A stretch of 64,000 nt of DNA from a virus. Taxonomy: Duplodnaviria > Heunggongvirae > Uroviricota > Caudoviricetes. Below, piece after piece: positions 1 through 64,000 of this stretch. Made by a program: the position numbers and the translations under genes. Within the stretch, counting starts at the first letter, position 1. Every line of letters starts with the position of its first letter. Under the pieces are notes generated by a model. It saw only the letters and a list, made by a program, of their open reading frames with translations. It did no database searches and was not told the origin of the DNA. Location of the stretch: positions 1 through 64,000 of the IMG/VR virus record IMGVR_UViG_3300042892_005180; one strand, written 5' to 3'.

Positions 1-730
1 GCCCGAAAGCGAAGCAGCCCTGAAGCGATATTTCGCCAAGTTCGAAATGCCCGTCTACGTCTTCTTCCTCAATGACGACTCCGGCATCGACATCGCTCGA
101 AACTACCTCGACTTCGGTGCCGTGTTCAACCCTGACAGCGTCAAGTTCCCAAACCACAGGAATACCGGCATCTGGCAGGCCCTAGGCAAGGCGATCACCA
201 ACCGGATTGGCGATGTCCAGAGCCAGCATCCCAACGCCCTCATCGTCATCCTGACCCACAACGAAGGCGGAGCCAAACGGCACCCCATGACGCCGTGGAT
301 GATTGTCCACCGGATGGCACACGCGATGATCGATAGGTCGAACATCAACTTTCACTCGATCTACCACTCGCCGATGTTCGCTATCGCGGAAGCCTATCGG
401 GGCGACCCCCGTACAGGTGGGCACGTCGAGAAGGACGACATCTACGAAGTCCTGGAAGCGATCTGCACGTTCCGGGCGGCTCGCGAAGGCAACATTCTCG
501 GCGGCGAGCAACTCGAAATTGTCTGCGAACTCTTCACCCAGTATATGGTGCGCGGTCACGTCATCCTCGAACTGCCGGAGTTCATGACTCTGGGTGGCAA
601 GAAGTTGCCCCGCCCCACCGAAGACCTTCACGCATCCGCCCAGTCGGCTCTCAGGTACATTGCCGAGAAAGTTAACGAGAAGTTCGCCAAAATGATCGAG
701 CACGCGACCGGCAAGGTGATGGTCTGCTAG
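1..730 (+). CDS. Family-A paralog (conserved N-x-G..P-x-T-x-W...H-R-x-x-H-A block), 5' end outside the window
   Basis: The ORF is open to position 1 with no in-frame stop upstream of the first ATG at 47. The block ALIVILTHNEGGAKRHPMTPWMIVHRMAHAM aligns with the paralogs at 26323..27306 and 51030..51875. Confidence 0.6.
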   Translation, partial: PESEAALKRYFAKFEMPVYVFFLNDDSGIDIARNYLDFGAVFNPDSVKFPNHRNTGIWQALGKAITNRIGDVQSQHPNALIVILTHNEGGAKRHPMTPWMIVHRMAHAMIDRSNINFHSIYHSPMFAIAEAYRGDPRTGGHVEKDDIYEVLEAICTFRAAREGNILGGEQLEIVCELFTQYMVRGHVILELPEFMTLGGKKLPRPTEDLHASAQSALRYIAEKVNEKFAKMIEHATGKVMVC

Positions 731-1131
731 TCGGCTTGGTCTAGACCAGCCAGAGCCGCCAACGTCATGTCGCGGTCGAAGACCTCGCGTTCACCCGTTA
801 GGAGCATGATGAAGGTTTCCTCATCGGGTAAGCGCGGGTCGGCGAGATAATTCCGCTTGGCCACTACCACCCATTCGTGGTGCGTCAGCCATTTCGTATC
901 GAAATGCGCAGTAGTCTCATAGACGGCAGGCCCCCGTAGTATGAAGGAGTTGCCCGTGTAGTCGCTAATATGGAGTTCACGGTCGCTGCTCAGCCGAATG
1001 GTCGCCGCCGTCCAGTTGGTCCCGGTCCCATAGGAGTTCATGTGGCGAGATACCCGGCGCGCGATGCCGAACGCGATGGCCTTGTAAGCCACATCGGTAA
1101 GGGCGATCTGGCTTCGTGCCAGACGCATCAT
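727..1131 (-). CDS. hypothetical protein
   Basis: Downstream ORF of a minus-strand pair. Its start MMRLARSQ overlaps the upstream stop as ATGA. The Arg-rich N-extension listed by the ORF tool is rejected as junk. Confidence 0.45.
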   Translation of the reverse strand: MMRLARSQIALTDVAYKAIAFGIARRVSRHMNSYGTGTNWTAATIRLSSDRELHISDYTGNSFILRGPAVYETTAHFDTKWLTHHEWVVVAKRNYLADPRLPDEETFIMLLTGEREVFDRDMTLAALAGLDQAD

Positions 1132-1523
1132 GCGGCCTGGGATTCGGCCTCCGGCGTCCACAGGACCCGGTTGCCCTCCGTGATCTTGGCCAGTTGGCCG
1201 TTCTCGACGTGGACCTGGATGTTGGTGCGAAGTTCGCGGTCGCCGCTGGTCTCGTAGACGTAGAAATCCACCACGCCGCGCCCGTCGTCGGTCAAGTAGA
1301 AACCATCGGCGAAGACGTCCCAGCCGTTCGAGTCCGTGACGTCGGTGTCCGACCATCCCTCGGGGAGACGAGTCACACGAGCGATGTTGATGTTCGGCTC
1401 GATGGAGTTGTCGTTGACGTTATGGCGCAACGTCGCCCGCATCGTGGTCACCGAACGACCAGCCACCGTGTTGGCGAGGGCGCGAATGGTTTTCTTTTCG
1501 GCGGACGTTGGTTTGAAACGCAT
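1128..1523 (-). CDS. hypothetical protein
   Basis: 131-aa ORF preceded by GGAG and a sigma70-like TTGACA-16-TAGAAA promoter on the minus strand. Confidence 0.5.
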   Translation of the reverse strand: MRFKPTSAEKKTIRALANTVAGRSVTTMRATLRHNVNDNSIEPNINIARVTRLPEGWSDTDVTDSNGWDVFADGFYLTDDGRGVVDFYVYETSGDRELRTNIQVHVENGQLAKITEGNRVLWTPEAESQAA

Positions 1524-1546
1524 AGGTGGGGCTCCGTTGAGACCCC

Positions 1547-1574
1547 TTTCTACATGCCTCTACAGCGTTGTCAA
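1547..1574 (-). promoter_or_regulatory. sigma70-like promoter (TTGACA-16-TAGAAA) for the 1523 gene
   Basis: The minus strand reads TAGTTGACAacgctgtagaggcatgTAGAAA followed by GGAG and ATG. Confidence 0.4.
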
Positions 1575-1967
1575 CTATTCAGCCGCAAGTTTGGCGAGCA
1601 ATGCCACCCGGTCGAAGCAGGCCTTGGCCTCCCTGAAAAGTATCTTCGCATAGAACTCCCGCGTGATGCTGTTTTCAGTCCGTATTCTGAACGGCGGCTT
1701 GCCGTCCATCCAGAACATGACCAGCGAAGAAATTTTGATGTCAGGGAAGAGGGTCGTAGGCTCGGTCTCCCTGAGGAGCATGCGGATGCCGGTATCGTGG
1801 ACGAACTCGTAGCCATCGACGCGCTCCCAGCGATCAGGGTCCAGCAGCAAGGTCTCCATGTCCCTGACCGCCTCGTAGAGGGGTCGCGGCGCGCGGTGGT
1901 TCTTCCGATTGTATGGCTCTGGCTCGATGAGGGCGACCAGGAGCCAGTTGATCTCGCTGGGCTTCAT
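1575..1967 (-). CDS. hypothetical protein
   Basis: Protein-like 131-aa ORF starting at MKPSEINW. The longer tool ORF overlaps the divergent plus-strand gene. Confidence 0.4.
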   Translation of the reverse strand: MKPSEINWLLVALIEPEPYNRKNHRAPRPLYEAVRDMETLLLDPDRWERVDGYEFVHDTGIRMLLRETEPTTLFPDIKISSLVMFWMDGKPPFRIRTENSITREFYAKILFREAKACFDRVALLAKLAAE

Positions 1968-2003
1968 CAGAGATGCTTGCCCGAACGCCGCGCCCCCGGT
2001 CAA

Positions 2004-2009
2004 TAAATA
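2004..2009 (+). promoter_or_regulatory. TAAATA box, T4 late-promoter-like, 4 nt upstream of ATG
   Basis: ATAAATACctgATG. The same 15-mer recurs at 37355 on the minus strand. Confidence 0.5.
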
Positions 2010-2013
2010 CCTG

Positions 2014-2442
2014 ATGCGCGATCTCATCACCCTCGTCGAAGCCCTCAACACCAATGCGGAAGTCACCCCCTTCCAGGACCCCGATATCTCCGGGCATGAA
2101 TTTACAGTCGGGGGTCGCAAATATGTGGTCGCCTACTCCGACGACGGTGAGAACGAATACTACATGAGCTTCACTGGCGAGGACGACCGTGGTCGCCAGA
2201 CCGCCATGCTGCTAGGTCATAACGCCCCCTTCAAGGTCTTCAGCGGCGTCGTGTCTTCGATGCTTCGTGTGATCGCAGAAAGGGAGCCTGAAGAGATCAG
2301 GTTCTCCGTCGATAACCGCGAGGAAAAGCGCGCAGCCGCATATGATCGTCTCCTGGATGCGGCGGAAAAGAATGGCGTGATGCCGGATGGTTACGTCTGG
2401 GACCGCGATCAGAACTTCAACTACCGCATCTTCCGCCGCTAA
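2014..2442 (+). CDS. Leader-family protein (MRDLITLVE..), putative capsid-targeted cargo
   Basis: ATG at 2014 is preceded by ATAAATACctg. The N-terminus MRDLITLVE matches the recurring leader. The upstream part of the tool ORF is antisense junk. Confidence 0.7.
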   Translation: MRDLITLVEALNTNAEVTPFQDPDISGHEFTVGGRKYVVAYSDDGENEYYMSFTGEDDRGRQTAMLLGHNAPFKVFSGVVSSMLRVIAEREPEEIRFSVDNREEKRAAAYDRLLDAAEKNGVMPDGYVWDRDQNFNYRIFRR

Positions 2443-2449
2443 ATATCGG

Positions 2450-3193
2450 ATGCGCGATCTCATCAATCTCATCGAACAGAACGACGATTACGACTATTCT
2501 CGATGGGGTGATGACGACGAGGGTGCCGAGCCCCATGAGGCCGACTCTCTGAAGAAACTCTGGCCGAAGGATGTGGTCAACATTCCAGAATTCCAGCAGT
2601 GGTTCGCCGGTTCGAAAGTTGTTGATGAACGGGGTCTTCCGATTCTGGTTCATCGCGGCCGAGCCCAACGATGGTCGGTGATGCCGACCGGCCATGCGGA
2701 GAAACTCAGACAGGCTTTCGAACGAGACGGTTTGATGAAAAGCTTTTCGAAAGAAATGGAGTTCGCTGATCGAATGGGTGACGTCGCGTGGTTCACCGAT
2801 GACGAATTCGTCGCGCACGGCTACATGGACGGTGCCGAAGAGGGGGACGTCCTGGAAGCCTATTTGTGCCTCAAGAACCCGCTCGATCTCCGACTGGAAA
2901 GCATCGGACAAGAAGAGGCCGAACGCATCATGACCGCTATTCGCGGCGAGGCTGTCAGCCTGAACGGCGAATGGTCCCGTCCTGCCAAAGTCCTTGCCGA
3001 CAAAATCGTCTGGGACAACTCGGTCGTGGTCGCGTGGGCGAGAGCGAACGGCTATGACGGCTTGATGCACAACGACACCTGCCTCTATGGGCGCCACGTC
3101 CATCACTCCTACGTGGCCTTCCGTCCTGATCAGATCAAAGCCGCCGCCAATACCGGAGCGTTCAGCAAGACTGACGTGAACATCCACCGATGA
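2450..3193 (+). CDS. Leader-family protein (MRDLINLIE..) with C-terminal GYDG..SYV.F.P.QIK domain
   Basis: CTAAATATcggATG sits upstream. The C-terminal block ANGYDGLMHNDTCLYGRHVHHSYVAFRPDQIK is paralogous to RHGYDGFAYTNAVEDPGHTSYVTFHPGQIK in the 6757 gene. Confidence 0.7.
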   Translation: MRDLINLIEQNDDYDYSRWGDDDEGAEPHEADSLKKLWPKDVVNIPEFQQWFAGSKVVDERGLPILVHRGRAQRWSVMPTGHAEKLRQAFERDGLMKSFSKEMEFADRMGDVAWFTDDEFVAHGYMDGAEEGDVLEAYLCLKNPLDLRLESIGQEEAERIMTAIRGEAVSLNGEWSRPAKVLADKIVWDNSVVVAWARANGYDGLMHNDTCLYGRHVHHSYVAFRPDQIKAAANTGAFSKTDVNIHR

Positions 3194-3597
3194 GAGACCT
3201 GATCGCAATCGTCGAGGAATGGTGCCACCAGACCAAGCACGGTGTTGACGTGTTCAAAAACCCGTCGCGCCAAGAACTCATGCGCGAAATACAAAAAGAC
3301 GAATATGGTCAGGTGCGCTGCATAGTCTTGCCAGAAGACCTGTACGTGTTCAGCACCGATATCATTCATCTCGCGTGTGCGGATTCTTTGGGCCTATCTC
3401 ACGATATCATTGGCAGAATCTTCCTTGACAAAAAAGGCCCGTTCATCAATCGCGATGATGACATCGCAACGGTGGGCAAGCCGGGTGGCTCAGAAAATCT
3501 TTGGAACATTCAGCAGCGGGAAAATGTTGACCGCTACTGCGTGGACCACCCGATTCTGTCTCGCCTCTATCCCAACTATGTCCTGGAGGTTCGCTGA
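3190..3597 (+). CDS. Leader-family protein (MRDLIAIVE..)
   Basis: Leader motif at the N-terminus. The start overlaps the upstream stop, indicating translational coupling. Confidence 0.65.
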   Translation: MRDLIAIVEEWCHQTKHGVDVFKNPSRQELMREIQKDEYGQVRCIVLPEDLYVFSTDIIHLACADSLGLSHDIIGRIFLDKKGPFINRDDDIATVGKPGGSENLWNIQQRENVDRYCVDHPILSRLYPNYVLEVR

Positions 3598-4376
3598 TGC
3601 ATCCCTGGACTCTTGAGAACGCGAAAGCGTTCGTCGCCGATCTTCAGTCTCGTGTTCGCGGCTACGACCTGGAGATCGTGGGCGGCGTCATCCGTAAGGG
3701 CTACAGCGACAAGGACGTCGATATCGTCCTGACCAAGAACGCCGAGTTCAGCCATGCCGATGAGGCGGCCGATGCGATGCAGGCCATGGGTGCCGCATTC
3801 AAGGGCCGCATCGACAAAATCCCCATGGAGGGATGGTTCCTCGCTGACGGTCGCAGGGTCGATTTCTTCTATGCGGAGAAGGGCGACAAGCGGAAGCGCA
3901 GGCCCGTCGTGGAGACCACGATGCGGGACCTCATCATGCTAGCCGAGTCGGCCTCGCTGCCAGAGTTCGTCTACCATGGCACCATCATGCGTCTCTGGAC
4001 TGCCGCGCACACTGGCTCCACCAATCTCTTCCTGGCAAGAGATCGCGATGAGGCGGAGAGCTACGCAGATCGTTCATACGAGAATGGTTGTCAGACCGAA
4101 CTCAACGACGAAGGACATTTCCCATACGACCCCGAGTCGACTCCCATCATCGTCGAGTTTCGTCTCGCCGATCTCATGGCTGATTCCACGCTGGCGTTCG
4201 ACTACGACTGGGGCTGGGAAGACGCGGCGGACGGAACGACGTGGCAGCAATCTCTGGCCGAGGTAGGCTCCTTCGTCGTCACCGGCTTCACGGACGGGCA
4301 CCGGAAACTTGGCAAGGTCGCGCTCGCCTATCCCGAGTATCACGCTGAGCAAATGGCATTGCTTTCACAGCCCTGA
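3597..4376 (+). CDS. Minimal Pol-beta-type nucleotidyltransferase fused in frame to an internal leader (MRDLIMLAE at nt 3921) plus an H-G-T-motif domain
   Basis: GGAGG-8-ATG start. The G[GS]x9DxD nucleotidyltransferase signature is GGVIRKGYSDKDVDIVL. The second half starts TTMRDLIMLAESASLPEFVYHGT, so this looks like a fusion of two cassette units. Confidence 0.6.
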   Translation: MHPWTLENAKAFVADLQSRVRGYDLEIVGGVIRKGYSDKDVDIVLTKNAEFSHADEAADAMQAMGAAFKGRIDKIPMEGWFLADGRRVDFFYAEKGDKRKRRPVVETTMRDLIMLAESASLPEFVYHGTIMRLWTAAHTGSTNLFLARDRDEAESYADRSYENGCQTELNDEGHFPYDPESTPIIVEFRLADLMADSTLAFDYDWGWEDAADGTTWQQSLAEVGSFVVTGFTDGHRKLGKVALAYPEYHAEQMALLSQP

Positions 4377-4392
4377 TCTCTATACTGCACCG

Positions 4393-4842
4393 ATGGATAA
4401 GATCGTCGGATATTCCCTCCAGCCCATCTATGGGCCAGATTCGAACACGACCAACTGTCTCGCGACTGGCGAACCTATTCCGAGTCGCATACTCGGCGAT
4501 GCCCTGTCATTGGAGTTTGTCCGCAAGCTCCGCGCCGAGCGGGAAATCAAGAAGTTCCTGGTCGCCTTGAGCGAGAAGATTCCCGAGTATGCTTGTCGCC
4601 ACGGTAGCTCGACTGACTATGACCGCAAACGCGACTATTGGTGGTTGAGCTTCAACGTCGGCGTTCAGGTTGTTGCTTCATACGACCCCGAGGTCGGTTT
4701 CGGTCTTCGTGAGCCCTTGGGCGAGGACGAGGAAGAACCCGACCAATACGACCCGTGGAGCCAGGAGCCCGTTCTCGTCACCAAGGACCCCGAGGAAGCC
4801 GCGCAGTTCTGCACTCAGTGGGTCCCCGCCCGCTACTGGTAA
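4393..4842 (+). CDS. hypothetical protein (acidic C-terminus)
   Basis: 150-aa ORF with a TATACT-like element 6 nt upstream of ATG (tctCTATACTgcaccgATG). Confidence 0.45.
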   Translation: MDKIVGYSLQPIYGPDSNTTNCLATGEPIPSRILGDALSLEFVRKLRAEREIKKFLVALSEKIPEYACRHGSSTDYDRKRDYWWLSFNVGVQVVASYDPEVGFGLREPLGEDEEEPDQYDPWSQEPVLVTKDPEEAAQFCTQWVPARYW

Positions 4843-5195
4843 TCGGCTTGGTGATCGGTTGCCAGCATGAATGCCGCGCAGTCTTTCTGCTGCTGGAATA
4901 CGATATACATCGGATACGAGTAGGGCCCCATGGTGACGGGCTGCCAAAAGATCGTCGCCCTTTCCTTGACGTTTTCAGCCAGCCACGCGAACTCAGCATC
5001 ATGATGCTTGGCTGACCCTTCGGGTGTTTTCCTTTCTGATGAAAACTGGAGCTTGGCCTTAATGTTGGCCAGCGTTCCACCAGGAATCCTCGGAGATGAT
5101 CTCACCAGCGTGACGGTGTAGTCGGGTAGGTACAGATGAAATTCTTTCGGCGCCTCGAAAATCGGCATACCGTGAACGTGCGCGATGGCGGTCAT
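4833..5195 (-). CDS. hypothetical protein
   Basis: Start MTAIAH overlaps the upstream stop as ATGA. Confidence 0.4.
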   Translation of the reverse strand: MTAIAHVHGMPIFEAPKEFHLYLPDYTVTLVRSSPRIPGGTLANIKAKLQFSSERKTPEGSAKHHDAEFAWLAENVKERATIFWQPVTMGPYSYPMYIVFQQQKDCAAFMLATDHQADYQ

Positions 5196-5590
5196 TGTGA
5201 CCAATACCTTTCGGGGTCATCGTGGGGGCCGAACATGAGCAGGAGTTTGGCGACGTCTTTCTGGTCCCGAATGACCAGTGACCCGTTGGTGGTGAATCCA
5301 GTGACGAACTCAGCACTGGGCGCGATCTCTTGTAGCCATGCCCACTCCGCAGATTCCTGGAACGAAGTCAGCCGATTCCATTTGAAGAGGTTGAAGCTCG
5401 TCGTGAGCGCGTCGTCGTCGGTTTCTCGCACGAATGCGATTTCGGCCACCATCACGTTCTTGCGCCGATGATTGGTCAGTACGGGAATGACCTCTCCACG
5501 GCGGGTCTTGATCATCGGCCGATCATAGAGAAACACCCAACGGAGACTGGCGGGGTCACGAGATTTCAGCATAGGAGACGAATAGGCCAT
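5192..5590 (-). CDS. hypothetical protein
   Basis: 132-aa ORF divergent from the 5614 gene. Confidence 0.4.
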   Translation of the reverse strand: MAYSSPMLKSRDPASLRWVFLYDRPMIKTRRGEVIPVLTNHRRKNVMVAEIAFVRETDDDALTTSFNLFKWNRLTSFQESAEWAWLQEIAPSAEFVTGFTTNGSLVIRDQKDVAKLLLMFGPHDDPERYWSQ

Positions 5591-5613
5591 TTGGTCAAAC
5601 GAGTAAATAGGTG

Positions 5614-6039
5614 ATGCGCTATCTCGACATCATCTGCGAGCAAGCCCCATCGGGCAAAGTTGTCAGCACCAGCATGCTGGTGAAACGCTACGGTGGCTCG
5701 TTCCTCCCGTATGCTCAACTCCCCGAGCCAGCGCAGAAAGCCCTTACGAGGTGGATGGTCTATGAGGGCGAGAACACCCACTACAAGCGGTCCAGTTACG
5801 GCTACGTCGAAGTACCCATTGATGACCTGATGAAGATCATCTGGAACCAGAATGGTTTCGATGACGGTGTCTCGTTCGAAGAGTTCTGGGGAAAACCGAG
5901 CGGTATGAACCCCAAGGTCTTCAACGAAGTCTGGCCCCTCATTTGGAGCAGCCAAGGGTGGGAAGACGGCATGCACCGACTTGGACACTATCGGAAGCTT
6001 GGGCTGAAGATGATTCCCGTCGTGGGGTCGAGACGTTGA
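5614..6039 (+). CDS. Leader-like protein (MRYLDIICE..)
   Basis: GTAAATAGgtgATG upstream. The N-terminus MRYLDIICE fits the leader pattern, ending I-x-E. Confidence 0.55.
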   Translation: MRYLDIICEQAPSGKVVSTSMLVKRYGGSFLPYAQLPEPAQKALTRWMVYEGENTHYKRSSYGYVEVPIDDLMKIIWNQNGFDDGVSFEEFWGKPSGMNPKVFNEVWPLIWSSQGWEDGMHRLGHYRKLGLKMIPVVGSRR

Positions 6040-6539
6040 TGCGCGACCTCATTGACCTCATCGAAGAAGCTCGGCCGATCACGTCCGTGGACGTCGATCA
6101 GCTTCCCGCATCCGCCAAAGCCGACATCCTGGACATGTTCCAGAGCGACAACGGACCACCGGCCTTTGAAGAGTTCTGGATGGCCGACAATGGCATCATG
6201 TCCTTCAACGACACCTACATTTCGCAGTTCATTTTCGGCGATGAAAACCTGAACGTTCAGGGCGAGGGCGGTGGGCTCTTCATGGTCAACTGCCTGACTC
6301 TGGACCCACGCGTCCTCTATAGTCCTCGCCGCTCAGTCTCTGATCTGGCCGTAGACAAATACGCCGCGATGACCACGAAGGCTCCTCCGGTCCTGGTCCG
6401 TAAGGTCTCGAAGGGATGGAAGCTTGTCGAGGGCGGTCACCGGCTCGCGGCTGCCGTGAAGCGGGGCGACACCTCTATCGACGCAATCGACGTCAGCGTC
6501 TTCTTCAACATGACGGTCGAGGATTGGCGAGAACTATGA
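6039..6539 (+). CDS. Leader-family protein (MRDLIDLIE..) with ParB/Srx-like nuclease motif
   Basis: Start overlaps the upstream TGA. KLVEGGHRLAAAVKRG matches the ParB/sulfiredoxin DGxHR..A box. Confidence 0.7.
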   Translation: MRDLIDLIEEARPITSVDVDQLPASAKADILDMFQSDNGPPAFEEFWMADNGIMSFNDTYISQFIFGDENLNVQGEGGGLFMVNCLTLDPRVLYSPRRSVSDLAVDKYAAMTTKAPPVLVRKVSKGWKLVEGGHRLAAAVKRGDTSIDAIDVSVFFNMTVEDWREL

Positions 6540-6757
6540 GACACCTGATCGACCTCATTGAAAGCACCATGCGACCCGAGACATTCGTGAATGAACTCGG
6601 AAATACCATCATGGTCGAAGTCACCGAGAAAGAAATCGAAGGCGTGGACGGCGTTCTCATTCACATTGAAGGGCCGACCTCCGAAACGGACAACCACGTT
6701 ACCCGCATGGAGGCTGAAAAGATTTTCGATCACCTGAAAGCGGTGCTGGGAAAATGA
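6536..6757 (+). CDS. Leader-family small protein (MRHLIDLIE..)
   Basis: ATGA overlap with the upstream gene and a leader at the N-terminus. Confidence 0.6.
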   Translation: MRHLIDLIESTMRPETFVNELGNTIMVEVTEKEIEGVDGVLIHIEGPTSETDNHVTRMEAEKIFDHLKAVLGK

Positions 6758-8097
6758 TGCGCCATCTCATTGATTTAATCGAAAGCGTAGACGAAATCGT
6801 CTGGCACGGTTCTCCAGACAACTTTGACATCACGCAAGCGGGTCCGATGACCCATTTCGGTTCGAAGAAATCTGCTGCTCATCGTATCCACACTAAGCGG
6901 GCGGAGTTGACGCTCGGTCGCCCTCGCTCCATCACGACCGGATATCTCTTTCCGGTGCGTCTTGCTATCCACAAACCCCTGACTATTAACGACCGGCAGG
7001 GATTGAGCCACACTCCATACAAGCTCACCGATATGCTCCACTACGACCTCAAGGCGATCTCGTCTGACGAGCGAACGGAGATCATGGCAGAGCAGTGTCG
7101 GTTCGAGAAAATCGCAGAAGTGCTCTCCCGTCATGGCTATGATGGTTTCGCATACACGAACGCGGTCGAGGACCCCGGCCACACCTCTTATGTGACTTTT
7201 CATCCCGGCCAGATCAAACCTGCGGGGCCGACTGAGACCTACGTCCAGCACGGTGCCTTCAACGGCAATCTTGTAGAATCGGTAGCGATGACACCAACGC
7301 AGGCGGTTTGCGCTCTGCGAGATGAATGGATAGCTGAGCAAAACACAACTGCTTACGCGATCAACAGAGGCCAGTGCTTCGAATTTGCCGACGCCTTGGA
7401 GGAAGCATACCCAGACCTCTTCGTATCTATCGAAATAGGTAATATTTTCCGCTACGAGGGCAAATACAACGACGACCCCGTTGGATTCGACGAAGCCCTG
7501 ATTGCCCAGCATTGGCCGAATATCAAACCATATCCGGGGCTGACCTGGGAACAGATGTTCCAAGACTGCGATCTGTCTTGGCCCGGTACGCACGGGTGGG
7601 CATTCTGCGCACAGACCGGCCTGTCCTATGATGTCGAGACCCCCGAGGGCGTCAGCAATCCTTTCGACCTCCCGTTTTTCGATTCCTACAAGGCTCATGG
7701 AGCGAAGGTGCTGGCAGCAAAGCCCGTCACCGAGGAGTTTATGGGTGGATTCGAGGTCAACAGCATCTATGGACCCCAGGTCGTCGAGGTCTACCACAAC
7801 CCTTCCCGCAAAGAATTCGACACCATCCGTGCGCAGCACAAAGCCGTCCGGGGTTTCATCGACGCCGACATCTATATCTGGGACGCCCATCTGGCCGACC
7901 ATGGGATGGTGGGCAATAAGTTCAACATGAGTGGCCTTCACGCCGAGTGGCGTGACGACGGCTACCTGATCATCAACTGGAACGATTCCTGGAACGGCGC
8001 CTATGGCTACGACGACTTCGACCACGTCAAGCGCAGCATTGAAGAGAACCCCCGGATGAAGCGTCTCCTGATCGGCTTCGAGGTTGTGCGATCATGA
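6757..8097 (+). CDS. Leader-family multidomain protein (MRHLIDLIE..) with a PARP-like W-H-G-S N-domain and GYDG domain
   Basis: IVWHGSPDNFDITQAG and TGYLFPVRLAIH resemble the PARP1 LWHGSRTTNFAGILSQG and TGYMFGKGIYFA blocks. It shares the GYDG..QIK domain with the 2450 gene. Confidence 0.65.
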   Translation: MRHLIDLIESVDEIVWHGSPDNFDITQAGPMTHFGSKKSAAHRIHTKRAELTLGRPRSITTGYLFPVRLAIHKPLTINDRQGLSHTPYKLTDMLHYDLKAISSDERTEIMAEQCRFEKIAEVLSRHGYDGFAYTNAVEDPGHTSYVTFHPGQIKPAGPTETYVQHGAFNGNLVESVAMTPTQAVCALRDEWIAEQNTTAYAINRGQCFEFADALEEAYPDLFVSIEIGNIFRYEGKYNDDPVGFDEALIAQHWPNIKPYPGLTWEQMFQDCDLSWPGTHGWAFCAQTGLSYDVETPEGVSNPFDLPFFDSYKAHGAKVLAAKPVTEEFMGGFEVNSIYGPQVVEVYHNPSRKEFDTIRAQHKAVRGFIDADIYIWDAHLADHGMVGNKFNMSGLHAEWRDDGYLIINWNDSWNGAYGYDDFDHVKRSIEENPRMKRLLIGFEVVRS

Positions 8098-8208
8098 AGT
8101 TTGTGCCGAGGAAAATCCCTCACCTGATCGCGACCAAGATCGAAGACGTGTGCCCCATGCAGCCGCCTCCGAAGCCCGTCAAGCCGCGTCGTGACTGGCT
8201 GCACCCCG

Positions 8209-8277
8209 TTTACCCTATACGGTAAAAACGGGCGTCTAGGGGCCCTTCAGGGCCGGAATTTACCCTATACGGTAAAA
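8209..8277. repeat. Two copies of a 19-bp palindrome TTTACC-CTATAC-GGTAAA(A), about 50 bp apart, in a 93-bp intergenic gap
   Basis: Direct sequence observation. Each copy is a perfect 6-bp inverted repeat around CTATAC, which is the classic two-site operator geometry. Confidence 0.6.
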
Positions 8278-8403
8278 TCAGACGTCGGTGCGCTCTTCGA
8301 TGTTGCCGAAGCGGTCCACGCGAAGCATCGGAAGCACGTAGCCATCGGTCTCGTCCTTCGCAATTCCTTCGGCCATCTTGAACGTCGTGGGGCCAACGGC
8401 GAC

Positions 8404-8673
8404 GTGGCCGCCGCTTCTGGGGATGATTGCGTGTCAACGGCGGCTACCAGATTTGATCTCAAAGTCGAAATCGTTGGTGGCGTTGCCAAGCGGGGGTTCA
8501 GCAATAATGATCTCGACCTGTTGGTCACAGGAGGAGAGAACGCTGACCTCGAAGCCTTCCTCAACAGCCTGCAACGTCTGCAAATCAGCCATGAGCCCAT
8601 GTCAGTGCCCGGTGGGCCGATAGCGAGACTTTTCCTTGCCGATGATCGGGAAATCGACATTTTCTACCGTTGA
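8404..8673 (+). CDS. Minimal nucleotidyltransferase paralog; start uncertain (possible GTG)
   Basis: VEIVGGVAKRGFSNNDLDLLV ... DIFY parallels the 3597 nucleotidyltransferase (LEIVGGVIRKGYSDKDVDIVL ... DFFY). There is no in-frame ATG after the palindromes. It may be a pseudogene or start at an alternative codon. Confidence 0.35.
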   Translation: MAAASGDDCVSTAATRFDLKVEIVGGVAKRGFSNNDLDLLVTGGENADLEAFLNSLQRLQISHEPMSVPGGPIARLFLADDREIDIFYR

Positions 8674-8697
8674 GCCCAGCAGGGGGTTTCAGATAGC

Positions 8698-17171: not shown

Positions 17172-17389
17172 CCGGTCACCACGGCTTTCTCATCTCGAAT
17201 TTCCCAACCCATCGCTTCCAGAACGGCCTTGCCGTCGATGGGGTCACTTCCGTCTGCGGCCTCATCACCGAGAAGCATGAAGACCATGCGGCGACCCTTG
17301 GGTGCCTTGAAGGACAGTCGCATCGACTGGGATTTGTCCCCGTATACAACGGTGCAAGACGTCATCGGGGCGAGATCACCGATTTTCAT
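17168..17389 (-). CDS. hypothetical protein
   Basis: 73-aa ORF with ATGA overlap. Confidence 0.4.
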   Translation of the reverse strand: MKIGDLAPMTSCTVVYGDKSQSMRLSFKAPKGRRMVFMLLGDEAADGSDPIDGKAVLEAMGWEIRDEKAVVTG

Positions 17390-17689
17390 TGAGAACCCAA
17401 GGATAAAGAGAAAGTTACATCTCCTTTATCCGTGAGTTTCAACTATGTCAATCAGCCCGGAACAAAGACGTTGCAGCTTCGACCTTCCAGGATAGCAATA
17501 GCGTCCAAACCATTTTGGCTAGGGGCATCCCCGCCTGATATAACAATATTTTTGTTCTCGCACAGCGTCGTTCCATTCGTGCCATCGAGGCTGACCAGCA
17601 ACTCAAGGAAATCAATTTTGGCGAAAGTTATCGATATCTATGGTCATGGAATACCTTTGTTTGTTTGAAATATTTATCAAAATGTTTAC

Positions 17690-17717
17690 TTGACAAACGC
17701 GATCTTCGTTGTATCGT
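17690..17717 (+). promoter_or_regulatory. sigma70-like promoter TTTACTTGACAA-16-TATCGT, leaderless start at 17724
   Basis: The -35 context TTTACTTGACA recurs at four other sites. Confidence 0.4.
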
Positions 17718-17723
17718 GGCCTC

Positions 17724-18062
17724 ATGGAAACGCTCAAGAACCCCACCAGCAAGGCCTTCGCGGCTTTTATCGCGCGCTGCAAGCACCGCGAAGTGCGGGG
17801 CATCATCGACCAAAACGATGGCGCGGTGTTCATCTGCGATGCCACAACCGGCCTGCACGCCGTGATGGCCCGCAATGTCGGCGTCGAGTTCTTCACCGGC
17901 TTCATGGTCCGCGCCCCCTACGACGAGGACGAAGAGACCTACGACTACTACCTCGACTTCCCCGCCGTCTGGGGCCAAGTCCCCTTCCTGGAGAAGTTCC
18001 GCGTCAACGTCGCCGGTATGGCGATCACCCAGCCGAAGGTGAAAGAAAAGATGGCCGCCTAA
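17724..18062 (+). CDS. hypothetical protein
   Basis: METLKNP start 7 nt after the -10 element. Confidence 0.5.
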   Translation: METLKNPTSKAFAAFIARCKHREVRGIIDQNDGAVFICDATTGLHAVMARNVGVEFFTGFMVRAPYDEDEETYDYYLDFPAVWGQVPFLEKFRVNVAGMAITQPKVKEKMAA

Positions 18063-18102
18063 ACCTTGACGGCTCGCCGATTTCCTGTATAGAGAAATCA
18101 TC

Positions 18103-18204
18103 ATGAAAACTCTTCTATGCCTGATCGTGGCTTCCGTTGTTTGCGCCCTGGCCGCAGTTGTATTCACGGTCATGCACATGGCTGGGGTTCCATTCCCTTC
18201 ATGA
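18103..18204 (+). CDS. small hydrophobic peptide (33 aa, MKTLLCLIVASVVCALAAVVFTVMHMAGVPFPS)
   Basis: Not in the ORF table. Single transmembrane helix. Its stop overlaps the next start as ATGA. Confidence 0.3.
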   Translation: MKTLLCLIVASVVCALAAVVFTVMHMAGVPFPS

Positions 18205-18785
18205 ACATCATGGAAGCCATCAGGAAGGTAGACACCTCCGAGAAGAACACCCGAGGTGGTCTTTCTGACCATCTCGTGGTCGAGTTCGGCTATTCGAGCA
18301 CGTGCGAGTTCGACTGGAAGAAAGTCGAGACGCGTCTCAAGTACCATTACCTCCACACCTGGATGTGCACCGATTCCGCCGTGGGCGTGAGGGTCTACGC
18401 CCTTGACGGCGAGGCCGTGGCGATCTCCACGCAGGTCGGTCGCAAATGCGATGAGGATTTCCAATTTCTCTCTCAGGAGGCGTGGGACAAAATCCGCGTC
18501 ATGCTGTCCGAATGCCTGCATCCGCAGTCCAAAGAGAACATCACCCTCCTGGACCCGAACGCGAACATCTTCGAGGCGGATTCGGTCGATTTCACCTCCC
18601 AACTCATGGACGAGGACGGCCTCTACGAGGGCGAGCCCTGTACGGTCGTGCGTGAGAAAACCCGCACGCTTATGCGGGCAGATTACCTGTGCAAACTGGT
18701 CGCGGTCATTTTCGCGGACGGTCGCGAGGCCGTCATCCCGATCAAGGATTTCCTCATCCCGCTGAGGCTCGACCCGAATAAATAG
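18201..18785 (+). CDS. hypothetical protein
   Basis: Start MNIMEAIRK. The stop TAG lies inside the TAAATAG box of the next gene. Confidence 0.5.
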   Translation: MNIMEAIRKVDTSEKNTRGGLSDHLVVEFGYSSTCEFDWKKVETRLKYHYLHTWMCTDSAVGVRVYALDGEAVAISTQVGRKCDEDFQFLSQEAWDKIRVMLSECLHPQSKENITLLDPNANIFEADSVDFTSQLMDEDGLYEGEPCTVVREKTRTLMRADYLCKLVAVIFADGREAVIPIKDFLIPLRLDPNK

Positions 18786-18788
18786 GGC

Positions 18789-19277
18789 ATGCGCTCTTTC
18801 CTGGACTCGATCAAAATCACTGAGGAAAGCCTTAAGCTCGGTAGCGCAATGCGCACCGTGCCCATCGACGGCACCACCCCGGTGATCAAGCTGGGCTCCA
18901 ACCCTGCGAAGGCCAAGCTCGACGCTTTCATGAACGACTACCATGACGCCACGCAGGACAACCCGATGGACCGCAGGGCCCGGCTGACCACCAACGCGTC
19001 GGTCGAGGTGTCTAGCTTCGACAACGCTATCCATATCTCAGATGTCAGAGCCCTGACGCCGCGCCAGGGCGGAGGTAAGGAAGCCATGATGATGCTCTGT
19101 CGTCTGGCCGATCTCCATGGCGTGAAGATGACCCTGACCGCGAAAACATATGGGGACTACGGGAGGATGACCACCGAGCAACTCAAGTCCTGGTATGAAG
19201 ATTTCGGCTTCGCGGAAGACGAGGACAGCTTCGGGTCCGAGGACGAGGGATACGATATGATCAGGTATCCCAACTAG
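18789..19277 (+). CDS. GNAT-like protein with leader-like N-terminus (MRSFLDSIKITEE..)
   Basis: ATAAATAGggcATG upstream. RQGGGKEAMMMLCRLADLHGV resembles GNAT motif A. Confidence 0.55.
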   Translation: MRSFLDSIKITEESLKLGSAMRTVPIDGTTPVIKLGSNPAKAKLDAFMNDYHDATQDNPMDRRARLTTNASVEVSSFDNAIHISDVRALTPRQGGGKEAMMMLCRLADLHGVKMTLTAKTYGDYGRMTTEQLKSWYEDFGFAEDEDSFGSEDEGYDMIRYPN

Positions 19278-19466
19278 GTTGAAGGGCTCCCACCTTCTGC
19301 CTGACGTAAGAAAGGTAAAACCGTCAGTCTGTCCGCCTAGCAGCAGACCACCCCGATAGAGATCAGAAGGAAACCAGATAACTGGACGAAGGGCTGGGGG
19401 CTGCCCTTCAGTTCTTCGACTATGAGGTAAAGCCGGGAGGCGATCAATATTTTTTCGTCCACCCGG

Positions 19467-19494
19467 TTAACGCTCCGAAAAACTGGTGTATGAT
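19467..19494 (+). promoter_or_regulatory. sigma70-like promoter TTAACG-16-TATGAT
   Basis: Followed by GAAGGAG-6-ATG at 19517. Confidence 0.4.
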
Positions 19495-19516
19495 GGGAAT
19501 GAAGGAGTTCCTCATG

Positions 19517-19888
19517 CAAGTCAGACACGCTATTCGGCTCGACAACACCGACACGGCGAACCCCCGCCATATGTTTGAGGCACTAAACCTCTCGGGTGGC
19601 AAAGACGTCGCGCCCGACGATCATCCCGGCTTGCGGGCCTTCCGGGTCATCTCCGCCAACGATTTCAGCATGGACGACGTCCAGACCGCCATCTCCTATC
19701 TGGAGGAACGCCGCGTGGCTCTCTACGCGCAAGCTGACGAGATTCTGGCCGACCGAGGCTCGTCCGCGTTCGACCGAAACAGAAGCGCAGTGTTGGCGGA
19801 AGGTATTCGGGCATCCGCCGATCATGCCCTGAGGCTCGCCCACAAGTTCGCAGACGACCTCGGGGACGATCTGGGGGCCAACCCTTAG
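19517..19888 (+). CDS. hypothetical protein
   Basis: Strong SD GAAGGAG. Confidence 0.5.
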   Translation, partial: QVRHAIRLDNTDTANPRHMFEALNLSGGKDVAPDDHPGLRAFRVISANDFSMDDVQTAISYLEERRVALYAQADEILADRGSSAFDRNRSAVLAEGIRASADHALRLAHKFADDLGDDLGANP

Positions 19889-20202
19889 GTCAGCCTTTCA
19901 TAGGCGGTGGCCAGGATGCCGTTGGCCCGCAGGCTGTCGGCGAAGGCGCGGGTGGAGATCATCTTGAGGTCCACGTTCTGAGTGTCGAAGCGCACCGGGT
20001 TCGAAATCTCCCAGCCCCCGTAGGTGCCGCGCTGGCCGATGCCCTTGCTCTTCAGGAAGCGGACGAACGCGCCGGTCGCGGGCCGGATGACAATCCAGGT
20101 CGCGCCGCACATGCCGCCGTTGATGTCGTGGGTGAGGACGCCTTTGGCCATGCCGGTCTTGGCAGCCTCGACGGCTTCGTCGTAGATTTCCTGCGGGGTC
20201 AT
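19885..20202 (-). CDS. hypothetical protein
   Basis: SD AAGGAGAG upstream of ATG. Confidence 0.5.
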   Translation of the reverse strand: MTPQEIYDEAVEAAKTGMAKGVLTHDINGGMCGATWIVIRPATGAFVRFLKSKGIGQRGTYGGWEISNPVRFDTQNVDLKMISTRAFADSLRANGILATAYERLT

Positions 20203-20213
20203 CGCTGCTCTCC

Positions 20214-20531
20214 TTAGCGGGGGTTCAAGCGGTTGTAGTCGTCGATGAAGCCGGGACCGGCTGCATCCCAGATGTCCGAGATATCGAAGCAGCAGAAATT
20301 CATCGTGTCCTGGAAGACGTTGGTGATGTGGCTGCCCATCCGGTCGGCCTTCGCGTTCTCGCTGTGGCCGAACTCGATGGCAGCGTCCATGTTCGCGAAG
20401 GTTTCCTTCGTGGTCACCGCAGTGCCGCGCTCCTCGCCGTCCGGGCCGTCCTTGTGGAACACGCGGGTCACATCAACTTCGATCACGGCAATCTCTCCTC
20501 GGCTGTTGACGCCACAGTAGACCATCGGCAT
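20214..20531 (-). CDS. hypothetical protein
   Basis: 105-aa ORF with a TTTACTTGACAA element immediately upstream. Confidence 0.45.
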   Translation of the reverse strand: MPMVYCGVNSRGEIAVIEVDVTRVFHKDGPDGEERGTAVTTKETFANMDAAIEFGHSENAKADRMGSHITNVFQDTMNFCCFDISDIWDAAGPGFIDDYNRLNPR

Positions 20532-20589
20532 ATCTTGTCAAGTAAATATTTTCAATTGCGAGCTTGCTTGACCGGTGCTAGGGGAAGAG

Positions 20590-20772
20590 ATGGCCAACCC
20601 GACCCCATATTTCCGAGTCACGCCCGTGCACCTCGAAAGCTTGCTGGCAGCCGCCTATGCGGCTGGCGCCTGCCGCCAATCAGGCCCGATGCCTCAGGAA
20701 GAGGTTGATGGTTACGCGACCGACAAGGTCAACTTCCTCATTGAGAAGGGACAGTTGATCGTCCAGTCTTAG
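20590..20772 (+). CDS. small hypothetical protein
   Basis: SD GGGGAAGAG upstream. Confidence 0.4.
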   Translation: MANPTPYFRVTPVHLESLLAAAYAAGACRQSGPMPQEEVDGYATDKVNFLIEKGQLIVQS

Positions 20773-21193
20773 TGTAGAGGAAGATCGTTTGCGACTTCAT
20801 GTCGTGAGTGACTTCGAGGTCGTAGCCCGGCGCGTGCAGGGTGCGAGCCATCCTCTTGTAGAGTGACACCCGCGAGCCCTCATCGGCGAACGCAGTGAAG
20901 TGGAAGCCCTTCGGCTGGCGGTCTTCGAGGAAGGACTGCACGATGTCGATCACGGTGGCCAGGACCCGGTTGGCCGACCCCGTTCCTGTCATCCCCATTG
21001 AGGATTTGCCGTCGATCATGGCGTCGAATGAGACGTGAACGTCGTCGTCGTCGCCTTGGAAACGAACCTTGTATTCGATGGCATCATCGCCATCGCCGAC
21101 CTCGAACTCTGCCCGCTGCAACGCTCGGCCATAGCTGGCCCAATGCCATTGCAGAGGGGCGTCGAAAGATTCGTTGATCTCTTTGAATCGCAT
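20738..21193 (-). CDS. hypothetical protein (MRFKEINE..)
   Basis: CTAAATAGgggATG upstream, identical in context to the HNH gene at 55109. Confidence 0.5.
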   Translation of the reverse strand: MRFKEINESFDAPLQWHWASYGRALQRAEFEVGDGDDAIEYKVRFQGDDDDVHVSFDAMIDGKSSMGMTGTGSANRVLATVIDIVQSFLEDRQPKGFHFTAFADEGSRVSLYKRMARTLHAPGYDLEVTHDMKSQTIFLYTKTGRSTVPSQ

Positions 21194-21200
21194 CCCCTAT

Positions 21201-21578
21201 TTAGGGACGAAAACGTCCTCGCTTACGGTCCCAACCGATGGCGGCATAGAAAACCAGGACGTCGTCGTAGTGACACGTCGGGATGTTTTGAAACTCGTCC
21301 TCGCCCAAGATGAAGGCGTCCGTGGCCCGACGTTCCTTGAAATGATCAAGATGCAGGGTCTGGAACCACCGCATACCGGGCCGCGAGGCCCAACCTGGAC
21401 CTTCCCACCGCCTCGTCATCTCCTTGTACTTAAAACCCATCATGGAGCGGCAGTGGTTCTGCGAACTCGTTTTCACGATGTGGATGCAGACCGGGTTATT
21501 GCTCGGGTCGATCTCGATGGAGGCGAACTCCCGAACGTCAGCCAACTTGATCGTCGCCCCGGAAACGGCCGAGAACAA
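21201..21578 (-). CDS. hypothetical protein
   Basis: 125-aa ORF whose stop TAA lies within the next TAAATAG box. Confidence 0.4.
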   Translation of the reverse strand: MFSAVSGATIKLADVREFASIEIDPSNNPVCIHIVKTSSQNHCRSMMGFKYKEMTRRWEGPGWASRPGMRWFQTLHLDHFKERRATDAFILGEDEFQNIPTCHYDDVLVFYAAIGWDRKRGRFRP

Positions 21579-21840
21579 AATCGGGCTCGATCAGGACACC
21601 GTCCTCGTAGAAGGGCTGCATCTCAACGCCGAGGAAGTCTGCCCATTCGGTGGCCTCACAGAGGGCGTTGGAGCGCGTGTAGGACATCATCGGCGTCAGG
21701 GTCTGGCCGAGGTCGTTGGTGAGCGTCACCCAGTAGCCGACGCCTTTGCCGGACTCCATGGTGGTCTTCACCGAAACCGATACGATCTTGCCGCCCTCGC
21801 GGAGCGGCGCCGGGTCGCCCTTCCGTCCTTCGAACGTCAT
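21538..21840 (-). CDS. hypothetical protein
   Basis: Start MTFEGRKGD with ATGA coupling. Confidence 0.4.
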   Translation of the reverse strand: MTFEGRKGDPAPLREGGKIVSVSVKTTMESGKGVGYWVTLTNDLGQTLTPMMSYTRSNALCEATEWADFLGVEMQPFYEDGVLIEPDFVLGRFRGDDQVG

Positions 21841-22088
21841 TTCGCGGCCTCGACTTCGGCCTGCGCTTCGCGGGCTTCCCGGCAGGCCATCAGAATGGTC
21901 TTGGCCAGGGTCTCGGCGGCATCGATCTCCAGCCGGGCAACACCCCCAAGGTTGATGATATCGACTCGACCACACGACCGACCCGCGATGTGAAACGAGG
22001 CCGATTTATACATGTCGGCGGAGTTGACGAACACGACCTCGTGGCGGCGCGTCGTCGCGCCCAGCTTGCGGTTCTCGCGATCAATCAT
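21837..22088 (-). CDS. hypothetical protein
   Basis: Start MIDRENRK overlaps the small upstream ORF. Confidence 0.4.
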   Translation of the reverse strand: MIDRENRKLGATTRRHEVVFVNSADMYKSASFHIAGRSCGRVDIINLGGVARLEIDAAETLAKTILMACREAREAQAEVEAAK

Positions 22089-22254
22089 GGTCGTCCTCCG
22101 GGATGGCATCGAAGTTCATCTCCGTGACCTCGTGGCCGCACGCGCAGCGCAGAACAACCTCGTAGCCACGATGCTCTATCGGCGTGTATTGGTGCGATGT
22201 GAACATACAGACCGGCTTCGGCGGTTTTCCGGGAGTGATTTCAAATGCGAACAT
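22081..22254 (-). CDS. small Cys-rich protein (57 aa, MFAFEITPGKPPKPVCMF..CACGH)
   Basis: Not in the ORF table. Preceded by a near-consensus leaderless promoter TTGACA-16-TATGTA-6-ATG. Confidence 0.4.
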   Translation of the reverse strand: MFAFEITPGKPPKPVCMFTSHQYTPIEHRGYEVVLRCACGHEVTEMNFDAIPEDDHD

Positions 22255-22260
22255 GAGACC

Positions 22261-22288
22261 TACATACCAGACTGCGAAACCATGTCAA
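22261..22288 (-). promoter_or_regulatory. sigma70-like promoter aTTACTTGACA-16-TATGTA, leaderless
   Basis: Direct sequence observation. Confidence 0.45.
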
Positions 22289-22292
22289 GTAA

Positions 22293-23030
22293 TTAGCAGA
22301 TGGCTTCGCACGGCGTGCCATCTCCATCGCCGTCTAGTCGCGAGACGTGGCAGATTTCAAGGTGATGGCGGGCCTCGGCACACGTCGTCATCTCGCTGCA
22401 ACGGGTCTTGGTGCACGACCCATCGGCTACCAGAGACCGCTCTGCTGGGGCCTGAGGGGGCGCCACAGGGGCGTTATCGTTGGCGGCGGCCCGACGTCCT
22501 CTCCGCCAGTTCCACGGCTCCACGCGGCCCTGAGTGAAGTTTGGTGCCCATAGGCCGACCTCTGCTCGGCGGGCTTCCACCTCCATGGGCGGGAAGGTCG
22601 GGTCACGACTGTAGTCTGGGTAGACCCAAGCACCGCCCCGACGAACCATCTCGGCGTTGATGTCCTGGTCGTCAGCGTAGACGCGGCCCACGTGGCGTCC
22701 ATAGCGGTCAACGTCCTCGACCACGACTCGTACCGGAACCCCAAATACGAGACCGCTCAGCATCTGCTTGGAGTTCTGGCCAAACGGCTGGCCGAGTTCT
22801 GGGGCGTCGATCTCTGCGAATCTGATCTTGGCTTCCGGCTCGCCCGGCCGGTAGACCGTGATGGTGTCCCCGTCGTGGACGCCGACAACCCGGCCAACGA
22901 TATCTGAACTCGTCTGAACCGGAGCGGGCAGCGATACCTGCTCTATCGCGGGCACGTCGATAGGGGCTTCCGCTACTGGGCGATCACAGGCCGCAAGGGC
23001 GAGGGCGAGAAAGAGGATACGAAATTTCAT
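22293..23030 (-). CDS. Secreted thermonuclease (SNase-like) lipoprotein with C-terminal Excalibur Ca-binding domain
   Basis: SD GGGAGAC. Lipobox LALALAAC. SNase motifs are HDGDTITV, IRFAEIDAPE, DRYGRHVGRVY and GGAWVY. The Excalibur motif is DGDGDGTPCE. Confidence 0.75.
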   Translation of the reverse strand: MKFRILFLALALAACDRPVAEAPIDVPAIEQVSLPAPVQTSSDIVGRVVGVHDGDTITVYRPGEPEAKIRFAEIDAPELGQPFGQNSKQMLSGLVFGVPVRVVVEDVDRYGRHVGRVYADDQDINAEMVRRGGAWVYPDYSRDPTFPPMEVEARRAEVGLWAPNFTQGRVEPWNWRRGRRAAANDNAPVAPPQAPAERSLVADGSCTKTRCSEMTTCAEARHHLEICHVSRLDGDGDGTPCEAIC

Positions 23031-23082
23031 AAAGTCTCCCTTCACAAAAAGCCAAACCCCCCGGTTTCCCGAGGGGCCTGTC

Positions 23083-23295
23083 TCATTCGACCTCGTGTTC
23101 TTCGAGTACGAACGATTCGTTCGACTTGGGGATATACCACTCCACAGGCCACGCTTCATCGAGTTTATCCACCGCCTTCGGAAGCCGTTCCTTCACTTTC
23201 GCGAAGGCGTCCTCCCTCTTGTGATAGATGCCCACGATTTGCGACGAGTTGTCGTCGTAGTCGGAGTAAACGGTAAGCAGAACAAACACTTTCAT
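23083..23295 (-). CDS. small MKVxVL-family protein
   Basis: SD AAAGGAG. Paralog of the 15560 gene. Confidence 0.55.
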   Translation of the reverse strand: MKVFVLLTVYSDYDDNSSQIVGIYHKREDAFAKVKERLPKAVDKLDEAWPVEWYIPKSNESFVLEEHEVE

Positions 23296-23343
23296 CTCTA
23301 GCTCCTTTGCTGGTGTAAGACCGAGCAGGGAGTGAGATGCATC

Positions 23344-23372
23344 ACCTTACGTCACGGTGATATTTTGGTCAA
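23344..23372 (-). promoter_or_regulatory. sigma70-like promoter TGGTTGACCA-17-TAAGGT
   Basis: The GGTCAACCATTAT context also occurs at about 55958. Confidence 0.4.
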
Positions 23373-23375
23373 CCA

Positions 23376-23948
23376 TTATCGACGTGGCGGAAACATGATC
23401 TCGATGTGGCCAGCGCAGTAGGGCTTGCCCGGCGCGGTCTTGTTGCAGCAGGCCTCCTGGACTTCGACCGGCACGTTGTCGTGAACGGGATAGCAGCATT
23501 CTTTGAGCCCGCGTCGCGTCCACGGCTTGGCGTTCTCGGAGACGACATCCGCCACGCCTTTGAAATTGGACTTCGTCACGACCCGCCGACCCAGGAGGTT
23601 GTGCTCATCGTAGACGTCATCTGGGTTGATGGCGCGCGGATGCGGCGGGGGAGGTGGCGGCGGGGGAGGCGGCGGCGGTGGTGGTGGCGGCACTGGTTTT
23701 GACTCGGCGATCACAACGACGGGCACTGCGATGGGTTTGGACACAACCGGTTTGACCTTTTCGTCTCGTTGCTGAACCGAAAGCTTACGCTCGAAGCCAA
23801 GGCGATGAACCTTGCCTGAAATAGAGTTCGGCGACACACCGAACTGGTCCGCGATCTCTTCACGTCGCAGCCCCTGTTCCCATAGGACTTTCAGACGAGC
23901 GTGCTTCGCGTCCCCCCACGGCATTGTTCGATAGTCTATCTTGCTCAT
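23376..23948 (-). CDS. gcrA: GcrA-like cell-cycle transcription regulator homolog with poly-Pro linker
   Basis: MSKIDYRTMPWGDAKHARLKVLWEQGLRREEIADQFGVSPNSISGKVHRLG resembles the GcrA N-domain (WTDERVELLKKLW..SASQIA..VSRNAVIGKVHRLGL). A P17 linker follows. The tool ORF N-extension is rejected. Confidence 0.65.
   Translation of the reverse strand: MSKIDYRTMPWGDAKHARLKVLWEQGLRREEIADQFGVSPNSISGKVHRLGFERKLSVQQRDEKVKPVVSKPIAVPVVVIAESKPVPPPPPPPPPPPPPPPPHPRAINPDDVYDEHNLLGRRVVTKSNFKGVADVVSENAKPWTRRGLKECCYPVHDNVPVEVQEACCNKTAPGKPYCAGHIEIMFPPRR
23641..23692. repeat. (GGN)17 simple repeat encoding a poly-proline tract in the minus-strand GcrA-like gene
   Basis: Direct sequence observation. Confidence 0.6.
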
Positions 23949-24019
23949 AACGGCTCTAGGTTCTCGCAAAAGATGCAGGAACAGAGCGGCTATCACGATT
24001 CGCCCGAAAAGCGAAAGCC

Positions 24020-24544
24020 CTAGGCTGTATTTTTCGCAACCGTGTTTTTCTCGAACCACGCCGCCATAGCGCGAGTGTGGGACTGGAAGCAGAGTTCCTC
24101 TGGCTCCCACGCAACGCGAATTTCCGGGCACTCGTAGTTGGGCTCGAAGAAAGCGTCGAGGTCGTACTCCTGCACGGTCTGGGTGGATTCGCAGAAGATC
24201 AGGACGTGGCCGCCGTTGCTGAACGACGACACGATTTTCACCATGCTGAGATCGACGTCGAGCCCAGCTTCTTCCTTCATTTCTCGAATGGCGGCATGTT
24301 CAACCGAGGCATCCTTGGGGTCGATGTGACCAGCGATGATGTTCCATTCGCCTTTCTGGGGATGGATGCCTCGTTTGCCGATCAGGATGCCGGTGCGCTT
24401 GTGGTCGAAGCTCTTGACTGGTTGGATGAGAACCGCAACCGGCAAGGGGTTCTGCCACGTCTGCTTATCGCACCCCCGGCAAGTCTGCGGAGAGGTCGTA
24501 CCGACGTGCTCAAGGCCGCAGTGTCTACAGTATGAATCGTGCAT
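24020..24544 (-). CDS. Nudix hydrolase
   Basis: Nudix box GHIDPKDASVEHAAIREMKEEAGL. The leaderless-type promoter TTGACC-17-TATTGT lies 5 nt upstream of ATG MHDSY. Confidence 0.7.
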   Translation of the reverse strand: MHDSYCRHCGLEHVGTTSPQTCRGCDKQTWQNPLPVAVLIQPVKSFDHKRTGILIGKRGIHPQKGEWNIIAGHIDPKDASVEHAAIREMKEEAGLDVDLSMVKIVSSFSNGGHVLIFCESTQTVQEYDLDAFFEPNYECPEIRVAWEPEELCFQSHTRAMAAWFEKNTVAKNTA

Positions 24545-24574
24545 AGAAAACAATACCGCGCTCACCCGCGAAGG

Positions 24575-25372
24575 TCAACGATTGTATTTGCTAATTATCT
24601 CGCCGACCCAGGTCCGCATGTAGGGATTTAGCGGGGTTCCGAGAACCCACCCAGTGAAGTTGTCAGCCCAGAACTCCCGATCATCAGTTCTGGAGTATTG
24701 GCGAGGGAATGACGTCGAATCATTCTTCAGGCACCAGTGGTACTTGCTGCGGATGTCTGTCCAAATGCTGCGATTGACCCGGTAATGAAACCGGTGACCG
24801 AACTCATGAATGATGATCGACGTAAGGGAACTCGACGATGTCGGTGATACCCAGACCTCATCACGATCTCCGAAATATGTTCCACCCCACCGTGAATCGT
24901 CTCTGACGTACAGGGAGACGTTCATGAGCCATACCAGCCCCTTAGCAGCAAGGGCTCTGCGGGCCGACTCTACGCTCCGTGTCATTATGTCTTGATGGGA
25001 TTGTGAAACCCCATAGAAAACGATCTTTGTTTCGCCGAGGGTTTCTACTTCGGCTTTCTTGGCCGTGCTGGATGGAATGTTGGATGACGGAACTACTGCG
25101 GATGCCGGTTTTGAAATCCCGGAGGGTCTCGAAACCCCGGAGGCCGGTCTCGAAACCCCGGAACTGCCATACCGAACCCCATTGACAGTCACGCCGCCCT
25201 GGCCGGAAATAGAGATCGTCATGCCACCAGCCCTAAAGGTCTGGCCGGGGCCTGCACCCGCAAACTCGTCAAGACCCACGTCTTGGCAGCTACAATGATC
25301 GTGTGGCGCAACCTGTTCGGCGGCGGCAGTCTCTACGACAATAAGAGATTTTCGTATACCGGAGTTGTCCAT
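24575..25372 (-). CDS. Zn metallopeptidase-like protein (HEXXH)
   Basis: IIIHEFGHRFH. ATAAATATcggATG upstream. The N-terminus MDNSGIRKSLIVVE is possibly leader-like. Confidence 0.55.
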   Translation of the reverse strand: MDNSGIRKSLIVVETAAAEQVAPHDHCSCQDVGLDEFAGAGPGQTFRAGGMTISISGQGGVTVNGVRYGSSGVSRPASGVSRPSGISKPASAVVPSSNIPSSTAKKAEVETLGETKIVFYGVSQSHQDIMTRSVESARRALAAKGLVWLMNVSLYVRDDSRWGGTYFGDRDEVWVSPTSSSSLTSIIIHEFGHRFHYRVNRSIWTDIRSKYHWCLKNDSTSFPRQYSRTDDREFWADNFTGWVLGTPLNPYMRTWVGEIISKYNR

Positions 25373-25383
25373 CCGATATTTAT

Positions 25384-25752
25384 CTATTGAACGCGTTGGC
25401 CTCTACATCCAGCTTGACCACCGCGCCCGTTAGGACGTTCGATCATGGTCTTGTAGGTGTATCTCTCCGAATAGGAATCGTACTCGGCCACGGGGGCGAA
25501 GAACTGGCAGCCCGTGACCTTGTCGGTCAGGATATGCATGCCGGGGAGACCGGAATACGAATAGGTCAACTGGATGGGGACGCCATTTCGATTGATCTGA
25601 AGAGCAGGAGTGGCTGGTGCCCCAGCGGCAGGCGGCGCGGCGCGGGGCACCGGAGGAGGAACGGTCGTTTCGGCTTCATTGACGTCTGATGACCCTGCGG
25701 GCGTACAGGCCGCGAGAGCGAGTGCTGATAGGGCCAGGATGATGCGGCGCAT
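25384..25752 (-). CDS. lipoprotein, hypothetical
   Basis: MRRIILALSALALAAC carries a signal peptide and lipobox. The N-extension of the tool ORF is Arg-rich junk. Confidence 0.5.
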   Translation of the reverse strand: MRRIILALSALALAACTPAGSSDVNEAETTVPPPVPRAAPPAAGAPATPALQINRNGVPIQLTYSYSGLPGMHILTDKVTGCQFFAPVAEYDSYSERYTYKTMIERPNGRGGQAGCRGQRVQ

Positions 25753-25754
25753 GG

Positions 25755-26000
25755 TTAGACCTCGACTTTGTCGGACCAGAAAGCACGGAACGCGAAGGCG
25801 TGCTCCACGGTCTTGAACATGAGTAGACGGGGATATTCTTCGCGAGTGTCGTCGAGCATGACGAAGTCGGGCGTGTTCTCGCACAGCCACTCGACGACCT
25901 CGGGTTTCATCGTGAAAGACTCGTAGCCCATGAACCAGTGCTTGAGGCTCACCAATCGGTCGCAGAGCCACAGGCCGGTGGGCGTTTCCTCGCTGGTCAC
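25755..26000 (-). CDS. hypothetical protein (GTG start coupled to the upstream stop)
   Basis: TAGTG overlap. The start is uncertain. Confidence 0.35.
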   Translation of the reverse strand: MTSEETPTGLWLCDRLVSLKHWFMGYESFTMKPEVVEWLCENTPDFVMLDDTREEYPRLLMFKTVEHAFAFRAFWSDKVEV

Positions 26001-26272
26001 TATCGGTTCTCGTAATGAATGACGGGAGTGCAGAACGCCCCGTAGCAGAGGTATCCTTTGGCGGCCACCCCGTCTCGGGTCCCGACGAATACGAACGTCC
26101 TCCGCGAGTCTCCACCCATGCAACAGAAATCCAAGAACGAATATTCGAACTTGCTCAGGGTGAAGCCGCGCTCGACCATCCACTGGCGCGCGGCTTTTTC
26201 TTCCTCCCCGAGAACCCAGGTGATGAAGACCAGGATTCCAGCAAGTACGAGAATGGTGACCAGAATTGTCAT
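26000..26272 (-). CDS. small membrane protein
   Basis: N-terminal transmembrane segment MTILVTILVLAGILVFITWVL. Promoter TTGACC-17-TAAAAT-7-ATG gives a leaderless start. Confidence 0.5.
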   Translation of the reverse strand: MTILVTILVLAGILVFITWVLGEEEKAARQWMVERGFTLSKFEYSFLDFCCMGGDSRRTFVFVGTRDGVAAKGYLCYGAFCTPVIHYENR

Positions 26273-26322
26273 AGGAAACATTTTAGCCTTCCGGTCCTTT
26301 TCGGTCAACGAATAAATACAGG

Positions 26323-27306
26323 ATGTCCGACTACGTCAACTTCCTCTTCGAGAGCATCATGGAGGCACCCCTGGCCGACTTTGGTGCCTACGGTGATCTA
26401 TCCCGCGAAGGAAGTCTTAGACCGGACGACATCAAGGCAGTGCAGAGCCCGAAGTGGCTTAAGAAACTCGACAGCCATTTCTCCCGCACGCCGTGGAACT
26501 TCAACATTTACGTCTTCAACGCCACCGAAGCGAACCAGCCCCCCGAAGAAAAGCTCCGCATGGACGACGGCTCATCCTCCTTCAAAATCCCGCACCCCCT
26601 CTATCCTGATGAGCCCAAGTATACCAGCAGGGTCAATCCGCGTAATATATCGGTCCACAACCTGGACCGATACGCTGGCTTCTATGATGAGCCCGGTCAG
26701 TTCAAAAGCATCTTTGGCTTTGAACCCAAGACCGAGGGCAACATTACAATCTTGCTCGTCCAGAACGAGGGCGACGGTCGAATCCCGCTGACGCCGTGGA
26801 TGGTCGCGCACCGCATCTGTCATGCGCTCCAGTATGGGGGTGCCAACCACTTCGAACGCCACCGACGCACGCTGTCTTCGCACGCGGTCTCGAACCAAAT
26901 CTATCAACTCACCAACGAGATCAGAAATGCGCTGATGAAGGCCGACAGCATTCTGTCCTCAGCACCCGCATTCAAGAAGATGGAGCATGGCTCGGGTCAC
27001 GCGATCTCTATGGGGATAGCGCAGGCAGCTTCCCTGATTGGCAAGACGAAGGCCATGCAGGCGGTCGTTGACCGAACCGGAGAGGCCACAATCGAGATCA
27101 TGGCCCAGTTCATCGTTCAGGGTCGAGTGCGTTTCAACACGCCTGACATGGGCGGCCCGTTCAACTGGCTGGACTTCACCAATCGGGCGAAGGTCGAGAT
27201 GGACGAGAATGTCTTCAAGGGCATCATGAACAGCCATGCAGTGAAGATCAACAATGAGATGCGGAAGCTTCTCGACCTGTTCGTCGGCCGCATCCTGGTC
27301 TTCTAA
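26323..27306 (+). CDS. Family-A paralog with leader-like N-terminus (MSDYVNFLFE SIME AP..)
   Basis: ATAAATACaggATG upstream. NITILLVQNEGDGRIPLTPWMVAHRICHALQYGG and QFIVQGRVRFN blocks are shared with 1..730 and 51030..51875. Confidence 0.65.
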   Translation: MSDYVNFLFESIMEAPLADFGAYGDLSREGSLRPDDIKAVQSPKWLKKLDSHFSRTPWNFNIYVFNATEANQPPEEKLRMDDGSSSFKIPHPLYPDEPKYTSRVNPRNISVHNLDRYAGFYDEPGQFKSIFGFEPKTEGNITILLVQNEGDGRIPLTPWMVAHRICHALQYGGANHFERHRRTLSSHAVSNQIYQLTNEIRNALMKADSILSSAPAFKKMEHGSGHAISMGIAQAASLIGKTKAMQAVVDRTGEATIEIMAQFIVQGRVRFNTPDMGGPFNWLDFTNRAKVEMDENVFKGIMNSHAVKINNEMRKLLDLFVGRILVF

Positions 27307-27386
27307 GACGTTATTTCATCACCCATCGGGGTTGCGGAAACGGCAACGGAGGTGGTGGCGGCGGAGGCGGGCCGTCCTTCCGAAGA

Positions 27387-27587
27387 TCAAACGTCGGGCG
27401 TGGGCGTGGGCGTTTTGACAACGGGTTTCTTCCTCGGCATGGGTCTCTTCGGCTTGGGCTTCTCAGCCTTTACCACGGTGCCCTTTGGCGGCAAAGGCTT
27501 CGGAGACCGCACTGCGGGCATCGTCGGAGCCTGATAGTTTGACGGGGCCTTGCCCCATCCGAGGAACTTGATGATCTTTTCAAACAT
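27387..27587 (-). CDS. small Pro/Lys-rich protein
   Basis: MFEKIIKFLGWGK..KPLPPKGTVVKAEKPKPKRPMPRKKPVVKTPTPTP. A 7-bp inverted repeat ACTGTAT/ATACAGT abuts the ATG. Confidence 0.4.
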   Translation of the reverse strand: MFEKIIKFLGWGKAPSNYQAPTMPAVRSPKPLPPKGTVVKAEKPKPKRPMPRKKPVVKTPTPTPDV

Positions 27588-27616
27588 ACTGTATCGTAAT
27601 ACAGTGATCGCCGGGT

Positions 27617-27665
27617 AATCAAATAAAAACGACGACCGCTCCAAGGAACGGTCGCCGCCTTTTCT
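27617..27665 (-). terminator. Rho-independent terminator downstream of the SPFH gene (8-bp GC stem, 9-nt loop, T-run)
   Basis: Minus-strand GGCGACCGttccttggaGCGGTCGtCgTTTTTATTT. Confidence 0.45.
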
Positions 27666-27678
27666 TACTTCGCGTGAC

Positions 27679-29088
27679 TTAGGCGGAGATCGCCTTGGGC
27701 TCCGGCGAGGTCTTCTGGCTGTCCGTGAAACGACCGACCAGGGCCTTTCCTTCGGGGGTTTGCGCCAGACCGGTCAGGAGACCGGAGATGGCAGTTCCGC
27801 CGTTCGGAGAGAAGATGTCGGCGATGCTCGCAACGCCGCCCTGCATGGTGCCCGAGTTCGAGATCACCTTGATGTCGGCGGCCTTGATCGCCTGTGCCAT
27901 CTCGACGCCCACCGTCTGGCTCGCTTTGATCTGTTCGACCGTGACGAGGTATTTCTGGTAGTTGTCGTTGTCGCCAATCTCCTTGGCGAGTGTGATCTGC
28001 GCCGTGACCGGGGCCATCAGGATAAGCTCTTCGGCCTTGGCCGTCGCTTCACCCGTGGCCTTGATGCCCTCGGCGTTGTTCTTGGCTGCCGCGAGATCAC
28101 CCTGTGCGATGACTTCGGTGCGCTCGCGCTGGGCTTCGGCCGCGATGACGACCTTGCGCTTGTCGGCTTCGGAGTTGACGACCGTGACTTGGCGGTCCTG
28201 TTCGGCCTTGACGATGGCAACATCCTTGGCGATGTCGGCGGTCTTGACCTCCACGACTTTCTTGACCTCCATTTCGCGCTCCGAGGTGGTGCGGGCCTGC
28301 GTGAGGATTTCCTGGCGGGCCTGCTCGTCGGCGATGCCGACTTCCTTTTCCTTGGTGGCGGTACGAATGCCGATCTGTTGGGCGGCGTCCTGCTTTTGGA
28401 CTTCGATGGTCCGATTGGCGTCGATCTCCTTGAGTTCGGCCTCGCGGATGTTCTCCGCCACCGTGATGCGGCTTTCCATCTCGATGCGGGATTGTTCCTT
28501 GGCCATCATGTTGGCGATCACCTTGGAGCCACCGGCATCGCGAATGTCCATGAACTCGATGGATTTCACAGTGGTGACGCCCCACTCTTGAAGCTGGTGG
28601 TTGACCTCGGTGGTGAACTCGCTGCCCAGCTTGGAGCGGTCCTGCATGATCTCTTCGAGCTTGTTGGTCGAGAGAATGGTCCGCACGGCGCCCTGGAGGA
28701 CCGACTTCAACTGCTCGCGGAGTTCTTCGAACGAAGAGACCCGTTGAGCGGCGGTTGCGGATTCCTCGATACGGAAGAAGGCGACGATATCGACCATGAA
28801 GGGCAGACGGCCGATGTCGTAGGCGTCGTAGTCTTTGAGGCTGATGTCGAAGACCGACTCGGGGAATTCAGAGACGACCACACCGAAGACAGGCAGCCAC
28901 GCGGGCCACTGATAATAGGTGTTTCCGGCTTCCTTGCCCTTGCCGAATGAGGTGGTGTTTTTGCTGGACTGGACGATGTGAACCATGTTGGTCGGCACAA
29001 CGCGCCGCAGGTTGACGATGGCGATCACGAGGAAGACGCCGAAGAGGGCGACTACGGCGAGAATGCCGGGGATGATGAAATCGGTCAT
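27679..29088 (-). CDS. SPFH/band-7 (flotillin/HflC-like) membrane protein
   Basis: N-terminal transmembrane helix, SPFH-like core, and a long charged coiled-coil C-terminus (EQSRIEMESRITVAENIREAELKEIDANR..). Confidence 0.7.
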   Translation of the reverse strand: MTDFIIPGILAVVALFGVFLVIAIVNLRRVVPTNMVHIVQSSKNTTSFGKGKEAGNTYYQWPAWLPVFGVVVSEFPESVFDISLKDYDAYDIGRLPFMVDIVAFFRIEESATAAQRVSSFEELREQLKSVLQGAVRTILSTNKLEEIMQDRSKLGSEFTTEVNHQLQEWGVTTVKSIEFMDIRDAGGSKVIANMMAKEQSRIEMESRITVAENIREAELKEIDANRTIEVQKQDAAQQIGIRTATKEKEVGIADEQARQEILTQARTTSEREMEVKKVVEVKTADIAKDVAIVKAEQDRQVTVVNSEADKRKVVIAAEAQRERTEVIAQGDLAAAKNNAEGIKATGEATAKAEELILMAPVTAQITLAKEIGDNDNYQKYLVTVEQIKASQTVGVEMAQAIKAADIKVISNSGTMQGGVASIADIFSPNGGTAISGLLTGLAQTPEGKALVGRFTDSQKTSPEPKAISA

Positions 29089-29166
29089 AGATGACTTTCT
29101 GTTGGTGGACCCACAGGGGGAATAGCGGCACCATACAGAAAGGTATTTTGGTTCACCGAATTAAAT

Positions 29167-29667
29167 CTACACGATCTGAAATTTAAATGGTTCGTCCATC
29201 AGAGCGTTTTCCATATTTCGCCGTATCACTTCGTTTGCCAAGCCGGGTCGATCTATCTGGAAATCGGGCGCCCCGGCTGACCACACCACGAACAACAGAT
29301 TTTTGATGGTCAGAGCCGTCAACTCACCAGGAGGTGACGCAAAAAGATCGAAAATTGCCCCGAACCAACCGTCACTCTCTATTAGTGCTTCAACCCATGC
29401 TTTATAGGTTGCGGCTTTTCTAATCAGATACTCGTAGTGATCATACGACCAGTCGAGAGGATATTCTTGCACATATTCTTGAGGGGCGGTTTGGCGGGTA
29501 GGCGTCCCGAAAAAAAGGTTCACGTAGTCAAACAGCATCCACAAGAACTCTGGTAGTTCTTTTTCGATATCGTAGACCTCGTCCTCGAACCTCCAGTTGG
29601 CCACGGACAGTTCGCAATAGAGAGCGACCTTGGCGTCTTGCACCAGTTCCGGGTCAATCATGTTCAT
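29167..29667 (-). CDS. hypothetical protein
   Basis: Taken from the ATG at MNMIDPELV. The tool start is TTG. Confidence 0.45.
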   Translation of the reverse strand: MNMIDPELVQDAKVALYCELSVANWRFEDEVYDIEKELPEFLWMLFDYVNLFFGTPTRQTAPQEYVQEYPLDWSYDHYEYLIRKAATYKAWVEALIESDGWFGAIFDLFASPPGELTALTIKNLLFVVWSAGAPDFQIDRPGLANEVIRRNMENALMDEPFKFQIV

Positions 29668-29727
29668 GACTTCATGATACCATTGGCCGCAACCAAAATC
29701 CAAATATAGGTGAGACTAAATAGTCTC

Positions 29728-30369
29728 ATGCTAGGTATCATATACCTCATCATCAACAAGCAAGCTCTACGTGAGCAAAAGCCTCCGTATTTCTACATCG
29801 GCTCGAAGAAAGACAAGGGCAAGTTCAATGATTATTGGGGCAGTTGCGACCTCCTTACCGAGCACGTCCGGTCTCTAGGCGTCGAGAACTTTAGCAAGAT
29901 TGTTTTGGAAGAGGTTGAGCTAGACGATCTCCTAGATACCGAACGTCGATACCAGGAAGATCGAGACTGCGTTCGCTCTCCGCTGTTCTACAACCGAGTC
30001 CTGGCCGCGTCGTCGTTTGATTTCAGTGGAACGGGCACGGTCTGGGTCAGTGATGGCGCCACGGACAGGCGAGTTCCGACTGATCAGGTTGGCGCATACG
30101 AGGAACTCGGTTTCGCCAGAGGGCGAGCCAGAGGCACGCACAACCGCAAACGCGTCTACATGAACAACGGAACGAAGTGTCGGGCGGTTCCGGGAGACAT
30201 GGTAGCAGAAATGGAGGCGGATGGCTGGTCAGTCGGTCGCCTCGCGGGCAACAATCGAGGCAAGGTCTATGTAACCAAAAATGGAAAAAACCTCATGGTC
30301 CATCCAGATCAGCTTCGAGAGTTCGAAGAAGATGGATGGACCAGAGGTTGTTCAATGGTGAAGCACTGA
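29728..30369 (+). CDS. GIY-YIG homing endonuclease
   Basis: MLGIIYLIINKQ...YFYIGS is the GIY-YIG motif. CTAAATAGtctcATG upstream lies within the 7-bp-arm palindrome GAGACTAAATAGTCTC. Confidence 0.7.
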   Translation: MLGIIYLIINKQALREQKPPYFYIGSKKDKGKFNDYWGSCDLLTEHVRSLGVENFSKIVLEEVELDDLLDTERRYQEDRDCVRSPLFYNRVLAASSFDFSGTGTVWVSDGATDRRVPTDQVGAYEELGFARGRARGTHNRKRVYMNNGTKCRAVPGDMVAEMEADGWSVGRLAGNNRGKVYVTKNGKNLMVHPDQLREFEEDGWTRGCSMVKH

Positions 30370-30703
30370 GACTATATGCTTTAGTAGTGGCCTTTTGAAG
30401 GATTACGGCGCGATCTGCCGACCGGCCTTCCAATCTTTGTCCAGATGGTCGAGCAAGCTCTAACCAACTATCCACTAGAACCGCAACTTGTATACCGCAT
30501 GCTGTGGCGGTGACGCAGAGTGCTACTCAGCAGTCCTTCCTACGTGATGCCCTGTCAAAGGCCTCTTAAGGGTTCGACCCCACCGTTCTCAGTTCTACCG
30601 ACGATCATGGCCTTGCGAGCTTCCGACCGACCCGATTGGACCGAAGTCCTCAGGTATTTGGTTCCTTACACACTCTACCGGACTGAGCTTTTGCGTTTTT
30701 CAA

Positions 30704-30778
30704 GTGAAATCAGAATCGAACTGATGACCCTCAGCTTTGAAGGCTGATGCTCTACCGTTGAGCTATTCGCAATCCATC
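30704..30778 (-). ncRNA. tRNA-like element (D-arm GCTCAACGGTAGAGC, anticodon stem-loop with UCA, T-arm ATCAG-TTCGATT-CTGAT); the acceptor stem does not pair
   Basis: Folded by eye from the reverse complement. The 5' TTGCGAA cannot pair with the 3' TTCACTT, so this is either a pseudo-tRNA or fragment, or it was misread. Confidence 0.3.
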
Positions 30779-31442
30779 GTGATGTGTCAGTCCAGTTGCT
30801 CTCAAGCTGTTTAGGCCTAAGAATACAACACACCACATACCGTTCGCCTTGCGGGCTACTTGGTCGTTCTCGTGATCGGCTTTCGCCAACCCACATCAGG
30901 TCTCAGTCGTTCTCTGTCCGGTTTTCCGACCAGTGACACCAAAGACCCTTAAACTGAACTACAGCATTCGGCTGCGAAGCCTCACACCATAGAGCCCAGG
31001 TCGTTAACCTTACGTCATGGAATGGTTTGCACCCCACTAGCGTCTTGCGGACGCAGGCTCACCTCACCTCTCGGCACTGGCAAACTTTTCATGAGCCATC
31101 CTTCCGACCTAGCACCCAGGTTTCGACACCCGATGCTTGAGGGTCTCCCCTCTAGGTCCGACCGGCGTGATCAACCCTCCTTGCGGAGGTCGAGAGGGGC
31201 ATGGCACCCCTTCCCTGTAAGCCCATTGCTGAGCCTTTCGCCACACGCGGCATCCCGGTCCCGAACACCAAACTTCCCATCCGAGACAACTCTGCCATCG
31301 CCCCGAAGGGTCTTGGCTCGGCTATCAGTTTCCGGGGAGAGTGGCTGGCTCGCTCCGAACCCCCGAAGAGGTCAGAAGCGCGCCGCGCCGTCCGTCGATG
31401 TCCACAATGTAGGGGAAGGTAGTTTTTGGGTCAACATCTTTT

Positions 31443-31470
31443 TTCGCATTTCTGCGATTTTTTTGAGACC
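31443..31470 (+). terminator. Weak rho-independent terminator (TCGCA-tttc-TGCGA plus T7)
   Basis: Direct sequence observation. Confidence 0.3.
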
Positions 31471-31486
31471 AGTTGGTTAAACCAAA

Positions 31487-31984
31487 TCAAGTCTCGGATT
31501 TAACAGCCCTTTTCGTCGCCGCCATTTCAGCGGCCCACGCACGAGTGCTGGATTGATCAATCCAATCTTCATATTGGTTCCGCCCATCGGGTCCCGAAAG
31601 ATACGAGATCACGCGGCCAGCGAACGTATTGTCCGACCGCTTCAGGGCTTCAATGGTTTCTGGTCTGGCTGTGATTTCGAAACCGAAATCGTAGACGTGA
31701 TCGTCCATGAGGTCAGCGGGAAGAAGATCGTTGATCGCACGGACGAAGCGATCAGCCCTGACTTCGTCGATAACCACCACTCCATTTTCGAGCGGGGTAG
31801 CCTGACGGGTATCGATGTTGCGCAGAAGAGCCCGGAGGTCATCCACATTGACAGAGACCTTCGCGCCTTTCGCTTTATCGCAGAGATCGCTCAACCGCTT
31901 GGCGCGCTCCGCGAGTGGCATATAGCCCATCTGGCGGGCCAGGGATTTCTGTTTGGTCACACCGGCCCCGAAGTTGCACATCAT
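31487..31984 (-). CDS. hypothetical protein, distal gene of the nrd operon
   Basis: Start overlaps the glutaredoxin gene stop as ATGA. Confidence 0.5.
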   Translation of the reverse strand: MMCNFGAGVTKQKSLARQMGYMPLAERAKRLSDLCDKAKGAKVSVNVDDLRALLRNIDTRQATPLENGVVVIDEVRADRFVRAINDLLPADLMDDHVYDFGFEITARPETIEALKRSDNTFAGRVISYLSGPDGRNQYEDWIDQSSTRAWAAEMAATKRAVKSET

Positions 31985-32229
31985 GCACCCAAATGGATGA
32001 CGAGTTGATCGTGCCCGCCGATGTACCGACCGTCAATGAAGATTTGGGGGACAGTCTTCGGCGGCTGGCCGATAGCGGCTTCGACGCGCTCGATCAGGAC
32101 TTCGCGTTCATCGACCGCGCTGATTTCCCGATAGGGGATGTTGTGTTTCTCCAGCAAGGCTTTGGCCTTGACGCAGTAAGGGCAATTGGGCTTCGAATAA
32201 ATCTCTGCCAGGGTAAGGGTATCGGTCAT
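31981..32229 (-). CDS. grx: Glutaredoxin (NrdH/Grx-like)
   Basis: CPYC active site and a glutaredoxin-like length and pattern (82 aa). Confidence 0.8.
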   Translation of the reverse strand: MTDTLTLAEIYSKPNCPYCVKAKALLEKHNIPYREISAVDEREVLIERVEAAIGQPPKTVPQIFIDGRYIGGHDQLVIHLGA

Positions 32230-32471
32230 TCTTTCCTTTCAAAGGTTTCACAGATGTTCTTGGCGGTAGTGTGTGGGATTTCGTGATCGACGCATTCAAG
32301 GAAAATCCAGAACTTGGATTTGTTCGACTCCCTCGAATGCCGACATGTCGCGCATGAGGTTTTCTCCATCGCCTCTTGAGGCGTGGTTTCCCGGTAGCCA
32401 ATCAGACGACCCAGCACGCGCTCCTTGGGGGTAGCGGTGTGGGTCTCCGTCAGGGCAACAGGCAGCTTCAT
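32226..32471 (-). CDS. small hypothetical protein
   Basis: ATGA coupling at both ends. Confidence 0.4.
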   Translation of the reverse strand: MKLPVALTETHTATPKERVLGRLIGYRETTPQEAMEKTSCATCRHSRESNKSKFWIFLECVDHEIPHTTAKNICETFERKE

Positions 32472-32680
32472 ACGATTCTCGTCCAGACCGTGTGGGTGTC
32501 GCCGTGGTTGCACAGAGGGGTTGCGCCCTCTTCACGAAGTTTCGTTGACGCCTCGTATGCCTCGCGGGCCGACCCCCACGTCGAATGGTGGCGGAAGTTC
32601 CACTTTATGGCCGACCGTTTGGCCGCGCCAGCAGCGGGGCCCGTGTCTGTGGGGTCCAGGACGGATATGATCTTGATCAC
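32468..32680 (-). CDS. small hypothetical protein (GTG start overlapping the nrdB stop)
   Basis: Strong GC3 bias. GTGA coupling. Confidence 0.35.
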   Translation of the reverse strand: MIKIISVLDPTDTGPAAGAAKRSAIKWNFRHHSTWGSAREAYEASTKLREEGATPLCNHGDTHTVWTRIV

Positions 32681-33843
32681 AGAGAGAAGCCCCCGAAATC
32701 TCCCATGCCTGCGTCTTGCTTGACGCCGCCAGTGACGTAGGAGGTGATCTCGGTTTCCTGCGGGGCGACCTGAACAGTCTTCGAAGAAATCCAGGAAGCC
32801 GTCCACGGCAGCGGGTCACGAGCCGGAGATTCGAAGTCGGGCTTCATTCCGATGGCCTTCATCCGCACGGCGCCGATGTAATCGACGTACTCGCACAGCA
32901 GGGCTTCGTTGAGGCCGATGATCGACCCATCCTTGAACAGGTATTTGGCCCATGCCTTCTCCTGGTCCATGGCCGTGCGGAACATCTCACGGACTTCGTC
33001 TTCGGTCTCGACCTTGATCTTGGCGAAGTCGTCGTCATCGCCCGGCAGGATGGTGCGCATCATCTGCTGGGTGAAACCGAGGTGGAGGTTTTCATCGCGG
33101 GCGATCAGCTTGATGATCTTGGCGTTGCCCTCCATTCGTTTCGTCTCTGCGAATGCCCACGAGCACGCGAAGCTGACGTAGAAGCGGATGCCTTCGAGGA
33201 TGTTGACCGACGCCAGCGTGAGCCAAAGCTTGCGCTTCATCGCATACGGGTTGATGTCGTAGGCCTTGCCGTTGACGACGTGGACGCCGAACCCGCACAG
33301 TTGGTAGATGAGCGAATACTGCATGAAATCATCGTAGTAGTGCGAGATGTCAGTCGCGCAATCGACGATCTCCGGGATGGAGGTCATGTCATCGAAAATC
33401 TCGCTCGGGTTCGAGTAGACCTGACGAATGATGTGCGTGTAGGAGCGAGAGTGGATGGTCTCGAAGAAGGCCCAGGTCTGTGCCCACGTTTCCATCTCGG
33501 GTAGGGCCGTGATGGGCGCGAAGGTTGCTGTGGGAGCCCGACCCTGCACGGAGTCGAGAACGATCTGACGCTTGAGGTTTGAAGAAAAGATGTGCTTCTC
33601 GTGTGGGCTCAGCTTGCCGAAATCACCACGGTCACCGTTGAGATCGACTTCCTGGGGGAGCCAGAAGAAGCCAAGCTGTTTGTTGATGAAGTGTTCGACT
33701 TCTGGATACTTGACGACGTCATAGCGCGCGGTGCCGACACCACCGTTCTCGTCGAAGAACATCTTGGCGAGCAGGTGGTTGGTGGCTTTTAGATTGAATG
33801 CTGTCATGGGTTCACTTTCGGGGAATATAGGTCCCGGCGTCAA
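32677..33843 (-). CDS. nrdB: Ribonucleotide reductase class Ia beta subunit
   Basis: 388-aa ferritin-like protein with di-iron and Tyr-radical motifs, immediately downstream of nrdA. Confidence 0.9.
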   Translation of the reverse strand: MTPGPIFPESEPMTAFNLKATNHLLAKMFFDENGGVGTARYDVVKYPEVEHFINKQLGFFWLPQEVDLNGDRGDFGKLSPHEKHIFSSNLKRQIVLDSVQGRAPTATFAPITALPEMETWAQTWAFFETIHSRSYTHIIRQVYSNPSEIFDDMTSIPEIVDCATDISHYYDDFMQYSLIYQLCGFGVHVVNGKAYDINPYAMKRKLWLTLASVNILEGIRFYVSFACSWAFAETKRMEGNAKIIKLIARDENLHLGFTQQMMRTILPGDDDDFAKIKVETEDEVREMFRTAMDQEKAWAKYLFKDGSIIGLNEALLCEYVDYIGAVRMKAIGMKPDFESPARDPLPWTASWISSKTVQVAPQETEITSYVTGGVKQDAGMGDFGGFSL

Positions 33844-33863
33844 TATTTTCGTGGGAAGAAGAT

Positions 33864-33881
33864 GCCGCCCCGAAGGGCGGC
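33864..33881 (-). other. nrdA-nrdB intercistronic stem-loop (7-bp GC stem, UUCG tetraloop)
   Basis: GCCGCCC-uucg-GGGCGGC. A candidate attenuator, processing or stability element. Confidence 0.35.
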
Positions 33882-33888
33882 ACCAAAA

Positions 33889-36195
33889 TCAGAGCTTGCA
33901 GGCTTCGCAGTCGTCGTCTTCGAGTGAAGGAAGGACGTCGTCGTCCTTGCTGAGATCGATGGGACCGCTACCCGTCTCTATCTCTTGACCATCGTAGGTA
34001 TTGTAGTAGTAGAGGTTCTTCCCGCCAAACTTGTAGAAGTTGAGGAGATCGGTGATCATTTCCTTCATGGAAATCTCGCCGCCCTCGTAGTTCTGGGGAT
34101 TGTAGGACGTGTTGACCGAGATCGATTGGTCGATGTATTTCTGAAGCAGGCAGGTGATGTTCAGGTAACCACGCGGAGACTTCTGGTCCCACAGGAGGTC
34201 GAACTTGTTCTTCAGCTTGCCAATCTCGGGTACGACTTGACGCAGAACGCCGTGCTTGGAGACCTTCTCCGAAACCAGGGCCCGCACCGGCTCGATGCCG
34301 TTGGTGGCGTTCGAGAGTTGCGCGGAGGTCTCAGCAGGCATCAGGGCCATGACGGTGGCGTTGCGGATGCCGGTGGCGATCAGTTGGGACCGAAGTGCTT
34401 CCCACGGCATCCGCTCAACGTGCGGAACCAGTTGGTCGATGTCCGCCTTGCGGGTGTCGATGGGGAGAATGCCCGCCGCGTAACGGGTGCGGTCGATGGA
34501 TTCACACGCGCCTTTTTCGATGGCGAGATCGGCTGAAGCCTTGATGAGGTAGTAGGACCACGCCTCGGCATATTCGTCGATAAGCGGCAGCGCGGAGGCG
34601 TCATACTTCGCACCGTTCTTCGCGAGGAAGTAGGCGAGGTTGATGATGCCGACGCCGAGCGGACGGAACTCCTTGGTGGAGATTTCGGCCGCCTTCACCG
34701 GGTAGTCCTGATAGGTCAGGAGTTCGTCGAGGAACCGGATGGCCAGACGGCAGGGACGTTCGAAATCTTCGAGCGTTTTGATCTTGCCCCAGTTGATCGC
34801 CGACAGGGTGCAGAGGCTGATACGACCGTTCTCGTCGTCGATGCTTTCCAGCGGTACGGTCGGGAGAGTGATCTCCTGGCAGAGGTTCGACTGGGTGATC
34901 GGAGCCACGTCCGGCAGGAAGCTGCCGTGCGAGTTCGCGTGGTCGATGTTCATCAGATAGATGCGACCGGTTTCCTTGCGCTCGGTGAGGAACGCAGTGA
35001 AGACGTCGAGAGCCTTCATGGAGTGCTTGCGAATTTTCGTGTCGTTCTCATACTTGACGTAGAGGCGGTCGAACTCGTCCTGGTCCGCGCTGAAGGCTTC
35101 CAGAAGGCCCGGAACATCCTTCGGCGAGAAGAACGTGATGTCTCCACCCGAGATGAGACGCTGATACATCATGCGATTGAACAGGAAGCAGTAGTCCATC
35201 TGACGGATGCGGTTGAACTCGGTGCCCCGGTTGTTCTTCAGAACGACGAGGGATTCGAACTCGTAGTGCCACAGCGGGAAGTGGATGGTAGCCGAGCCAC
35301 CACGCACGCCGCCCTGCGAGCAGGACTTCGTCGCCGTCTGCATCAGACGCGCGTAGGGGAGGACGCCCATGTGCTCCTTGCGGCCACCAGCGACTTCGCT
35401 GCCGAGCGCGCGGATGGGACCCAGGTCGATGCCCAGCCCGGCCTTCTGCGAGATGTAGCGACCGATGGCGTGCGCGGTCGTGAAGATCGAGTCGAGACTG
35501 TCGCCGCAACGGATGGTCACGCAGGAACTGAACTGCTTCTCGGGAGTCCGAAGACCGGCCATGACCGGCGTCGGCAGTGAGATGTCAAAGGTTGAGACGG
35601 CGTCGTAGAAATCCTTGATGTAGTCCATCCGGGTTTCGCGCGGGTAGTTCATGAAACCTACGGCGGCGATCAGGATTTGTGCCATCTGCGGGGTTTCATA
35701 GATGGCGTTCGTGACCCGGTTCTTGACCAGATACTTGCCGCGCCATTGCTCCATGCCCGCGTAGGCGATGTCGTTGTCGCGCTGATGCTTGACGATCTTC
35801 TCCATACGGAGCCAGTCTTCGTCTGAGAAATTGTCAAGAAGCTCGCGGGTGTAGAGTTTCTTCTTGACGTTGGTCTCGACGAGTTGTCGAACCGTCCACG
35901 GCTCATAGCGGCCATAGACCTCCTTGCGGAGTTGATAGTTGACCAGCCGAGCAGCCACATACTGGTAGTTGGGCGTCTCTTCTGAAATGAGTTCCGAGGC
36001 TGATTTAATCAGCATCTCGTGGATGTCTTTGGTCTTGGTGTTGTTGCTGATCTGGAGCTTGGCGCGGAGTTCAAGCTCCGAGACCGAAACTCCGGTCAGG
36101 CCTTCACAGGCCCATGAGACAACTTTGTGGATTTTATCGAGGTTCAATTCCTCGCGGTCACCATTTCGCTTAACGACGATGGTCTTAGTAGGCAT
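33889..36195 (-). CDS. nrdA: Ribonucleotide reductase class Ia alpha subunit
   Basis: 768 aa, collinear with E. coli NrdA (ATP-cone, PTPVMAGLRTP, NLCQEI, C-terminal CxxC). A TAAATAC box lies about 33 nt upstream of ATG. Confidence 0.95.
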   Translation of the reverse strand: MPTKTIVVKRNGDREELNLDKIHKVVSWACEGLTGVSVSELELRAKLQISNNTKTKDIHEMLIKSASELISEETPNYQYVAARLVNYQLRKEVYGRYEPWTVRQLVETNVKKKLYTRELLDNFSDEDWLRMEKIVKHQRDNDIAYAGMEQWRGKYLVKNRVTNAIYETPQMAQILIAAVGFMNYPRETRMDYIKDFYDAVSTFDISLPTPVMAGLRTPEKQFSSCVTIRCGDSLDSIFTTAHAIGRYISQKAGLGIDLGPIRALGSEVAGGRKEHMGVLPYARLMQTATKSCSQGGVRGGSATIHFPLWHYEFESLVVLKNNRGTEFNRIRQMDYCFLFNRMMYQRLISGGDITFFSPKDVPGLLEAFSADQDEFDRLYVKYENDTKIRKHSMKALDVFTAFLTERKETGRIYLMNIDHANSHGSFLPDVAPITQSNLCQEITLPTVPLESIDDENGRISLCTLSAINWGKIKTLEDFERPCRLAIRFLDELLTYQDYPVKAAEISTKEFRPLGVGIINLAYFLAKNGAKYDASALPLIDEYAEAWSYYLIKASADLAIEKGACESIDRTRYAAGILPIDTRKADIDQLVPHVERMPWEALRSQLIATGIRNATVMALMPAETSAQLSNATNGIEPVRALVSEKVSKHGVLRQVVPEIGKLKNKFDLLWDQKSPRGYLNITCLLQKYIDQSISVNTSYNPQNYEGGEISMKEMITDLLNFYKFGGKNLYYYNTYDGQEIETGSGPIDLSKDDDVLPSLEDDDCEACKL

Positions 36196-36228
36196 ATTTT
36201 TTCATCTCTCAAATATAGGGACGCGTAT

Positions 36229-36678
36229 TTAACTGTCGATTGTGGCGTAAAACTTACCAGAGAATTGCCACCGTCCCACGACATCATGCCGAGTGTTTGG
36301 GTAGTCAATAACTTCACCGTAAGTGTAGTTGAGAACGCGCCGTTCATCAATAATCAAGACCAGCACGGCTTCGGAAATATCGTAGTCTCGGAACATTTCG
36401 AGGCGGAGACGGTCAGCTTTCATTCCTGCAAGACGCAGCGTGAACTCCATGCCGATGGCGACGCTGTTTCGGCACCAGTCGCCAGCACTGACCATTTCCC
36501 ACGGCGTCAGCCATGTGGAGGGTTGCTCGACATCGTAGGCGATCTTGGACAGCGGGGCCATGGCCCAGTATTTGGCGGTCTTCGCGAACTGTTCTTCTTC
36601 CGGTAGCCCCACTAGGCTTTTTCGAAACGCCTTCCAGTCTTCCAGGCGGTCCTGGGCGGGGAGGATGAACGGGTTCAT
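36229..36678 (-). CDS. hypothetical protein
   Basis: 149-aa ORF. Confidence 0.5.
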   Translation of the reverse strand: MNPFILPAQDRLEDWKAFRKSLVGLPEEEQFAKTAKYWAMAPLSKIAYDVEQPSTWLTPWEMVSAGDWCRNSVAIGMEFTLRLAGMKADRLRLEMFRDYDISEAVLVLIIDERRVLNYTYGEVIDYPNTRHDVVGRWQFSGKFYATIDS

Positions 36679-36680
36679 GA

Positions 36681-37355
36681 TTATGTCCTGCGGGCTGCTA
36701 CTACAATTTGCATTTGGAGACGGTAGGTATCGATGGTCGTGTTCTGGTATTCGATGGTCAGACGGTTCGACGAATCTTTCGCCGCCCGGAACCGAACAAG
36801 GGCCTGATTGGTGTGATCGATGGAGGTGTACTCATCGTGGAACTGAATGCTGGACCCCTGATCGACCAGTTCCATGATTCCACCGCGACGGGCTTCGTCA
36901 GCGGCGAACAGGAAGTAGCGAATTTGGGCGCCACCGGAATCGGTGTCGGTGAGGACGAGCGGAATGGTAGAACCCACCGAATAGGTGCCATCGGGGAGAA
37001 CTTCCTTGATCGTCAGTGCAGTCCAGGTCGAGCCCGTGATGGCCAGATCGGCTTCCACAAACGGCTTGCGGTCGATGGCACCGGTCGCCATGGCGGTCGG
37101 CCCGGCCAGACGATTCATGCGGTCGAACAGACGCGCGAACGTTTCCAGGCTGGCCTCGGTGAGGACTTCGATGTTGTCGCCCGGCGAAGCGGTGCGGTCG
37201 GGGAAGCCAGCTTGGCCTTCTTCTCCGCTGGGGCCAATGAAGAGGCGGCCGGTGTCGAGTGCGAAGGCCATTTCGGCAGGGTCGAGGATGCCGGAGATGA
37301 ATTCATCCTGATCGCCACGGCGAAGAAGGATTTTGCTGATCTGAGTGGTTGCCAT
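36681..37355 (-). CDS. hypothetical protein
   Basis: ATAAATACctgATG upstream, identical to the 15-mer at 2014. Confidence 0.55.
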   Translation of the reverse strand: MATTQISKILLRRGDQDEFISGILDPAEMAFALDTGRLFIGPSGEEGQAGFPDRTASPGDNIEVLTEASLETFARLFDRMNRLAGPTAMATGAIDRKPFVEADLAITGSTWTALTIKEVLPDGTYSVGSTIPLVLTDTDSGGAQIRYFLFAADEARRGGIMELVDQGSSIQFHDEYTSIDHTNQALVRFRAAKDSSNRLTIEYQNTTIDTYRLQMQIVVAARRT

Positions 37356-37362
37356 CAGGTAT

Positions 37363-38067
37363 TTATTCGACCGACGTGTGGTAGGTCTCGACGCGGTTCA
37401 GGAACGAATCCAGGTGCCGTTTGAAATCGTCCCCTTCGAGAATGAAGGTCTTGTACTGAAGATCACGGGCGGCCATGAAGATCACACCGACTTCAATTTC
37501 AGTGCTGAACAGTTCATTGTGAGCGAGCGCGTAGGCGGAAATCTGATCGAAGTAGTCGGGAATCATATCCCGCGTCCGCATCTTCTTTGCGTTCTTGAAG
37601 TCCATGATGGCGGGGCGGCCTTTGTATACCCCCACAACGTCCGTAGTGCCCGCGTAGAGGCCTGGGAAGAAAAGTGGGGTCTCGATGCCCCAGACCTCTT
37701 CGAGGCCGTCCAGCCCCTCTGTAATGATCGTGTTGGCCATTCTCTCGGCCATTTGTCGGATGAGGTTTGAGCCACGGGGACGCTCGCGTCCTTCGAGGTA
37801 GCATTCCATGTGTTCGTGGACGAGACTGCCGAGAGCGGCGCCCTGATCACGTGCCTTCTCGGCTTTGGCTTCGCCGACCCATGCCTTCCACTGTTCGAGG
37901 CCGGACTTGTCGGCGGTCGCGGAAAGGATGGTGGTCACGCTCGGGAGGGCCTCACCATCGGGCGTGACGTAGTGGCGAACGCCGTCAGGGCGAGTCTGCC
38001 GGTCAAGAGTAGGATAGGTGTAGAGGGGATTGATCGGCGGGGGTGCCGGGAGGTTTTGAACGATCAT
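37363..38067 (-). CDS. PD-(D/E)XK-family nuclease (phage exonuclease/Cas4-like fold)
   Basis: Motifs VTTIL...D-x-x-K (DVVGVYKG..IMDFK). Inferred by eye. Confidence 0.5.
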   Translation of the reverse strand: MIVQNLPAPPPINPLYTYPTLDRQTRPDGVRHYVTPDGEALPSVTTILSATADKSGLEQWKAWVGEAKAEKARDQGAALGSLVHEHMECYLEGRERPRGSNLIRQMAERMANTIITEGLDGLEEVWGIETPLFFPGLYAGTTDVVGVYKGRPAIMDFKNAKKMRTRDMIPDYFDQISAYALAHNELFSTEIEVGVIFMAARDLQYKTFILEGDDFKRHLDSFLNRVETYHTSVE

Positions 38068-38108
38068 CCCTTGAGTATAGTTTGGGGTCGGTTCAGAAAC
38101 CTAAATGA

Positions 38109-38486
38109 TTAGCCCAATGGCCCGTCAGATTTTTTCTTGACTGCTTTTTGGGCTTGCTTCGACGCGGTGGTGTGAATCTTCTTCACCTTCCGCTCGTGCT
38201 CTTTTTCATTGTCGGCGTTAGCCGTGGGGCTGGGAAGAGTGAGGAAGATTTTGTCTCCCTCGATCTTCTTGACCAGCTTGACCTCGTTGGGGTCCAGAAC
38301 CTGCATGACGACGTCGCGGTCGATAGTCAGGCCTGCACTGGAGGTCTTGAGTTTCTCGATCACCCGGTCAATCGAGATGAACTCGACCTTGTTCGCAGCA
38401 AGAGGCGTGAGGACGTCCAAGATGGACGCCCTCATGTCATCTTTCAAATGCGACGACGGTTGACCGAGGAACTCGAAGAGGAACAT
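38109..38486 (-). CDS. hypothetical protein
   Basis: 125-aa ORF coupled to the upstream gene. Confidence 0.45.
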   Translation of the reverse strand: MFLFEFLGQPSSHLKDDMRASILDVLTPLAANKVEFISIDRVIEKLKTSSAGLTIDRDVVMQVLDPNEVKLVKKIEGDKIFLTLPSPTANADNEKEHERKVKKIHTTASKQAQKAVKKKSDGPLG

Positions 38487-38488
38487 GC

Positions 38489-39274
38489 TTACTTGGCGTT
38501 CTTCTTCTTCATTCCGGCAGCAGCTTCCTTGACGATATCGACGACGTCAGAGACGTCAACATCGTACTTCTCGGCGACGGCGCGGGCAGCGGCGCCGGGC
38601 TTAACGCCCGAAACCATGGTCTTCTGGAAGGATTCCAGGATGGCACGGTCGAGGCTCTCGACGCTTTCCTTGCGGGCGCGGCCAGCGGCCGAATCATCGG
38701 CGACCGGGTCTTCGAGTTCCATGTCGAGACCGGCACCGTCGTCGGGCAGTTCCATGTCCATGTCGGGAACCATGTCGGTGTCCGGCGCGTCGCCGAGGTC
38801 ACCCATTTCGCCACCCATCATGTCGGCACCCATTTCGGGAGCAACGTCGCCGCCGAGTTCGTCGCCCATGCCCATGTCGTTCATGGGCTCGCCGACGTCT
38901 CCGCCTTCGAGACGGATGATCTGGTTGCCGATCTGGTCCTTGGCGGTCTTCAGGGCTTCGACGAGGCCACGAAGGCTTTCGGTCGCTGCCGTGTTGAAAG
39001 CTTCAGCGGCTTCGGGGCCGAAAGCAGCCTTCATCCCGTCAAGGATGGGCATGACTTCCTCAACCTCAATCGACGCGGCTTTCTCGGCCATGTCCTGAAG
39101 CTTGTCCGTGATCGCTTTGGCGGCCAGGATAAGCTCGTAGTTTTCCAGTTCAGATTCGACCAGTTGGACGAACCGCGACGGGCGGTTGGCTTGCGATTCG
39201 CGCAGCCGGGCGATCTTCGCTTTCGTTTCATTGATCTGGCGGAGAACAGCCATAGCTTCGGTCTTCTTGCTCAT
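38489..39274 (-). CDS. highly acidic, low-complexity, alpha-helical protein
   Basis: Composition only (DMGMGDELGGD.. repeats). Confidence 0.5.
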   Translation of the reverse strand: MSKKTEAMAVLRQINETKAKIARLRESQANRPSRFVQLVESELENYELILAAKAITDKLQDMAEKAASIEVEEVMPILDGMKAAFGPEAAEAFNTAATESLRGLVEALKTAKDQIGNQIIRLEGGDVGEPMNDMGMGDELGGDVAPEMGADMMGGEMGDLGDAPDTDMVPDMDMELPDDGAGLDMELEDPVADDSAAGRARKESVESLDRAILESFQKTMVSGVKPGAAARAVAEKYDVDVSDVVDIVKEAAAGMKKKNAK

Positions 39275-39588
39275 TTACGTTCCTTTCGCGATGATCGCGT
39301 TCTGGTTTTAGTGCGTGTGGGCGCGATTTCACGAAGGAACAGACCCGCTGCTTCGCTGAGCAATACAGCTTTAGCGTAATCTTCACGTTCCAGAGCTTCA
39401 GCTACGCTGAATTTCGATAGAATAGCTTCACGTTTCGCCATGTAGTGTTCGCGAACGAACTCCACGGTTTCACGAGATTTGATATCAAGAGCCAAGTCGA
39501 ACCGCTTGGTCAGTTCCTCGTTTAGACGAGATACCTTCCGCAGTGCTTCCTTGCGCTCATAATAGCCTATCATTCGTTGCCCAATCAC
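39271..39588 (-). CDS. hypothetical protein
   Basis: An ATAAATAG box lies about 32 nt upstream of ATG. Confidence 0.45.
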   Translation of the reverse strand: MIGQRMIGYYERKEALRKVSRLNEELTKRFDLALDIKSRETVEFVREHYMAKREAILSKFSVAEALEREDYAKAVLLSEAAGLFLREIAPTRTKTRTRSSRKERK

Positions 39589-39619
39589 ACACGTTGTTGA
39601 CTGAGCTATTTATGCTTGG

Positions 39620-40105
39620 TTAGAAATCCGTGGGCACGGGCAGGCGTTTGTAGAGTTGATGGGCCCGATCATAGGCGACCGAGTGGAGGTCTTCGGCTCG
39701 TTCCGCTTTCTCCGGGCTGGTCGGCCACAAATCCCGAGCCCGAGCAAGTTGGTACTCAGCCTCGTCGCGTTGGCGCGTATATTCGCCGTTGGTCATCACG
39801 ACTGACATGATCTGAAACGCGCGCGGCGCCAGACCGCGATTGAGAAGTCGGACGATTGACTGGGCGGTGTCATAGAAGGCGATTCCCTCGTGTGCGACAT
39901 CCCCATTCTTGGCCGAGCATATCGTGAAGGTTTTGTCATCCTTGCGGATGATGTCCCAGGACCCGACCCGAACGGAGTTGGGGCCGAGCTTGACTGTCTG
40001 GATGGCCTCTCTGAGGGTGGGGTCCGTAAGGGACATCCGGGCAAGACGCGTTGCCGCAGCGTCGGCGAGTGCACCGACGCTCTTCATAGTATTGATGTCC
40101 GACAT
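39620..40105 (-). CDS. hypothetical protein
   Basis: SD GGAG upstream. Confidence 0.5.
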   Translation of the reverse strand: MSDINTMKSVGALADAAATRLARMSLTDPTLREAIQTVKLGPNSVRVGSWDIIRKDDKTFTICSAKNGDVAHEGIAFYDTAQSIVRLLNRGLAPRAFQIMSVVMTNGEYTRQRDEAEYQLARARDLWPTSPEKAERAEDLHSVAYDRAHQLYKRLPVPTDF

Positions 40106-40329
40106 TAGATTCTCCAGGTATCGTCAGCGTTAGGTCTAAAGAACGTGACCTCGTCCTTCTTGAACCGACGCAAAAGACCGCGTGACACCATGGTGCGCGC
40201 GATCTCGTTCTGCCGGTCGTTCAGGTCATTGCGGGCGATATCGTTCCCGCCATCAGCCAGTGAGAGGATTGCCATCTCATCGGCTGACGCGGGGACTCTG
40301 AATCCGCCTGCAATTTCGAAATAACGCAT
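40105..40329 (-). CDS. hypothetical protein
   Basis: 74-aa ORF. Confidence 0.4.
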   Translation of the reverse strand: MRYFEIAGGFRVPASADEMAILSLADGGNDIARNDLNDRQNEIARTMVSRGLLRRFKKDEVTFFRPNADDTWRI

Positions 40330-40376
40330 CTAGTAGAGGTATCCTAATGGCCAGATATCTGGGACTCAATATATTC

Positions 40377-41555
40377 TTAGAGCTTCCGTGCGCGAGTGCG
40401 CCCTTCAGCAAGCATGACGTTTGCTAGAGCATCAAGGCGCGACTTTGCTGCCTTGAACTGAGCAACGGTCAGGTTCTCGATGTTGCGCTCCAGCACGGCC
40501 AGAGCGTCTTCAACCGCAGTCGAGATGCTGGCGTCAGCGGTTTCGCATTCTTCACCCTTGGACAGGTCGATCACCTCGGGCTCCGCTTCCAGAGCATTGG
40601 AGGCCATCGGGGTTTCGGCAGTCACGGCCTTGACGTTGGCGGCGACCTGAGCGAGCGGAATATCGGCAGCCATGACGGCCGGGGTACGAACGCCCGCCAG
40701 GGCCTGCATGCGGGAAATGTCCGGCATGGCAGTCATGCCGAGCACCATCTCGTCGAGCTTGGGCTTGCGGCTTTCTTTGACCTCGTCCTTTCTGACCATT
40801 TTCTCTTCACCATTGACGAGCACAGAGGCGGTGTCGCCAGGAGCGTCAGGGTTCTTCACGACGGCGTCTTCACCATCGACGGTCACTTCGTCACCAACAG
40901 CCACGTTTTCGGATACGAGGGTCTCGCCGGTTCCGGCCACGGAGGGCAGCAGGGTGACGGTCAAGACTTCGTCTCCGTCTTTGTCCACGCCGTAATCGAC
41001 CCGGAAATTGTGACCTTCGTGGCTGAACTGCTGGGGCTTGTCTTCGACATACGACGATTCCATCGCCGCGAGGGCGAAGACGGTATCGAGATCGGGACCG
41101 CTGGCCTCAAAGTTGGCCAGAGAAATAAAGAGGTCTTCGGTGTTCTTGTAGCGGTGTTCCTTGAACTCGATGCGGGGCATGGCCTCACCGCTTTCGGTGA
41201 CGGGCTCGTTCGGGGTTCCGAAAGCCTCTTGGCTGAGACGGAAGGCCACGGCTGCGGCGACGCCGACCGAGACCCGATATTCCTTGCGGTCGTGAATGAT
41301 CTCGTTACCGTTCTTTGTCACGATCAGGTCGTAGGTCTTGTTGTTGACGTCCATGTGGACTTCAGCCTCGACGCCTTCCGAGGGGAAGGTGCCCTTGAAG
41401 ACGTAGACCTGGGCGATACCGTCAGCCTTGTGCCAGTTGCCGCCCGTGCAGGCGATGTTGAGAGCCATGGCGAACGATTTCGGGGCCGCAGGTTCTTCGG
41501 TGACCACGGATTCGGTCACGGTATTGGGGTCGAGATAGCGGCGCAGAATGCTCAT
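40377..41555 (-). CDS. hypothetical protein (392 aa, acidic)
   Basis: SD AAAGGAA upstream. Confidence 0.5.
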   Translation of the reverse strand: MSILRRYLDPNTVTESVVTEEPAAPKSFAMALNIACTGGNWHKADGIAQVYVFKGTFPSEGVEAEVHMDVNNKTYDLIVTKNGNEIIHDRKEYRVSVGVAAAVAFRLSQEAFGTPNEPVTESGEAMPRIEFKEHRYKNTEDLFISLANFEASGPDLDTVFALAAMESSYVEDKPQQFSHEGHNFRVDYGVDKDGDEVLTVTLLPSVAGTGETLVSENVAVGDEVTVDGEDAVVKNPDAPGDTASVLVNGEEKMVRKDEVKESRKPKLDEMVLGMTAMPDISRMQALAGVRTPAVMAADIPLAQVAANVKAVTAETPMASNALEAEPEVIDLSKGEECETADASISTAVEDALAVLERNIENLTVAQFKAAKSRLDALANVMLAEGRTRARKL

Positions 41556-41847
41556 TGCGGATTTCCTTTGTCATCAGTGCGGACCAGCGAGAAGCGTTTC
41601 CGGGGTGAGATGTCGGGGTTGATCTGAGATTTCTTGATCTCTTCACCGCGACGGGACCACCGGACAACGTTCGTATTCGTAAGCATATCGTTTAGGAACA
41701 TGGGCACACTGAGGTTGATTTTGTAGAGTATTTATGCCGATGGACAAATAGTCCGTTATGGCTTTATTGCAGCCGACTCGGGCTCGGATGATAAATAGTT
41801 TCACAAACCCCAAATGGGGTTGTTCAAAACCCGAAAGGAATACTACT

Positions 41848-42213
41848 ATGGTTGATAAAGTAAACGGCGCAGTCGCCGCAGGCGAAGCTCTCGGTCGTGA
41901 TCTGCACTACTTCTCGCTGGCCATCACCGGCAACCTCGACATCGCTGCTGCGGACGCTGCCGACGCGGCTGCTGCCAAGAAACTGCGCGAAAAGCTGATC
42001 GAAGTCATCTCCCTGAATGGCCAGCCGGTCATCCTGGGCAGCTTCGCTGGCACCCTGGCTTCGTCTCCGACGCTGAAGTTCGCTGTCGAGCACATGGATG
42101 CTTGGTCGAAGGCCTCGCTTGAAGCCGCTATCGCTGCTCACTGCAAGGTCATCCACGCTGATGACGGCGTTGTCGGCCTGACGGCTGTCGCGACCCTGAC
42201 CAACACTCTCTAA
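41848..42213 (+). CDS. small hypothetical protein, likely highly expressed
   Basis: A TAAATAG box lies about 47 nt upstream. The leader has a 5-bp hairpin and SD AAAGGAA. A strong terminator follows immediately. Confidence 0.6.
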   Translation: MVDKVNGAVAAGEALGRDLHYFSLAITGNLDIAAADAADAAAAKKLREKLIEVISLNGQPVILGSFAGTLASSPTLKFAVEHMDAWSKASLEAAIAAHCKVIHADDGVVGLTAVATLTNTL

Positions 42214-42236
42214 GAGTAGGTCACACAGACTAGGAA

Positions 42237-42266
42237 GCCCCCGGTTCGCCGGGGGCTTTTTTTATG
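42237..42266 (+). terminator. Rho-independent terminator (GCCCCCGG-ttcg-CCGGGGGC plus T7)
   Basis: aagcccccggttcgccgggggcttttttt. Confidence 0.75.
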
Positions 42267-42645
42267 CCTCGACGACGGCGCCGGTCAGGGCCAGAGTTTC
42301 GGCCGAGGCCGCCGCATCCATCGCGCGAATGCTGCGAGTCAGTCGGATGCTCGAAATTCCGTCGCGGGTCGGTGCCAGTTGGGCCAGCACCATGGCGGCC
42401 ACATCCTGCATCTTCCAATGATGATGTTGGTTCTGGGTGTTGCGCATCCGCGAGATATCGGGCGAGGGCCCGTCCTGGTTCACCGGGGCGGCGACGAACG
42501 GCTTGTCGTGCAGTTGCAGCGAAGCCAGAACAGCAAGGGCGTGCAGGAGTTCGGTCGGCATGGTGACCGTGGACGTGCCGTCCTTGTTGACCACCGCGAT
42601 GTTCGCGAGATCGGTCAGGTCGGTGTCGTAGATTGCGTCGGTCAT
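42262..42645 (-). CDS. hypothetical protein
   Basis: Textbook promoter TTGACA-16-TATGTT followed by AAGGAG before ATG. Confidence 0.55.
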   Translation of the reverse strand: MTDAIYDTDLTDLANIAVVNKDGTSTVTMPTELLHALAVLASLQLHDKPFVAAPVNQDGPSPDISRMRNTQNQHHHWKMQDVAAMVLAQLAPTRDGISSIRLTRSIRAMDAAASAETLALTGAVVEA

Positions 42646-42663
42646 GTCGTTCTCCTTGAAACC

Positions 42664-42691
42664 AACATAGCCGACGCAGAGAGTTTGTCAA
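42664..42691 (-). promoter_or_regulatory. sigma70-like promoter TTTACTTGACAA-16-TATGTT
   Basis: Direct sequence observation. Confidence 0.5.
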
Positions 42692-42741
42692 GTAAAGATT
42701 TGGAATTTACGAAACCGTTTTCGGTATGCTAGAAAATAACC

Positions 42742-43626
42742 ATGGCAGTCTTGATCGGGTCGCGGGCCCTACAGCATTGGTTCGGGGCCCATGAACCCAA
42801 AGACTGGGACGTCATCGTCACTCCGGCCGAACTCGATGCGTGGCTGACTCGAAACACGGGCATCATCGACCACGTTGTCGCCAAGCACTCCAAGAAAGTG
42901 ATCTGCATCCTCGTGCATGGTCAGCAGATCGAGTTCGAGATCGCCTATCCTGGCGATTCGTCCAGTCTCCTGCTCGCGTCAGTGAAGGGAACGCCCGTCA
43001 ACATTCCGGGCGGAGAGTCCTACGTGGCTCCACCCGAGGCCCTCTTCTGGACCAAACGGAGTCATGCCTATTGGCCGGTGCACTGGCATAAAACCATGTC
43101 TCACCTCACCTTCCTCAAGAGCCGCGTCGTCCTGTCCAAGACCGGGCGGGCCTACTACGAAATGCGCTTGAAGGAAAATATCGCCAAGTTCGGCGAGCCC
43201 AAGAAAGCCTACCTGGACCAGTCCAACGATGCCTTCTTTGGCAAGAGCGCGAAGATTGGCCGCGTATTCGAGCACGATTTCATTCACGAATGCATCTCCT
43301 ATCCCGCAGTTCCCATGCACGTCCGCTTTCGAGAAAACCCCAGCCGGGCTCTCATGTCGGAACGGTTGTTCCGCGAAGCGGAACTAAATGAACAAGTGCG
43401 GTGTGTGATCGAGGAAGCGATGGTGATCGGTATTGAGCGCAAGCTAATCCCCGGCCTCACCGATGACCCATCCATCGCCTACGCATATGGGCTCATGCGG
43501 CTTTCCACCACGCTGTCGTCGGGGTGGTTCCGGGAATTCTGCATCGATAACTATTCACTGTTCATGCACACGACCCCGTATGCTTACTGGGCCAAGTTTC
43601 GCCAACAATCTGGATGGCAGCCATGA
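42742..43626 (+). CDS. hypothetical protein (294 aa)
   Basis: Long ORF with protein-like composition. Confidence 0.5.
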   Translation: MAVLIGSRALQHWFGAHEPKDWDVIVTPAELDAWLTRNTGIIDHVVAKHSKKVICILVHGQQIEFEIAYPGDSSSLLLASVKGTPVNIPGGESYVAPPEALFWTKRSHAYWPVHWHKTMSHLTFLKSRVVLSKTGRAYYEMRLKENIAKFGEPKKAYLDQSNDAFFGKSAKIGRVFEHDFIHECISYPAVPMHVRFRENPSRALMSERLFREAELNEQVRCVIEEAMVIGIERKLIPGLTDDPSIAYAYGLMRLSTTLSSGWFREFCIDNYSLFMHTTPYAYWAKFRQQSGWQP

Positions 43627-43994
43627 ACCATCCCAAATACCCCATAGGCTCGTATGTCCTCCTCATGGATGGTTGCTTCTGGCGTTTCTACGAGGTCCGT
43701 CTAGACCCGTGGGTTTCGTCTAGCGAACTGATTGCCGTTGAGGTCGCCAAGAAAACGAAGCGACAGAGTCCCATGAAACCGTCCTGGCACAAAGCAGAAC
43801 GTTTCTTCAGGACCGAAGTCGTCTATCGGGTGCCCGCCAAATTCGCCCGCGCTAGCTATGCCACCGAGGAGGACGTCATCAACGCTTTCGACATGATGCG
43901 CTCGGTCCACGAAGCTCATGGGCCCTCGGGAGAAGCCGTGCTAGACCGCCTCAACCTCATCATAGAAATGACCCGCAGTGACGCTCCAGACTGA
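43623..43994 (+). CDS. hypothetical protein
   Basis: ATGA overlap with the previous gene. Confidence 0.45.
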   Translation: MNHPKYPIGSYVLLMDGCFWRFYEVRLDPWVSSSELIAVEVAKKTKRQSPMKPSWHKAERFFRTEVVYRVPAKFARASYATEEDVINAFDMMRSVHEAHGPSGEAVLDRLNLIIEMTRSDAPD

Positions 43995-44163
43995 CGAAGA
44001 CGACATCGTGTTCCGCCTCCGTAAGCGGGCAGAAATCAGACGCCAGATTCCGAATCGGAGATCGGTGCAGGCGGGCGAGCCTGACCGGATTTCGGCCCTA
44101 CTTGAAGAGGCCGCAGACGAGATTGAAGCCCTCAGGGCCGGAGCCGTGGCCCCAACCGCATAG
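43978..44163 (+). CDS. small hypothetical protein
   Basis: 61-aa ORF of low certainty. Confidence 0.3.
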   Translation: MTLQTDEDDIVFRLRKRAEIRRQIPNRRSVQAGEPDRISALLEEAADEIEALRAGAVAPTA

Positions 44164-45472
44164 GAAGATCAAGCTGGCCAGGATGGACGGGGATTTTCTC
44201 TACGTCCGGGACCTCGATCTCGATCTCGTCGAAATAGCCGTCATCATCATCCAGCACCACCATCGCCGGGAAGGTTTTCTTCCCGATGAACTGGAGGGCG
44301 TCAAAGCGATGCTGGCCTTCGAGGATGTAGGGGCCGTTTGTGCTGTCGATCATCACGATCAGGGGATTGATCTCTCCGCTGGCGATGATCTGCGCGCCGA
44401 GGTTCTTGGTCCTCATAGTCGGCTGACCGGGGCCGCCGAACGCCGAGAAAGGAACCTCGCGGATGCCCGGCAAAACGATGTAGTCCTCAGCCGAGGCCGA
44501 GATCGAATCCGTGTTGGGAACTTCAGAACGGACCAAGAGATCGTCCACGTATTTTCCGGCTCGGGGGTATTCGTAGCGATTGCGACGGGGACCGAACGAA
44601 GCTTCCTTGACGGTCTTCTTCTTTTTCTTCGGAGCCTCGCCACGGCGAATCATCGGCACCTCGTAGATGCCCTTGTGACCGTTGGGGTCAAAGCCAGGAT
44701 GGGCGCCGCCTAGGGCGCCGGGAACGGCGGCGATTGAGGACGCGCAGGTGTTCTCCTTCATGACGTGGTAGCCCACGGCTGCGCCCGCACCGAACGCGGC
44801 AGCCTTGCCGAGGAAGCTACCCCAGTCCTTGGGCTTCTTGGCGTTATCGACTGTCAAACGAGCGGGCTCTTCGACATCAGTCTCTGGATTGTGTGCGCCC
44901 TTGATCTCCAAACGGCCGACACGGGCCGCCTTGGTGAGGAAGGGGAGGATTTCGGCGCGGGGATGATAGGTGCGCAGATACTGGAGGAGACGGGTGGTCG
45001 CCAGACGCCTCTCATGATGGCTGCATTCCGGCCAATCCATGACGAGACGACGGATAGCTTTCAGGGACGAATCCTTGATGCGCAGGGTCTGGTCGAGACG
45101 GACGAAGAAACGGCGGGTCTCGTGCTCCATGCCTTCGCCGTCCTGCATCTGCCGCATCCAGCGCATGAAGGGTTGCTCGGCGATGGATGGCCAAGCCTCT
45201 TCTTCGTCATCCGAATACAGAGAGGTAGTCAGGGCATGCAGGGCAACATAGAGATCGCTGCCATCGCTCCGCCACGCCCGGAAGTTTGCCGGGCGGATAG
45301 TGCGCTGGATATAGTAGCGACCCCATTCCTTGGTGGTTTCCTCATAGAGGGTGATGCGCAGGGCCATGAGGACAAGCAGGGTGGTCTCGGCGAGGGACTC
45401 AAAGTCCTCACGCGCCAAGGCGCGCGGAGACGGGAAGAGACGGCTCTCGCAGAGTTCCTGGATGATGCTCAT
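44132..45472 (-). CDS. large hypothetical protein with C-terminal ParB/Srx-like motif
   Basis: GPYILEGQHRFDALQFIG matches the DGxHR..A box. ATGA coupling with the upstream gene. Confidence 0.55.
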   Translation of the reverse strand: MSIIQELCESRLFPSPRALAREDFESLAETTLLVLMALRITLYEETTKEWGRYYIQRTIRPANFRAWRSDGSDLYVALHALTTSLYSDDEEEAWPSIAEQPFMRWMRQMQDGEGMEHETRRFFVRLDQTLRIKDSSLKAIRRLVMDWPECSHHERRLATTRLLQYLRTYHPRAEILPFLTKAARVGRLEIKGAHNPETDVEEPARLTVDNAKKPKDWGSFLGKAAAFGAGAAVGYHVMKENTCASSIAAVPGALGGAHPGFDPNGHKGIYEVPMIRRGEAPKKKKKTVKEASFGPRRNRYEYPRAGKYVDDLLVRSEVPNTDSISASAEDYIVLPGIREVPFSAFGGPGQPTMRTKNLGAQIIASGEINPLIVMIDSTNGPYILEGQHRFDALQFIGKKTFPAMVVLDDDDGYFDEIEIEVPDVEKIPVHPGQLDLPMRLGPRLRP

Positions 45473-46824
45473 TTCGTCGGCATCGACAGCATGGCTGCGC
45501 TCAACATCTTCTTGGCCATGTCGCCATCTTGGGGCATGTTTTTCAGAACGAAGTTGATGTCACCGTTAGACGAGCCAGCGGCGCGGTTGATGCGCTCGAT
45601 GTCTCGTTCGTCAACTCCGGCATCCTGGCACAGGGCGCGGAATTTCGTGATATCGAACGTCGTCTTCTTGGCGCCTTCATCGTCTTCCTGATCGGTGAAG
45701 CGGTTGCGGCTGCGGCTGGTGTCGCGCTGCGGCTTCTTTCGTGTCTGTTGCGCGCCGGGGTCGGTGAAATCGACCATGTCGTGCTTGATCATGTGTTGGG
45801 CGACGAGCTTGAAGACACGGTCCAACTGAACCTTGTCGAGTTTTTTGTTCCCGTAGTTCTCATTGAGGTGGTAGCTCACCACCGCCTTGACGAGACGGGC
45901 GTCGCGAACGTCGTTCTCGACGATGAACAGAGCCGCCGAGGTGACGCGCTCGAAGTGTTCGTTAAAGGCGTCGAGATCGGCATCCGTGATAGCCCCGAGT
46001 TGAGGGAATTTCTCCGTCATCCTGGTATCGTTTTTCAGGCGGCGGATGAAATCTACGGCGGACTTTTTGGAGTCGCCACCACTGGCGCGGGCGGAGGCCA
46101 GAATGTCGCGAATGGACGCCATGGCCTCTTCGGGCTCAACTTTCTTCGTGTAGAGTTGAGCCTTGAGTTGCGCGATAGCGGAATCGACTTCTTCTTTGGT
46201 CTTGGGCTGCACCTGATCGGGCATGTCTGCCAGCGGGTTCGCGTTGGCCGCGTCAGCCTTCTCGGCGTCCTGTGCGGCGCGCTTCTCGTCGGCATCCAGG
46301 GTTCCGGTTCCGCCTTGCGTGCCCTGCGAGCCTTGCGGCTGGACGGGAGAGAGGTCTTCGGGAGCTTCGGGCTGCTCGGTTGCGCCCGCAGGGGTTTCGG
46401 GCTCAGAGGCAGCGGCTACCGACTTCTCTTGGGCGGCGGCGTTGGCGTCAGCTTGTTGGTCCAGGTCTGCTCCGTTCGGAGCGACGTTGTCCTGACCTTC
46501 GTCTTCGGTGCCGTCGGTCTCGTCTTCGCCTTCACCGGCCTTGGCAGTTTCGCCGGTCGGGTTGCCGCTGGAATCGATTTCATAGTTGTAGGTGGTGCGC
46601 AGGTATTCGCCAATGGAATCAATGGTGTGCGGAACCCCACGCTGTCCGGTCCAACGAAGGAAGTCCTTCTTCAGCTTCGTGGCGGCGTTGAGGAGATCGA
46701 TGCGACCCTTGGCAGTCTGGTTGCCAAAGTAGGACATCGTCCCATCCTTGACCCGCTGCGCCATGTTGCTGACGGCAGAAGCGAACTCACCTTTTTCGTT
46801 CAGGATGTCAGATGTTTTGTCCAT
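45469..46824 (-). CDS. acidic low-complexity protein (451 aa)
   Basis: SD GGAGGGG upstream. Confidence 0.55.
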   Translation of the reverse strand: MDKTSDILNEKGEFASAVSNMAQRVKDGTMSYFGNQTAKGRIDLLNAATKLKKDFLRWTGQRGVPHTIDSIGEYLRTTYNYEIDSSGNPTGETAKAGEGEDETDGTEDEGQDNVAPNGADLDQQADANAAAQEKSVAAASEPETPAGATEQPEAPEDLSPVQPQGSQGTQGGTGTLDADEKRAAQDAEKADAANANPLADMPDQVQPKTKEEVDSAIAQLKAQLYTKKVEPEEAMASIRDILASARASGGDSKKSAVDFIRRLKNDTRMTEKFPQLGAITDADLDAFNEHFERVTSAALFIVENDVRDARLVKAVVSYHLNENYGNKKLDKVQLDRVFKLVAQHMIKHDMVDFTDPGAQQTRKKPQRDTSRSRNRFTDQEDDEGAKKTTFDITKFRALCQDAGVDERDIERINRAAGSSNGDINFVLKNMPQDGDMAKKMLSAAMLSMPTK

Positions 46825-47077
46825 TGTTTTTCTTCCCCTCCATCACGGTCTTGATGCCGCGAGAGAACTTTCTCTCGTCCCCAGAACGGGCAGCGTTGAA
46901 GAGCCGCTTGACGAGGTCGTCAGCGGTCTCCTCGTCGTAGGTTTCTTCGATCAGCTTACGGAGATGGCCGAAGCTGGCGATAACCTGCTGCGCACGCGTC
47001 TCGATGAAGTGATCGCGGGTTTTGTGCGGAACATAATCGCACAATTCCCCGATGATGCTTTTGAACTTACTATCCAA
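46808..47077 (-). CDS. hypothetical protein (TTG start)
   Basis: An ATAAATAA box lies about 45 nt upstream. Confidence 0.4.
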   Translation of the reverse strand: MDSKFKSIIGELCDYVPHKTRDHFIETRAQQVIASFGHLRKLIEETYDEETADDLVKRLFNAARSGDERKFSRGIKTVMEGKKNNGQNI

Positions 47078-47148
47078 GGTATAAGGCTCCCGGCGTGTTG
47101 CTGCCGATAGGTTATTTATCGCTCAGGGCCAGGAGCTAGACCTGTCCT

Positions 47149-48603
47149 TTACTGGTCGTCTCGAACGCGCTTCATGAGGTCCATCATGGTCTGACGGGTG
47201 CTTCCACCTTCTGGCACGGTGACGGGGGTCATGACCGGAATGCCACCCAGAGCCGACGTCCCCAATCCTGGAGTGACGCCAGCCTTCAGGGCATTCGCTA
47301 CCTGAGACGGAGCCGAACCCGGCGACATCTGCTGCATCTGGGCAGCCGTGAGATCGCTGATGCGGAGGTTGTCTTTGTCGAACGCGAGGTCGATCTTGGA
47401 GCCCACGGCGGAAGACGAACGTGTCTTCAGGAACTGGAGTTGATAGAGACCCTTCTCCTTCATGGTCGGCGAAGCGAAAATACCGAACACGTTGTCGGCG
47501 GTGTTGATCTTCGAGATGCCGCCAGCGATGTGGGAGTGATCGAACTCGGCCGCTTCAACGGATTGACGGTTCAACTGCGACGCGGTGACGAAGATGGTCT
47601 GGCTTTCACCAGCCAGTGCCCTGAGTTCTTCCGAGACATACTTGTCCTTGTTGAACGCGGAGTTGATGTCCACCTTGGTCGAGTTGGGATGCATGAGGTC
47701 GAGGTAATCGACGATGATCGCATCGACCTTGCGGCCGGTCTGGATTTCGTATTCCTTGACGTAAGCCCGCAGATCGTTCGTGGTCGTCCCGGCTTCCGGC
47801 ATCTTCTTGATGCGGAAGTCGCCTGCGCCTTTGCCTTTCTGGCGAACCGCGTAGCCGACAGCCTTGACGTTACCCAAGATGGACTTCGTGCTCATGCCCG
47901 AGGTCATGGCGTCGATGCGCATCGCGACGAGGTCTTCGGAGAGTTCGAGCGAGAAATAGATGACGTTCATGCCAGCCAGAGCCCAGTTCAAACCCAGGTT
48001 CTGAAGGAACAGGGATTTGCCCGAGCCGGAGCCGCCCGCGAACACATTCAGTGCTCCCTTGGTGAAACCGCCGTAGAGCTTGTCGTCGAGAGAGTTCCAG
48101 CCCGTTGAAACGAAATCGGAGCGGTCCTTGATGCGCTCCAGTCGGGTCACGGGGTCCTCGAAGTATGAGGTGCCCAGATCGCGCACGAGAGAGATGGTCG
48201 AGGCTTCCTTGAAGCGTTTCTCGATCTCGGCAGAGATACCCTTGGCGAGCAGATCAGGACCGTCGAGAATGACGGTTTCCATAGCCTTGTAGCGGCAGAA
48301 CTGCTCGATGTTCTCCAGATACCATTTCGAGTGTGACTCGTGGAGGTCGGAGAATTTCTCGATCTCGACGCCGCCGCTCATGGCTTTCAGTTGCTCCGGG
48401 GTGGGGAGCCGCTGATAGTCGTTTGCATACTCGATGATGCTCCGCACCACGGGGCGTAGCTTGGAGTCGAAGTAGTCAGCCTGAATGATATTCTGGCTCT
48501 GTGAAAAAGCTTGGGCATCGCTGATCATGAATGAGATCAGCACCTTCTGCATATCGTGATTATAGAGGTCTTGAATAGAAATTTGAGTATTGTTGTCTTG
48601 CAT
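47149..48603 (-). CDS. DnaB-family replicative helicase (T4 gp41-like)
   Basis: Walker A FAGGSGSGKS, DnaB-like H1/H2 motifs, 484 aa, adjacent to the primase. Confidence 0.85.
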   Translation of the reverse strand: MQDNNTQISIQDLYNHDMQKVLISFMISDAQAFSQSQNIIQADYFDSKLRPVVRSIIEYANDYQRLPTPEQLKAMSGGVEIEKFSDLHESHSKWYLENIEQFCRYKAMETVILDGPDLLAKGISAEIEKRFKEASTISLVRDLGTSYFEDPVTRLERIKDRSDFVSTGWNSLDDKLYGGFTKGALNVFAGGSGSGKSLFLQNLGLNWALAGMNVIYFSLELSEDLVAMRIDAMTSGMSTKSILGNVKAVGYAVRQKGKGAGDFRIKKMPEAGTTTNDLRAYVKEYEIQTGRKVDAIIVDYLDLMHPNSTKVDINSAFNKDKYVSEELRALAGESQTIFVTASQLNRQSVEAAEFDHSHIAGGISKINTADNVFGIFASPTMKEKGLYQLQFLKTRSSSAVGSKIDLAFDKDNLRISDLTAAQMQQMSPGSAPSQVANALKAGVTPGLGTSALGGIPVMTPVTVPEGGSTRQTMMDLMKRVRDDQ

Positions 48604-48650
48604 TTACTTTCCAATAGACCGGCCCATTCCGATCTTGTTTACGTCATTCG

Positions 48651-49721
48651 TTATCGGTTCATCAATTTCTGTTTTACTGCAATCGCAATAGGGTCATTGA
48701 CCGCTGTCTTCAGTATTGAGCACAGCGTATATAGCCGCCCGTAGCGGCGAACTGCTTCGGCGACGTCCTTGACGTCGTTGTCCCACCAGTTGGCTCCGTG
48801 GCCGTCATGAAGGGCCGGGAATGCGACTTTCCAGTTGTTCGCTTTCGCGATGGAGATGAGACGGCCACCGGCCTCGTCTCGGTCGGGGACCAAGATGATG
48901 TCCTTGCCAGCGGCCTTCAGCCAGTGGATTTGTTTCTCGTTGAGCTTGGCCCCGAGAGTTCCGACACCGTCGATGGCAATGGCGTCGAAGACTCCTTCGA
49001 CCACAATCAAGAAACGGCGGTCACGAAGATACATGACCCGGTTGTTGAACAGGTAGTCGGGCTGCACTTCACTGTGATAGCGTTTCGGGTTCTCTTTATC
49101 GACCGATCTGGCCGTCCAGCCCACGAGATCATCACCACGATAGAAGGGGATGATGACCCGACGATTCATCTCATCGTCGGCCGCGTGCGGGGTCCAGAAG
49201 AATTTCGAATTCGCCACGTCATCGCCGCGACTGAACAGGTATTCAATCACGTCGTGGAAATTGGGGTCTTCGCATCCGTCTTGGGCCCACGCCTGGAAAG
49301 ACCGTGCCCCCTTCGGGAGGTTGGTACGCGTGAACGCCACGGCCAGACTGGTCTGCTCGATGGTGGTCTCGCTGACGTCCATCAGGCGTTTGTATTGGAG
49401 GGCCCGCAGGTTGACCCGCTTGATGTCAGTGTCCGACATACCGACGCCCGCCATGAACTCGCGAATGTTGCGCGACAGGCCGTCGCCGGGTGCCCAGAGG
49501 GCGCGGAAGCCGCACCGGAAACAGAACACCCCGACGCCCGGCGTGTTGTTGATCACGCCGCATTTGTATTTCCGGTCGGGGGTAGGCTCGCCACGGGATA
49601 CGCACATCGGACAGCACACGTTAGTGAACGTGCCTGACCGGCGCGTCTTCCCGGCAATAGCCGACATGATGGCCGACCAAAGGAAGTCGTCGCCCACCAT
49701 CTGCTGAATATAGGTGTTCAT
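48651..49721 (-). CDS. DNA primase (zinc-ribbon plus TOPRIM; T4 gp61/T7 gp4-type)
   Basis: CPMC..CFRCGF zinc ribbon and a TOPRIM motif EGVFDAIAIDG...D-x-D. Confidence 0.8.
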   Translation of the reverse strand: MNTYIQQMVGDDFLWSAIMSAIAGKTRRSGTFTNVCCPMCVSRGEPTPDRKYKCGVINNTPGVGVFCFRCGFRALWAPGDGLSRNIREFMAGVGMSDTDIKRVNLRALQYKRLMDVSETTIEQTSLAVAFTRTNLPKGARSFQAWAQDGCEDPNFHDVIEYLFSRGDDVANSKFFWTPHAADDEMNRRVIIPFYRGDDLVGWTARSVDKENPKRYHSEVQPDYLFNNRVMYLRDRRFLIVVEGVFDAIAIDGVGTLGAKLNEKQIHWLKAAGKDIILVPDRDEAGGRLISIAKANNWKVAFPALHDGHGANWWDNDVKDVAEAVRRYGRLYTLCSILKTAVNDPIAIAVKQKLMNR

Positions 49722-49772
49722 AAAATCGTCTTCTTAATAGAAGGTGATCTTACGCGACTCCGGGGTTGGGAA

Positions 49773-50540
49773 TCAATTTCTGTATTGGATAACGTCGATG
49801 TCGCCAGAGACGGTTTCGACAATAAAACGAACCCAGAGGAGATTGCCCTCGAACGGCATGTGGACCAGTTCGGTGCTGTTGGTGAACTCGCGGCTCGTGA
49901 CATTGAACCATTCACCCGGAGAGCTTCCCGGTTGTTCGATTAGGCTGCCCTGAATAGTGACGCGGCCGGTGAAGTATTGGGTGGGGATAACCAGACTGTG
50001 TTGTCCCGAGACGTTGCCAACGCTGGCCGAGCCCGGATAGGCGCCGCTCTGGAGCTTGCCGCTGAGATTGATGAAGTCGTCGGTGGATATCGGAGTGGGC
50101 TCTGCCGGGCCTGGGATGGGCCCCTCAGCGACTTCAACGAGGCCGATGGCCTTGCGGTCGCGGTCGGTGTAGCAAGCGACCTGGACCCCATCAGAGCGGG
50201 TCTGGACCACGGTGTAGCGCAGCGTCTGGCTGGGGAACTTAGCCACGTCGTCGCCGGTCATGAACAAACGGGCGTGACCGTCCGGGGCACTGACTATCTG
50301 GAGATTTCGGGTCAAGAGAACGCGCTTCGTGGTCTGGTCTAGGATGTGAATGGTCACGGCCCCTTCTACGAGGGTCACTGCGCGACGGTCGATGTTCTTG
50401 AGAAAGAAATCGATTTCGTTATCGACATGACGATAGACTCGAAAGTCGGTTCTGTTGGCCGGGTAGTTCATAAGCGTGGCTCCTGTGCCCGTGGTCAACT
50501 CCACGACTTGCGGGATGCGATAGAGGTGAATGACAGACAT
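49773..50540 (-). CDS. hypothetical protein (255 aa)
   Basis: ATAAATATggcATG upstream. Confidence 0.5.
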   Translation of the reverse strand: MSVIHLYRIPQVVELTTGTGATLMNYPANRTDFRVYRHVDNEIDFFLKNIDRRAVTLVEGAVTIHILDQTTKRVLLTRNLQIVSAPDGHARLFMTGDDVAKFPSQTLRYTVVQTRSDGVQVACYTDRDRKAIGLVEVAEGPIPGPAEPTPISTDDFINLSGKLQSGAYPGSASVGNVSGQHSLVIPTQYFTGRVTIQGSLIEQPGSSPGEWFNVTSREFTNSTELVHMPFEGNLLWVRFIVETVSGDIDVIQYRN

Positions 50541-50555
50541 GCCATATTTATCTGG

Positions 50556-50584
50556 TTGACCGAACGAACCGGATTCGCTATTGT
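50556..50584 (+). promoter_or_regulatory. sigma70-like promoter TGGTTGACC-17-TATTGT for the lipoprotein gene
   Basis: Divergent from the minus-strand TAAATAT box at about 50545. Confidence 0.45.
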
Positions 50585-50609
50585 GAGTTGAACTTCTTGG
50601 GAGGCCTGT

Positions 50610-51029
50610 GTGTCACGTCCGATGTCAAAGCTGGCCTTCGTCGCCGCCGTCATTTCGCTTATCAGCGTCGCGGCCTGCGAACCCGCAGATGAGATCACAC
50701 CGCCGCTGGCTCCTGGCGCGAGAGACCTCACCAAGCTGGAAGACTTCCTGATCGTTCGCTACGACGCCAAGAGGGTTATTTTGGGCAGCCCGCAGACGTG
50801 TACTGCCGCCAATCAGATGACGCGGGACGGCTATACGTTCACGGTCTCGACCGTCTCGGGCAAGGTGTTCACCGGAGTGGGCTGCCACACGAACAACTCG
50901 CCGAACTGGGAAGTCTGGCTCGACGCCGGGCCCATTCTGATCGAGAACTCCATCTCCCCGGTCCCACGCCCGGCACCCGTGGCTGCTCCGGCACCCGTGG
51001 CACCGGCACCGGCAGCCCCAGCCGCCTGA
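50610..51029 (+). CDS. lipoprotein, Pro/Ala-rich C-terminus
   Basis: SD GGGAGG. Signal peptide plus lipobox VAAC. GTG start or ATG at 50622. Confidence 0.55.
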   Translation: MSRPMSKLAFVAAVISLISVAACEPADEITPPLAPGARDLTKLEDFLIVRYDAKRVILGSPQTCTAANQMTRDGYTFTVSTVSGKVFTGVGCHTNNSPNWEVWLDAGPILIENSISPVPRPAPVAAPAPVAPAPAAPAA

Positions 51030-51875
51030 TTACATCACCAGGATTTTGCCAACGGCTCTGTGGAGGAGTTGGTTGAACTGCTCCTCCAGATACTCCGCGC
51101 AATCCGTGAGGCTCTGGTTGTAGTATTCGACGTCAAACTCGCTACCCTTGAGAGACAGATGCGACCGGCCCGACTTGATATGTGCGGGCAAGGGATTGAA
51201 TCGTACCCGACCAGTGGTGATGTATTGGGCGAAACACTCGTGAGTGAATTCCATCTCGTTGCGGATTTTTCCGTCACGGGCCGATTTGAACGTCCCGACT
51301 TTATGGAAGAGATTGACGAACAGACGATCTTGCTCCGCTGTGATACGAAAATCGTCTCGACTGCTCCCCAACTCAGGGAAGTTCTGATGGTAGAGCATGC
51401 GAATTACCATTGAGAACGTCTGAAGGATGTAACTGCGGGCCTCCTGGAAGTCCGGGAACTGGCGTTGCGACCCCCTCATGACACCGAAGTCGTAGCGGGA
51501 GAACGCGTGGCTGAGCCGGTGAGCCATAATCCAGCCCGTCATCGGCACACGTTGGTCTCCCTTGTTGTTCGTGAAGATCACGTTGATTGAGGAATCCGCA
51601 AGCTCAATCTCGGCCAGGGTCTTGGGCATATTGGTCTGAAGCCATTCGATGGTGACTGCGCCCTCTTCCATGAAGCGGTTGGCCTCCGGGCTGTTCACGA
51701 GCATGATGTTGAAGCTCACGGGGGTGTTGGACCACATGTTCTTGATTTTCTGCACGGCCTTCGGGTTCTGCAAGAGCTTACGGTCTTGCTCATGTCTGAA
51801 AGACGAATTGCGAGACCAGTCCCCGTAAAGGTTGAAGTCGTCGATGGGGGCTTCCATGAGTTCCAGTAGCAGCAT
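51030..51875 (-). CDS. Family-A paralog with leader-like N-terminus (MLLLELME AP..)
   Basis: CTAAATACggccATG upstream. The block INVIFTNNKGDQRVPMTGWIMAHRLSHAF is shared with the other paralogs. The tool N-extension to 52304 is rejected. Confidence 0.6.
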   Translation of the reverse strand: MLLLELMEAPIDDFNLYGDWSRNSSFRHEQDRKLLQNPKAVQKIKNMWSNTPVSFNIMLVNSPEANRFMEEGAVTIEWLQTNMPKTLAEIELADSSINVIFTNNKGDQRVPMTGWIMAHRLSHAFSRYDFGVMRGSQRQFPDFQEARSYILQTFSMVIRMLYHQNFPELGSSRDDFRITAEQDRLFVNLFHKVGTFKSARDGKIRNEMEFTHECFAQYITTGRVRFNPLPAHIKSGRSHLSLKGSEFDVEYYNQSLTDCAEYLEEQFNQLLHRAVGKILVM

Positions 51876-51941
51876 GGCCGTATTTAGTCGTTTGACCAAC
51901 GCGGGGCTGCTCGCTATGGTGGCGGCGCAAGGGAGCGAAAA

Positions 51942-52181
51942 ATGCACGCAGTCGAAATCCTCATGGCCGTGATCGCGGCGGTGGTCGTAGTCGGTATCTA
52001 CTATCTCCAGGTCGGCGTCGCATTCGCGTTTCTGATGGCCATCGTACAGTCCTACCAAGAGTCGAAAGCTGGCTGGCCTCGCCACCGAAGCCTCCGCACC
52101 GAGATCGGCCATCTGATCGCGGACCTGTTCCGCTGGACGTTCATGTGGCCCGCCTACATCTGGGCGATGATCAAGCGATGA
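51942..52181 (+). CDS. small membrane protein (79 aa)
   Basis: SD AAGGGAG. Two transmembrane segments. Confidence 0.5.
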   Translation: MHAVEILMAVIAAVVVVGIYYLQVGVAFAFLMAIVQSYQESKAGWPRHRSLRTEIGHLIADLFRWTFMWPAYIWAMIKR

Positions 52182-52741
52182 ACTGGGATTCCTTCGGAAA
52201 GGCCATATTTGGGAAAACTGCGGAGACTTCCCCCAAGGCTCCCAATGAACCCGAGACCACTGGTCCCCGTGTCCCTTCACCGACCAGCGCGCCGCCTCTG
52301 ACACTGAGGAATACGGCTGAGATGTGCCACGGCGAGCACGTCACCACGTATCAAGGCGGGACCATCTATGTTTGTCCGCATCGGGACGGCAGCGAAGAGA
52401 ACGTCGTCCTATCCATCCAGAGCCCCTACGGGCAACGCCACAACGCCGTCACGAGCTTGACGGCGCGGGAGTGCCGCAACCTCGCCGATTGGCTCCACGA
52501 AGCCGCCGAGGTGATCGAGACTGACCCTCTGAACATCAGCAATCGTAACACCGTCATTTGGACCCACGTCCCCACTTTCGCCATTCTGGCGGCTATAAAG
52601 GGCTGGTTCGCGAAACCGCCGCTTCATCATCTGACAAGGAAACAGATGATCGACATGATCGTTGAGAAACAGGCAGATCGCTACAGCGACTTCAGAAACA
52701 TGATGCGGGACGCCATCATAGCCAGCAGGGAAACGACATGA
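52178..52741 (+). CDS. hypothetical protein
   Basis: ATGA overlap with the previous gene. Confidence 0.45.
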   Translation: MNWDSFGKAIFGKTAETSPKAPNEPETTGPRVPSPTSAPPLTLRNTAEMCHGEHVTTYQGGTIYVCPHRDGSEENVVLSIQSPYGQRHNAVTSLTARECRNLADWLHEAAEVIETDPLNISNRNTVIWTHVPTFAILAAIKGWFAKPPLHHLTRKQMIDMIVEKQADRYSDFRNMMRDAIIASRETT

Positions 52742-52995
52742 GAAAGCCAGGACCGACGCCGGACACCACTATCGAAATGGTGGACCACGATGGCTCGACC
52801 TACATGCTGACATTCGACGCGGACGACAACCCGATTGAGGTTCAGGTCAAGCTCTATCGGGGCTCAAACCCGAACCGGGTTTTCTATGGCTACCGGCGAA
52901 CCTGGGCCATCGACGAGAAACTGACCCCGAAGGTCGAACTCATCCTCGCACAGGCTACGACTTGGTCCCCTGAGCCTGCTCGGCTGCGCGCTTAG
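52738..52995 (+). CDS. hypothetical protein
   Basis: ATGA overlap with the previous gene. Confidence 0.4.
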   Translation: MRKPGPTPDTTIEMVDHDGSTYMLTFDADDNPIEVQVKLYRGSNPNRVFYGYRRTWAIDEKLTPKVELILAQATTWSPEPARLRA

Positions 52996-54670
52996 CGTCT
53001 CGCTCGGCCTGCTTGTCGAGTTCTTTCAAGTAGAGGTCGTAGCTGCGACGATTCAGCAGCGAGGCCGAGAACAGAGGCAAGAGTTTATTCTCGTCCCACA
53101 GAACCTCTGATTTCTGGATGGTGAACATCGCGTACTCGTTGAAGTTATACTTTTCTGCGTTCTGGCCAATGTTTTCTACGAAGGAATCGAGTTCAGAGAA
53201 CGTCATGTCGTTCTCGACGATGTTGTCGAGTTCATATGTCGCGATGACGATTTGGTCTTTGTCGTTGACCTCGGCGCCCATCGCGTATGCATAGGCGAAC
53301 TCGAACGCCTTGCAGCGTCCTTCGAAATATTTTTTGCCGAAGTATTTCGAGGCGACAGGGAAGCGGTCCTCGGCGACGATGAACTCATTGGAGTCGATCT
53401 GGAATTCAAGATCGTCTCCACCGAATAGGTTTCCCTGCTGGGTGGGCGTCACGCCGAACTCGTGCTTGGCTATCTCGGCGAGGACATCGGGTCTGAGTTC
53501 CTTGAGGAACCCCATGAGGGTTTCCACAAACGTCCCGTAGGAATCCGTGACCTCGTTCTCCTCCAGGTATTCGAGAACGTCTTCATCCTTGACCGATACG
53601 GCACGGTAGAGTTTCTCGTCGCAGATGAGGTCTTCTCCGTCCCAGAAGAAATATTTGTCGTTCACTTCGTTGATGGCAGAGACGATCTTGTCGGCCGTCT
53701 TGTCCGTCAGTCCTTCTGCGCGATACAGTTCCTCGGCATTCATAAGCGTGGGCTTGAGTTCGAGGAGTTCATCCGCGACATCTTCATCCAGGTCCGAAAT
53801 CGAGAAGTTGTTGGCCGCCAAATAACCGCCCCCCTTGATTCCTGCGATCATGTCGAGGCGCAGAAGAGGGATGATGTATTTGTGGTATTGGGGCGCCGGT
53901 TTCTCGTTGCCGCGCCCCTTCATCTCACCGAGATATCCGTCAGAGTGCAGAATGAAGGTCAAACAGGGATGCCATTTGCCGGTGTCGGTCTGGCGGCGCA
54001 GAGACAGAATCTTTTGTGAAGTCCCCGCAGCAGGAGAGTTTCCGCAGTGCCCCATAGCTTTCGCCTCGGCATCGCATGACGCCTCATTCAGGTTGAACCA
54101 CACGTAGCCGTCCTTGAAGTCCATGATGACTTCATGGTGATCAAGCGCGTCGGTGTATTGGCTCTGTTTCTTCTTCCAGTCGTCTTCGGCCAGAGCCATC
54201 TGGCGATTGTAAATGTTGGGCGAGATGATGCCCATGTCGGGCACCACGGCGCGAAGAGCCGGGATGGAATCGTAGTGCTCGATGACGTCGATGTAGTTTT
54301 TCGCGTCTCGCATGTCCCCAAAGTCCTGGAGGAGGACGGTGGTGTTGATCTCCCATTTCGCGGCCAGTTCCTTGAGGAATTTGTTCTCGTTGGGGTCCTG
54401 GCCATTTGCCTTGCAGGCTCGATTTATGACGTGAACCTTGGCCAAACGGAGGACCCAGGTGATGCGATCTTTCTTGCTGCCCCGCTCGACGCCTTGCTCA
54501 TCGACTTTTCGGCCGAGTTTGGTCCTGCATTGCTCGATGATGGTCTGCACCCAGTTGGAGATGGATTCGCGCTCCTTGGGGTCCTTGACCGTAGACAGGA
54601 TGCCGTTGAACTGGTCCGTGAAGCTCTGAGCCTCGAAGAGGTTTTCCATCAAGGTCATGAGATCGCGCAT
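52955..54670 (-). CDS. large leader-like protein (MRDLMTLMENLFE..), 571 aa
   Basis: ATAAATACaccATG upstream. The leader variant ends L-F-E. Confidence 0.6.
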   Translation of the reverse strand: MRDLMTLMENLFEAQSFTDQFNGILSTVKDPKERESISNWVQTIIEQCRTKLGRKVDEQGVERGSKKDRITWVLRLAKVHVINRACKANGQDPNENKFLKELAAKWEINTTVLLQDFGDMRDAKNYIDVIEHYDSIPALRAVVPDMGIISPNIYNRQMALAEDDWKKKQSQYTDALDHHEVIMDFKDGYVWFNLNEASCDAEAKAMGHCGNSPAAGTSQKILSLRRQTDTGKWHPCLTFILHSDGYLGEMKGRGNEKPAPQYHKYIIPLLRLDMIAGIKGGGYLAANNFSISDLDEDVADELLELKPTLMNAEELYRAEGLTDKTADKIVSAINEVNDKYFFWDGEDLICDEKLYRAVSVKDEDVLEYLEENEVTDSYGTFVETLMGFLKELRPDVLAEIAKHEFGVTPTQQGNLFGGDDLEFQIDSNEFIVAEDRFPVASKYFGKKYFEGRCKAFEFAYAYAMGAEVNDKDQIVIATYELDNIVENDMTFSELDSFVENIGQNAEKYNFNEYAMFTIQKSEVLWDENKLLPLFSASLLNRRSYDLYLKELDKQAERDAKRAAEQAQGTKS

Positions 54671-54677
54671 GGTGTAT

Positions 54678-55109
54678 TTATCGCTTACGCGGCTTTGGGA
54701 CCTTGGGCGGTTTCAGGGCCGCGCGAGCAGCGGCGCGGGCGGTCGCCTCGGCCGAAGTTTTCTTCACATGACAGGGTACGCACAGGGTCTGGAGGTTGGG
54801 GAGCTTCCAGTATTCGAGATCGCCGTTGGATTCGATGAGGGGCTGGACGTGGTCGAGTTCCCACGGCACGTGGAAATCGTCGCAGACGGTCGGGCAATGC
54901 GCACAGTGGCCCTGGTCTCGCTTCCAGACGGCCTTGCGGGTCTCCTGGGGCCAGTAGATGACCTTGTAGGCGCGGACGCACGGCTTGTGCCAGTTGGCCC
55001 GGCTCCGCAACCGACCCTTGTCGTCCAAGATGATCTCACCGCAGAACCGGCAGTATCCCTTGGGGGCGTTGTTGTAGTGGATGGGTTTCGGGGGCTTGCG
55101 ATGCAGCAT
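54678..55109 (-). CDS. HNH homing endonuclease
   Basis: ELDHVQPLIESNGDLEYWKLPNLQTLCVPCHVKKT. CTAAATAGgggATG upstream. Confidence 0.7.
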   Translation of the reverse strand: MLHRKPPKPIHYNNAPKGYCRFCGEIILDDKGRLRSRANWHKPCVRAYKVIYWPQETRKAVWKRDQGHCAHCPTVCDDFHVPWELDHVQPLIESNGDLEYWKLPNLQTLCVPCHVKKTSAEATARAAARAALKPPKVPKPRKR

Positions 55110-55243
55110 CCCCTATTTAGACAGGAGTTAACGCGCCCCGGAGATCAAGCGAACCAACCAGTTCGGCATTTTCTCTGCCAAACGGTTCCCGAAACGGAGA
55201 CCCCAAAGGTAAGCCCGGTCGTGTAGTGCTTTCATATTTCTGG

Positions 55244-55936
55244 TCAGTCCTGGAAGATTTCCCGAGGGCGGGCCCGCAAGCACTTGATCTCGCGCTTGAT
55301 GTTCCGCTCGGCAATCCACGCCCACTGCTGTACGGCTTCGGTGTGGAAGATCGTCTTCGGGTCGAGGGTTCCCAGGAATGCGAGGCGGCCAGCCGTATAG
55401 GCGTCCTTGCCCGCGAAGCTGTACTCGTGCCAGACACCACGCGCATACTCGCGATAGGCGTCCCAGGAACGGGCGAAGATGTGCATGTCGGCGTCGATCA
55501 TGATGCGGTCGAGAATGCCCGCGCTGTCGTCGAGCGTGTGGGCCTTCGTGAGATCGATCAGTCGGGTCACCTGAGTGGTGAAGTGGGGCCCGAAGCGCGT
55601 CCAGCAATAGTCGCTCATCTGCTTCGCACTGGCGTCCTCGTTGGCGCCGCCCTTGGCGCGGGCGTCATAGACGATGTCGTGGTAGAGGATGGCCATGCGG
55701 ACGTAGTAGAGGCCGTCGATGTCGAGCTTGCCGAAATGGAGGTCGATGAAGCGCAGGCAGTCGCGGATGTGGGTCAGGGCATGATAGCGGCGCGCGGGGT
55801 CACGATAGGCGCGACAGAGCGAGATGAACTCCCGAACCGAGGGGAGAATGCCATACTCGCGATGAACGCCGTGCCAGACCGACCACAGATAGGCGTAGTC
55901 CGAAAGCTTCATCTTTTCCATCGGACCCTCCATCAT
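55244..55936 (-). CDS. HD-domain phosphohydrolase
   Basis: YHALTHI ... LYHDIVYD forms an H..HD motif. Leaderless-type promoter TGGTTGACCA-17-TAATAG. Confidence 0.6.
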   Translation of the reverse strand: MMEGPMEKMKLSDYAYLWSVWHGVHREYGILPSVREFISLCRAYRDPARRYHALTHIRDCLRFIDLHFGKLDIDGLYYVRMAILYHDIVYDARAKGGANEDASAKQMSDYCWTRFGPHFTTQVTRLIDLTKAHTLDDSAGILDRIMIDADMHIFARSWDAYREYARGVWHEYSFAGKDAYTAGRLAFLGTLDPKTIFHTEAVQQWAWIAERNIKREIKCLRARPREIFQD

Positions 55937-56000
55937 GGCGTTCTATTAGCCGAAATCGTATTTATGGTCAACCATTATTCTCGTTGTCTAAATAGCTCTC

Positions 56001-56372
56001 ATGGACGTACAGATTCAAACTATCCTTGAGAAGTTCCCGTTTCTCTCTTACGGTTTCTTGCAGGAACAGCCCTACATTGGCATCATCCAGAACTCGGACA
56101 ATCAGCTTTTGTCCATGTATGTTCTGGACCTGATTCCAGATGAGAAGCTCCGCGTGGAGTTCCTCCGCATGGGTGAAATGTGGTGGTGGGAATCGAATCG
56201 TCAGGTGCCGATCAACATTTTCTTCAAGGAACGCTTCCGCCAGTTCCGTCCGTTCCTGAAGCACTTCGCCAAGGATTTCGAACTCGTCGCCGGGCCCGCT
56301 GTCTCCTTGCAGGAAACGATTGCCCGCCGCGTCCGTAAGCGTCAGGTCACTCTTCTTCGGAAGATGGACTAA
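56001..56372 (+). CDS. hypothetical protein (MDVQIQTILE..)
   Basis: CTAAATAGctctcATG upstream. Confidence 0.5.
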   Translation: MDVQIQTILEKFPFLSYGFLQEQPYIGIIQNSDNQLLSMYVLDLIPDEKLRVEFLRMGEMWWWESNRQVPINIFFKERFRQFRPFLKHFAKDFELVAGPAVSLQETIARRVRKRQVTLLRKMD

Positions 56373-56785
56373 TCTCGCGCGAAGGCGGCAAACTTGAGCT
56401 TGGCCTCTGTTGCCGCTGACAAATCTGTAAATGTGAAAATCACAGGTGTGCGCTCGCTCACCCTGGTGGCGAAGATCGGCATCACTGACCAGCGTTTGCC
56501 AGTCTGCGCCACCCAGTCGATCATCTCGCGCAAGGGTCCCTGCGTGATCTCGAACGCTTGCTGGGGCCCTTCGAGGTTCTCGTCGAGGTTCTCGAACCGG
56601 GCATCGTCCGCGAGACAGGTCACTGACTTGTCCACCCGGATAAGCTGGTAGGTGATGGTGACCATCTCGTCTTGGTCGAGATTGCTCGCAGCCGGTTTCA
56701 CCTCACCACAAGCACAGAACCAATTGTAGTCCTGGGGACTTTCTTCGAAGTCATACGCGGGGCGGATTTCGTAAGATAGAAACAT
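56369..56785 (-). CDS. hypothetical protein
   Basis: TTGACT-17-TAGGGA-5-ATG upstream. Confidence 0.45.
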   Translation of the reverse strand: MFLSYEIRPAYDFEESPQDYNWFCACGEVKPAASNLDQDEMVTITYQLIRVDKSVTCLADDARFENLDENLEGPQQAFEITQGPLREMIDWVAQTGKRWSVMPIFATRVSERTPVIFTFTDLSAATEAKLKFAAFARD

Positions 56786-56820
56786 GCTGTTCCCTAGAAG
56801 GACGGCTGATATCAGTCAAG

Positions 56821-57456
56821 CTAGAACTGGATGAGTTCGGGCTCGTTTTCCGCTTCCAGTTCTGCGGCAGCGGCCTCGCAAATGAGGTTCAACTGGACCA
56901 CGATGGAAACCGCGTAGGCGAGCGCGTGCGCGCGTTTGAACACATAGCCTTCGGCATCCGTGCTCCATACCTTGGCTTCGATTTCTTCGCGGGGGCGCCC
57001 GACAAGATGTCGTTTGCCCGGCCGCATCAGGGCCAGAACGATGGCGAGGTCTTCGATGGACTGCGGACGGATATTTTGGACGATGCCGAAATGGTTGTGG
57101 ATGTGGGACAGCATGGCGACGATGCTGCTGTGCTCGAACAGAGACCAGTCCGGGTCTCGGGCTACGAGTTCGTCGAGATGTTCATTGTCTCGGACGGACG
57201 CGTATATGGAATTGTTGAGGAAATCGACCTTGAAATACCCGAGTTGCCCCGTCTCGTCATAGGGGATGGATGAGTGGTTCGTGAACGGGTCCGTGGGGAC
57301 ATCCTGGAAGTATACGCCCGTGGGGTGACGGGTGATCTGGCCTTCCTTGTTGATCGTGCTCGCCGGGATGTGGAGCAGCCCTGACAGAGCCGCGTCGCGG
57401 TCTGCGAAATCGATATCGATGTCGGTGCTGACCGCGTGGTTCAACGAGCCCTCCAC
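56821..57456 (-). CDS. hypothetical protein (start at GTG/TTG coupled to the small upstream ORF)
   Basis: GC3 bias supports this frame only downstream of about 57450. The tool N-extension has low GC3. Confidence 0.4.
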   Translation of the reverse strand: MEGSLNHAVSTDIDIDFADRDAALSGLLHIPASTINKEGQITRHPTGVYFQDVPTDPFTNHSSIPYDETGQLGYFKVDFLNNSIYASVRDNEHLDELVARDPDWSLFEHSSIVAMLSHIHNHFGIVQNIRPQSIEDLAIVLALMRPGKRHLVGRPREEIEAKVWSTDAEGYVFKRAHALAYAVSIVVQLNLICEAAAAELEAENEPELIQF

Positions 57457-57587
57457 GCGGTGTGCATGCCCATGTAGGGGTCGGCCTCGCAGTCGTAGGA
57501 GAACATGATCAGCACCTGCGGGACGAAGGGGAGGACGGCGACTAGGCCGTCGTGGGCCGTGACAGCCATGACCCACGACAGCAACAT
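57441..57587 (-). CDS. small hydrophobic protein (about 48-53 aa, MLLSWVMAVTAHDGLVAVLPFVPQVLIMF..)
   Basis: Not in the ORF table. Very strong GC3 bias, and its stop overlaps the downstream start (TTGA). Confidence 0.4.
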   Translation of the reverse strand: MLLSWVMAVTAHDGLVAVLPFVPQVLIMFSYDCEADPYMGMHTAWRAR

Positions 57588-57641
57588 TGCGAAAAGTATC
57601 ATAGAATTATCTTAGATGAAGTTCGGGCCCGGACTCAATAT

Positions 57642-58118
57642 TCACGTTTTCGTATTATCGACCACGACTGAGAAGCCGTCTTTCTTACGGGGCGGCATCT
57701 TGATCGTGGATGGGGGTTCCAGGGTCTGGATGGCCTCGTATTCGAAGGACACATCGATATCGCCGACGCGATGGATGCGCATGACCTCAATGTGAGAATC
57801 CGACTTGCCTTCAATGCAGCGAATCAGGCCACAGACGAGGAAGTTCAGACTCCGAATGCTGGGGTCTTCGTCGTCCATCCGTTCGGCGTCCGTCATCTTC
57901 GAGCAGGCCTGGAGGGACTTGGTGATCATGAGACGGAAATGGAACGGGTCAAGGTCGCTCCATAGGAGCTTCCCGGCGAAGAACTGATGATGCTGAAGGT
58001 CAGCCAGCAGTTGATCTGAGTTGTTCCATTCCCCGTCCGTGATAGCGAAATCTTCGTCGGTGTAGAACAGCTTTACCCGCTTGTTGGCCACGTGGTCGTT
58101 GATCAATACGAGAGTCAC
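57642..58118 (-). CDS. hypothetical protein
   Basis: 158-aa ORF with GTGA coupling. Confidence 0.45.
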   Translation of the reverse strand: MTLVLINDHVANKRVKLFYTDEDFAITDGEWNNSDQLLADLQHHQFFAGKLLWSDLDPFHFRLMITKSLQACSKMTDAERMDDEDPSIRSLNFLVCGLIRCIEGKSDSHIEVMRIHRVGDIDVSFEYEAIQTLEPPSTIKMPPRKKDGFSVVVDNTKT

Positions 58119-58432
58119 ATATCACCTCGACGGTCGATTTTGTTCTCCAGGTCGCGCTCGATGCCGATAAGCTGACGACCCGTGCTCACCTGAGCGGCGC
58201 GAGAGTGATTGACGCCAGCGATCAGTCGGGTGATAGCCCGCTGTTGCTTCTGGATGTGGCGTTCAAGGTTGGTGACGCGCGCCTGAAGGGCGAGCACCTC
58301 GGGTGATGCAGCCACCTTGGAGATCGGAAGTTCCGGCACCTCCACGTCTTCGAAATCTTCATAGACGAGGTCTTCCAGCATGGCGCCGTATATGGCCTCC
58401 TGGTCCTCGGTAAACTCTTGCGTTTTCTTCAT
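58115..58432 (-). CDS. hypothetical protein
   Basis: 105-aa ORF. Confidence 0.45.
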   Translation of the reverse strand: MKKTQEFTEDQEAIYGAMLEDLVYEDFEDVEVPELPISKVAASPEVLALQARVTNLERHIQKQQRAITRLIAGVNHSRAAQVSTGRQLIGIERDLENKIDRRGDM

Positions 58433-59097
58433 AGGCCAAACTCCGCGAGGGTCTTCTTGAAGTATTCGACCTCGTCTTTGTATCTACTCATTTTCACTTC
58501 CCAGAAACCTGGGTCCAAATACGGTTCAATGATTGCCCATTGCTCGGGCGTGAACCGGGAGGTCATCTGATCAGATGCTCCACTGATATATATCAACCAC
58601 GGACTGATGCGGCCGGTCTGTATCCACGCGGTCGCTTGCGCGGGGCTGACGATCTTGAAGAAATCCGTCCAAGCGTGATCGGTGTCGGCTGCCCACTGCT
58701 GCATGAGGACGATGTTGCGCTCAATGGCGGCATCGGGCGTCTCGTTGCGAAGAAGATCGGTCAAGTAGGCCTGATAGACCTTTGGTGACCTCCACTGAGC
58801 AATCGGGATGCTCGACGTGACCAGAAAATCGATGAAGAGCGGGGCGTTTACTGCGGCGATATCAGTAATGTAGGTGCCGACCTTGACGAAATCGTTGTAG
58901 TGACGCGATTTGACAAAGTCCGTCCACGTCCGCTGCTTGGCTCCACGACAGTTCTTCTCGTAGAATTTCACATAGATGGACAGGCCCATCCGAACAGTCT
59001 TCTGGTCACGGTCGAGTTCGCGCCCTTTCTGGACGCACATGTGCGAGATCAGCGATTTCTCGGTCACGAACGCCTTGGAGCAGAACCCGCACTGAAA
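58429..59097 (-). CDS. C2HC zinc-finger-containing protein; start uncertain
   Basis: QCGFCSKAFVTEKSLISHMC. The tool ORF overlaps the 59099 gene by 110 nt, and GC3 supports coding only from about the zinc-finger onward. Confidence 0.35.
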   Translation of the reverse strand, partial: FQCGFCSKAFVTEKSLISHMCVQKGRELDRDQKTVRMGLSIYVKFYEKNCRGAKQRTWTDFVKSRHYNDFVKVGTYITDIAAVNAPLFIDFLVTSSIPIAQWRSPKVYQAYLTDLLRNETPDAAIERNIVLMQQWAADTDHAWTDFFKIVSPAQATAWIQTGRISPWLIYISGASDQMTSRFTPEQWAIIEPYLDPGFWEVKMSRYKDEVEYFKKTLAEFGL

Positions 59098-59098
59098 C

Positions 59099-59617
59099 TC
59101 AGGGGGTGGCGCCTTTTTTGACGGTTTCGCTTTTGTGCTTTTTGTCCCAGGCACTGATGACTTCCTTACGCTGTTCTGGACTGCAACCAGACCTATCGAC
59201 GAATTCAATGAATGTTTCCCTAGTTAGTGTGGAGATGAGCATGTTGACTTCGGCCTTATTTGCCATGGGGAAGAAATCCCACACAAAGGCTTCCACCTTA
59301 CTGGACTTGCTCGCTTCCGACTTCGGAAGGGGTATCCATTGATGGCGTTGGCGGCTCTGCGTCCCCGCCATGCTGATCAACCGGTATTGAAGCTCCGGGT
59401 GATCAGCTAGGTCGTGGAAGCCGCTGTTCGCGAACTCGTTGATGGCCATGAGGTAGTGATCATGGTCAGGCCCGGTGACTGCACTGGCCCACCGCAAACA
59501 CACGACGGGGACGAACCCCTTCTTGGCTTCCGGGGGTTGGCGTTCGAGGAAGGTGGCGTCCCGTCGATCAACGGCGGCCATCACATCAAAAATGTCGAGC
59601 TTGTGCTCTTTGCTCAT
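59099..59617 (-). CDS. hypothetical protein
   Basis: 172-aa ORF. Confidence 0.45.
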   Translation of the reverse strand: MSKEHKLDIFDVMAAVDRRDATFLERQPPEAKKGFVPVVCLRWASAVTGPDHDHYLMAINEFANSGFHDLADHPELQYRLISMAGTQSRQRHQWIPLPKSEASKSSKVEAFVWDFFPMANKAEVNMLISTLTRETFIEFVDRSGCSPEQRKEVISAWDKKHKSETVKKGATP

Positions 59618-59760
59618 CAGGTATGAAATCCAATAATGACCACCTTAGACCACACCTCCGAGGCCCAAACAATAAATAAGAGAAAGAGATTCCCATAGGG
59701 CTGCTCCCACTCCCTGTTGGTTGCTTGGAACCCCGGAGATGAACCGTCTCCGGGGCTTCC

Positions 59761-60009
59761 TCACACTGGCATATAAGCCATCCTCATAGTATAGTTGTCC
59801 GTTTCTTCTTTGTAGAGGAACAAACGAACGCGAGTGTCTTCTTCCGGGAGATGGCCGCCGCGAACGCGGACAGTGGCAATTCCGTGGCCCGAAGCGGCGA
59901 CAAAATCATCCACCATTTCGTACCAGAAATCAGGATAGACGGCACGAAGCCCAGGGCTCAGCACCGCCATATCCTCAATGGCCTCGATGGTCATTACGAC
60001 CAGGGCCAT
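59761..60009 (-). CDS. hypothetical protein
   Basis: 82-aa ORF. The TAA stop of the upstream small ORF abuts its ATG. Confidence 0.4.
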   Translation of the reverse strand: MALVVMTIEAIEDMAVLSPGLRAVYPDFWYEMVDDFVAASGHGIATVRVRGGHLPEEDTRVRLFLYKEETDNYTMRMAYMPV

Positions 60010-60138
60010 TTACTTCTTCGAAGCGAAGAAAGACTTCACCTTGGCCACGGCGGAGTCAATGAAGACACGCGTCGGGCCGGGGTAGAAATAGAAGCCGACT
60101 GCTACGGCGAGAGCGATTAGTCCGATGATTCCCCACAT
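60010..60138 (-). CDS. small membrane protein (42 aa, MWGIIGLIALAVAVGFYFYPGPTRVF..)
   Basis: Not in the ORF table. Good GC3 bias. SD AAAGGA. Its start abuts the upstream TAA stop. Confidence 0.4.
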   Translation of the reverse strand: MWGIIGLIALAVAVGFYFYPGPTRVFIDSAVAKVKSFFASKK

Positions 60139-60483
60139 TTATTTGGTATCCTTTGCGGTTGTGGTTGATTTCTTCTTGGCGACGCTGCCGCCATTTTTGC
60201 CGTTGTTGTCGTGGTCAAGCGGGTCACGCGTGGTCTCGACGACGGTTTCCGGTCCCGCTACTGCGGAAGCGGTGGGCGAGGCGGGTTGGGTTTCGACCAG
60301 GATAGCCTTGCGCTCGGGAGCGCGGGCAATCTGATCGATGATCTTGGCGTCGGTTTCGGCGGCGGTGTTGAACTGGTCCGAAATGGCTTCGAATAGAGCC
60401 AGAGTGGTTTCGTTCGCCTTGTTGTTGTCCGAGCGGCCAATGGCCTCACGGAGGGCTTCAATCAGGTTTGGAATATTGGACAA
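60139..60483 (-). CDS. hypothetical protein (MSNIPNLIEALRE..)
   Basis: 114-aa ORF. N-terminus possibly leader-like. Confidence 0.45.
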   Translation of the reverse strand: MSNIPNLIEALREAIGRSDNNKANETTLALFEAISDQFNTAAETDAKIIDQIARAPERKAILVETQPASPTASAVAGPETVVETTRDPLDHDNNGKNGGSVAKKKSTTTAKDTK

Positions 60484-60492
60484 AGTATCTCC

Positions 60493-60996
60493 TTAGGAAA
60501 AAATCTTGGTGATCTCTAGGACGTCGGGGAGCTTGTTCGTATCCTTGACAAAGAATACGCATGGAGGCTCCAGGCCGTCACGGAGGGGCACAGCGAGGAT
60601 ATGGCCGAACTTCAAGCGAGGCATGTTCCAGGAGAAATCTGGGAAGATGTTCTGGATACTCACCTCATGAAATTCCGGCATGTAGCCGTTCACGGGGTTG
60701 AAAGCGAAAACGTCGAACTCTCGGTCGTTGAGATGTTTGAGTTCGATGATTTCGATGCAGCCCATGTTCTTGTCGGCGATCACGACGCTCCAATCTAGGG
60801 GCATCATAATCCGGTAGGGACCTATCTTGAGGTCGGCTGCCGGGCGCGAGAAAACATCAAGGAACACCAGAGGGATGAAGAAAAAATCGACATTACTCTG
60901 ATCGCTGTAGTCGAGAACGCAATACCGGACATCGTCGATTTGGTCCGGGAGGTCGTTCATCGAGAACGTATTATTTTCGGGGGTAAGCGTCAGCAT
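60493..60996 (-). CDS. hypothetical protein
   Basis: 167-aa ORF. Confidence 0.45.
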   Translation of the reverse strand: MLTLTPENNTFSMNDLPDQIDDVRYCVLDYSDQSNVDFFFIPLVFLDVFSRPAADLKIGPYRIMMPLDWSVVIADKNMGCIEIIELKHLNDREFDVFAFNPVNGYMPEFHEVSIQNIFPDFSWNMPRLKFGHILAVPLRDGLEPPCVFFVKDTNKLPDVLEITKIFS

Positions 60997-61022
60997 TTAC
61001 ACACACAAGTAATCATGAGTAA

Positions 61023-62519
61023 TCATCGCACTTTTGACAGTATGGCGTCAACTACTTCGGTGTTTTTGTAGTCGATTTTCCGTGTCTTATGCTGATAGTT
61101 TGCATCGTCGTAGTAACCGCGACGCACACTGAGGTGACGACGTGAGAACTTGAGCGATGATGTGACATCGTAGATTTGAACGAAGTCTTTGTCGTGGGCC
61201 TTGCGGATGCCACGACCGATGGATTGAATGACGCGCACGAAGGACTTTCCGGGTTCGAGCAAGACGAGGTTGAAGATGCGGGGGATGTTGATACCCACGG
61301 CTGCGACGCCATAGGTGGCGATGATGACCTTGCTGGTCGCGCCCTGAACTTCCTTGTACTCCTTCGAGCGGTCCTTGGTCTTGACCTTTCCCGAGATGAA
61401 GACGCTGTCGGGAATCAGGGTCTGGAGGAACTCGCCAGTTTCGATTCGGTCAACGAGGATGAGGGTGTTTCCGCTATCGGCGATCTGCCGAGAGAACTCG
61501 CCCAGCCAGCCGATGCGCTCCTTGTCGTTGACGAGGAAGTCGTATTCGTCGTGGTAGTCCTTGAACTCCACGTGGCTGTCGTTGAACTGCATGATATCGA
61601 CCTGACAGTTGGCCAGGACGCCTTTGGCTTGCAGATCGCTCGCCTTGATCTCGCCGACCACGGGGCCCAGAGCGACCAGCAGGGAGAGGAACTCGTGCTC
61701 ATCCTTCGGGATGGTCCCGGTCAGCCCCCAGCGGATGGGAATCATCGCCATGGGTCCGCAGAGCAAATCCTTCAGTTCGGCTCCCTTGACGGTGTGGGTC
61801 TCATCGACCATCACGCAGACGACGTCCTTGATGAAGTCGTGGATGGTGATTTCGAGTTCTTCCCGCTTGCCCTTTTTGGAGAACACGGTCAGGGATTGCC
61901 ACGTGCAGATCGTGTGCTGATGACCCCACTCCTTGCGGTTGCCATAGAAGACGCCCACATCGAGACCCAGGTTGCGATAATCTTCTTCGGTCTGCTCAAC
62001 CAGTGACTTCGACGGAACGATCACGAGGGTGCGCCCGTAGGGTTCGCATAGCGATGACAACGACGCGGTCATCAGCGTCTTGCCAGCCCCGGTCGAAATC
62101 GATTGGACGGAGCGAAGGTTGTTCACGAAGTTGGTGATTGCCTCGACCTGATAGTCGCGCAGCATGATGGGCTCGCCAGCAATGGGGTGACCTTCCGGCC
62201 AGACCTTGTGGGCGAACATGTCTTCGCTGATCTCGGGGAACTCGAACTTGAACTTCGGACGACGGTCGTCGAGTTCAAGCTCGTAGCCGTCCTCGTAGAT
62301 CATCGGCAGAACGCGTTCGAGGAGGTTGTTGTAGGTGGCGCCGCCGACTGTGGCGAAGCTCACCTTGCCGTCCCATCGGCCCATCTTGAACGCGGGCATG
62401 TGGCGGGCATACGGAACGAGGAACTTGAGTTCTTCGTTGATCTTTCTTCTGATCAGTGGGTCGAGACCGTCGAACTTTACGTTCACGAAATCGGGGATTA
62501 CCAATGTGGCTGTCTTCAT
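61023..62519 (-). CDS. SF2 DExH helicase, T4 UvsW-like
   Basis: Walker A STGAGKT, MVDETH box, and SAT-like and QSIGRGIR motifs. TAAATACtaggATG upstream. Confidence 0.8.
   Translation of the reverse strand: MKTATLVIPDFVNVKFDGLDPLIRRKINEELKFLVPYARHMPAFKMGRWDGKVSFATVGGATYNNLLERVLPMIYEDGYELELDDRRPKFKFEFPEISEDMFAHKVWPEGHPIAGEPIMLRDYQVEAITNFVNNLRSVQSISTGAGKTLMTASLSSLCEPYGRTLVIVPSKSLVEQTEEDYRNLGLDVGVFYGNRKEWGHQHTICTWQSLTVFSKKGKREELEITIHDFIKDVVCVMVDETHTVKGAELKDLLCGPMAMIPIRWGLTGTIPKDEHEFLSLLVALGPVVGEIKASDLQAKGVLANCQVDIMQFNDSHVEFKDYHDEYDFLVNDKERIGWLGEFSRQIADSGNTLILVDRIETGEFLQTLIPDSVFISGKVKTKDRSKEYKEVQGATSKVIIATYGVAAVGINIPRIFNLVLLEPGKSFVRVIQSIGRGIRKAHDKDFVQIYDVTSSLKFSRRHLSVRRGYYDDANYQHKTRKIDYKNTEVVDAILSKVR

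Positions 62520-64000: not shown

Follow-up and report, generated by a model that had tools for sequence, protein, structure and literature searches.

In bacteriophage T4, the internal proteins (IPI, IPII, IPIII) and Alt, unrelated small proteins from a variable cluster, have in common an N-terminal peptide of 9-10 aa with the pattern M-basic-x-aromatic/aliphatic-x-x-h-h-(x)-E (PMC8442874, PMC5694885). This capsid-targeting sequence (CTS) ends in [LIV]-x-E, where it is cut by the prohead protease gp21; this enzyme is not limited to N-terminal L-x-E sites, as internal and C-terminal ones are cut as well (PMC5694885). A second related system is that of the polyvalent proteins, in which several conflict-type enzymatic domains are carried on one polypeptide, with a repertoire of ADP-ribosyltransferase (ART), minimal Pol-beta nucleotidyltransferase, GNAT, ParB-like and 2H domains, and which have been predicted to be delivered together with the DNA and then processed to separate units (Iyer et al., 2017; PMC5512222). 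Here we describe a phage open reading frame (ORF), 3597..4376, that shares features with both systems, and which is probably a genuine, recent read-through fusion of two neighboring, translationally coupled cassette genes.

The window is the whole stretch of DNA that was analyzed, 64,000 nt of the IMG/VR virus record IMGVR_UViG_3300042892_005180, and it comes from a jumbo phage that has not been cultivated and that has PA5oct, Atu_ph07 and Phosso as relatives; the phage is not T4 itself. At ~2.0-15 kb the window carries a hypervariable array of small genes, most of which start with a leader peptide of consensus M-R-x-h-h-x-h-h-E. As in T4, this short N-terminal peptide is common to proteins that are otherwise unrelated and ends in [LIV]-x-E, with some copies having the exact T4 spacing (MRQFMNLVTE compared with T4 MKTYQEFIAE; PMC8442874). 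The cargo domains (ART, GNAT-like, ParB-like, nucleotidyltransferase and 2H-like) match the polyvalent repertoire, including ART-PolyVal in neighbors of the fused ORF (PMC5512222), and T4 cargo likewise includes an ADP-ribosyltransferase, Alt. The cultured relative PA5oct encodes a Peptidase_S77 (gp21-family; PF03420, E 5e-24), with a portal and a major capsid protein of T4-like type alongside. In contrast to T4, the array cargo is without sequence homology to the internal proteins, and the phage is of a different, jumbo lineage. The window around the fused ORF carries genes of replication and nucleotide metabolism, not head genes. Arrays of small enzyme genes with this leader of 9-10 residues are found repeatedly among jumbo phages that have not been cultivated, one of them a 522-kb scaffold. 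With the region and the protein as queries, megablast and tblastn gave no match in 50,697 phage records, nor did tblastn with two other array proteins, and thus there is no cultured phage with these modules from which virion proteomics could be transferred.

The leader pattern matches nine times in a six-frame translation of the window, always on the + strand and from 2014 to 14594, compared with 0.005-0.025 matches in shuffled sequence; the pattern was written after the data had been seen, and its margin over chance is very large. Two weaker copies are found at 5614 and 10891. Conservation is in the amino acids and not in the DNA, with the arginine encoded by CGC, CGG, CGT or AGA. All copies but the one at 3921 are located at a gene start, either behind TAAATA-N4-ATG or at an ATGA/TGATG overlap, and every other non-promoter junction in the array is an ATGA or TGATG overlap. 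The features of the operon, and of a paralog further along the array, are collected in Table 1.

Table 1. Coordinates of the fused ORF, its parts and its neighbors in the window.
Feature	Position	Strand	Details
Operon head	2440..3193	+	TAAATA-N4-ATG at 2440-2452; leader + ART-PolyVal gene 2450..3193 (PF18760, E 6.8e-13)
Leader gene, 135 aa, no Pfam family	3190..3597	+	ATGA overlap upstream; TGATG overlap downstream to fused ORF
Fused ORF	3597..4376	+	ATG start; 259 aa plus stop
Minimal Pol-beta-fold nucleotidyltransferase core	3597..3875	+	aa 1-93; W4-T5, G29-G30, S37, D40-x-D42, D89
Basic, predicted-disordered tail/linker AEKGDKRKRRPVVETT	3873..3920	+	aa 93-108; pLDDT 68 falling to 43
GGAG, putative Shine-Dalgarno (SD) for internal start	3911..3914	+	6 nt upstream of ATG 3921
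Internal leader MRDLIMLAE	3921..3947	+	aa 109-117; like array N-terminal leaders; ends L-x-E; pLDDT 53
ADP-ribosyltransferase-fold domain (predicted)	3960..4373	+	aa 122-259; Y126-H127-G128-T129, LFLA...A..YA, DYDWGW
Last operon gene	4393..4842	+	149 aa; leaderless; no family match
Paralogous nucleotidyltransferase core	8464..8667	+	inside ORF 8191..8673; leaderless; stop right after DIFYR

The ATG of the fused ORF overlaps the TGA of the upstream gene, and a GGAGG is present 7 nt upstream of it. An earlier note on this DNA had read the same frame as running past nt 3921 into a leader and a YHGT domain without a stop, and the ORF and its translation bear this out: the in-frame ATG at 3921 opens the leader, the residues after it read, from S118, SASLPEFVYHGT..., and ...FVYHGT follows, with the junction within 3850-3990 reading ...GTGGAGACCACGATGCGG.... 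The true N-terminus of the fused protein, MHPWTLEN, is not leader-like. A T4-type internal protein has an N-terminal propeptide, while here the L115-A-E117 motif is internal, within residues 109-117, an arrangement for which there is no described T4 counterpart.

The N-terminal half is a minimal nucleotidyltransferase domain, as proposed earlier, where the signature is present and the fold is confirmed at the level of predicted structure. The Pol-beta motif consists of hG[GS], 9-13 residues, Dh[DE]h and a third carboxylate on a neighboring strand; in the N-half these are V28-G29-G30 (hGG, aa 28-30), a spacing of 9 residues, D40-V-D42-I, and D89, within RVDFFY. Across an alignment of 15 family sequences, G29, G35, S37, D40 and D42 are invariant, W4 is nearly so, and D89 is conserved in at least 90%. 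The domain has an alpha-beta-alpha-beta-alpha-beta palm-like core that superposes on known Pol-beta members. Searches of curated nucleotidyltransferase families gave the N-half no Pfam match at E <= 1 and no NCBIfam match at E <= 0.1, while weak but consistent profile matches back the fold assignment: MTPAP-like_central is matched weakly by two of the 15 family members (best E 0.023), and the N-half profile finds Pol beta among PDB sequences at E 0.08. The paralog suspected near 8404..8673 is real, with ORF 8191..8673 sharing 32% identity with the N-half over 69 residues (pairwise E 3e-10). The proposal of an MNT antitoxin fared less well, as no HEPN toxin or other partner is found beside the domain, where the neighbors are leader-tagged array genes and ART-PolyVal, with no PADLOC match. 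The N-half differs from the MNT/MntA antitoxins of HEPN-MNT, from NTox45 and from LnuA/ANT in matching no Pfam, NCBIfam or PADLOC model, in having no adjacent HEPN/toxin partner, and in its family-specific N-terminal W-T helix.

What had been described as an H-G-T domain is, by its predicted structure, an ADP-ribosyltransferase-fold domain. On the H-Y-E/Tpt1-like side of the ART superfamily, a NAD-binding His in strand 1 (h-h-H-G-[ST]) is joined by an aromatic Tyr in strand 2 and a catalytic Glu, Asp or Gln in strand 5. The C-half has the ART split beta-sheet fold, and the NAD-binding His of strand 1 lies in V125-Y-H127-G-T129, where all 38 family sequences share the H, G and T. The family consensus LYLT reads LFLA in the C-half, with Phe for Tyr. 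No acidic residue is invariant in a late strand of the 38-sequence alignment; the sole near-invariant acidic residue is D96 of PDWGW, which reads DYDWGW in the C-half. Because of the Phe in place of the consensus Tyr, and with no conserved third catalytic residue assigned, the C-half is a putative ADP-ribosyltransferase, assigned by its fold. It is also distinct from its nearest described families. Of its ~138 residues, 81 align to the 179-residue Tpt1, and it has the NAD lobe only, without the N-terminal RNA-binding lobe that holds the catalytic Arg/His of Tpt1/KptA. The Tpt1/KptA model PF01885 leaves the C-half unmatched (1/38 family members at E 0.049; profile against 6e3a, E 0.83), as does ART-PolyVal PF18760 at its gathering threshold of 31.2 bits (10/38 family members sub-threshold, best E 0.0017), and the PDWGW motif separates the family from both. 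Weak as they are, these profile matches agree with the ART fold. When the C-half is aligned by hhalign to the neighboring ART-PolyVal protein 2450..3193, only the leader aligns.

Structure prediction gives each half a confident fold of its own, and confidence is low only at aa 94-108 and in the leader. The whole protein and each half gave no match in Pfam, PHROGs, NCBIfam or PADLOC, phmmer of each half against PDB sequences returned nothing meaningful, and Foldseek against BFVD gave weak matches only, to proteins of Bacillus phage G. Each half represents a sequence family missed by current Pfam, NCBIfam, PHROG and PADLOC models. Like a polyvalent protein, the fused ORF places two conflict-related effector domains, a nucleotidyltransferase and an ART fold, on one polypeptide. 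In contrast to polyvalent proteins, it has two domains only and no zincin-like metallopeptidase for self-processing, the further hallmarks (MuF, SNF2 helicase and others) are likewise absent from the ORF and the operon, and the domains in this phage clade are mostly unbundled, single-domain and individually leader-tagged.

Elsewhere, the two halves are found apart. A phmmer search with the whole protein against 1.84 billion representatives returned 62 clusters, where only the query's own spans both halves and none of the other 61 has the fusion arrangement. Homologs of the C-half are mostly stand-alone proteins of 115-150 aa with the leader first, while those of the N-half are stand-alone proteins of 94-122 aa or domains in other architectures. 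The stand-alone nucleotidyltransferase P0048 starts MHAWTL, like the fused ORF; P0008, a leader joined to a nucleotidyltransferase, and the nucleotidyltransferase of P0033 bear leaders. The leader is at residues 1-9 in 19/19 other clusters that bear one, and at residue 109 only in the fused ORF. The earlier note had proposed comparing the junction in relatives, and there the halves are separate polypeptides. The closest nucleotidyltransferase relative, P0003 (75% identity to aa 2-106 by BLASTP), has a frame that ends ...KRKKRKVID-stop in the DNA of contig L004, with the stop aligned to codon 107, two codons before the leader Met. On the other side, P0002 (56% identity to aa 103-256) begins with the leader, and the TGA of its upstream gene overlaps the leader ATG. 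A relative with a single undivided protein was not found. These observations, separate modules in relatives and a leader that is otherwise N-terminal, support the earlier proposal that two cassette units or genes were joined in frame, by recombination or by loss of a stop.

It is very improbable that a sequencing or assembly artefact, in which a frameshift or a miscalled base erased a real stop between two genes, accounts for this structure; all that speaks for it is the general expectation that unique fusions assembled from metagenomes may be errors. At least four independent samples, including SRR35488161, SRR35488121, JGI 3300059473 and 3300046002, assembled by two pipelines (Logan and JGI), gave contigs in which the fused ORF is 100% identical (contigs L001-L003 are identical), and because of this identity the fusion is not an artefact. 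One of the identical copies is from a strain variant, a contig of 119.5 kb with 16 SNPs relative to the window over 10.4 kb; an 84-kb contig of the same phage was also recovered. No homopolymer longer than 3 nt occurs near the junction, and the independent assemblies carry no sign of a frameshift. In addition, the fold confirms the upstream frame as far as aa 93, colinearity with P0003 does so up to aa 106, and the downstream frame is confirmed from aa 109, and therefore any error would have to be confined to 6 nt.

Searches for related loci with the fused protein found nothing in viral or metagenome contigs. The 38-sequence alignment is too divergent for such a search, and a 4-sequence alignment was used as well; it gave no related loci in viral contigs and two only in metagenome contigs, both with the order leader-GNAT-like-ART and not the gene order sought. 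Because phage records, viral contigs and metagenome contigs yielded no close relative that shares this gene order, the ancestral junction and the mutation that fused it are those that we infer. The upstream unit would have been a leaderless minimal Pol-beta-fold nucleotidyltransferase, its GG...DxD...D active-site signature intact, and the downstream unit a standard 'leader + ADP-ribosyltransferase-fold domain' gene. They would have met at an ATGA/TGATG stop-start overlap, as other array neighbors do, until a small change at the junction abolished the stop and brought the frames into register. The product would carry a ~30-residue flexible segment, made up of the basic tail and the intact leader, between two independently folding enzymes. 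A 259-aa protein would be made from ATG 3597, while ATG 3921 may still initiate to give an ordinary 151-aa leader-ART protein.

Three more specific histories were considered and rejected. The leaders at 3921 and 6039 are preceded by a common CCCGTCGTGG (10-nt identity) and AGAC, and derivation of the 3921 junction from a 6039-like one by a 5-nt deletion was rejected since the 10-mer match is not significant, arising among 11 upstream windows in ~8% of random trials. The order in P0003, ART-PolyVal plus nucleotidyltransferase, was rejected as the ancestral one later split by insertion of 3190..3597, as the ARTs share 24% identity compared with 75% for the nucleotidyltransferases; the same comparison indicates that the nucleotidyltransferase moved as a module. 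Finally, 'ALLES' at the end of the P0002 ART was rejected as a decayed leader, with the same residues forming a conserved, confidently predicted C-terminal helix in the window protein.

How the fused ORF is translated bears on whether it still acts as two genes. It is possible, if on balance doubtful, that ATG 3921 initiates independently and yields the normal leader-ART protein, and that the stop loss does nothing more than add a neutral C-terminal extension to some of the nucleotidyltransferase. The spacing of the GGAG at 3911-3914 is near-optimal, an SD-like core occurs at only 3597 and 3921 among 13 array starts checked, and the downstream module, read from its Met, is complete and ordinary for its family. 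However, SD-like cores precede 8.4% of all ATGs in the window, and therefore the GGAG is suggestive only as an internal-initiation signal; the V-E codons put a further constraint on its sequence, most array leader genes are without any SD, so that SD-dependent initiation is not the rule in the array, and ribosomes elongating from 3597 would tend to block access to the internal start.

What the internal leader does depends on what the leader does elsewhere. By analogy with the T4 CTS, the leader may be a targeting peptide of ~10 residues, ending in h-x-E, that is removed by a gp21-family prohead protease. It is unlikely, though a serious alternative, that the leader is instead a short amphipathic helix at the N-terminus with some different function, for instance in assembly with a partner shared by these proteins, as a degron or localization signal, or in leaderless mRNA translation, in which case the internal copy would be functionless. 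In favor of this alternative, many leader genes lie directly behind TAAATA-N4-ATG, which suggests leaderless or near-leaderless mRNAs, whose first codons can affect initiation. Against it, conservation is at the peptide level while codons vary (CGN compared with AGA for Arg), the same peptide is found on coupled genes without the TAAATA motif, its h-x-E ending is invariable, like that of gp21 substrates, and the enzyme domains that carry it are numerous, unrelated and of kinds typical for injected effectors.

If the leader is T4-like, the full-length protein could enter the prohead and be cut after LAE117, and both enzymes would then be free to be injected with the DNA. That selection has kept the internal leader as a functional signal, one that targets the 259-aa protein to the prohead core and brings in a leaderless nucleotidyltransferase before an S77-type protease splits the two enzymes, is distinctly unlikely, and we give the same low likelihood to a natural two-enzyme polyprotein, loaded through an internal T4-like peptide, split by the protease and with both products injected. 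All of the internal leader is preserved, in agreement with the consensus, it lies in a ~30-residue low-confidence, presumably exposed segment between folded domains, and the nucleotidyltransferase here is without its own leader, unlike in P0008 and P0033. Cleavage at such a position has precedent, as T4 gp21 cuts internal or C-terminal L-x-E sites such as LTE-619 of Alt (PMC5694885), and a second case is P0043, in which tandem ART modules carry a repeated Met-leader-like peptide (MKFTARFLQTA N-terminal, MQFKAKFLRKA internal). However, the arrangement occurs in one phage lineage only, and its absence from every other lineage argues, from sequence comparison, against a long-standing design for internal cleavage by the prohead protease. 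In the multidomain relatives P0003, P0010, P0019, P0034 and L014 one leader is found at the N-terminus and none is intact internally, and thus internal leaders are not generally maintained. The paralog 8191..8673 and several homologs are leaderless and stand-alone, and the enzyme is therefore without an obvious need for packaging. Under the read-through fusion that we favor, the two enzymes are most plausibly host-modifying or anti-defense effectors, which may act by nucleotidylylation and NAD-dependent ADP-ribosylation of a host protein or nucleic acid. Of the earlier suggestion of an antitoxin or anti-defense function, the antitoxin part is unsupported, as no partner was found, while an injected or anti-defense effector is a reasonable proposal.

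The fusion is a real, lineage-specific curiosity of modest interest, and illustrates how phage 'effector' proteins with several enzymes can come about. It is valuable as a clean, datable case of module shuffling in a barely described leader-array system. If the polyprotein reading were true, it would be a snapshot of the birth of a polyvalent protein from leader-tagged single-domain arrays, in which a capsid-targeting sequence acts from inside a polypeptide and carries an upstream passenger. If the leader is a capsid-targeting propeptide, the arrays would be large, fast-evolving arsenals of injected host-takeover or anti-defense enzymes, the fusion would mark a path by which single-domain effectors become polyvalent proteins, and it would also provide a natural test of an internal targeting peptide, relevant to engineering phage capsids for cargo.

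The open reading frame that joins a nucleotidyltransferase domain (N-half) to an ADP-ribosyltransferase (ART)-fold domain (C-half) across an internal leader peptide is not an artefact. At least four samples, in Logan and JGI assemblies, yield the same 259-aa product, on no fewer than six contigs; L002 and L003 match the window at 100% identity, and a 119.5-kb contig (L001) shows 16 differences from it in 10.4 kb, none inside the fused gene. The frame is anchored by fold and homology to aa 106, and then from aa 109 onward. Sequencing error, raised by the earlier note as a way in which the fusion could be spurious, is set aside by this identity across samples and by a junction that contains no homopolymer; as that note stated, MRDLIMLAE at 3921 lies in the frame of the nucleotidyltransferase half with no stop between. 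The ATG of the fused gene shares bases with the TGA that closes 3190..3597, the gene before it (GCTGATGC), with GGAGG 7 nt upstream.

Coordinates of the fused gene, the leader copies, the associated domains and the start motif (nt of the window unless stated)
Feature	Position	Strand	Detail
Fused ORF	3597..4376	+	ATG start, 259 aa
N-half core	aa 1-93		MHPWTLENAKAF...EIVGGVIRKGYSDKDVDIVL...GRRVDFFY
Basic tail	aa 93-108		AEKGDKRKRRPVVETT
Internal leader	aa 109-117, from nt 3921	+	MRDLIMLAE
C-half after leader	to residue 259		begins SASLPEFVYHGT...
Leader starts 4 nt after TAAATA	2014, 2450, 5614, 9941, 14594	+	
Leader starts at ATGA stop-start overlap	3190, 6536, 10891	+	
Leader starts at TGATG stop-start overlap	6039, 6757	+	
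Array leader genes, domains	2450, 6757; 6039	+	ART-PolyVal; ParB-like; several others without known family
Operon genes	2450..3193; 3190..3597; 3597..4376		leader-ART-PolyVal; leader plus unknown domain; fusion
NPSR-signature domain	3190-3597; 6757-8097; 9941-10894; P0002 ~170-430		C-terminal part of 6757-8097, N-terminal part of 9941-10894
TAAATA-N4-ATG	2004, 2440, 5604, 9931, 12819, 14584, 18779, 26313, 62569	+	
TAAATA-N4-ATG	12237, 21203, 25382, 37365, 50550, 54680, 55119	-	
TAAATA-N4-ATG, other contigs	L004:457, L005:207, L008:3987, L010:3987, L014:2495		outside window

Neither the whole protein nor either half is matched by Pfam, PHROG, NCBIfam or PADLOC models, and homologues were collected by scanning 1.84 billion representatives in full with HMMER, giving family alignments of 38 sequences for the C-half (A1) and 15 for the N-half (A2). 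The AlphaFold2 model of the N-half has a mean pLDDT of 87.6, with residues 1-93 confident and 100-108 below 50. A2 shows no variation at G29, G35, S37, D40 and D42 and very little at D89. Each of the best 37 matches of its profile to PDB sequences is to Pol beta, with GS...DxD aligned, though these matches are weak (E 0.08-0.25). The earlier description of a minimal nucleotidyltransferase is thus right at the level of fold and active site, and the N-half is assigned by predicted fold to the Pol-beta nucleotidyltransferase superfamily, without a match to a curated family. The paralogue noticed earlier is also real: ORF 8191..8673 is 32% identical to aa 25-92 (pairwise E 3e-10), with a stop immediately 3′ of DIFYR. 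The suggestion of an MNT antitoxin falls away because the nucleotidyltransferase has no HEPN partner.

The C-half is modelled with a mean pLDDT of 91.9, the poorly defined part being the ten leader residues only (pLDDT 53). Across A1, H-G-T and a Trp five residues on are invariant, followed by the consensus LYLT.....A..YA and PDWGW; sub-threshold ART-PolyVal matches are found in 10 of the 38 members and a Tpt1 match in one. A Tpt1 orthologue was rejected because the NAD lobe is present and the second lobe absent, and the domain is not a bona fide PF18760 (ART-PolyVal) member either. On its model, the C-half is a new, divergent ART-fold family and a predicted enzyme. Its ART activity is considered putative, since the window protein has Phe (LFLA) in place of the consensus Tyr (LYLT) and a third catalytic residue is not assignable.

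Comparison with related phages, as the earlier note proposed, places the two modules on separate polypeptides elsewhere: among 62 homologue clusters at E <= 1e-3, both halves are covered by the query's own cluster alone. Relatives of the C-half are mostly stand-alone, leader-first proteins of 115-150 aa (leaders include MRQFMNLVTE, MRDIMILVE, MRKWIDLFE, MRQFINIVE and MRNYITILE), and in P0010, P0019, P0034 and L014 the ART module follows a GNAT-like domain behind a single N-terminal leader. Relatives of the N-half are mostly stand-alone, at 94-122 aa; P0008 is leader plus nucleotidyltransferase, P0048 begins MHAWTL, close to MHPWTL of the fusion, and P0033, P0061 (with 2H-like HxT motifs) and P0003 carry the nucleotidyltransferase as one domain among others. 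P0004 and P0008 are monocistronic behind TAAATA-N4-ATG, P0004 on a 522-kb scaffold. The leader is present in 20 of 63 proteins, at residues 1-9 in 19 and at residue 109 in the fusion protein only. P0003 and P0002 are the nearest relatives. P0003, ordered leader, ART-PolyVal and nucleotidyltransferase, shares 75% identity with aa 2-106 and terminates in ...AEKGDKRKKRKVID-stop, the TGA lying opposite codon 107 of the fusion protein, two codons ahead of the leader Met; the gene 3′ of it has no leader. Because the ART domain of P0003 has just 24% identity with the window's ART-PolyVal neighbour, the nucleotidyltransferase was relocated between contexts as a sharply delimited module (HPWT... to ...KRKRR). 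P0002 shares 56% identity with aa 103-256 and has the ART module immediately after the leader, whose ATG is overlapped by the TGA of an upstream leader plus ParB-like gene; its called start (MAPEREIL) is an over-extension.

Several proteins show other arrangements. In P0061 (664 aa), the nucleotidyltransferase module is accompanied by two 2H-phosphoesterase-like HxT[VA] motifs. P0043 (301 aa) has tandem ART modules, with MKFTARFLQTA at its N-terminus and MQFKAKFLRKA inside, a repeated Met-peptide that shows, as judged from sequence, that tandem fusions of this kind recur. P0033 (325 aa) has RREFLTVLL about 14 residues past the nucleotidyltransferase core; this and MESLDEDAE ahead of the P0010 ART module are no more than suggestive of internal-leader relics.

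The leader belongs to a hypervariable array (2014-15034, +) of at least 11 genes that share it and have otherwise unrelated domains. With the window translated in six frames, the pattern M-[RK]-x-h-h-x-h-h-E has nine matches, all on the plus strand (2014-14594), against 0.005-0.025 in shuffled sequence, an excess that is overwhelming even though the pattern was composed post hoc; 5614 and 10891 mark two weaker copies. Every copy but 3921 opens a gene, and 3921 is the sole internal copy in the window and is not preceded by a TAAATA motif or a stop. Conservation is at the amino-acid level, as the Arg codons vary (CGC, CGG, CGT, AGA), with AGA precisely at the ATGA overlaps and CGN elsewhere. The array is organised as short operons, usually coupled gene to gene by ATGA or TGATG overlaps; that of the fusion runs from TAAATA at 2440 through 2450..3193, 3190..3597 and 3597..4376 to 4393..4842. 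TAAATA-N4-ATG itself occurs 16 times in the window (0.04 expected), invariably at ORF starts, before leader and non-leader genes on both strands, and leader genes of unrelated jumbo-phage contigs, one of them a 522-kb scaffold, are preceded by it too. The motif has the look of a promoter set directly against the start codon; if true, the mRNAs would be leaderless or nearly so. T4 late promoters (TATAAATA) resemble it, although they sit further upstream.

Further shuffling is seen around the array. A recurrent domain with the signature NPSR..(E/G)..h+G...hYhWD/IDAF..H, alone or joined to ART modules, has zero Pfam matches. A leaderless 227-aa protein at 47-730 (+; …HPMTPWMIVHRMAHAMID…) is similar to the C-terminal half of P0005, in which that domain is fused behind the YHGT ART module (…MPLTPWMILHRMAHAVLD…); the pair is an apparent further example of module shuffling. 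The C-terminal half of the leader protein 9941-10894 (+) contains a second LYHGT-type module (…PPVLYHGTTPYNAALIVLSG…), without a Pfam match, which is probably another divergent ART domain. Minus-strand genes 9375-9872 and 8698-9372 break up the array; by the gene table of a matching contig, one matches RE_Eco29kI, with a faint GIY-YIG match, and the other weakly matches DUF7205. The former may be a homing endonuclease adding to local shuffling.

The simplest account of the fusion would be a small change at an ATGA/TGATG-type junction, deleting the stop and setting the nucleotidyltransferase frame in register with a leader-ART gene. A sequence similarity to the 6039 junction is not significant and was set aside as evidence on the origin. 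The event appears recent, because the leader is intact here and absent, or perhaps a relic only, in other multidomain relatives. We know of no described counterpart to a polypeptide that keeps such a leader intact in its interior. The arrangement is found in one lineage only.

Among the genes of the window are those for a class I ribonucleotide reductase, a Dda-like helicase and a DnaB-like helicase. The last shares 52-56% identity with its counterparts in Pseudomonas phage PA5oct, Sinorhizobium phage Phosso and Agrobacterium phage Atu_ph07, so the window comes from an uncultivated jumbo phage of their T4-related group (group 2.2 of PMC7824862); none of 50,697 phage records matches the window at the nucleotide level. 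PA5oct (NC_071039.1) has a T4-like head module whose maturation protease matches Peptidase_S77 (gp21 family; E 5e-24). Between its portal and protease genes, 7921-8142 encodes a 73-aa protein starting MKINDIITEG, seen in virions by MS/MS, and the major capsid protein (10850-12037) begins MSNRLFESNWAATKSALTEG, with LFE and LTE motifs. The [LI]-x-E motifs in these two proteins are consistent with gp21-like processing in the clade.

In T4, the capsid-targeting sequence (CTS) attaches internal proteins and Alt to the scaffolding core and is removed by gp21, which also cleaves internal and C-terminal L-x-E sites (PMC5694885). The CTS MKTYQEFIAE (PMC8442874) and the array leader are alike in length, pattern of hydrophobic positions and terminal h-x-E, and the cargo domains of the array are the repertoire of injected polyvalent proteins (PMC5512222). 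The S77 protease, the MKINDIITEG virion protein and the capsid LFE/LTE motifs of PA5oct lend the analogy hints of support. By this analogy, the fusion may be loaded via its internal leader and then cut after LAE117, where the roughly 30 flexible residues between the two domains would be accessible to a protease. Instead of or besides cleavage, ATG 3921 may initiate independently: GGAG stands 6 nt before it, although 8.4% of all ATGs have a core of this kind ahead of them. Or the fusion may be just a tolerated two-domain enzyme.

The array is similar to the T4 internal-protein/CTS system; in functional terms it is also like polyvalent proteins broken up into genes of one domain each. Taken alone, the fusion is a small matter, and the leader/TAAATA cassette system to which it belongs holds more interest.

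Follow-up and report, generated by a model that had tools for sequence, protein, structure and literature searches.

Two identical 19-bp near-palindromes in a large phage match a putative operator class of plasmids and may be protein-binding sites

Why does a large phage carry, at a single place, two identical copies of a short and nearly palindromic sequence? The question is raised by a 64,000-nt stretch (called the window here, meaning the whole of it) of an uncultured large phage with a G+C content of 57%, which encodes a ribonucleotide reductase, a DnaB-like helicase and a tRNA, and whose helicase shares 52–56% identity with the helicases of Sinorhizobium phage Phosso and of the PA5oct group of Pseudomonas jumbo phages. 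Across the whole window, TTTACCCTATACGGTAAAA occurs as two plus-strand copies, at 8209–8227 and 8259–8277, 50 bp apart from start to start; in shuffles the expected number of matches is 0.00, with zero matches even when three mismatches are permitted. Both the spacing and the GGGGCCC between the copies (8239–8245) had been given exactly in the initial annotation of the locus. The perfect 19-bp palindromes that it described turned out to be imperfect: when the 18-mer with halves TTTACCCTA and TACGGTAAA is compared with its own reverse complement, 16 of the 18 positions are symmetric and one C/C clash remains, at positions 7 and 12. Across the window there are many single 9+9 palindromes that contain one mismatch. 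The exact duplication of the 19-mer is the sole feature that goes beyond chance, and its near-palindromic quality by itself is not. The features of the locus are as follows.

8094–8225, plus strand: ORF43, 43 aa, whose start overlaps the stop of a 447-aa ART-PolyVal-like gene (ATGA)
8209–8227, no strand assigned: site 1, TTTACCCTATACGGTAAAA, an 18-bp near-palindrome (arms TTTACC and GGTAAA, core nTATAn) plus one A
8209–8308, no strand assigned: two 50-bp units (8209–8258 and 8259–8308) that resemble an old tandem duplication
8241–8254, no strand assigned: G+C hairpin GGCCC-TTCA-GGGCC, a 5-bp stem between the two sites with no adjacent T-run
8259–8277, no strand assigned: site 2, a 19-mer identical to site 1, abutting the TGA stop (8278–8280) of a minus-strand gene fragment
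8278–8433, minus strand: small-gene fragment, with the 77-aa P0008 and the 66-aa BAJUN_01150 of Brevundimonas phage Bajun as homologues
8431–8439, no strand assigned: head-to-head junction of two 5′-truncated genes, which creates an artefactual 160-aa ORF (8191–8673)
8431–8673, plus strand: 5′-truncated nucleotidyltransferase-like gene, 89% identical to the 104-aa P0002, with homology from GTG 8431 exactly

The two 50-bp units were compared in register. They agree at 19 of 19 positions in the 19-mer, at 13 of the next 21 and at 2 of the last 10. The 13 matches beyond the 19-mer are themselves more than expected (binomial P = 5e-4; empirical P at lag 50 = 8e-4), and the unevenness between 19/19 and 13/21 is significant (Fisher 0.004). 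Since the 19-mers stay identical while the adjoining flanks have diverged, the pattern would fit selection on the sites and argues for their maintenance, hence for a function.

Site 1 covers the final five codons and the TAA stop of ORF43, which has a normal coding pattern (G+C at the three codon positions 0.59/0.41/0.75). ORF43 was considered as the binding protein and is probably not: it has no match to a Pfam family, and the C-terminal half is proline-rich. To the right of ORF43 the gene finders conflict, some calling the 160-aa plus-strand ORF and others 32- and 52-aa minus-strand ORFs. Judged by homology, the 160-aa ORF is a real gene in its C-terminal half only, and its first 80 codons are artefactual, running antisense to a real gene fragment. 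No homologue of these 80 codons was found among 5.8 billion proteins, the opposite strand at 8281–8433 has a homologue in a 77-aa protein (61% identity), and codon-position G+C favours the minus strand over 8278–8376. The two repeats, which had been placed inside a 93-bp intergenic gap (8098–8190), in fact fall within the mechanical ORF 8191–8673, with the first repeat overlapping the end of ORF43. The idea that they control an alternative-start gene fails with those first 80 codons.

What is left of the two genes to the right is truncated. The nucleotidyltransferase-like ORF lacks an ATG start, as had been noted before. P0002 (104 aa), its relative encoded on contig L008, begins MREFMNLMEAVVWTKEQADSFVAR..., and the window copy aligns to it only from GVTG..., i.e. 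from GTG 8431, so that about 27 codons are missing. Absent are the 27-codon leader MREFM... and the TAAATA start signal, which the intact relative in L008 keeps; a paralogue at 3597–4376 has the same conserved N-terminal stretch as P0002. The minus-strand fragment is without roughly its first 8–10 codons: an in-frame TGA (8434–8436) stands where the homologues have the F of MRF, and no start codon lies upstream of that TGA. At the other end it stops 3–5 codons early, reading TDV and then TGA (8278–8280) where the homologues go on with DFK.... We read the head-to-head fusion at 8431–8439 as a deletion scar. The homology break at about 8278–8281, beside site 2, is a second junction, where the 3′ end of the minus-strand fragment has been lost. 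The earlier suggestion of a recombination junction is thus supported, at these two places rather than at the coordinates first given. In consequence, the sites are placed at the left border of some 205 bp of non-coding sequence (8226–8430), have 3′ ends on both sides and do not precede an intact gene; the nearest rightward start codon is GTG 8431 of the truncated gene, 154 bp away. For annotation, it follows that the gene finders' 160-aa ORF has arisen artefactually from the fusion of two gene fragments; public gene calls carry this spurious product as protein P0001.

The surroundings contain a further anomaly. A gene for a GIY-YIG/Eco29kI-like endonuclease (9375–9872, minus strand) has a GC3 of 0.42 compared with 0.68–0.79 in its neighbours, which suggests that it was recently acquired. 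Beside it, the intergenic 9873–9940 is an A+T-rich divergent promoter region with the palindrome TATAGTTTAGAGGGAAAACTATA. Lying 1.1 kb from the scar, the endonuclease gene could be a driver of local recombination.

Such a setting would suit a non-functional relic, that is, a plasmid-type operator patch which entered a fast-changing accessory region by illegitimate recombination, was duplicated locally and is now roleless among decaying gene fragments. The scar is visible, with two genes truncated and fused head-to-head at 8431–8439 and the 3′ end of the small gene lost beside site 2; the sites are unique in 81 kb, and no cognate regulator is encoded there; their spacing and position are unlike the plasmid layout described below; related phages have the nucleotidyltransferase and 447-aa homologues in other contexts; and the endonuclease gene of foreign codon composition is close by. 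Against a relic stands the comparison of the two units. Neutral decay would not leave the 19-mers identical while 8 of the 21 adjoining bases differ (Fisher 0.004, as above), barring chance similarity of the flanks or recent conversion. The locus is also unchanged in L005, L006, L041 and L042, which come from several samples, a weak argument as these contigs are identical throughout. On balance we regard a relic as a strong rival, though less likely than not.

Direct evidence on conservation was sought among relatives of the phage. The same phage sequence is present in several metagenome assemblies, including a 119.5-kb Logan contig and an 84-kb JGI/NCBI contig, and DNA read across the site pair in L005, L006, L041 and L042 is identical in all of them. 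As these four contigs are identical everywhere, they give no information on conservation of the sites. Megablast of 6500–10500 against INPHARED gave no match, and tblastn and related-locus searches returned only the distant, non-syntenic L001–L004 (42–52% identity) for the neighbouring genes and nothing for the 447-aa gene. When the 160-aa ORF, the 447-aa protein and the minus-strand peptide were used as queries in homologue searches, the 160-aa ORF led to P0002 on L008 and one further useful relative, P0004 on L009, was recovered; one of these searches returned only the query itself. None of the relatives found is a diverged one that spans the locus, and the motif is missing from the fragments L008 and L009. 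Within the window and 17 kb of flanks (81 kb), no other TTTACC-N5-7-GGTAAA with up to two mismatches was found. The initial annotation had held that a 19-mer unique to this spot and not conserved in relatives would speak against a regulatory site; this applies in part, the 19-mer being unique in 81 kb and absent from the two relatives' fragments.

The phage's own start signal was considered as well. Window-wide, TAAATA followed by 4 nt (rarely 5–6) and ATG is a near-universal gene-start signal, often with GGTCAA ahead, and 21 of the 30 occurrences of TAAATA in the window stand directly before an ORF of at least 50 aa (examples at 2000–2016, 2436–2452, 9927–9943 and, on the minus strand, 54670–54686; in L008 at 565–583 and 912–930). 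It is similar to the T4 late promoter TATAAATA, and its position would make the mRNAs nearly leaderless. This TAAATA-N4-ATG arrangement is dominant; the CTATAC core of the 19-mer is probably not a start signal of the phage. The similarity proposed earlier between this core and TATACT-type −10-like elements does not hold up either: the clear gene starts with CTATACT ahead of them number just two (4393 and 38067), and in the 19-mer the corresponding letters are CTATACG. In its own right, aCTATACT is a rarer second motif, placed 6 nt before the ATG at both of these gene starts, and may mark a promoter class distinct from TAAATA; CTATACT also precedes one 46-aa ORF of doubtful reality (coordinates of the motif: 4374–4395 and 9885–9897, plus strand; 38067–38086 and 59788–59800, minus strand).

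A related observation concerns the beginnings of the proteins. Many unrelated proteins share an N-terminal peptide MRDLIxLIE, MRHLIDLIES or MREFMxxxE (positions 2014, 2450, 6039, 6536, 6757, 9941, 10891, 12829, 14594, 54670 on the minus strand, and others), among them proteins with ART-PolyVal, nucleotidyltransferase and ParB-like domains, and the relatives in L008 carry it too. Such a shared peptide might serve as a signal for targeting or packaging, or it might simply have arisen through recombination at the start cassette that these genes have in common.

Position between 3′ ends invites another explanation, in which the three hairpins (the two 19-mers and the G+C hairpin) would act at the RNA level, where transcripts converge, by stopping transcription in both directions or by serving as a processing site. 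The element does lie between the 3′ ends of ORF43 on the plus strand and of the minus-strand fragment, and the 101-nt region is predicted to fold into a three-hairpin junction on both strands (−40.6 and −40.8 kcal/mol; z = −2.6 and −3.3). However, this fold is only modestly better than shuffles, and no terminator-like site was found on either strand. The stems are short (6-bp A/U-rich and 5-bp G+C) and adjoin no U-run: for a terminator, a G+C stem of at least 5–6 bp followed by a U-run was looked for, and the locus has a 5-bp stem followed by GGAAUUUAC on the plus strand and CCUAGACG on the minus strand. The clear terminators of this phage have G+C stems of 8–10 bp (e.g. 42234–42259), much stronger than the hairpin at 8241–8254. 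Moreover, the minus-strand gene is a fragment without a start, and on plasmids the same sequence lies over promoters upstream of genes, not at transcript ends. No Rfam family matches at the locus (Rfam 15; best 16 bits, E = 3.8), the sole match above gathering threshold in the window being the tRNA at 30701–30772. A role at the RNA level is therefore rather improbable in our judgement.

That tRNA, on the minus strand, is the only one in the window, and its anticodon UCA reads UGA. Its length of 72 nt shows that this is not a true selenocysteine tRNA. Many genes of the window, including those with ATGA overlaps, plainly terminate at UGA, so that the tRNA might act in suppression or recoding.

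Searches outside the phage were more informative. An exact scan with the 18-mer gave 0 matches in IMG/VR, 13 single matches in unrelated taxa in GTDB genomes, where about 17 are expected by chance, and 12 matches in JGI metagenomes, 4 of which led to a plasmid motif. Matches to both sites together were absent from IMG/VR, JGI metagenomes and GTDB genomes, and when plasmids and phages (PLSDB, INPHARED) were searched by BLAST with the 101-bp locus or a 30-mer, only chance matches came up. The four metagenome contigs, L014, L016, L020 and L023 (G+C 0.55–0.56), contain further TTTACC-N6-GGTAAA sites, in pairs 32–34 bp apart. L020 has an impB/mucB-type polymerase gene; L023 encodes a large polyvalent protein, and its neighbouring gene is 86–90% identical to Pseudomonas megaplasmids. 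Two annotated plasmids whose sites have perfect arms, pPsy0462c of P. syringae and pAeme3 of Aeromonas media, were reached by BLAST from L023.

In these plasmids the sites keep company with a gene. Plasmid pPsy0462c has exactly 3 sites in 50 kb, compared with 0.15 expected, and all are placed around one gene annotated as PapB/FocB family: of the three, one stands 49 bp before the ATG of this regulator and the other two form a pair at its stop, in front of the next ORF. The regulator, WP_055004694.1, scores 48–51 bits against PF03333 (PapB), for which the cut-off is 29.4 bits, and regulator genes of this family in the plasmids encode 82–84 aa. The same regulator gene and layout are present in L016 and L023, and in pAeme3 a site pair adjoins a remnant of the regulator gene. 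Rather than marking transcript ends, the sites cover promoters ahead of genes. The promoter-proximal one occupies the spacer of a sigma-70-like promoter and contributes the −10 element with its right arm: in pPsy0462c it is inside a promoter-like match TAGACT-16-TAAAAT, and TTGCGA-type −35 hexamers, read by eye, precede the proximal sites in L020, L023 and L040. From 19 sites on plasmid-like contigs and annotated plasmids, the consensus is TTTACCnTATAnGGTAAA, i.e. TTTACC-n-TATA-n-GGTAAA, and the spacings within pairs are 32, 33, 33, 33, 34, 34 and 34 bp.

This site class is best read as the operator of a small PapB-family regulator on plasmids, because of its dyad symmetry, its pairing, its overlap with promoters and a position that would permit the regulator to control its own gene. 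Searches of the literature for the half-sites and for PapB-type plasmid repressors found no publication on this operator, and the motif seems previously undescribed. The arrangement recurs in Pseudomonas-, Aeromonas- and Stenotrophomonas-type plasmids, where a PapB-family gene is bracketed by one site upstream and a pair at its stop (L039, which is pPsy0462c, 5905–6242; L040, which is pAeme3, 6006–6056; also L016, L020, L023 and L014), and it looks like an undescribed self-regulating operator system. In practical terms the plasmid motif is perhaps the more useful result, as a ready-made candidate operator for a widespread small plasmid regulator.

Do the phage sites belong to this class? Both fit the consensus at 16 of 16 informative positions, and about 2e-5 consensus sites are expected by chance in 81 kb, a match that is partly circular as the plasmid motif was discovered by searching with the phage sequence. 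Four of the 19 consensus sites were found through identity to the phage sequence, and the other 15 were not so selected. Arms and TATA core are the same, four metagenome sites equal the phage site over 18 bp, and both groups share dyad symmetry, two nearby copies and a location in mobile DNA of G+C 0.55–0.57. The arrangement differs. Members of a plasmid pair differ from each other in the core and are 32–34 bp apart, whereas the phage copies are identical, 50 bp apart, and have a G+C hairpin between them. Plasmid sites lie over promoters beside a regulator gene; those of the phage are found at 3′ ends within a scar, and the 81 kb contain no regulator. On plasmids the proximal site covers a sigma-70-like promoter 35–80 nt upstream of a gene start. 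In the phage, the right arm of site 2 and the two following bases do read TAAAAT on the plus strand (8272–8277), the same arm that forms the −10 element in the plasmid promoters, but there is no −35, the next rightward start is 154 bp away, and no sigma-70-like promoter was matched at 8100–8450. By sequence, we consider it fairly secure that the phage 19-mers are members of the plasmid class. The proposal of a dimeric repressor/operator pair thereby gains indirect support, since the same sequence class occurs in pairs over promoters beside a plasmid PapB-family gene; its five-turn geometry does not, as the plasmid pairs are spaced at 32–34 bp. Plasmid contigs and window share mobile-element gene types (ART-PolyVal and polyvalent-protein domains), which makes exchange of DNA between phage and plasmids plausible. 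The 19-mers are thus probably protein-binding sites shared with or borrowed from plasmids.

The explanation that we favour, tentatively and at somewhat less than an even chance, is that the 19-mers are operator-class binding sites which were duplicated in place and whose binding protein acts in trans. A DNA-binding dimer would recognize each 19-mer, and the likeliest candidate is a small helix-turn-helix regulator of the PapB family (KorA/TrfB-like). One site would have been duplicated within a unit of about 50 bp, after which the sites were kept identical and the rest of the unit diverged. The protein would act in trans because it is not encoded in the 81 kb examined: with a profile of three regulators, no PapB-like ORF was found in the window, L041 or L043, 81 kb in all of a jumbo phage whose genome is larger. 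Its gene could lie in another part of the phage genome or on a co-resident plasmid; among deposited phages, PapB-like genes were no more than weak matches, in phages of 40 kb. The most plausible effect of binding would be a block of rightward transcription out of the ORF43 operon or repression of a weak rightward start at TAAAAT (8272–8277). What is observed directly is the sequence, its duplication, the genes around it and its agreement with the plasmid motif. We infer the remaining steps: that the plasmid motif is the operator of a PapB-like protein, that such a protein binds in the phage, and what its binding would bring about.

The pair would be accounted for differently if it were a miniature mobile palindromic element or a site of centromere-like (parS) or iteron type. 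At the two ends of the 68-bp unit stand sequences that repeat each other directly as well as in inverted form, some proteins of the window have weak ParB_N similarity, and a partition site had been proposed in the initial annotation. Iterons usually come in runs of three or more at a spacing of about 22 bp, and only two copies exist here, at a single locus in 81 kb. A mobile element would be expected in multiple dispersed copies, yet no copies with the same internal sequence were found in IMG/VR, JGI metagenomes, GTDB genomes, PLSDB or INPHARED, and no target-site duplication can be defined. The arms resemble neither the parS consensus TGTTTCACGTGAAACA nor the KorB site TTTAGCSGCTAAA, no parA/parB pair adjoins the sites, and the one weak ParB_N match is 36 kb away. 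The partition-site proposal accordingly loses ground, also because the plasmid sites lie over promoters. We judge these readings very improbable.

Binding in vivo would mean that a jumbo phage and plasmids of Pseudomonas and Aeromonas type use a common regulatory word. This would point to exchange of genes or signals between phage counter-defence islands and plasmid regions with similar polyvalent-protein domains, and would give a hint at the host range of the phage. A bolder version holds that the phage carries operators for a plasmid PapB-family repressor and that the shared operator couples the jumbo phage to co-resident plasmids by regulatory cross-talk, which we judge quite improbable. 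Were it true, the plasmid repressor might silence or insulate part of the accessory (counter-defence) gene block of the phage, or incoming phage DNA might titrate the repressor and thereby de-repress plasmid genes. In either case a virulent jumbo phage would be linked with conjugative plasmids.

The closest match to the phage sites is the plasmid class described above; in kind, they resemble the operators of broad-host-range IncP-1 plasmids, namely O_A (GTTTAGCTAAAC) for KorA and O_B (TTTAGCSGCTAAA) for KorB, the latter a ParB-type protein. Like the present class, these are short A/T-ended palindromes over or near promoters of plasmid backbone genes. They are served by small plasmid-encoded helix-turn-helix repressors of KorA/TrfB type, which is also the candidate type of binder here, and the regulator controls its own gene, as it would in the plasmids with the present sites. 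Compared with these operators, however, the arms are TTTACC and not TTTAGC and the site is 18 bp long instead of 12–13 bp, and unlike the KorA/KorB system there is no sign of a global regulon for this class. A looser parallel is offered by PeSLs, promoter/stem-loop cassettes that mediate gene shuffling in T4-type phages. They too are short repeated regulatory sequences which border small accessory genes in a fast-changing region, at recombination junctions. PeSLs are present in many repeats per genome and carry the early promoter of the phage itself, whereas here two copies occupy one locus, and the phage's own repeated start signal (TAAATA-N4-ATG) differs from the 19-mer. In kind, the phage sites are a known type of operator palindrome in an unexpected replicon, and not a new kind of element.

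What the first reader, a model, noticed from the sequence alone, without database searches (positions are those of the whole stretch)
30370..31486. 1.1-kb ORF-free, hairpin-dense region next to a GIY-YIG endonuclease gene, containing a tRNA-like element with a UCA anticodon loop
There is no credible ORF (only P/R/S-rich junk). There are several GC-rich stems closed by CGCAAG-like pentaloops (read on the minus strand at about 30612, 30857, 31045 and 31170). A tRNA-like module lies on the minus strand at about 30704..30778 (GCTCAACGGTAGAGC D-arm, anticodon stem TCAGC/GCTGA with loop CTTCAAA, T-arm ATCAG-TTCGATT-CTGAT), but its acceptor strands do not pair. T-loop-like GGTTCGACCCC and GGGGTCGAACCC motifs are also present. 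The region could be a decayed tRNA cluster (T4-like phages carry these), a novel structured ncRNA, a remnant of a group I/II intron associated with the neighbouring homing endonuclease, or a tRNA-derived decoy. A UCA anticodon would read UGA.
Basis: seen in the sequence. Interest (0 to 1): 0.7.

Follow-up and report, generated by a model that had tools for sequence, protein, structure and literature searches.

The report
Phage GOLLD RNA with embedded tRNA-like
The 1.1-kb gene-free stretch encodes a divergent copy of GOLLD, a giant phage RNA already known to assemble into hollow RNA cages, and its internal linker holds a tRNA-shaped module with a UCA anticodon, so it is a new member of a known but still function-less family.

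Summary
Window 30363-31400 has no credible ORF and is rich in tetraloop hairpins on the minus strand. A tRNA-like element with anticodon UCA lies at 30701-30772 (minus), with only 4 of 7 acceptor pairs.

The region is not a new RNA class, a decayed tRNA cluster or an intron remnant. It is a GOLLD RNA gene (Rfam RF02032) on the minus strand. The whole 416-position model matches 30838..30363 at E=3.7e-37. The score of 135.9 bits is below Rfam's cut-off of 150, so default annotation misses it.

The upstream 5' domain is homologous to the 5' domains of GOLLDs from Caulobacter phiCbK-like phages and from metagenomes. Both domains show strong compensatory covariation.

The tRNA-like module sits in the variable linker. 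In the published cryo-EM structure, that linker faces the inside of the GOLLD nanocage.

Across relatives, the D, anticodon and T arms covary and stay paired. Acceptor stems are degenerate and CCA is almost never encoded. Anticodons differ between lineages.

TGA is the commonest stop codon in the window, and I found no sign of recoding. The module is most likely a tethered tRNA mimic, not a working suppressor or selenocysteine tRNA.

Verdict: new, divergent member of a known kind, of moderate interest.

The parts
31406..31434 (-). Sigma-70-like promoter: TTGACC, 17 nt spacer, TACATT. The predicted transcription start is near 31399.
   Evidence: The same TTGACN-17-TAnnnT arrangement lies 362-569 nt upstream of the conserved 18-mer in six other GOLLD loci. 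The start site is inferred, not measured.
31272..31399 (-). Lineage-specific 5' extension holding UUCG-capped hairpins. No homology detected in relatives.
   Evidence: It lies between the promoter and the start of the profile match. It folds into hairpins in the MFE structure. That it belongs to the transcript is inferred from the promoter position.
30861..31271 (-). GOLLD 5' domain.
   Evidence: A profile of seven other GOLLD 5' domains, built without the window and without the anchoring 18-mer, hits only 31271..30932 minus at E=6.4e-20. blastn against L019 gives E=1.7e-10. Alignment A1: 86.4% of cells paired against 34-46% in slid controls, and 19 of 30 pairs with compensatory changes.
30843..30860 (-). 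Conserved junction hairpin AGUAGCCCGCAAGGCGAA (GCAA tetraloop) just 5' of the Rfam-modelled region.
   Evidence: It is identical in phiCbK-like phages, in IMG/VR contigs and in 10 metagenomic GOLLD loci.
30777..30838 (-). First hairpin of the GOLLD 3' region (Rfam model positions 1-62).
   Evidence: alignment.
30701..30772 (-). tRNA-like module in the variable linker. Anticodon loop CUUCAAA (UCA), intact D, anticodon and T arms, G18 G19 and UUCGA elbow nucleotides present, acceptor stem 4 of 7 pairs, no CCA.
30687..30700 (-). Conserved linker-end motif GAAAAACGCAAAAG, which precedes the long-range helix of the 3' domain.
   Evidence: The same motif is present in relatives with and without an embedded tRNA.
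30363..30686 (-). GOLLD 3' domain core, ending in the conserved terminal loop UAUAGUCUCAG.
   Evidence: Rfam RF02032 full-model match 30838..30363, 135.9 bits, E=3.7e-37; E=8.8e-36 for the whole window. Alignment A3: 88.3% of cells paired against 33-46% in slid controls, and 44 of 52 pairs compensatory.
30277..30349 (-). Candidate intrinsic terminator: a long hairpin (30349..30289) followed by UUUUUUCCAUUUUU.
   Evidence: -40.1 kcal/mol, z=-7.3 against shuffles. It lies inside the 3' end of the endonuclease ORF on the other strand. Its function is inferred.
29710..30369 (+). Free-standing homing endonuclease gene, probably GIY-YIG/Seg-like. It is convergent with GOLLD and overlaps its last 7 nt. 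It is a neighbour, not part of the RNA.

Best explanation
Identity. The region is a phage-encoded GOLLD RNA gene on the minus strand. The RNA would run from a predicted start near 31399 to the end of the Rfam match at 30363, about 1,040 nt. It would be about 1,120 nt if it runs on to the candidate terminator.

Transcription. It appears to have its own sigma-70-like promoter, downstream of the nrdA-nrdB-glutaredoxin-orf165 genes, which lie on the same strand.

Shown here:
- homology of both domains to known GOLLDs;
- conservation of the secondary structure through compensatory changes;
- placement of a tRNA-shaped module in the variable linker.

Taken from published work on other GOLLDs (PMC12286853, PMC12990946): the RNA folds into separate 5' and 3' domains, and 10-14 copies assemble into a closed RNA-only cage. 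The linker, and so the tRNA-like module, points into the cage interior. Whether this copy forms a cage is not tested.

My inference for the module. It is kept as a tethered tRNA mimic: an L-shaped body with a canonical 7-nt anticodon loop but a defective acceptor end. It would not be cut out and charged as a tRNA. Its likely role is as a ligand or bait for something that recognises the tRNA elbow or anticodon loop, such as ribosomes, tRNA-modifying enzymes or host anticodon nucleases, either inside the cage or exposed when the cage opens.

Confidence. About 0.95 for the GOLLD identity, about 0.5 for 'mimic rather than released tRNA'. The biological function of GOLLD itself remains unknown.
For: GOLLD identity.
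- Rfam GOLLD matches over all 416 model positions at E=3.7e-37, and is the only non-tRNA hit in 64 kb.
- The nearest relatives pass Rfam's cut-off: phiCbK 165.3 bits, L003 and L005 183.6 bits.
- 3' domain: 44 of 52 independently predicted pairs carry compensatory changes, 88% paired against 33-46% in slid controls.
- 5' domain: leave-one-out profile E=6.4e-20, with covariation.
- Promoter and terminator-like hairpin.
- Phage context: RNR genes, glutaredoxin, DnaB-like and other helicases, with jumbo phages as nearest relatives.

tRNA module.
- The D, anticodon and T stems are 92-100% paired with many compensatory changes across 11 relatives. The acceptor stem is only 63% paired.
- In a wider viral sample, GOLLD-linker tRNAs have a fully paired acceptor stem in 5 of 25 cases and an encoded CCA in 2 of 25. 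Free-standing tRNAs in the same loci have 306 of 377 and 260 of 377 (Fisher p=4e-10 and 1e-9).
- TGA is the main stop codon (39 of 75 ORFs) and ends full-length NrdA and NrdB. No recoding signal was found.

Literature.
- The linker lies inside the cage, and tRNAs are sometimes present in the linker (PMC12286853).
- A pseudo-tRNA inside a mycobacterial GOLLD was not detectably expressed on its own (PMC6582537).
- A 7-bp acceptor stem is described as a major RNase P determinant (PMC4201824).
Against: - The Rfam score (135.9) is below the curated gathering score (150).
- The 3' domain is only 40-48% identical to relatives, and on the raw MAFFT alignment the window forms 39 of 52 consensus pairs, the fewest in the set.
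- No expression data. Both transcript ends are predicted.
- Cage formation is extrapolated from other GOLLDs.
- The module scores like a genuine tRNA (55.9 bits) and has U33, A37 and a G at the discriminator position. CCA can be added after transcription. Release and use as a weak UGA suppressor is therefore not excluded.
- Unlike many GOLLDs, there is no tRNA island nearby: this is the only tRNA call in the 64-kb window.
Confidence: 0.9

Rival explanations
1. The linker module is a genuine tRNA gene. GOLLD would act as its precursor or storage form. RNase P and 3' processing release a tRNA(UCA) that is charged and reads UGA as an opal suppressor, possibly derived from tRNA-Trp.
For: - High tRNA model score with a canonical anticodon loop and elbow nucleotides.
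- The loop CUUCAAA is, from my recollection of tRNA-Trp sequences, one transition away from the tRNA-Trp loop CUCCAAA.
- The same loop recurs in L008 and L031.
- One relative (L015) has a better acceptor stem and an encoded ACCA.
- A published 'inhibited storage' idea exists for embedded tRNAs (PMC12990946).
- NrdA (stop TGA) and NrdB are in the same frame, 15 codons apart.
Against: - The acceptor stem has 3 mismatches in 7, two of them at the terminal pairs, and there is no CCA.
- Degenerate acceptor stems and missing CCA are the rule for GOLLD-linker tRNAs, unlike free-standing phage tRNAs.
- TGA ends 39 of 75 ORFs, so efficient suppression would be costly.
- The best read-through candidates turned out to be adjacent genes with their own starts. 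The in-frame NrdA-NrdB arrangement is expected by chance about 1 time in 6.
- The mycobacterial embedded pseudo-tRNA was not detected as a separate RNA (PMC6582537).
Confidence: 0.1
2. The module is a selenocysteine tRNA, as ARAGORN labels it.
For: ARAGORN output 'tRNA-SeC (tca)'.
Against: ARAGORN gave the SeC label to every UCA-anticodon tRNA seen here. By established knowledge, bacterial tRNA-Sec is about 90-100 nt with an 8-bp acceptor stem, a 6-bp D stem and a long extra arm. This element is 72 nt with a 4-bp D stem and a 5-nt variable loop.
Confidence: 0.01
3. The region is a decayed tRNA cluster, or the remnant of a group I/II intron linked to the neighbouring homing endonuclease.
For: Homing endonucleases often accompany introns and tRNA arrays. 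An HNH endonuclease accompanies GOLLD in mycobacterial tRNA arrays (PMC6582537).
Against: - Only one tRNA-like element is present.
- No intron, RNase P or tmRNA model matches even at E<=10.
- The whole region is accounted for by GOLLD 5' and 3' domains with covariation.
- The endonuclease ORF lies outside the RNA, on the other strand, overlapping it by 7 nt.
Confidence: 0.01
4. The region is a frameshifted or mis-assembled protein gene.
For: A 152-aa ORF (31022-31480, +) exists.
Against: - The sequence is 100% identical in five independent assemblies, so an assembly error is unlikely.
- The ORF products are low-complexity and P/R/S-rich.
- The substitution pattern in relatives is compensatory base-pairing on the minus strand, not codon-like.
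Confidence: 0.01

Closest known systems
GOLLD RNA of Caulobacter phiCbK-like phages (for example NC_019405 102.3-103.1 kb; these sequences are already in the GOLLD alignment of PMC12286853)
   Same: - The same 18-nt junction hairpin.
- A homologous 5' domain start and 3' domain.
- The same slot, and a visibly homologous tRNA-like module: 5' UUGCGAAUAGC... and ...GAAAAACGCAAAG.
- Its own TTGACN-17-TAnnnT promoter.
   Different: - The 3' domain is only about 48% identical.
- The window RNA has an extra 5' extension of about 130 nt.
- The anticodon loop is CUUCAAA (UCA), against CGUCCUA in phiCbK and CUCUUAA in Karma.
- phiCbK's GOLLD sits among tRNAs and a permuted tmRNA and has a terminator directly after it. 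Here there is no tRNA island, and a homing endonuclease gene abuts the 3' end.
GOLLD env-38 (833 nt, cryo-EM 14-mer nanocage, PDB 9MEE; PMC12286853) and Streptococcus agalactiae GOLLD (12-mer, PDB 9L0R; PMC12990946)
   Same: Same Rfam family. Same two-domain layout, with a disordered variable linker between the first 3' hairpin and the long-range helix.
   Different: The linkers of the solved RNAs are short and contain no tRNA. Here the linker carries a 72-nt tRNA-like module. The RNA is about 200 nt longer and GC-rich. Oligomerisation of this copy is untested.
Mycobacterial GOLLD with an internal pseudo-tRNA or tRNA-Phe (PMC6582537; Morgado et al. 2020 as cited in PMC12990946)
   Same: A tRNA-like gene inside the GOLLD linker. 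A homing-type endonuclease close by. Probable phage origin.
   Different: The mycobacterial copies lie within 30-40-gene tRNA arrays. The anticodon, the host range and the endonuclease class (HNH there) differ.
YrlA-type bacterial and phage Y RNAs (tRNA mimics; PMC4201824)
   Same: It works like these: a tRNA-shaped domain with authentic D and T arms is built into a larger scaffold RNA, usually without a 7-bp acceptor stem, and so is not a normal RNase P substrate. A UCA tRNA-like module with the same acceptor mismatch pattern occurs in a YrlA-like array on viral contig L031.
   Different: No YrlA model match in the window. No Ro60/Rsr gene was looked for. In YrlA the region equivalent to the anticodon stem carries the Ro-binding helix, whereas here a full anticodon arm is present.
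ROOL RNA
   Same: A large phage or prophage RNA that forms cages, often near tRNAs, with an internal disordered linker (PMC12286853, PMC5737381).
   Different: Unrelated sequence and fold. No Rfam ROOL match here.

Membership tests
GOLLD RNA (Rfam RF02032) | Statistically significant match to the family covariance model over its full length | tested here: met
   Model positions 1-416 of 416 match. E=3.7e-37 in a 2.7-kb search and E=8.8e-36 for the whole window.
GOLLD RNA (Rfam RF02032) | Score at or above Rfam's curated gathering score (150 bits) | tested here: not met
   135.9 bits, and no GOLLD hit in gathering mode. Close relatives pass: 165.3 bits and 183.6 bits. The shortfall fits a divergent member with large insertions, not a non-member.
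GOLLD RNA (Rfam RF02032) | Conserved 3'-domain secondary structure maintained by compensatory changes | tested here: met
   RNAalifold on 10 sequences: 44 of 52 pairs compensatory, 88.3% paired against 33-46% in slid controls, and 0 of 500 shuffles reach the observed values. The window row forms 39 of 52 of these pairs on the MAFFT alignment. In the CM alignment, by my count of its marks, about 9 pairs are non-canonical.
GOLLD RNA (Rfam RF02032) | Family sequence signatures: terminal loop GUAGUCUCAG, GAGUAG, A-rich ...GCAAAAG before the long-range helix, and UAAUCC | tested here: met
   All four are visible in the alignment and in A3.
GOLLD RNA (Rfam RF02032) | A large, less conserved 5' domain contiguous with the 3' domain, total length near or above 800 nt | tested here: met
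   5' domain homology at E=6.4e-20 with covariation. From the predicted start to the 3' end is about 1,040 nt. The start is inferred from the promoter.
GOLLD RNA (Rfam RF02032) | Variable linker between the first 3' hairpin and the long-range helix, sometimes holding a tRNA | tested here: met
   The tRNA-like module at 30701-30772 falls in the unaligned linker of the model. 11 relatives of the subfamily carry a tRNA-like module there, as do 20 of 108 viral loci in a wider sample.
GOLLD RNA (Rfam RF02032) | Phage or prophage context | tested here: met
   RNR genes, glutaredoxin, DnaB-like helicase, other helicases and a homing endonuclease. The helicase is closest to jumbo phages.
GOLLD RNA (Rfam RF02032) | Neighbouring tRNA genes or a tRNA island (typical of the family, not obligatory) | tested here: not met
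   ARAGORN and Rfam find no other tRNA in the 64-kb window.
GOLLD RNA (Rfam RF02032) | Self-assembly into a closed homo-oligomeric cage; expression rising during lytic growth | not testable with these tools
   Known for env-38, S. agalactiae and L. brevis GOLLDs only (PMC12286853, PMC12990946).
Canonical elongator tRNA | Cloverleaf with D, anticodon and T arms, a 7-nt anticodon loop with U33 and a purine at 37, and G18 G19 / T-loop elbow nucleotides | tested here: met
Canonical elongator tRNA | Acceptor stem of 7 bp with at most an occasional mismatch | tested here: not met
   4 of 7 pairs form. Pairs 1-72, 2-71 and 4-69 are mismatched. Of free-standing tRNAs in comparable phage loci, 81% are fully paired.
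Canonical elongator tRNA | Release from the precursor, a CCA end and aminoacylation | not testable with these tools
   No CCA is encoded: the 3' flank is GAAAAACGC. Processing needs experiments.
tRNA-Sec | 8-bp acceptor stem, 6-bp D stem, long variable arm, length about 90-100 nt | tested here: not met
   72 nt, 4-bp D stem, 5-nt variable loop.
Suppressor tRNA of a stop-codon-recoded phage | The matching stop codon is depleted as a terminator and occurs in frame inside genes | tested here: not met
   TGA ends 39 of 75 ORFs, including full-length NrdA and NrdB. The read-through candidates are explained by adjacent genes.
Group I / group II intron | Match to intron covariance models; endonuclease ORF inside the intron | tested here: not met
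   No match at E<=10. The endonuclease ORF lies outside the RNA, on the opposite strand.

The most novel reading that the evidence does not exclude
The GOLLD linker module would be a swappable 'anticodon display' rather than a tRNA gene. A conserved tRNA body with a disabled acceptor end is tethered inside, or presented by, the RNA cage, and the 7-nt anticodon loop is the specificity element.

Observations behind this reading:
- Anticodons differ between lineages: UCA, UCC, CUU, CAG, CAU, ACG, UCU and others.
- Between the near-identical phiCbK and Karma GOLLDs, 5 of the 10 differences are the five consecutive loop positions 33-37.
- The same loops recur in unrelated lineages: UCA in the window, L008 and L031; CUU in Karma and L005.

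In this reading the UCA copy here would act in one of two ways. It could be a decoy or sponge for a host factor that targets a particular anticodon loop, such as an anticodon nuclease or modification enzyme, in line with phage tRNA counter-defence (PMC10264068, PMC11555353). Or it could be a stop-codon-specific ribosome ligand.
Probability: 0.12. Interest if true: 0.7.

Novelty: new member of a known kind. Interest (0 to 1): 0.35.

Why it matters
GOLLD is among the largest bacterial and phage non-coding RNAs. It was recently shown to form RNA-only nanocages, yet its function is unknown.

This copy adds four things:
- It is a divergent, GC-rich member from an uncultured phage whose replicative helicase is closest to those of jumbo phages. 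It falls below Rfam's threshold and would be missed by routine annotation.
- It has a clear promoter and terminator frame, which makes it easy to clone.
- Its linker carries a tRNA-like module with a stop-codon anticodon.
- It led to a family-wide comparison showing that linker tRNAs keep the tRNA body but not a proper acceptor end or CCA. That argues for mimicry over tRNA supply and narrows the hypotheses about what the cage holds.

None of this changes the classification. The finding is a known kind of element.

Tried and rejected
Searches that found no useful relatives:
- Megablast of 24 kb around the site against the phage collection: no match, so there is no close cultured relative.
- Neighbouring proteins orf165 and orf178 in IMG/VR: none.
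- Exact-protein look-up of orf165: it found the same phage in five assemblies, but all are 100% identical across the RNA, so they give no variation to analyse.
- Scan of genome contigs with the 18-mer: only chance matches, no GOLLD. 15 of the 25 metagenome matches were also chance.

Stop-codon recoding:
- Treating TGA as sense raises ORF coverage from 0.84 to 0.91, but the GC-rich sequence and looser stop set would be expected to do that in any case.
- The 184-aa read-through 'extension' of ORF 24575-25372 is a separate Nudix-like gene with its own ATG.
- The extension of 21424-21993 is low-complexity junk.

Method and minor leads:
- My first count of acceptor-stem pairs from ARAGORN coordinates was wrong, because encoded CCA shifts the register. 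The control on free-standing tRNAs exposed this. I redid it from ARAGORN's bracket output.
- A possible outer helix, UUGCG (the 5' acceptor strand) pairing with CGCAA (the linker-end motif), exists only in the window/phiCbK/L008/L015 clade and shows no covariation, so I dropped it.
- I could not locate the published L20-J13/15 kissing loop in this sequence with confidence.
- The original GOLLD paper (Weinberg et al. 2009) and Morgado et al. 2020 are not held in the library.
- A leave-one-out covariance model of the 3' domain was not built, because its length would exceed the calibration limit.
Full report
**1. The observation**

Window 30370-31486 has no credible ORF. Only short ORFs (44-152 aa) with proline-, arginine- and serine-rich products overlap it. 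Gene callers on five public assemblies that carry exactly this sequence call nothing there.

About 0.4 would be expected from the window-wide density. They are C-G-closed GCAA (GNRA) tetraloops. Hairpins with a GNRA or UNCG tetraloop and a stem of at least 4 bp are enriched about six-fold on the minus strand of the region. There are 7 on the minus strand and 1 on the plus strand, and Poisson p is 2e-4 against the rest of the window.

ARAGORN finds one tRNA in the whole window, at 30701-30772 (minus) with anticodon UCA. The Rfam tRNA model scores it at 55.9 bits against a cut-off of 29. Its D, anticodon and T arms are perfect. Its acceptor stem has only 4 of 7 pairs.

The two 'T-loop-like' motifs are a single near-palindromic hairpin (30570-30581) read on both strands.

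The neighbouring ORF 29710-30369 (+) matches PHROG homing-endonuclease families at E=1.5e-14. Support for the GIY-YIG class is weak: Pfam SegE_GIY-YIG at E=0.038, plus a GIIY...YIGS motif visible in the sequence.

**2. What it is**

An Rfam scan at curated thresholds reports only the tRNA. An E-value scan of 29500-32200 reports GOLLD RNA (RF02032) at 30838..30363 on the minus strand. It covers all 416 model positions at 135.9 bits, E=3.7e-37. Over the whole 64-kb window this is the only non-tRNA match, at E=8.8e-36. The score lies below Rfam's gathering score of 150, which explains why default annotation misses it. No intron, RNase P, tmRNA or other model matches even at E<=10.

The Rfam model covers only the conserved 3' half of GOLLD. 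The tRNA-like element falls in the part of the alignment that the model treats as the variable linker.

**3. Relatives**

A blastn search of the phage collection finds only Caulobacter phiCbK-like phages, matching the linker region. In phiCbK the same place holds a GOLLD above Rfam's threshold, at 165.3 bits. It has an annotated 'tRNA-Gly' inside it and a permuted tmRNA and tRNAs beside it.

An 18-nt hairpin just 5' of the Rfam match, AGUAGCCCGCAAGGCGAA (window 30843-30860), is identical in the window and in phiCbK. Using it as a probe recovered further GOLLDs from IMG/VR (L003 and L005, 183.6 bits). It also recovered ten from metagenomes: L007, L008, L011, L013, L015, L019, L021, L026, L027 and L030. 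The remaining matches were chance hits, as were all nine matches in representative bacterial genomes.

**4. Structure and extent**

*3' domain.* I aligned the 3' domain downstream of the linker from ten loci (A3) and ran RNAalifold, independently of Rfam. It predicts 52 pairs, and 44 of them show compensatory double changes. 88.3% of cells are paired, against 33-46% when partners are slid by 1-3 columns. No shuffle out of 500 reaches the observed values. The window is the most divergent row. It is 40-48% identical to the others and forms 39 of the 52 pairs on the raw alignment, which fits its sub-threshold score.

*5' half.* A profile built from seven other GOLLD 5' domains, without the window and without the 18-mer, hits the window only at 31271..30932 (minus) at E=6.4e-20. 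blastn against L019 gives E=1.7e-10. On alignment A1, 19 of 30 predicted pairs are compensatory and 86.4% of cells are paired, against 34-46% in slid controls.

*Promoter.* A sigma-70-like promoter, TTGACC-17-TACATT, lies at 31434..31406 on the minus strand. The same arrangement lies 362-569 nt upstream of the 18-mer in six other loci. The window's distance of 545 nt is within that range. The 128 nt between the predicted start (near 31399) and the start of detectable homology (31271) is a lineage-specific extension.

*Terminator.* Downstream of the 3' end, on the minus strand, a long hairpin (30349..30289) is followed by UUUUUUCCAUUUUU. Its free energy is -40.1 kcal/mol, with z=-7.3 against shuffles. 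This is a plausible intrinsic terminator. It lies within the last codons of the convergent endonuclease gene.

The RNA is thus about 1,040 nt to the end of the model, or about 1,120 nt to the terminator. Both ends are predictions.

**5. Context**

The flanking genes on the same strand are nrdA, nrdB, a glutaredoxin and an unknown orf165 upstream, and an unknown ORF and an SPFH/band-7 protein downstream. The window also encodes a DnaB-like helicase and other helicases. The DnaB-like helicase is closest (52-56% identity) to those of PA5oct-like Pseudomonas jumbo phages and Sinorhizobium phage Phosso.

No close relative exists in the phage collection or in IMG/VR. The same genotype occurs, 100% identical over the RNA, in five assemblies, including a 119.5-kb contig.

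The endonuclease gene is the only one of these immediate neighbours on the opposite strand. Its stop codon overlaps the last 7 nt of the GOLLD, which suggests a mobile insertion next to the RNA gene.

**6. The tRNA-like module**

*Conservation of the body.* Eleven relatives carry a tRNA-like module in the same slot. Across them the D stem is 100% paired, the anticodon stem 98% and the T stem 92%, with many compensatory changes. The acceptor stem is only 63% paired (hand parse). Only L015 encodes ACCA.

*Anticodons.* They differ from lineage to lineage:
- UCA: the window and L008, which share the identical loop CUUCAAA
- UCC: phiCbK
- CUU: Karma and L005
- GCU, CAG, CCU, CAU, ACG, UCU: the others

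*Wider sample.* I collected viral contigs using the GOLLD 3' terminal motif. 20 of 108 loci have a tRNA call in the linker, and none has UCA. Using ARAGORN's own structure strings, on a set that also includes subfamily loci, linker tRNAs have a fully paired acceptor stem in 5 of 25 cases and an encoded CCA in 2 of 25. Free-standing tRNAs in the same loci have 306 of 377 and 260 of 377 (Fisher p=4e-10 and 1e-9).

*Not a selenocysteine tRNA.* It is 72 nt long with a 4-bp D stem and a 5-nt variable loop. ARAGORN gave the SeC label to every UCA tRNA seen here.

*No sign of UGA recoding.* TGA ends 39 of 75 ORFs, including full-length NrdA and NrdB. The longest read-through extensions are explained by adjacent genes.

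**7. How it probably works**

Published cryo-EM work shows that GOLLD RNAs fold into separate 5' and 3' domains. They assemble without protein into closed cages of 10-14 copies, and the variable linker points into the lumen. The authors note that tRNAs are sometimes present in that linker and draw a model in which an opened cage exposes covalently linked tRNAs (PMC12286853). A review suggests 'inhibited storage' of the embedded tRNA (PMC12990946). In Mycobacterium aubagnense the GOLLD is expressed, but its internal pseudo-tRNA was not detected as a separate RNA (PMC6582537). [quoted passage not shown]

Combining these with the results above, I consider it most likely that this RNA forms such an assembly and that the module stays attached as a tRNA mimic. 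It would serve as a ligand or bait for factors that recognise the tRNA elbow or anticodon loop. These steps are inferred. What is shown is family membership, the conserved structure, and the anatomy of the module. The rival reading, release as a weak opal suppressor, is not excluded, and I give it about 0.1.

**8. Comparison and novelty**

The element is a GOLLD RNA. It meets every defining feature I could test except Rfam's curated bit-score cut-off, and it lacks the typical (not obligatory) neighbouring tRNA island. Embedded tRNAs or pseudo-tRNAs in GOLLD linkers are already described, and phiCbK-like GOLLDs are already in the published alignment.

New here:
- this divergent member, in an uncultured phage whose helicase is closest to those of jumbo phages;
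- the stop-codon anticodon of its module;
- the quantified observation that linker tRNAs generally lack a proper acceptor end and CCA.

**Verdict:** new member of a known kind, of moderate interest.

Noticed in passing
L001 3121-3125 versus L002 (phiCbK versus Karma GOLLD): The two GOLLDs differ at only 10 positions in about 870 nt. Five of these are consecutive and are exactly anticodon-loop positions 33-37 of the embedded tRNA-like module (GUCCU to UCUUA), which turns 'Gly UCC' into 'Lys CUU'. Both alleles occur among the 18 phiCbK-like phages, annotated as tRNA-Gly or tRNA-Lys. It looks like a cassette-type replacement of the loop.
   Followed up: partly
L031 9400-10400 (IMGVR_UViG_3300050821_018577, 178 kb): A UCA tRNA-like element at 9440-9513 has the same loop CUUCAAA and the same acceptor mismatch pattern as the window's module. 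It is not in a GOLLD. It is the first unit of a tandem array of modules with repeated flanks (..TTACTG..CTTACATG [tRNA-like] ..CGACATA), two of which give sub-threshold Rfam YrlA (Y RNA-like) matches.
   Followed up: partly
GOLLD-bearing viral loci L046-L165: Linker-embedded tRNAs have a fully paired acceptor stem in 5 of 25 cases and an encoded CCA in 2 of 25. Free-standing tRNAs in the same loci have 306 of 377 and 260 of 377. This is a family-wide property that I did not find stated in the papers read.
   Followed up: yes
window 30277-30349 (minus), inside ORF 29710-30369 (+): A very stable hairpin plus U-run (-40 kcal/mol, z=-7.3) lies within the last 30 codons of the homing endonuclease gene, about 15 nt downstream of the GOLLD 3' end. 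It may be the GOLLD terminator, embedded in the coding sequence of the opposite strand.
   Followed up: partly
window 31444-31465 (+): A small hairpin TCGCATTTCTGCGA followed by TTTTTTT reads as a terminator on the plus strand, right at the 5' edge of the GOLLD gene. It could stop antisense transcription coming from the endonuclease gene through the GOLLD. The stem is only 5 bp.
   Followed up: no
window 32677-36195 (minus): NrdA ends in TGA, and NrdB follows in the same reading frame after 15 stop-free codons, so UGA read-through would give an NrdA-NrdB fusion. This is expected by chance about 1 time in 6. Noted only because of the UCA module nearby.
   Followed up: partly
window 24020-24574 (minus): A Nudix-like gene (Nudix box GEWNIIAGHIDPKDASVEHAAIREMKEEAGL, own ATG) follows ORF 24575-25372 in the same frame. 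A simple longest-ORF call prefers a spurious plus-strand ORF (24077-24535) here.
   Followed up: partly
L041-L045 (Logan SRR35488161, SRR35488121, SRR27420180; JGI 3300042889, 3300046002): The same phage genotype, 100% identical over the 1,251 nt compared, occurs in at least five independent assemblies, one of them a 119.5-kb contig.
   Followed up: yes
L001 2107-2546 and 1585-1652 (phiCbK): Next to the phiCbK GOLLD, on the opposite strand, lie a permuted tmRNA (71.4 bits) and a sub-threshold YrlA-like match (29.7 bits). The locus is a dense cluster of tRNA-related structured RNAs.
   Followed up: no
window 27679-29088 (minus): A 469-aa phage protein with an SPFH/Band 7 domain (Pfam E=4.8e-16) and a long charged coiled-coil-like tail lies two genes downstream of the GOLLD.
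   Followed up: no
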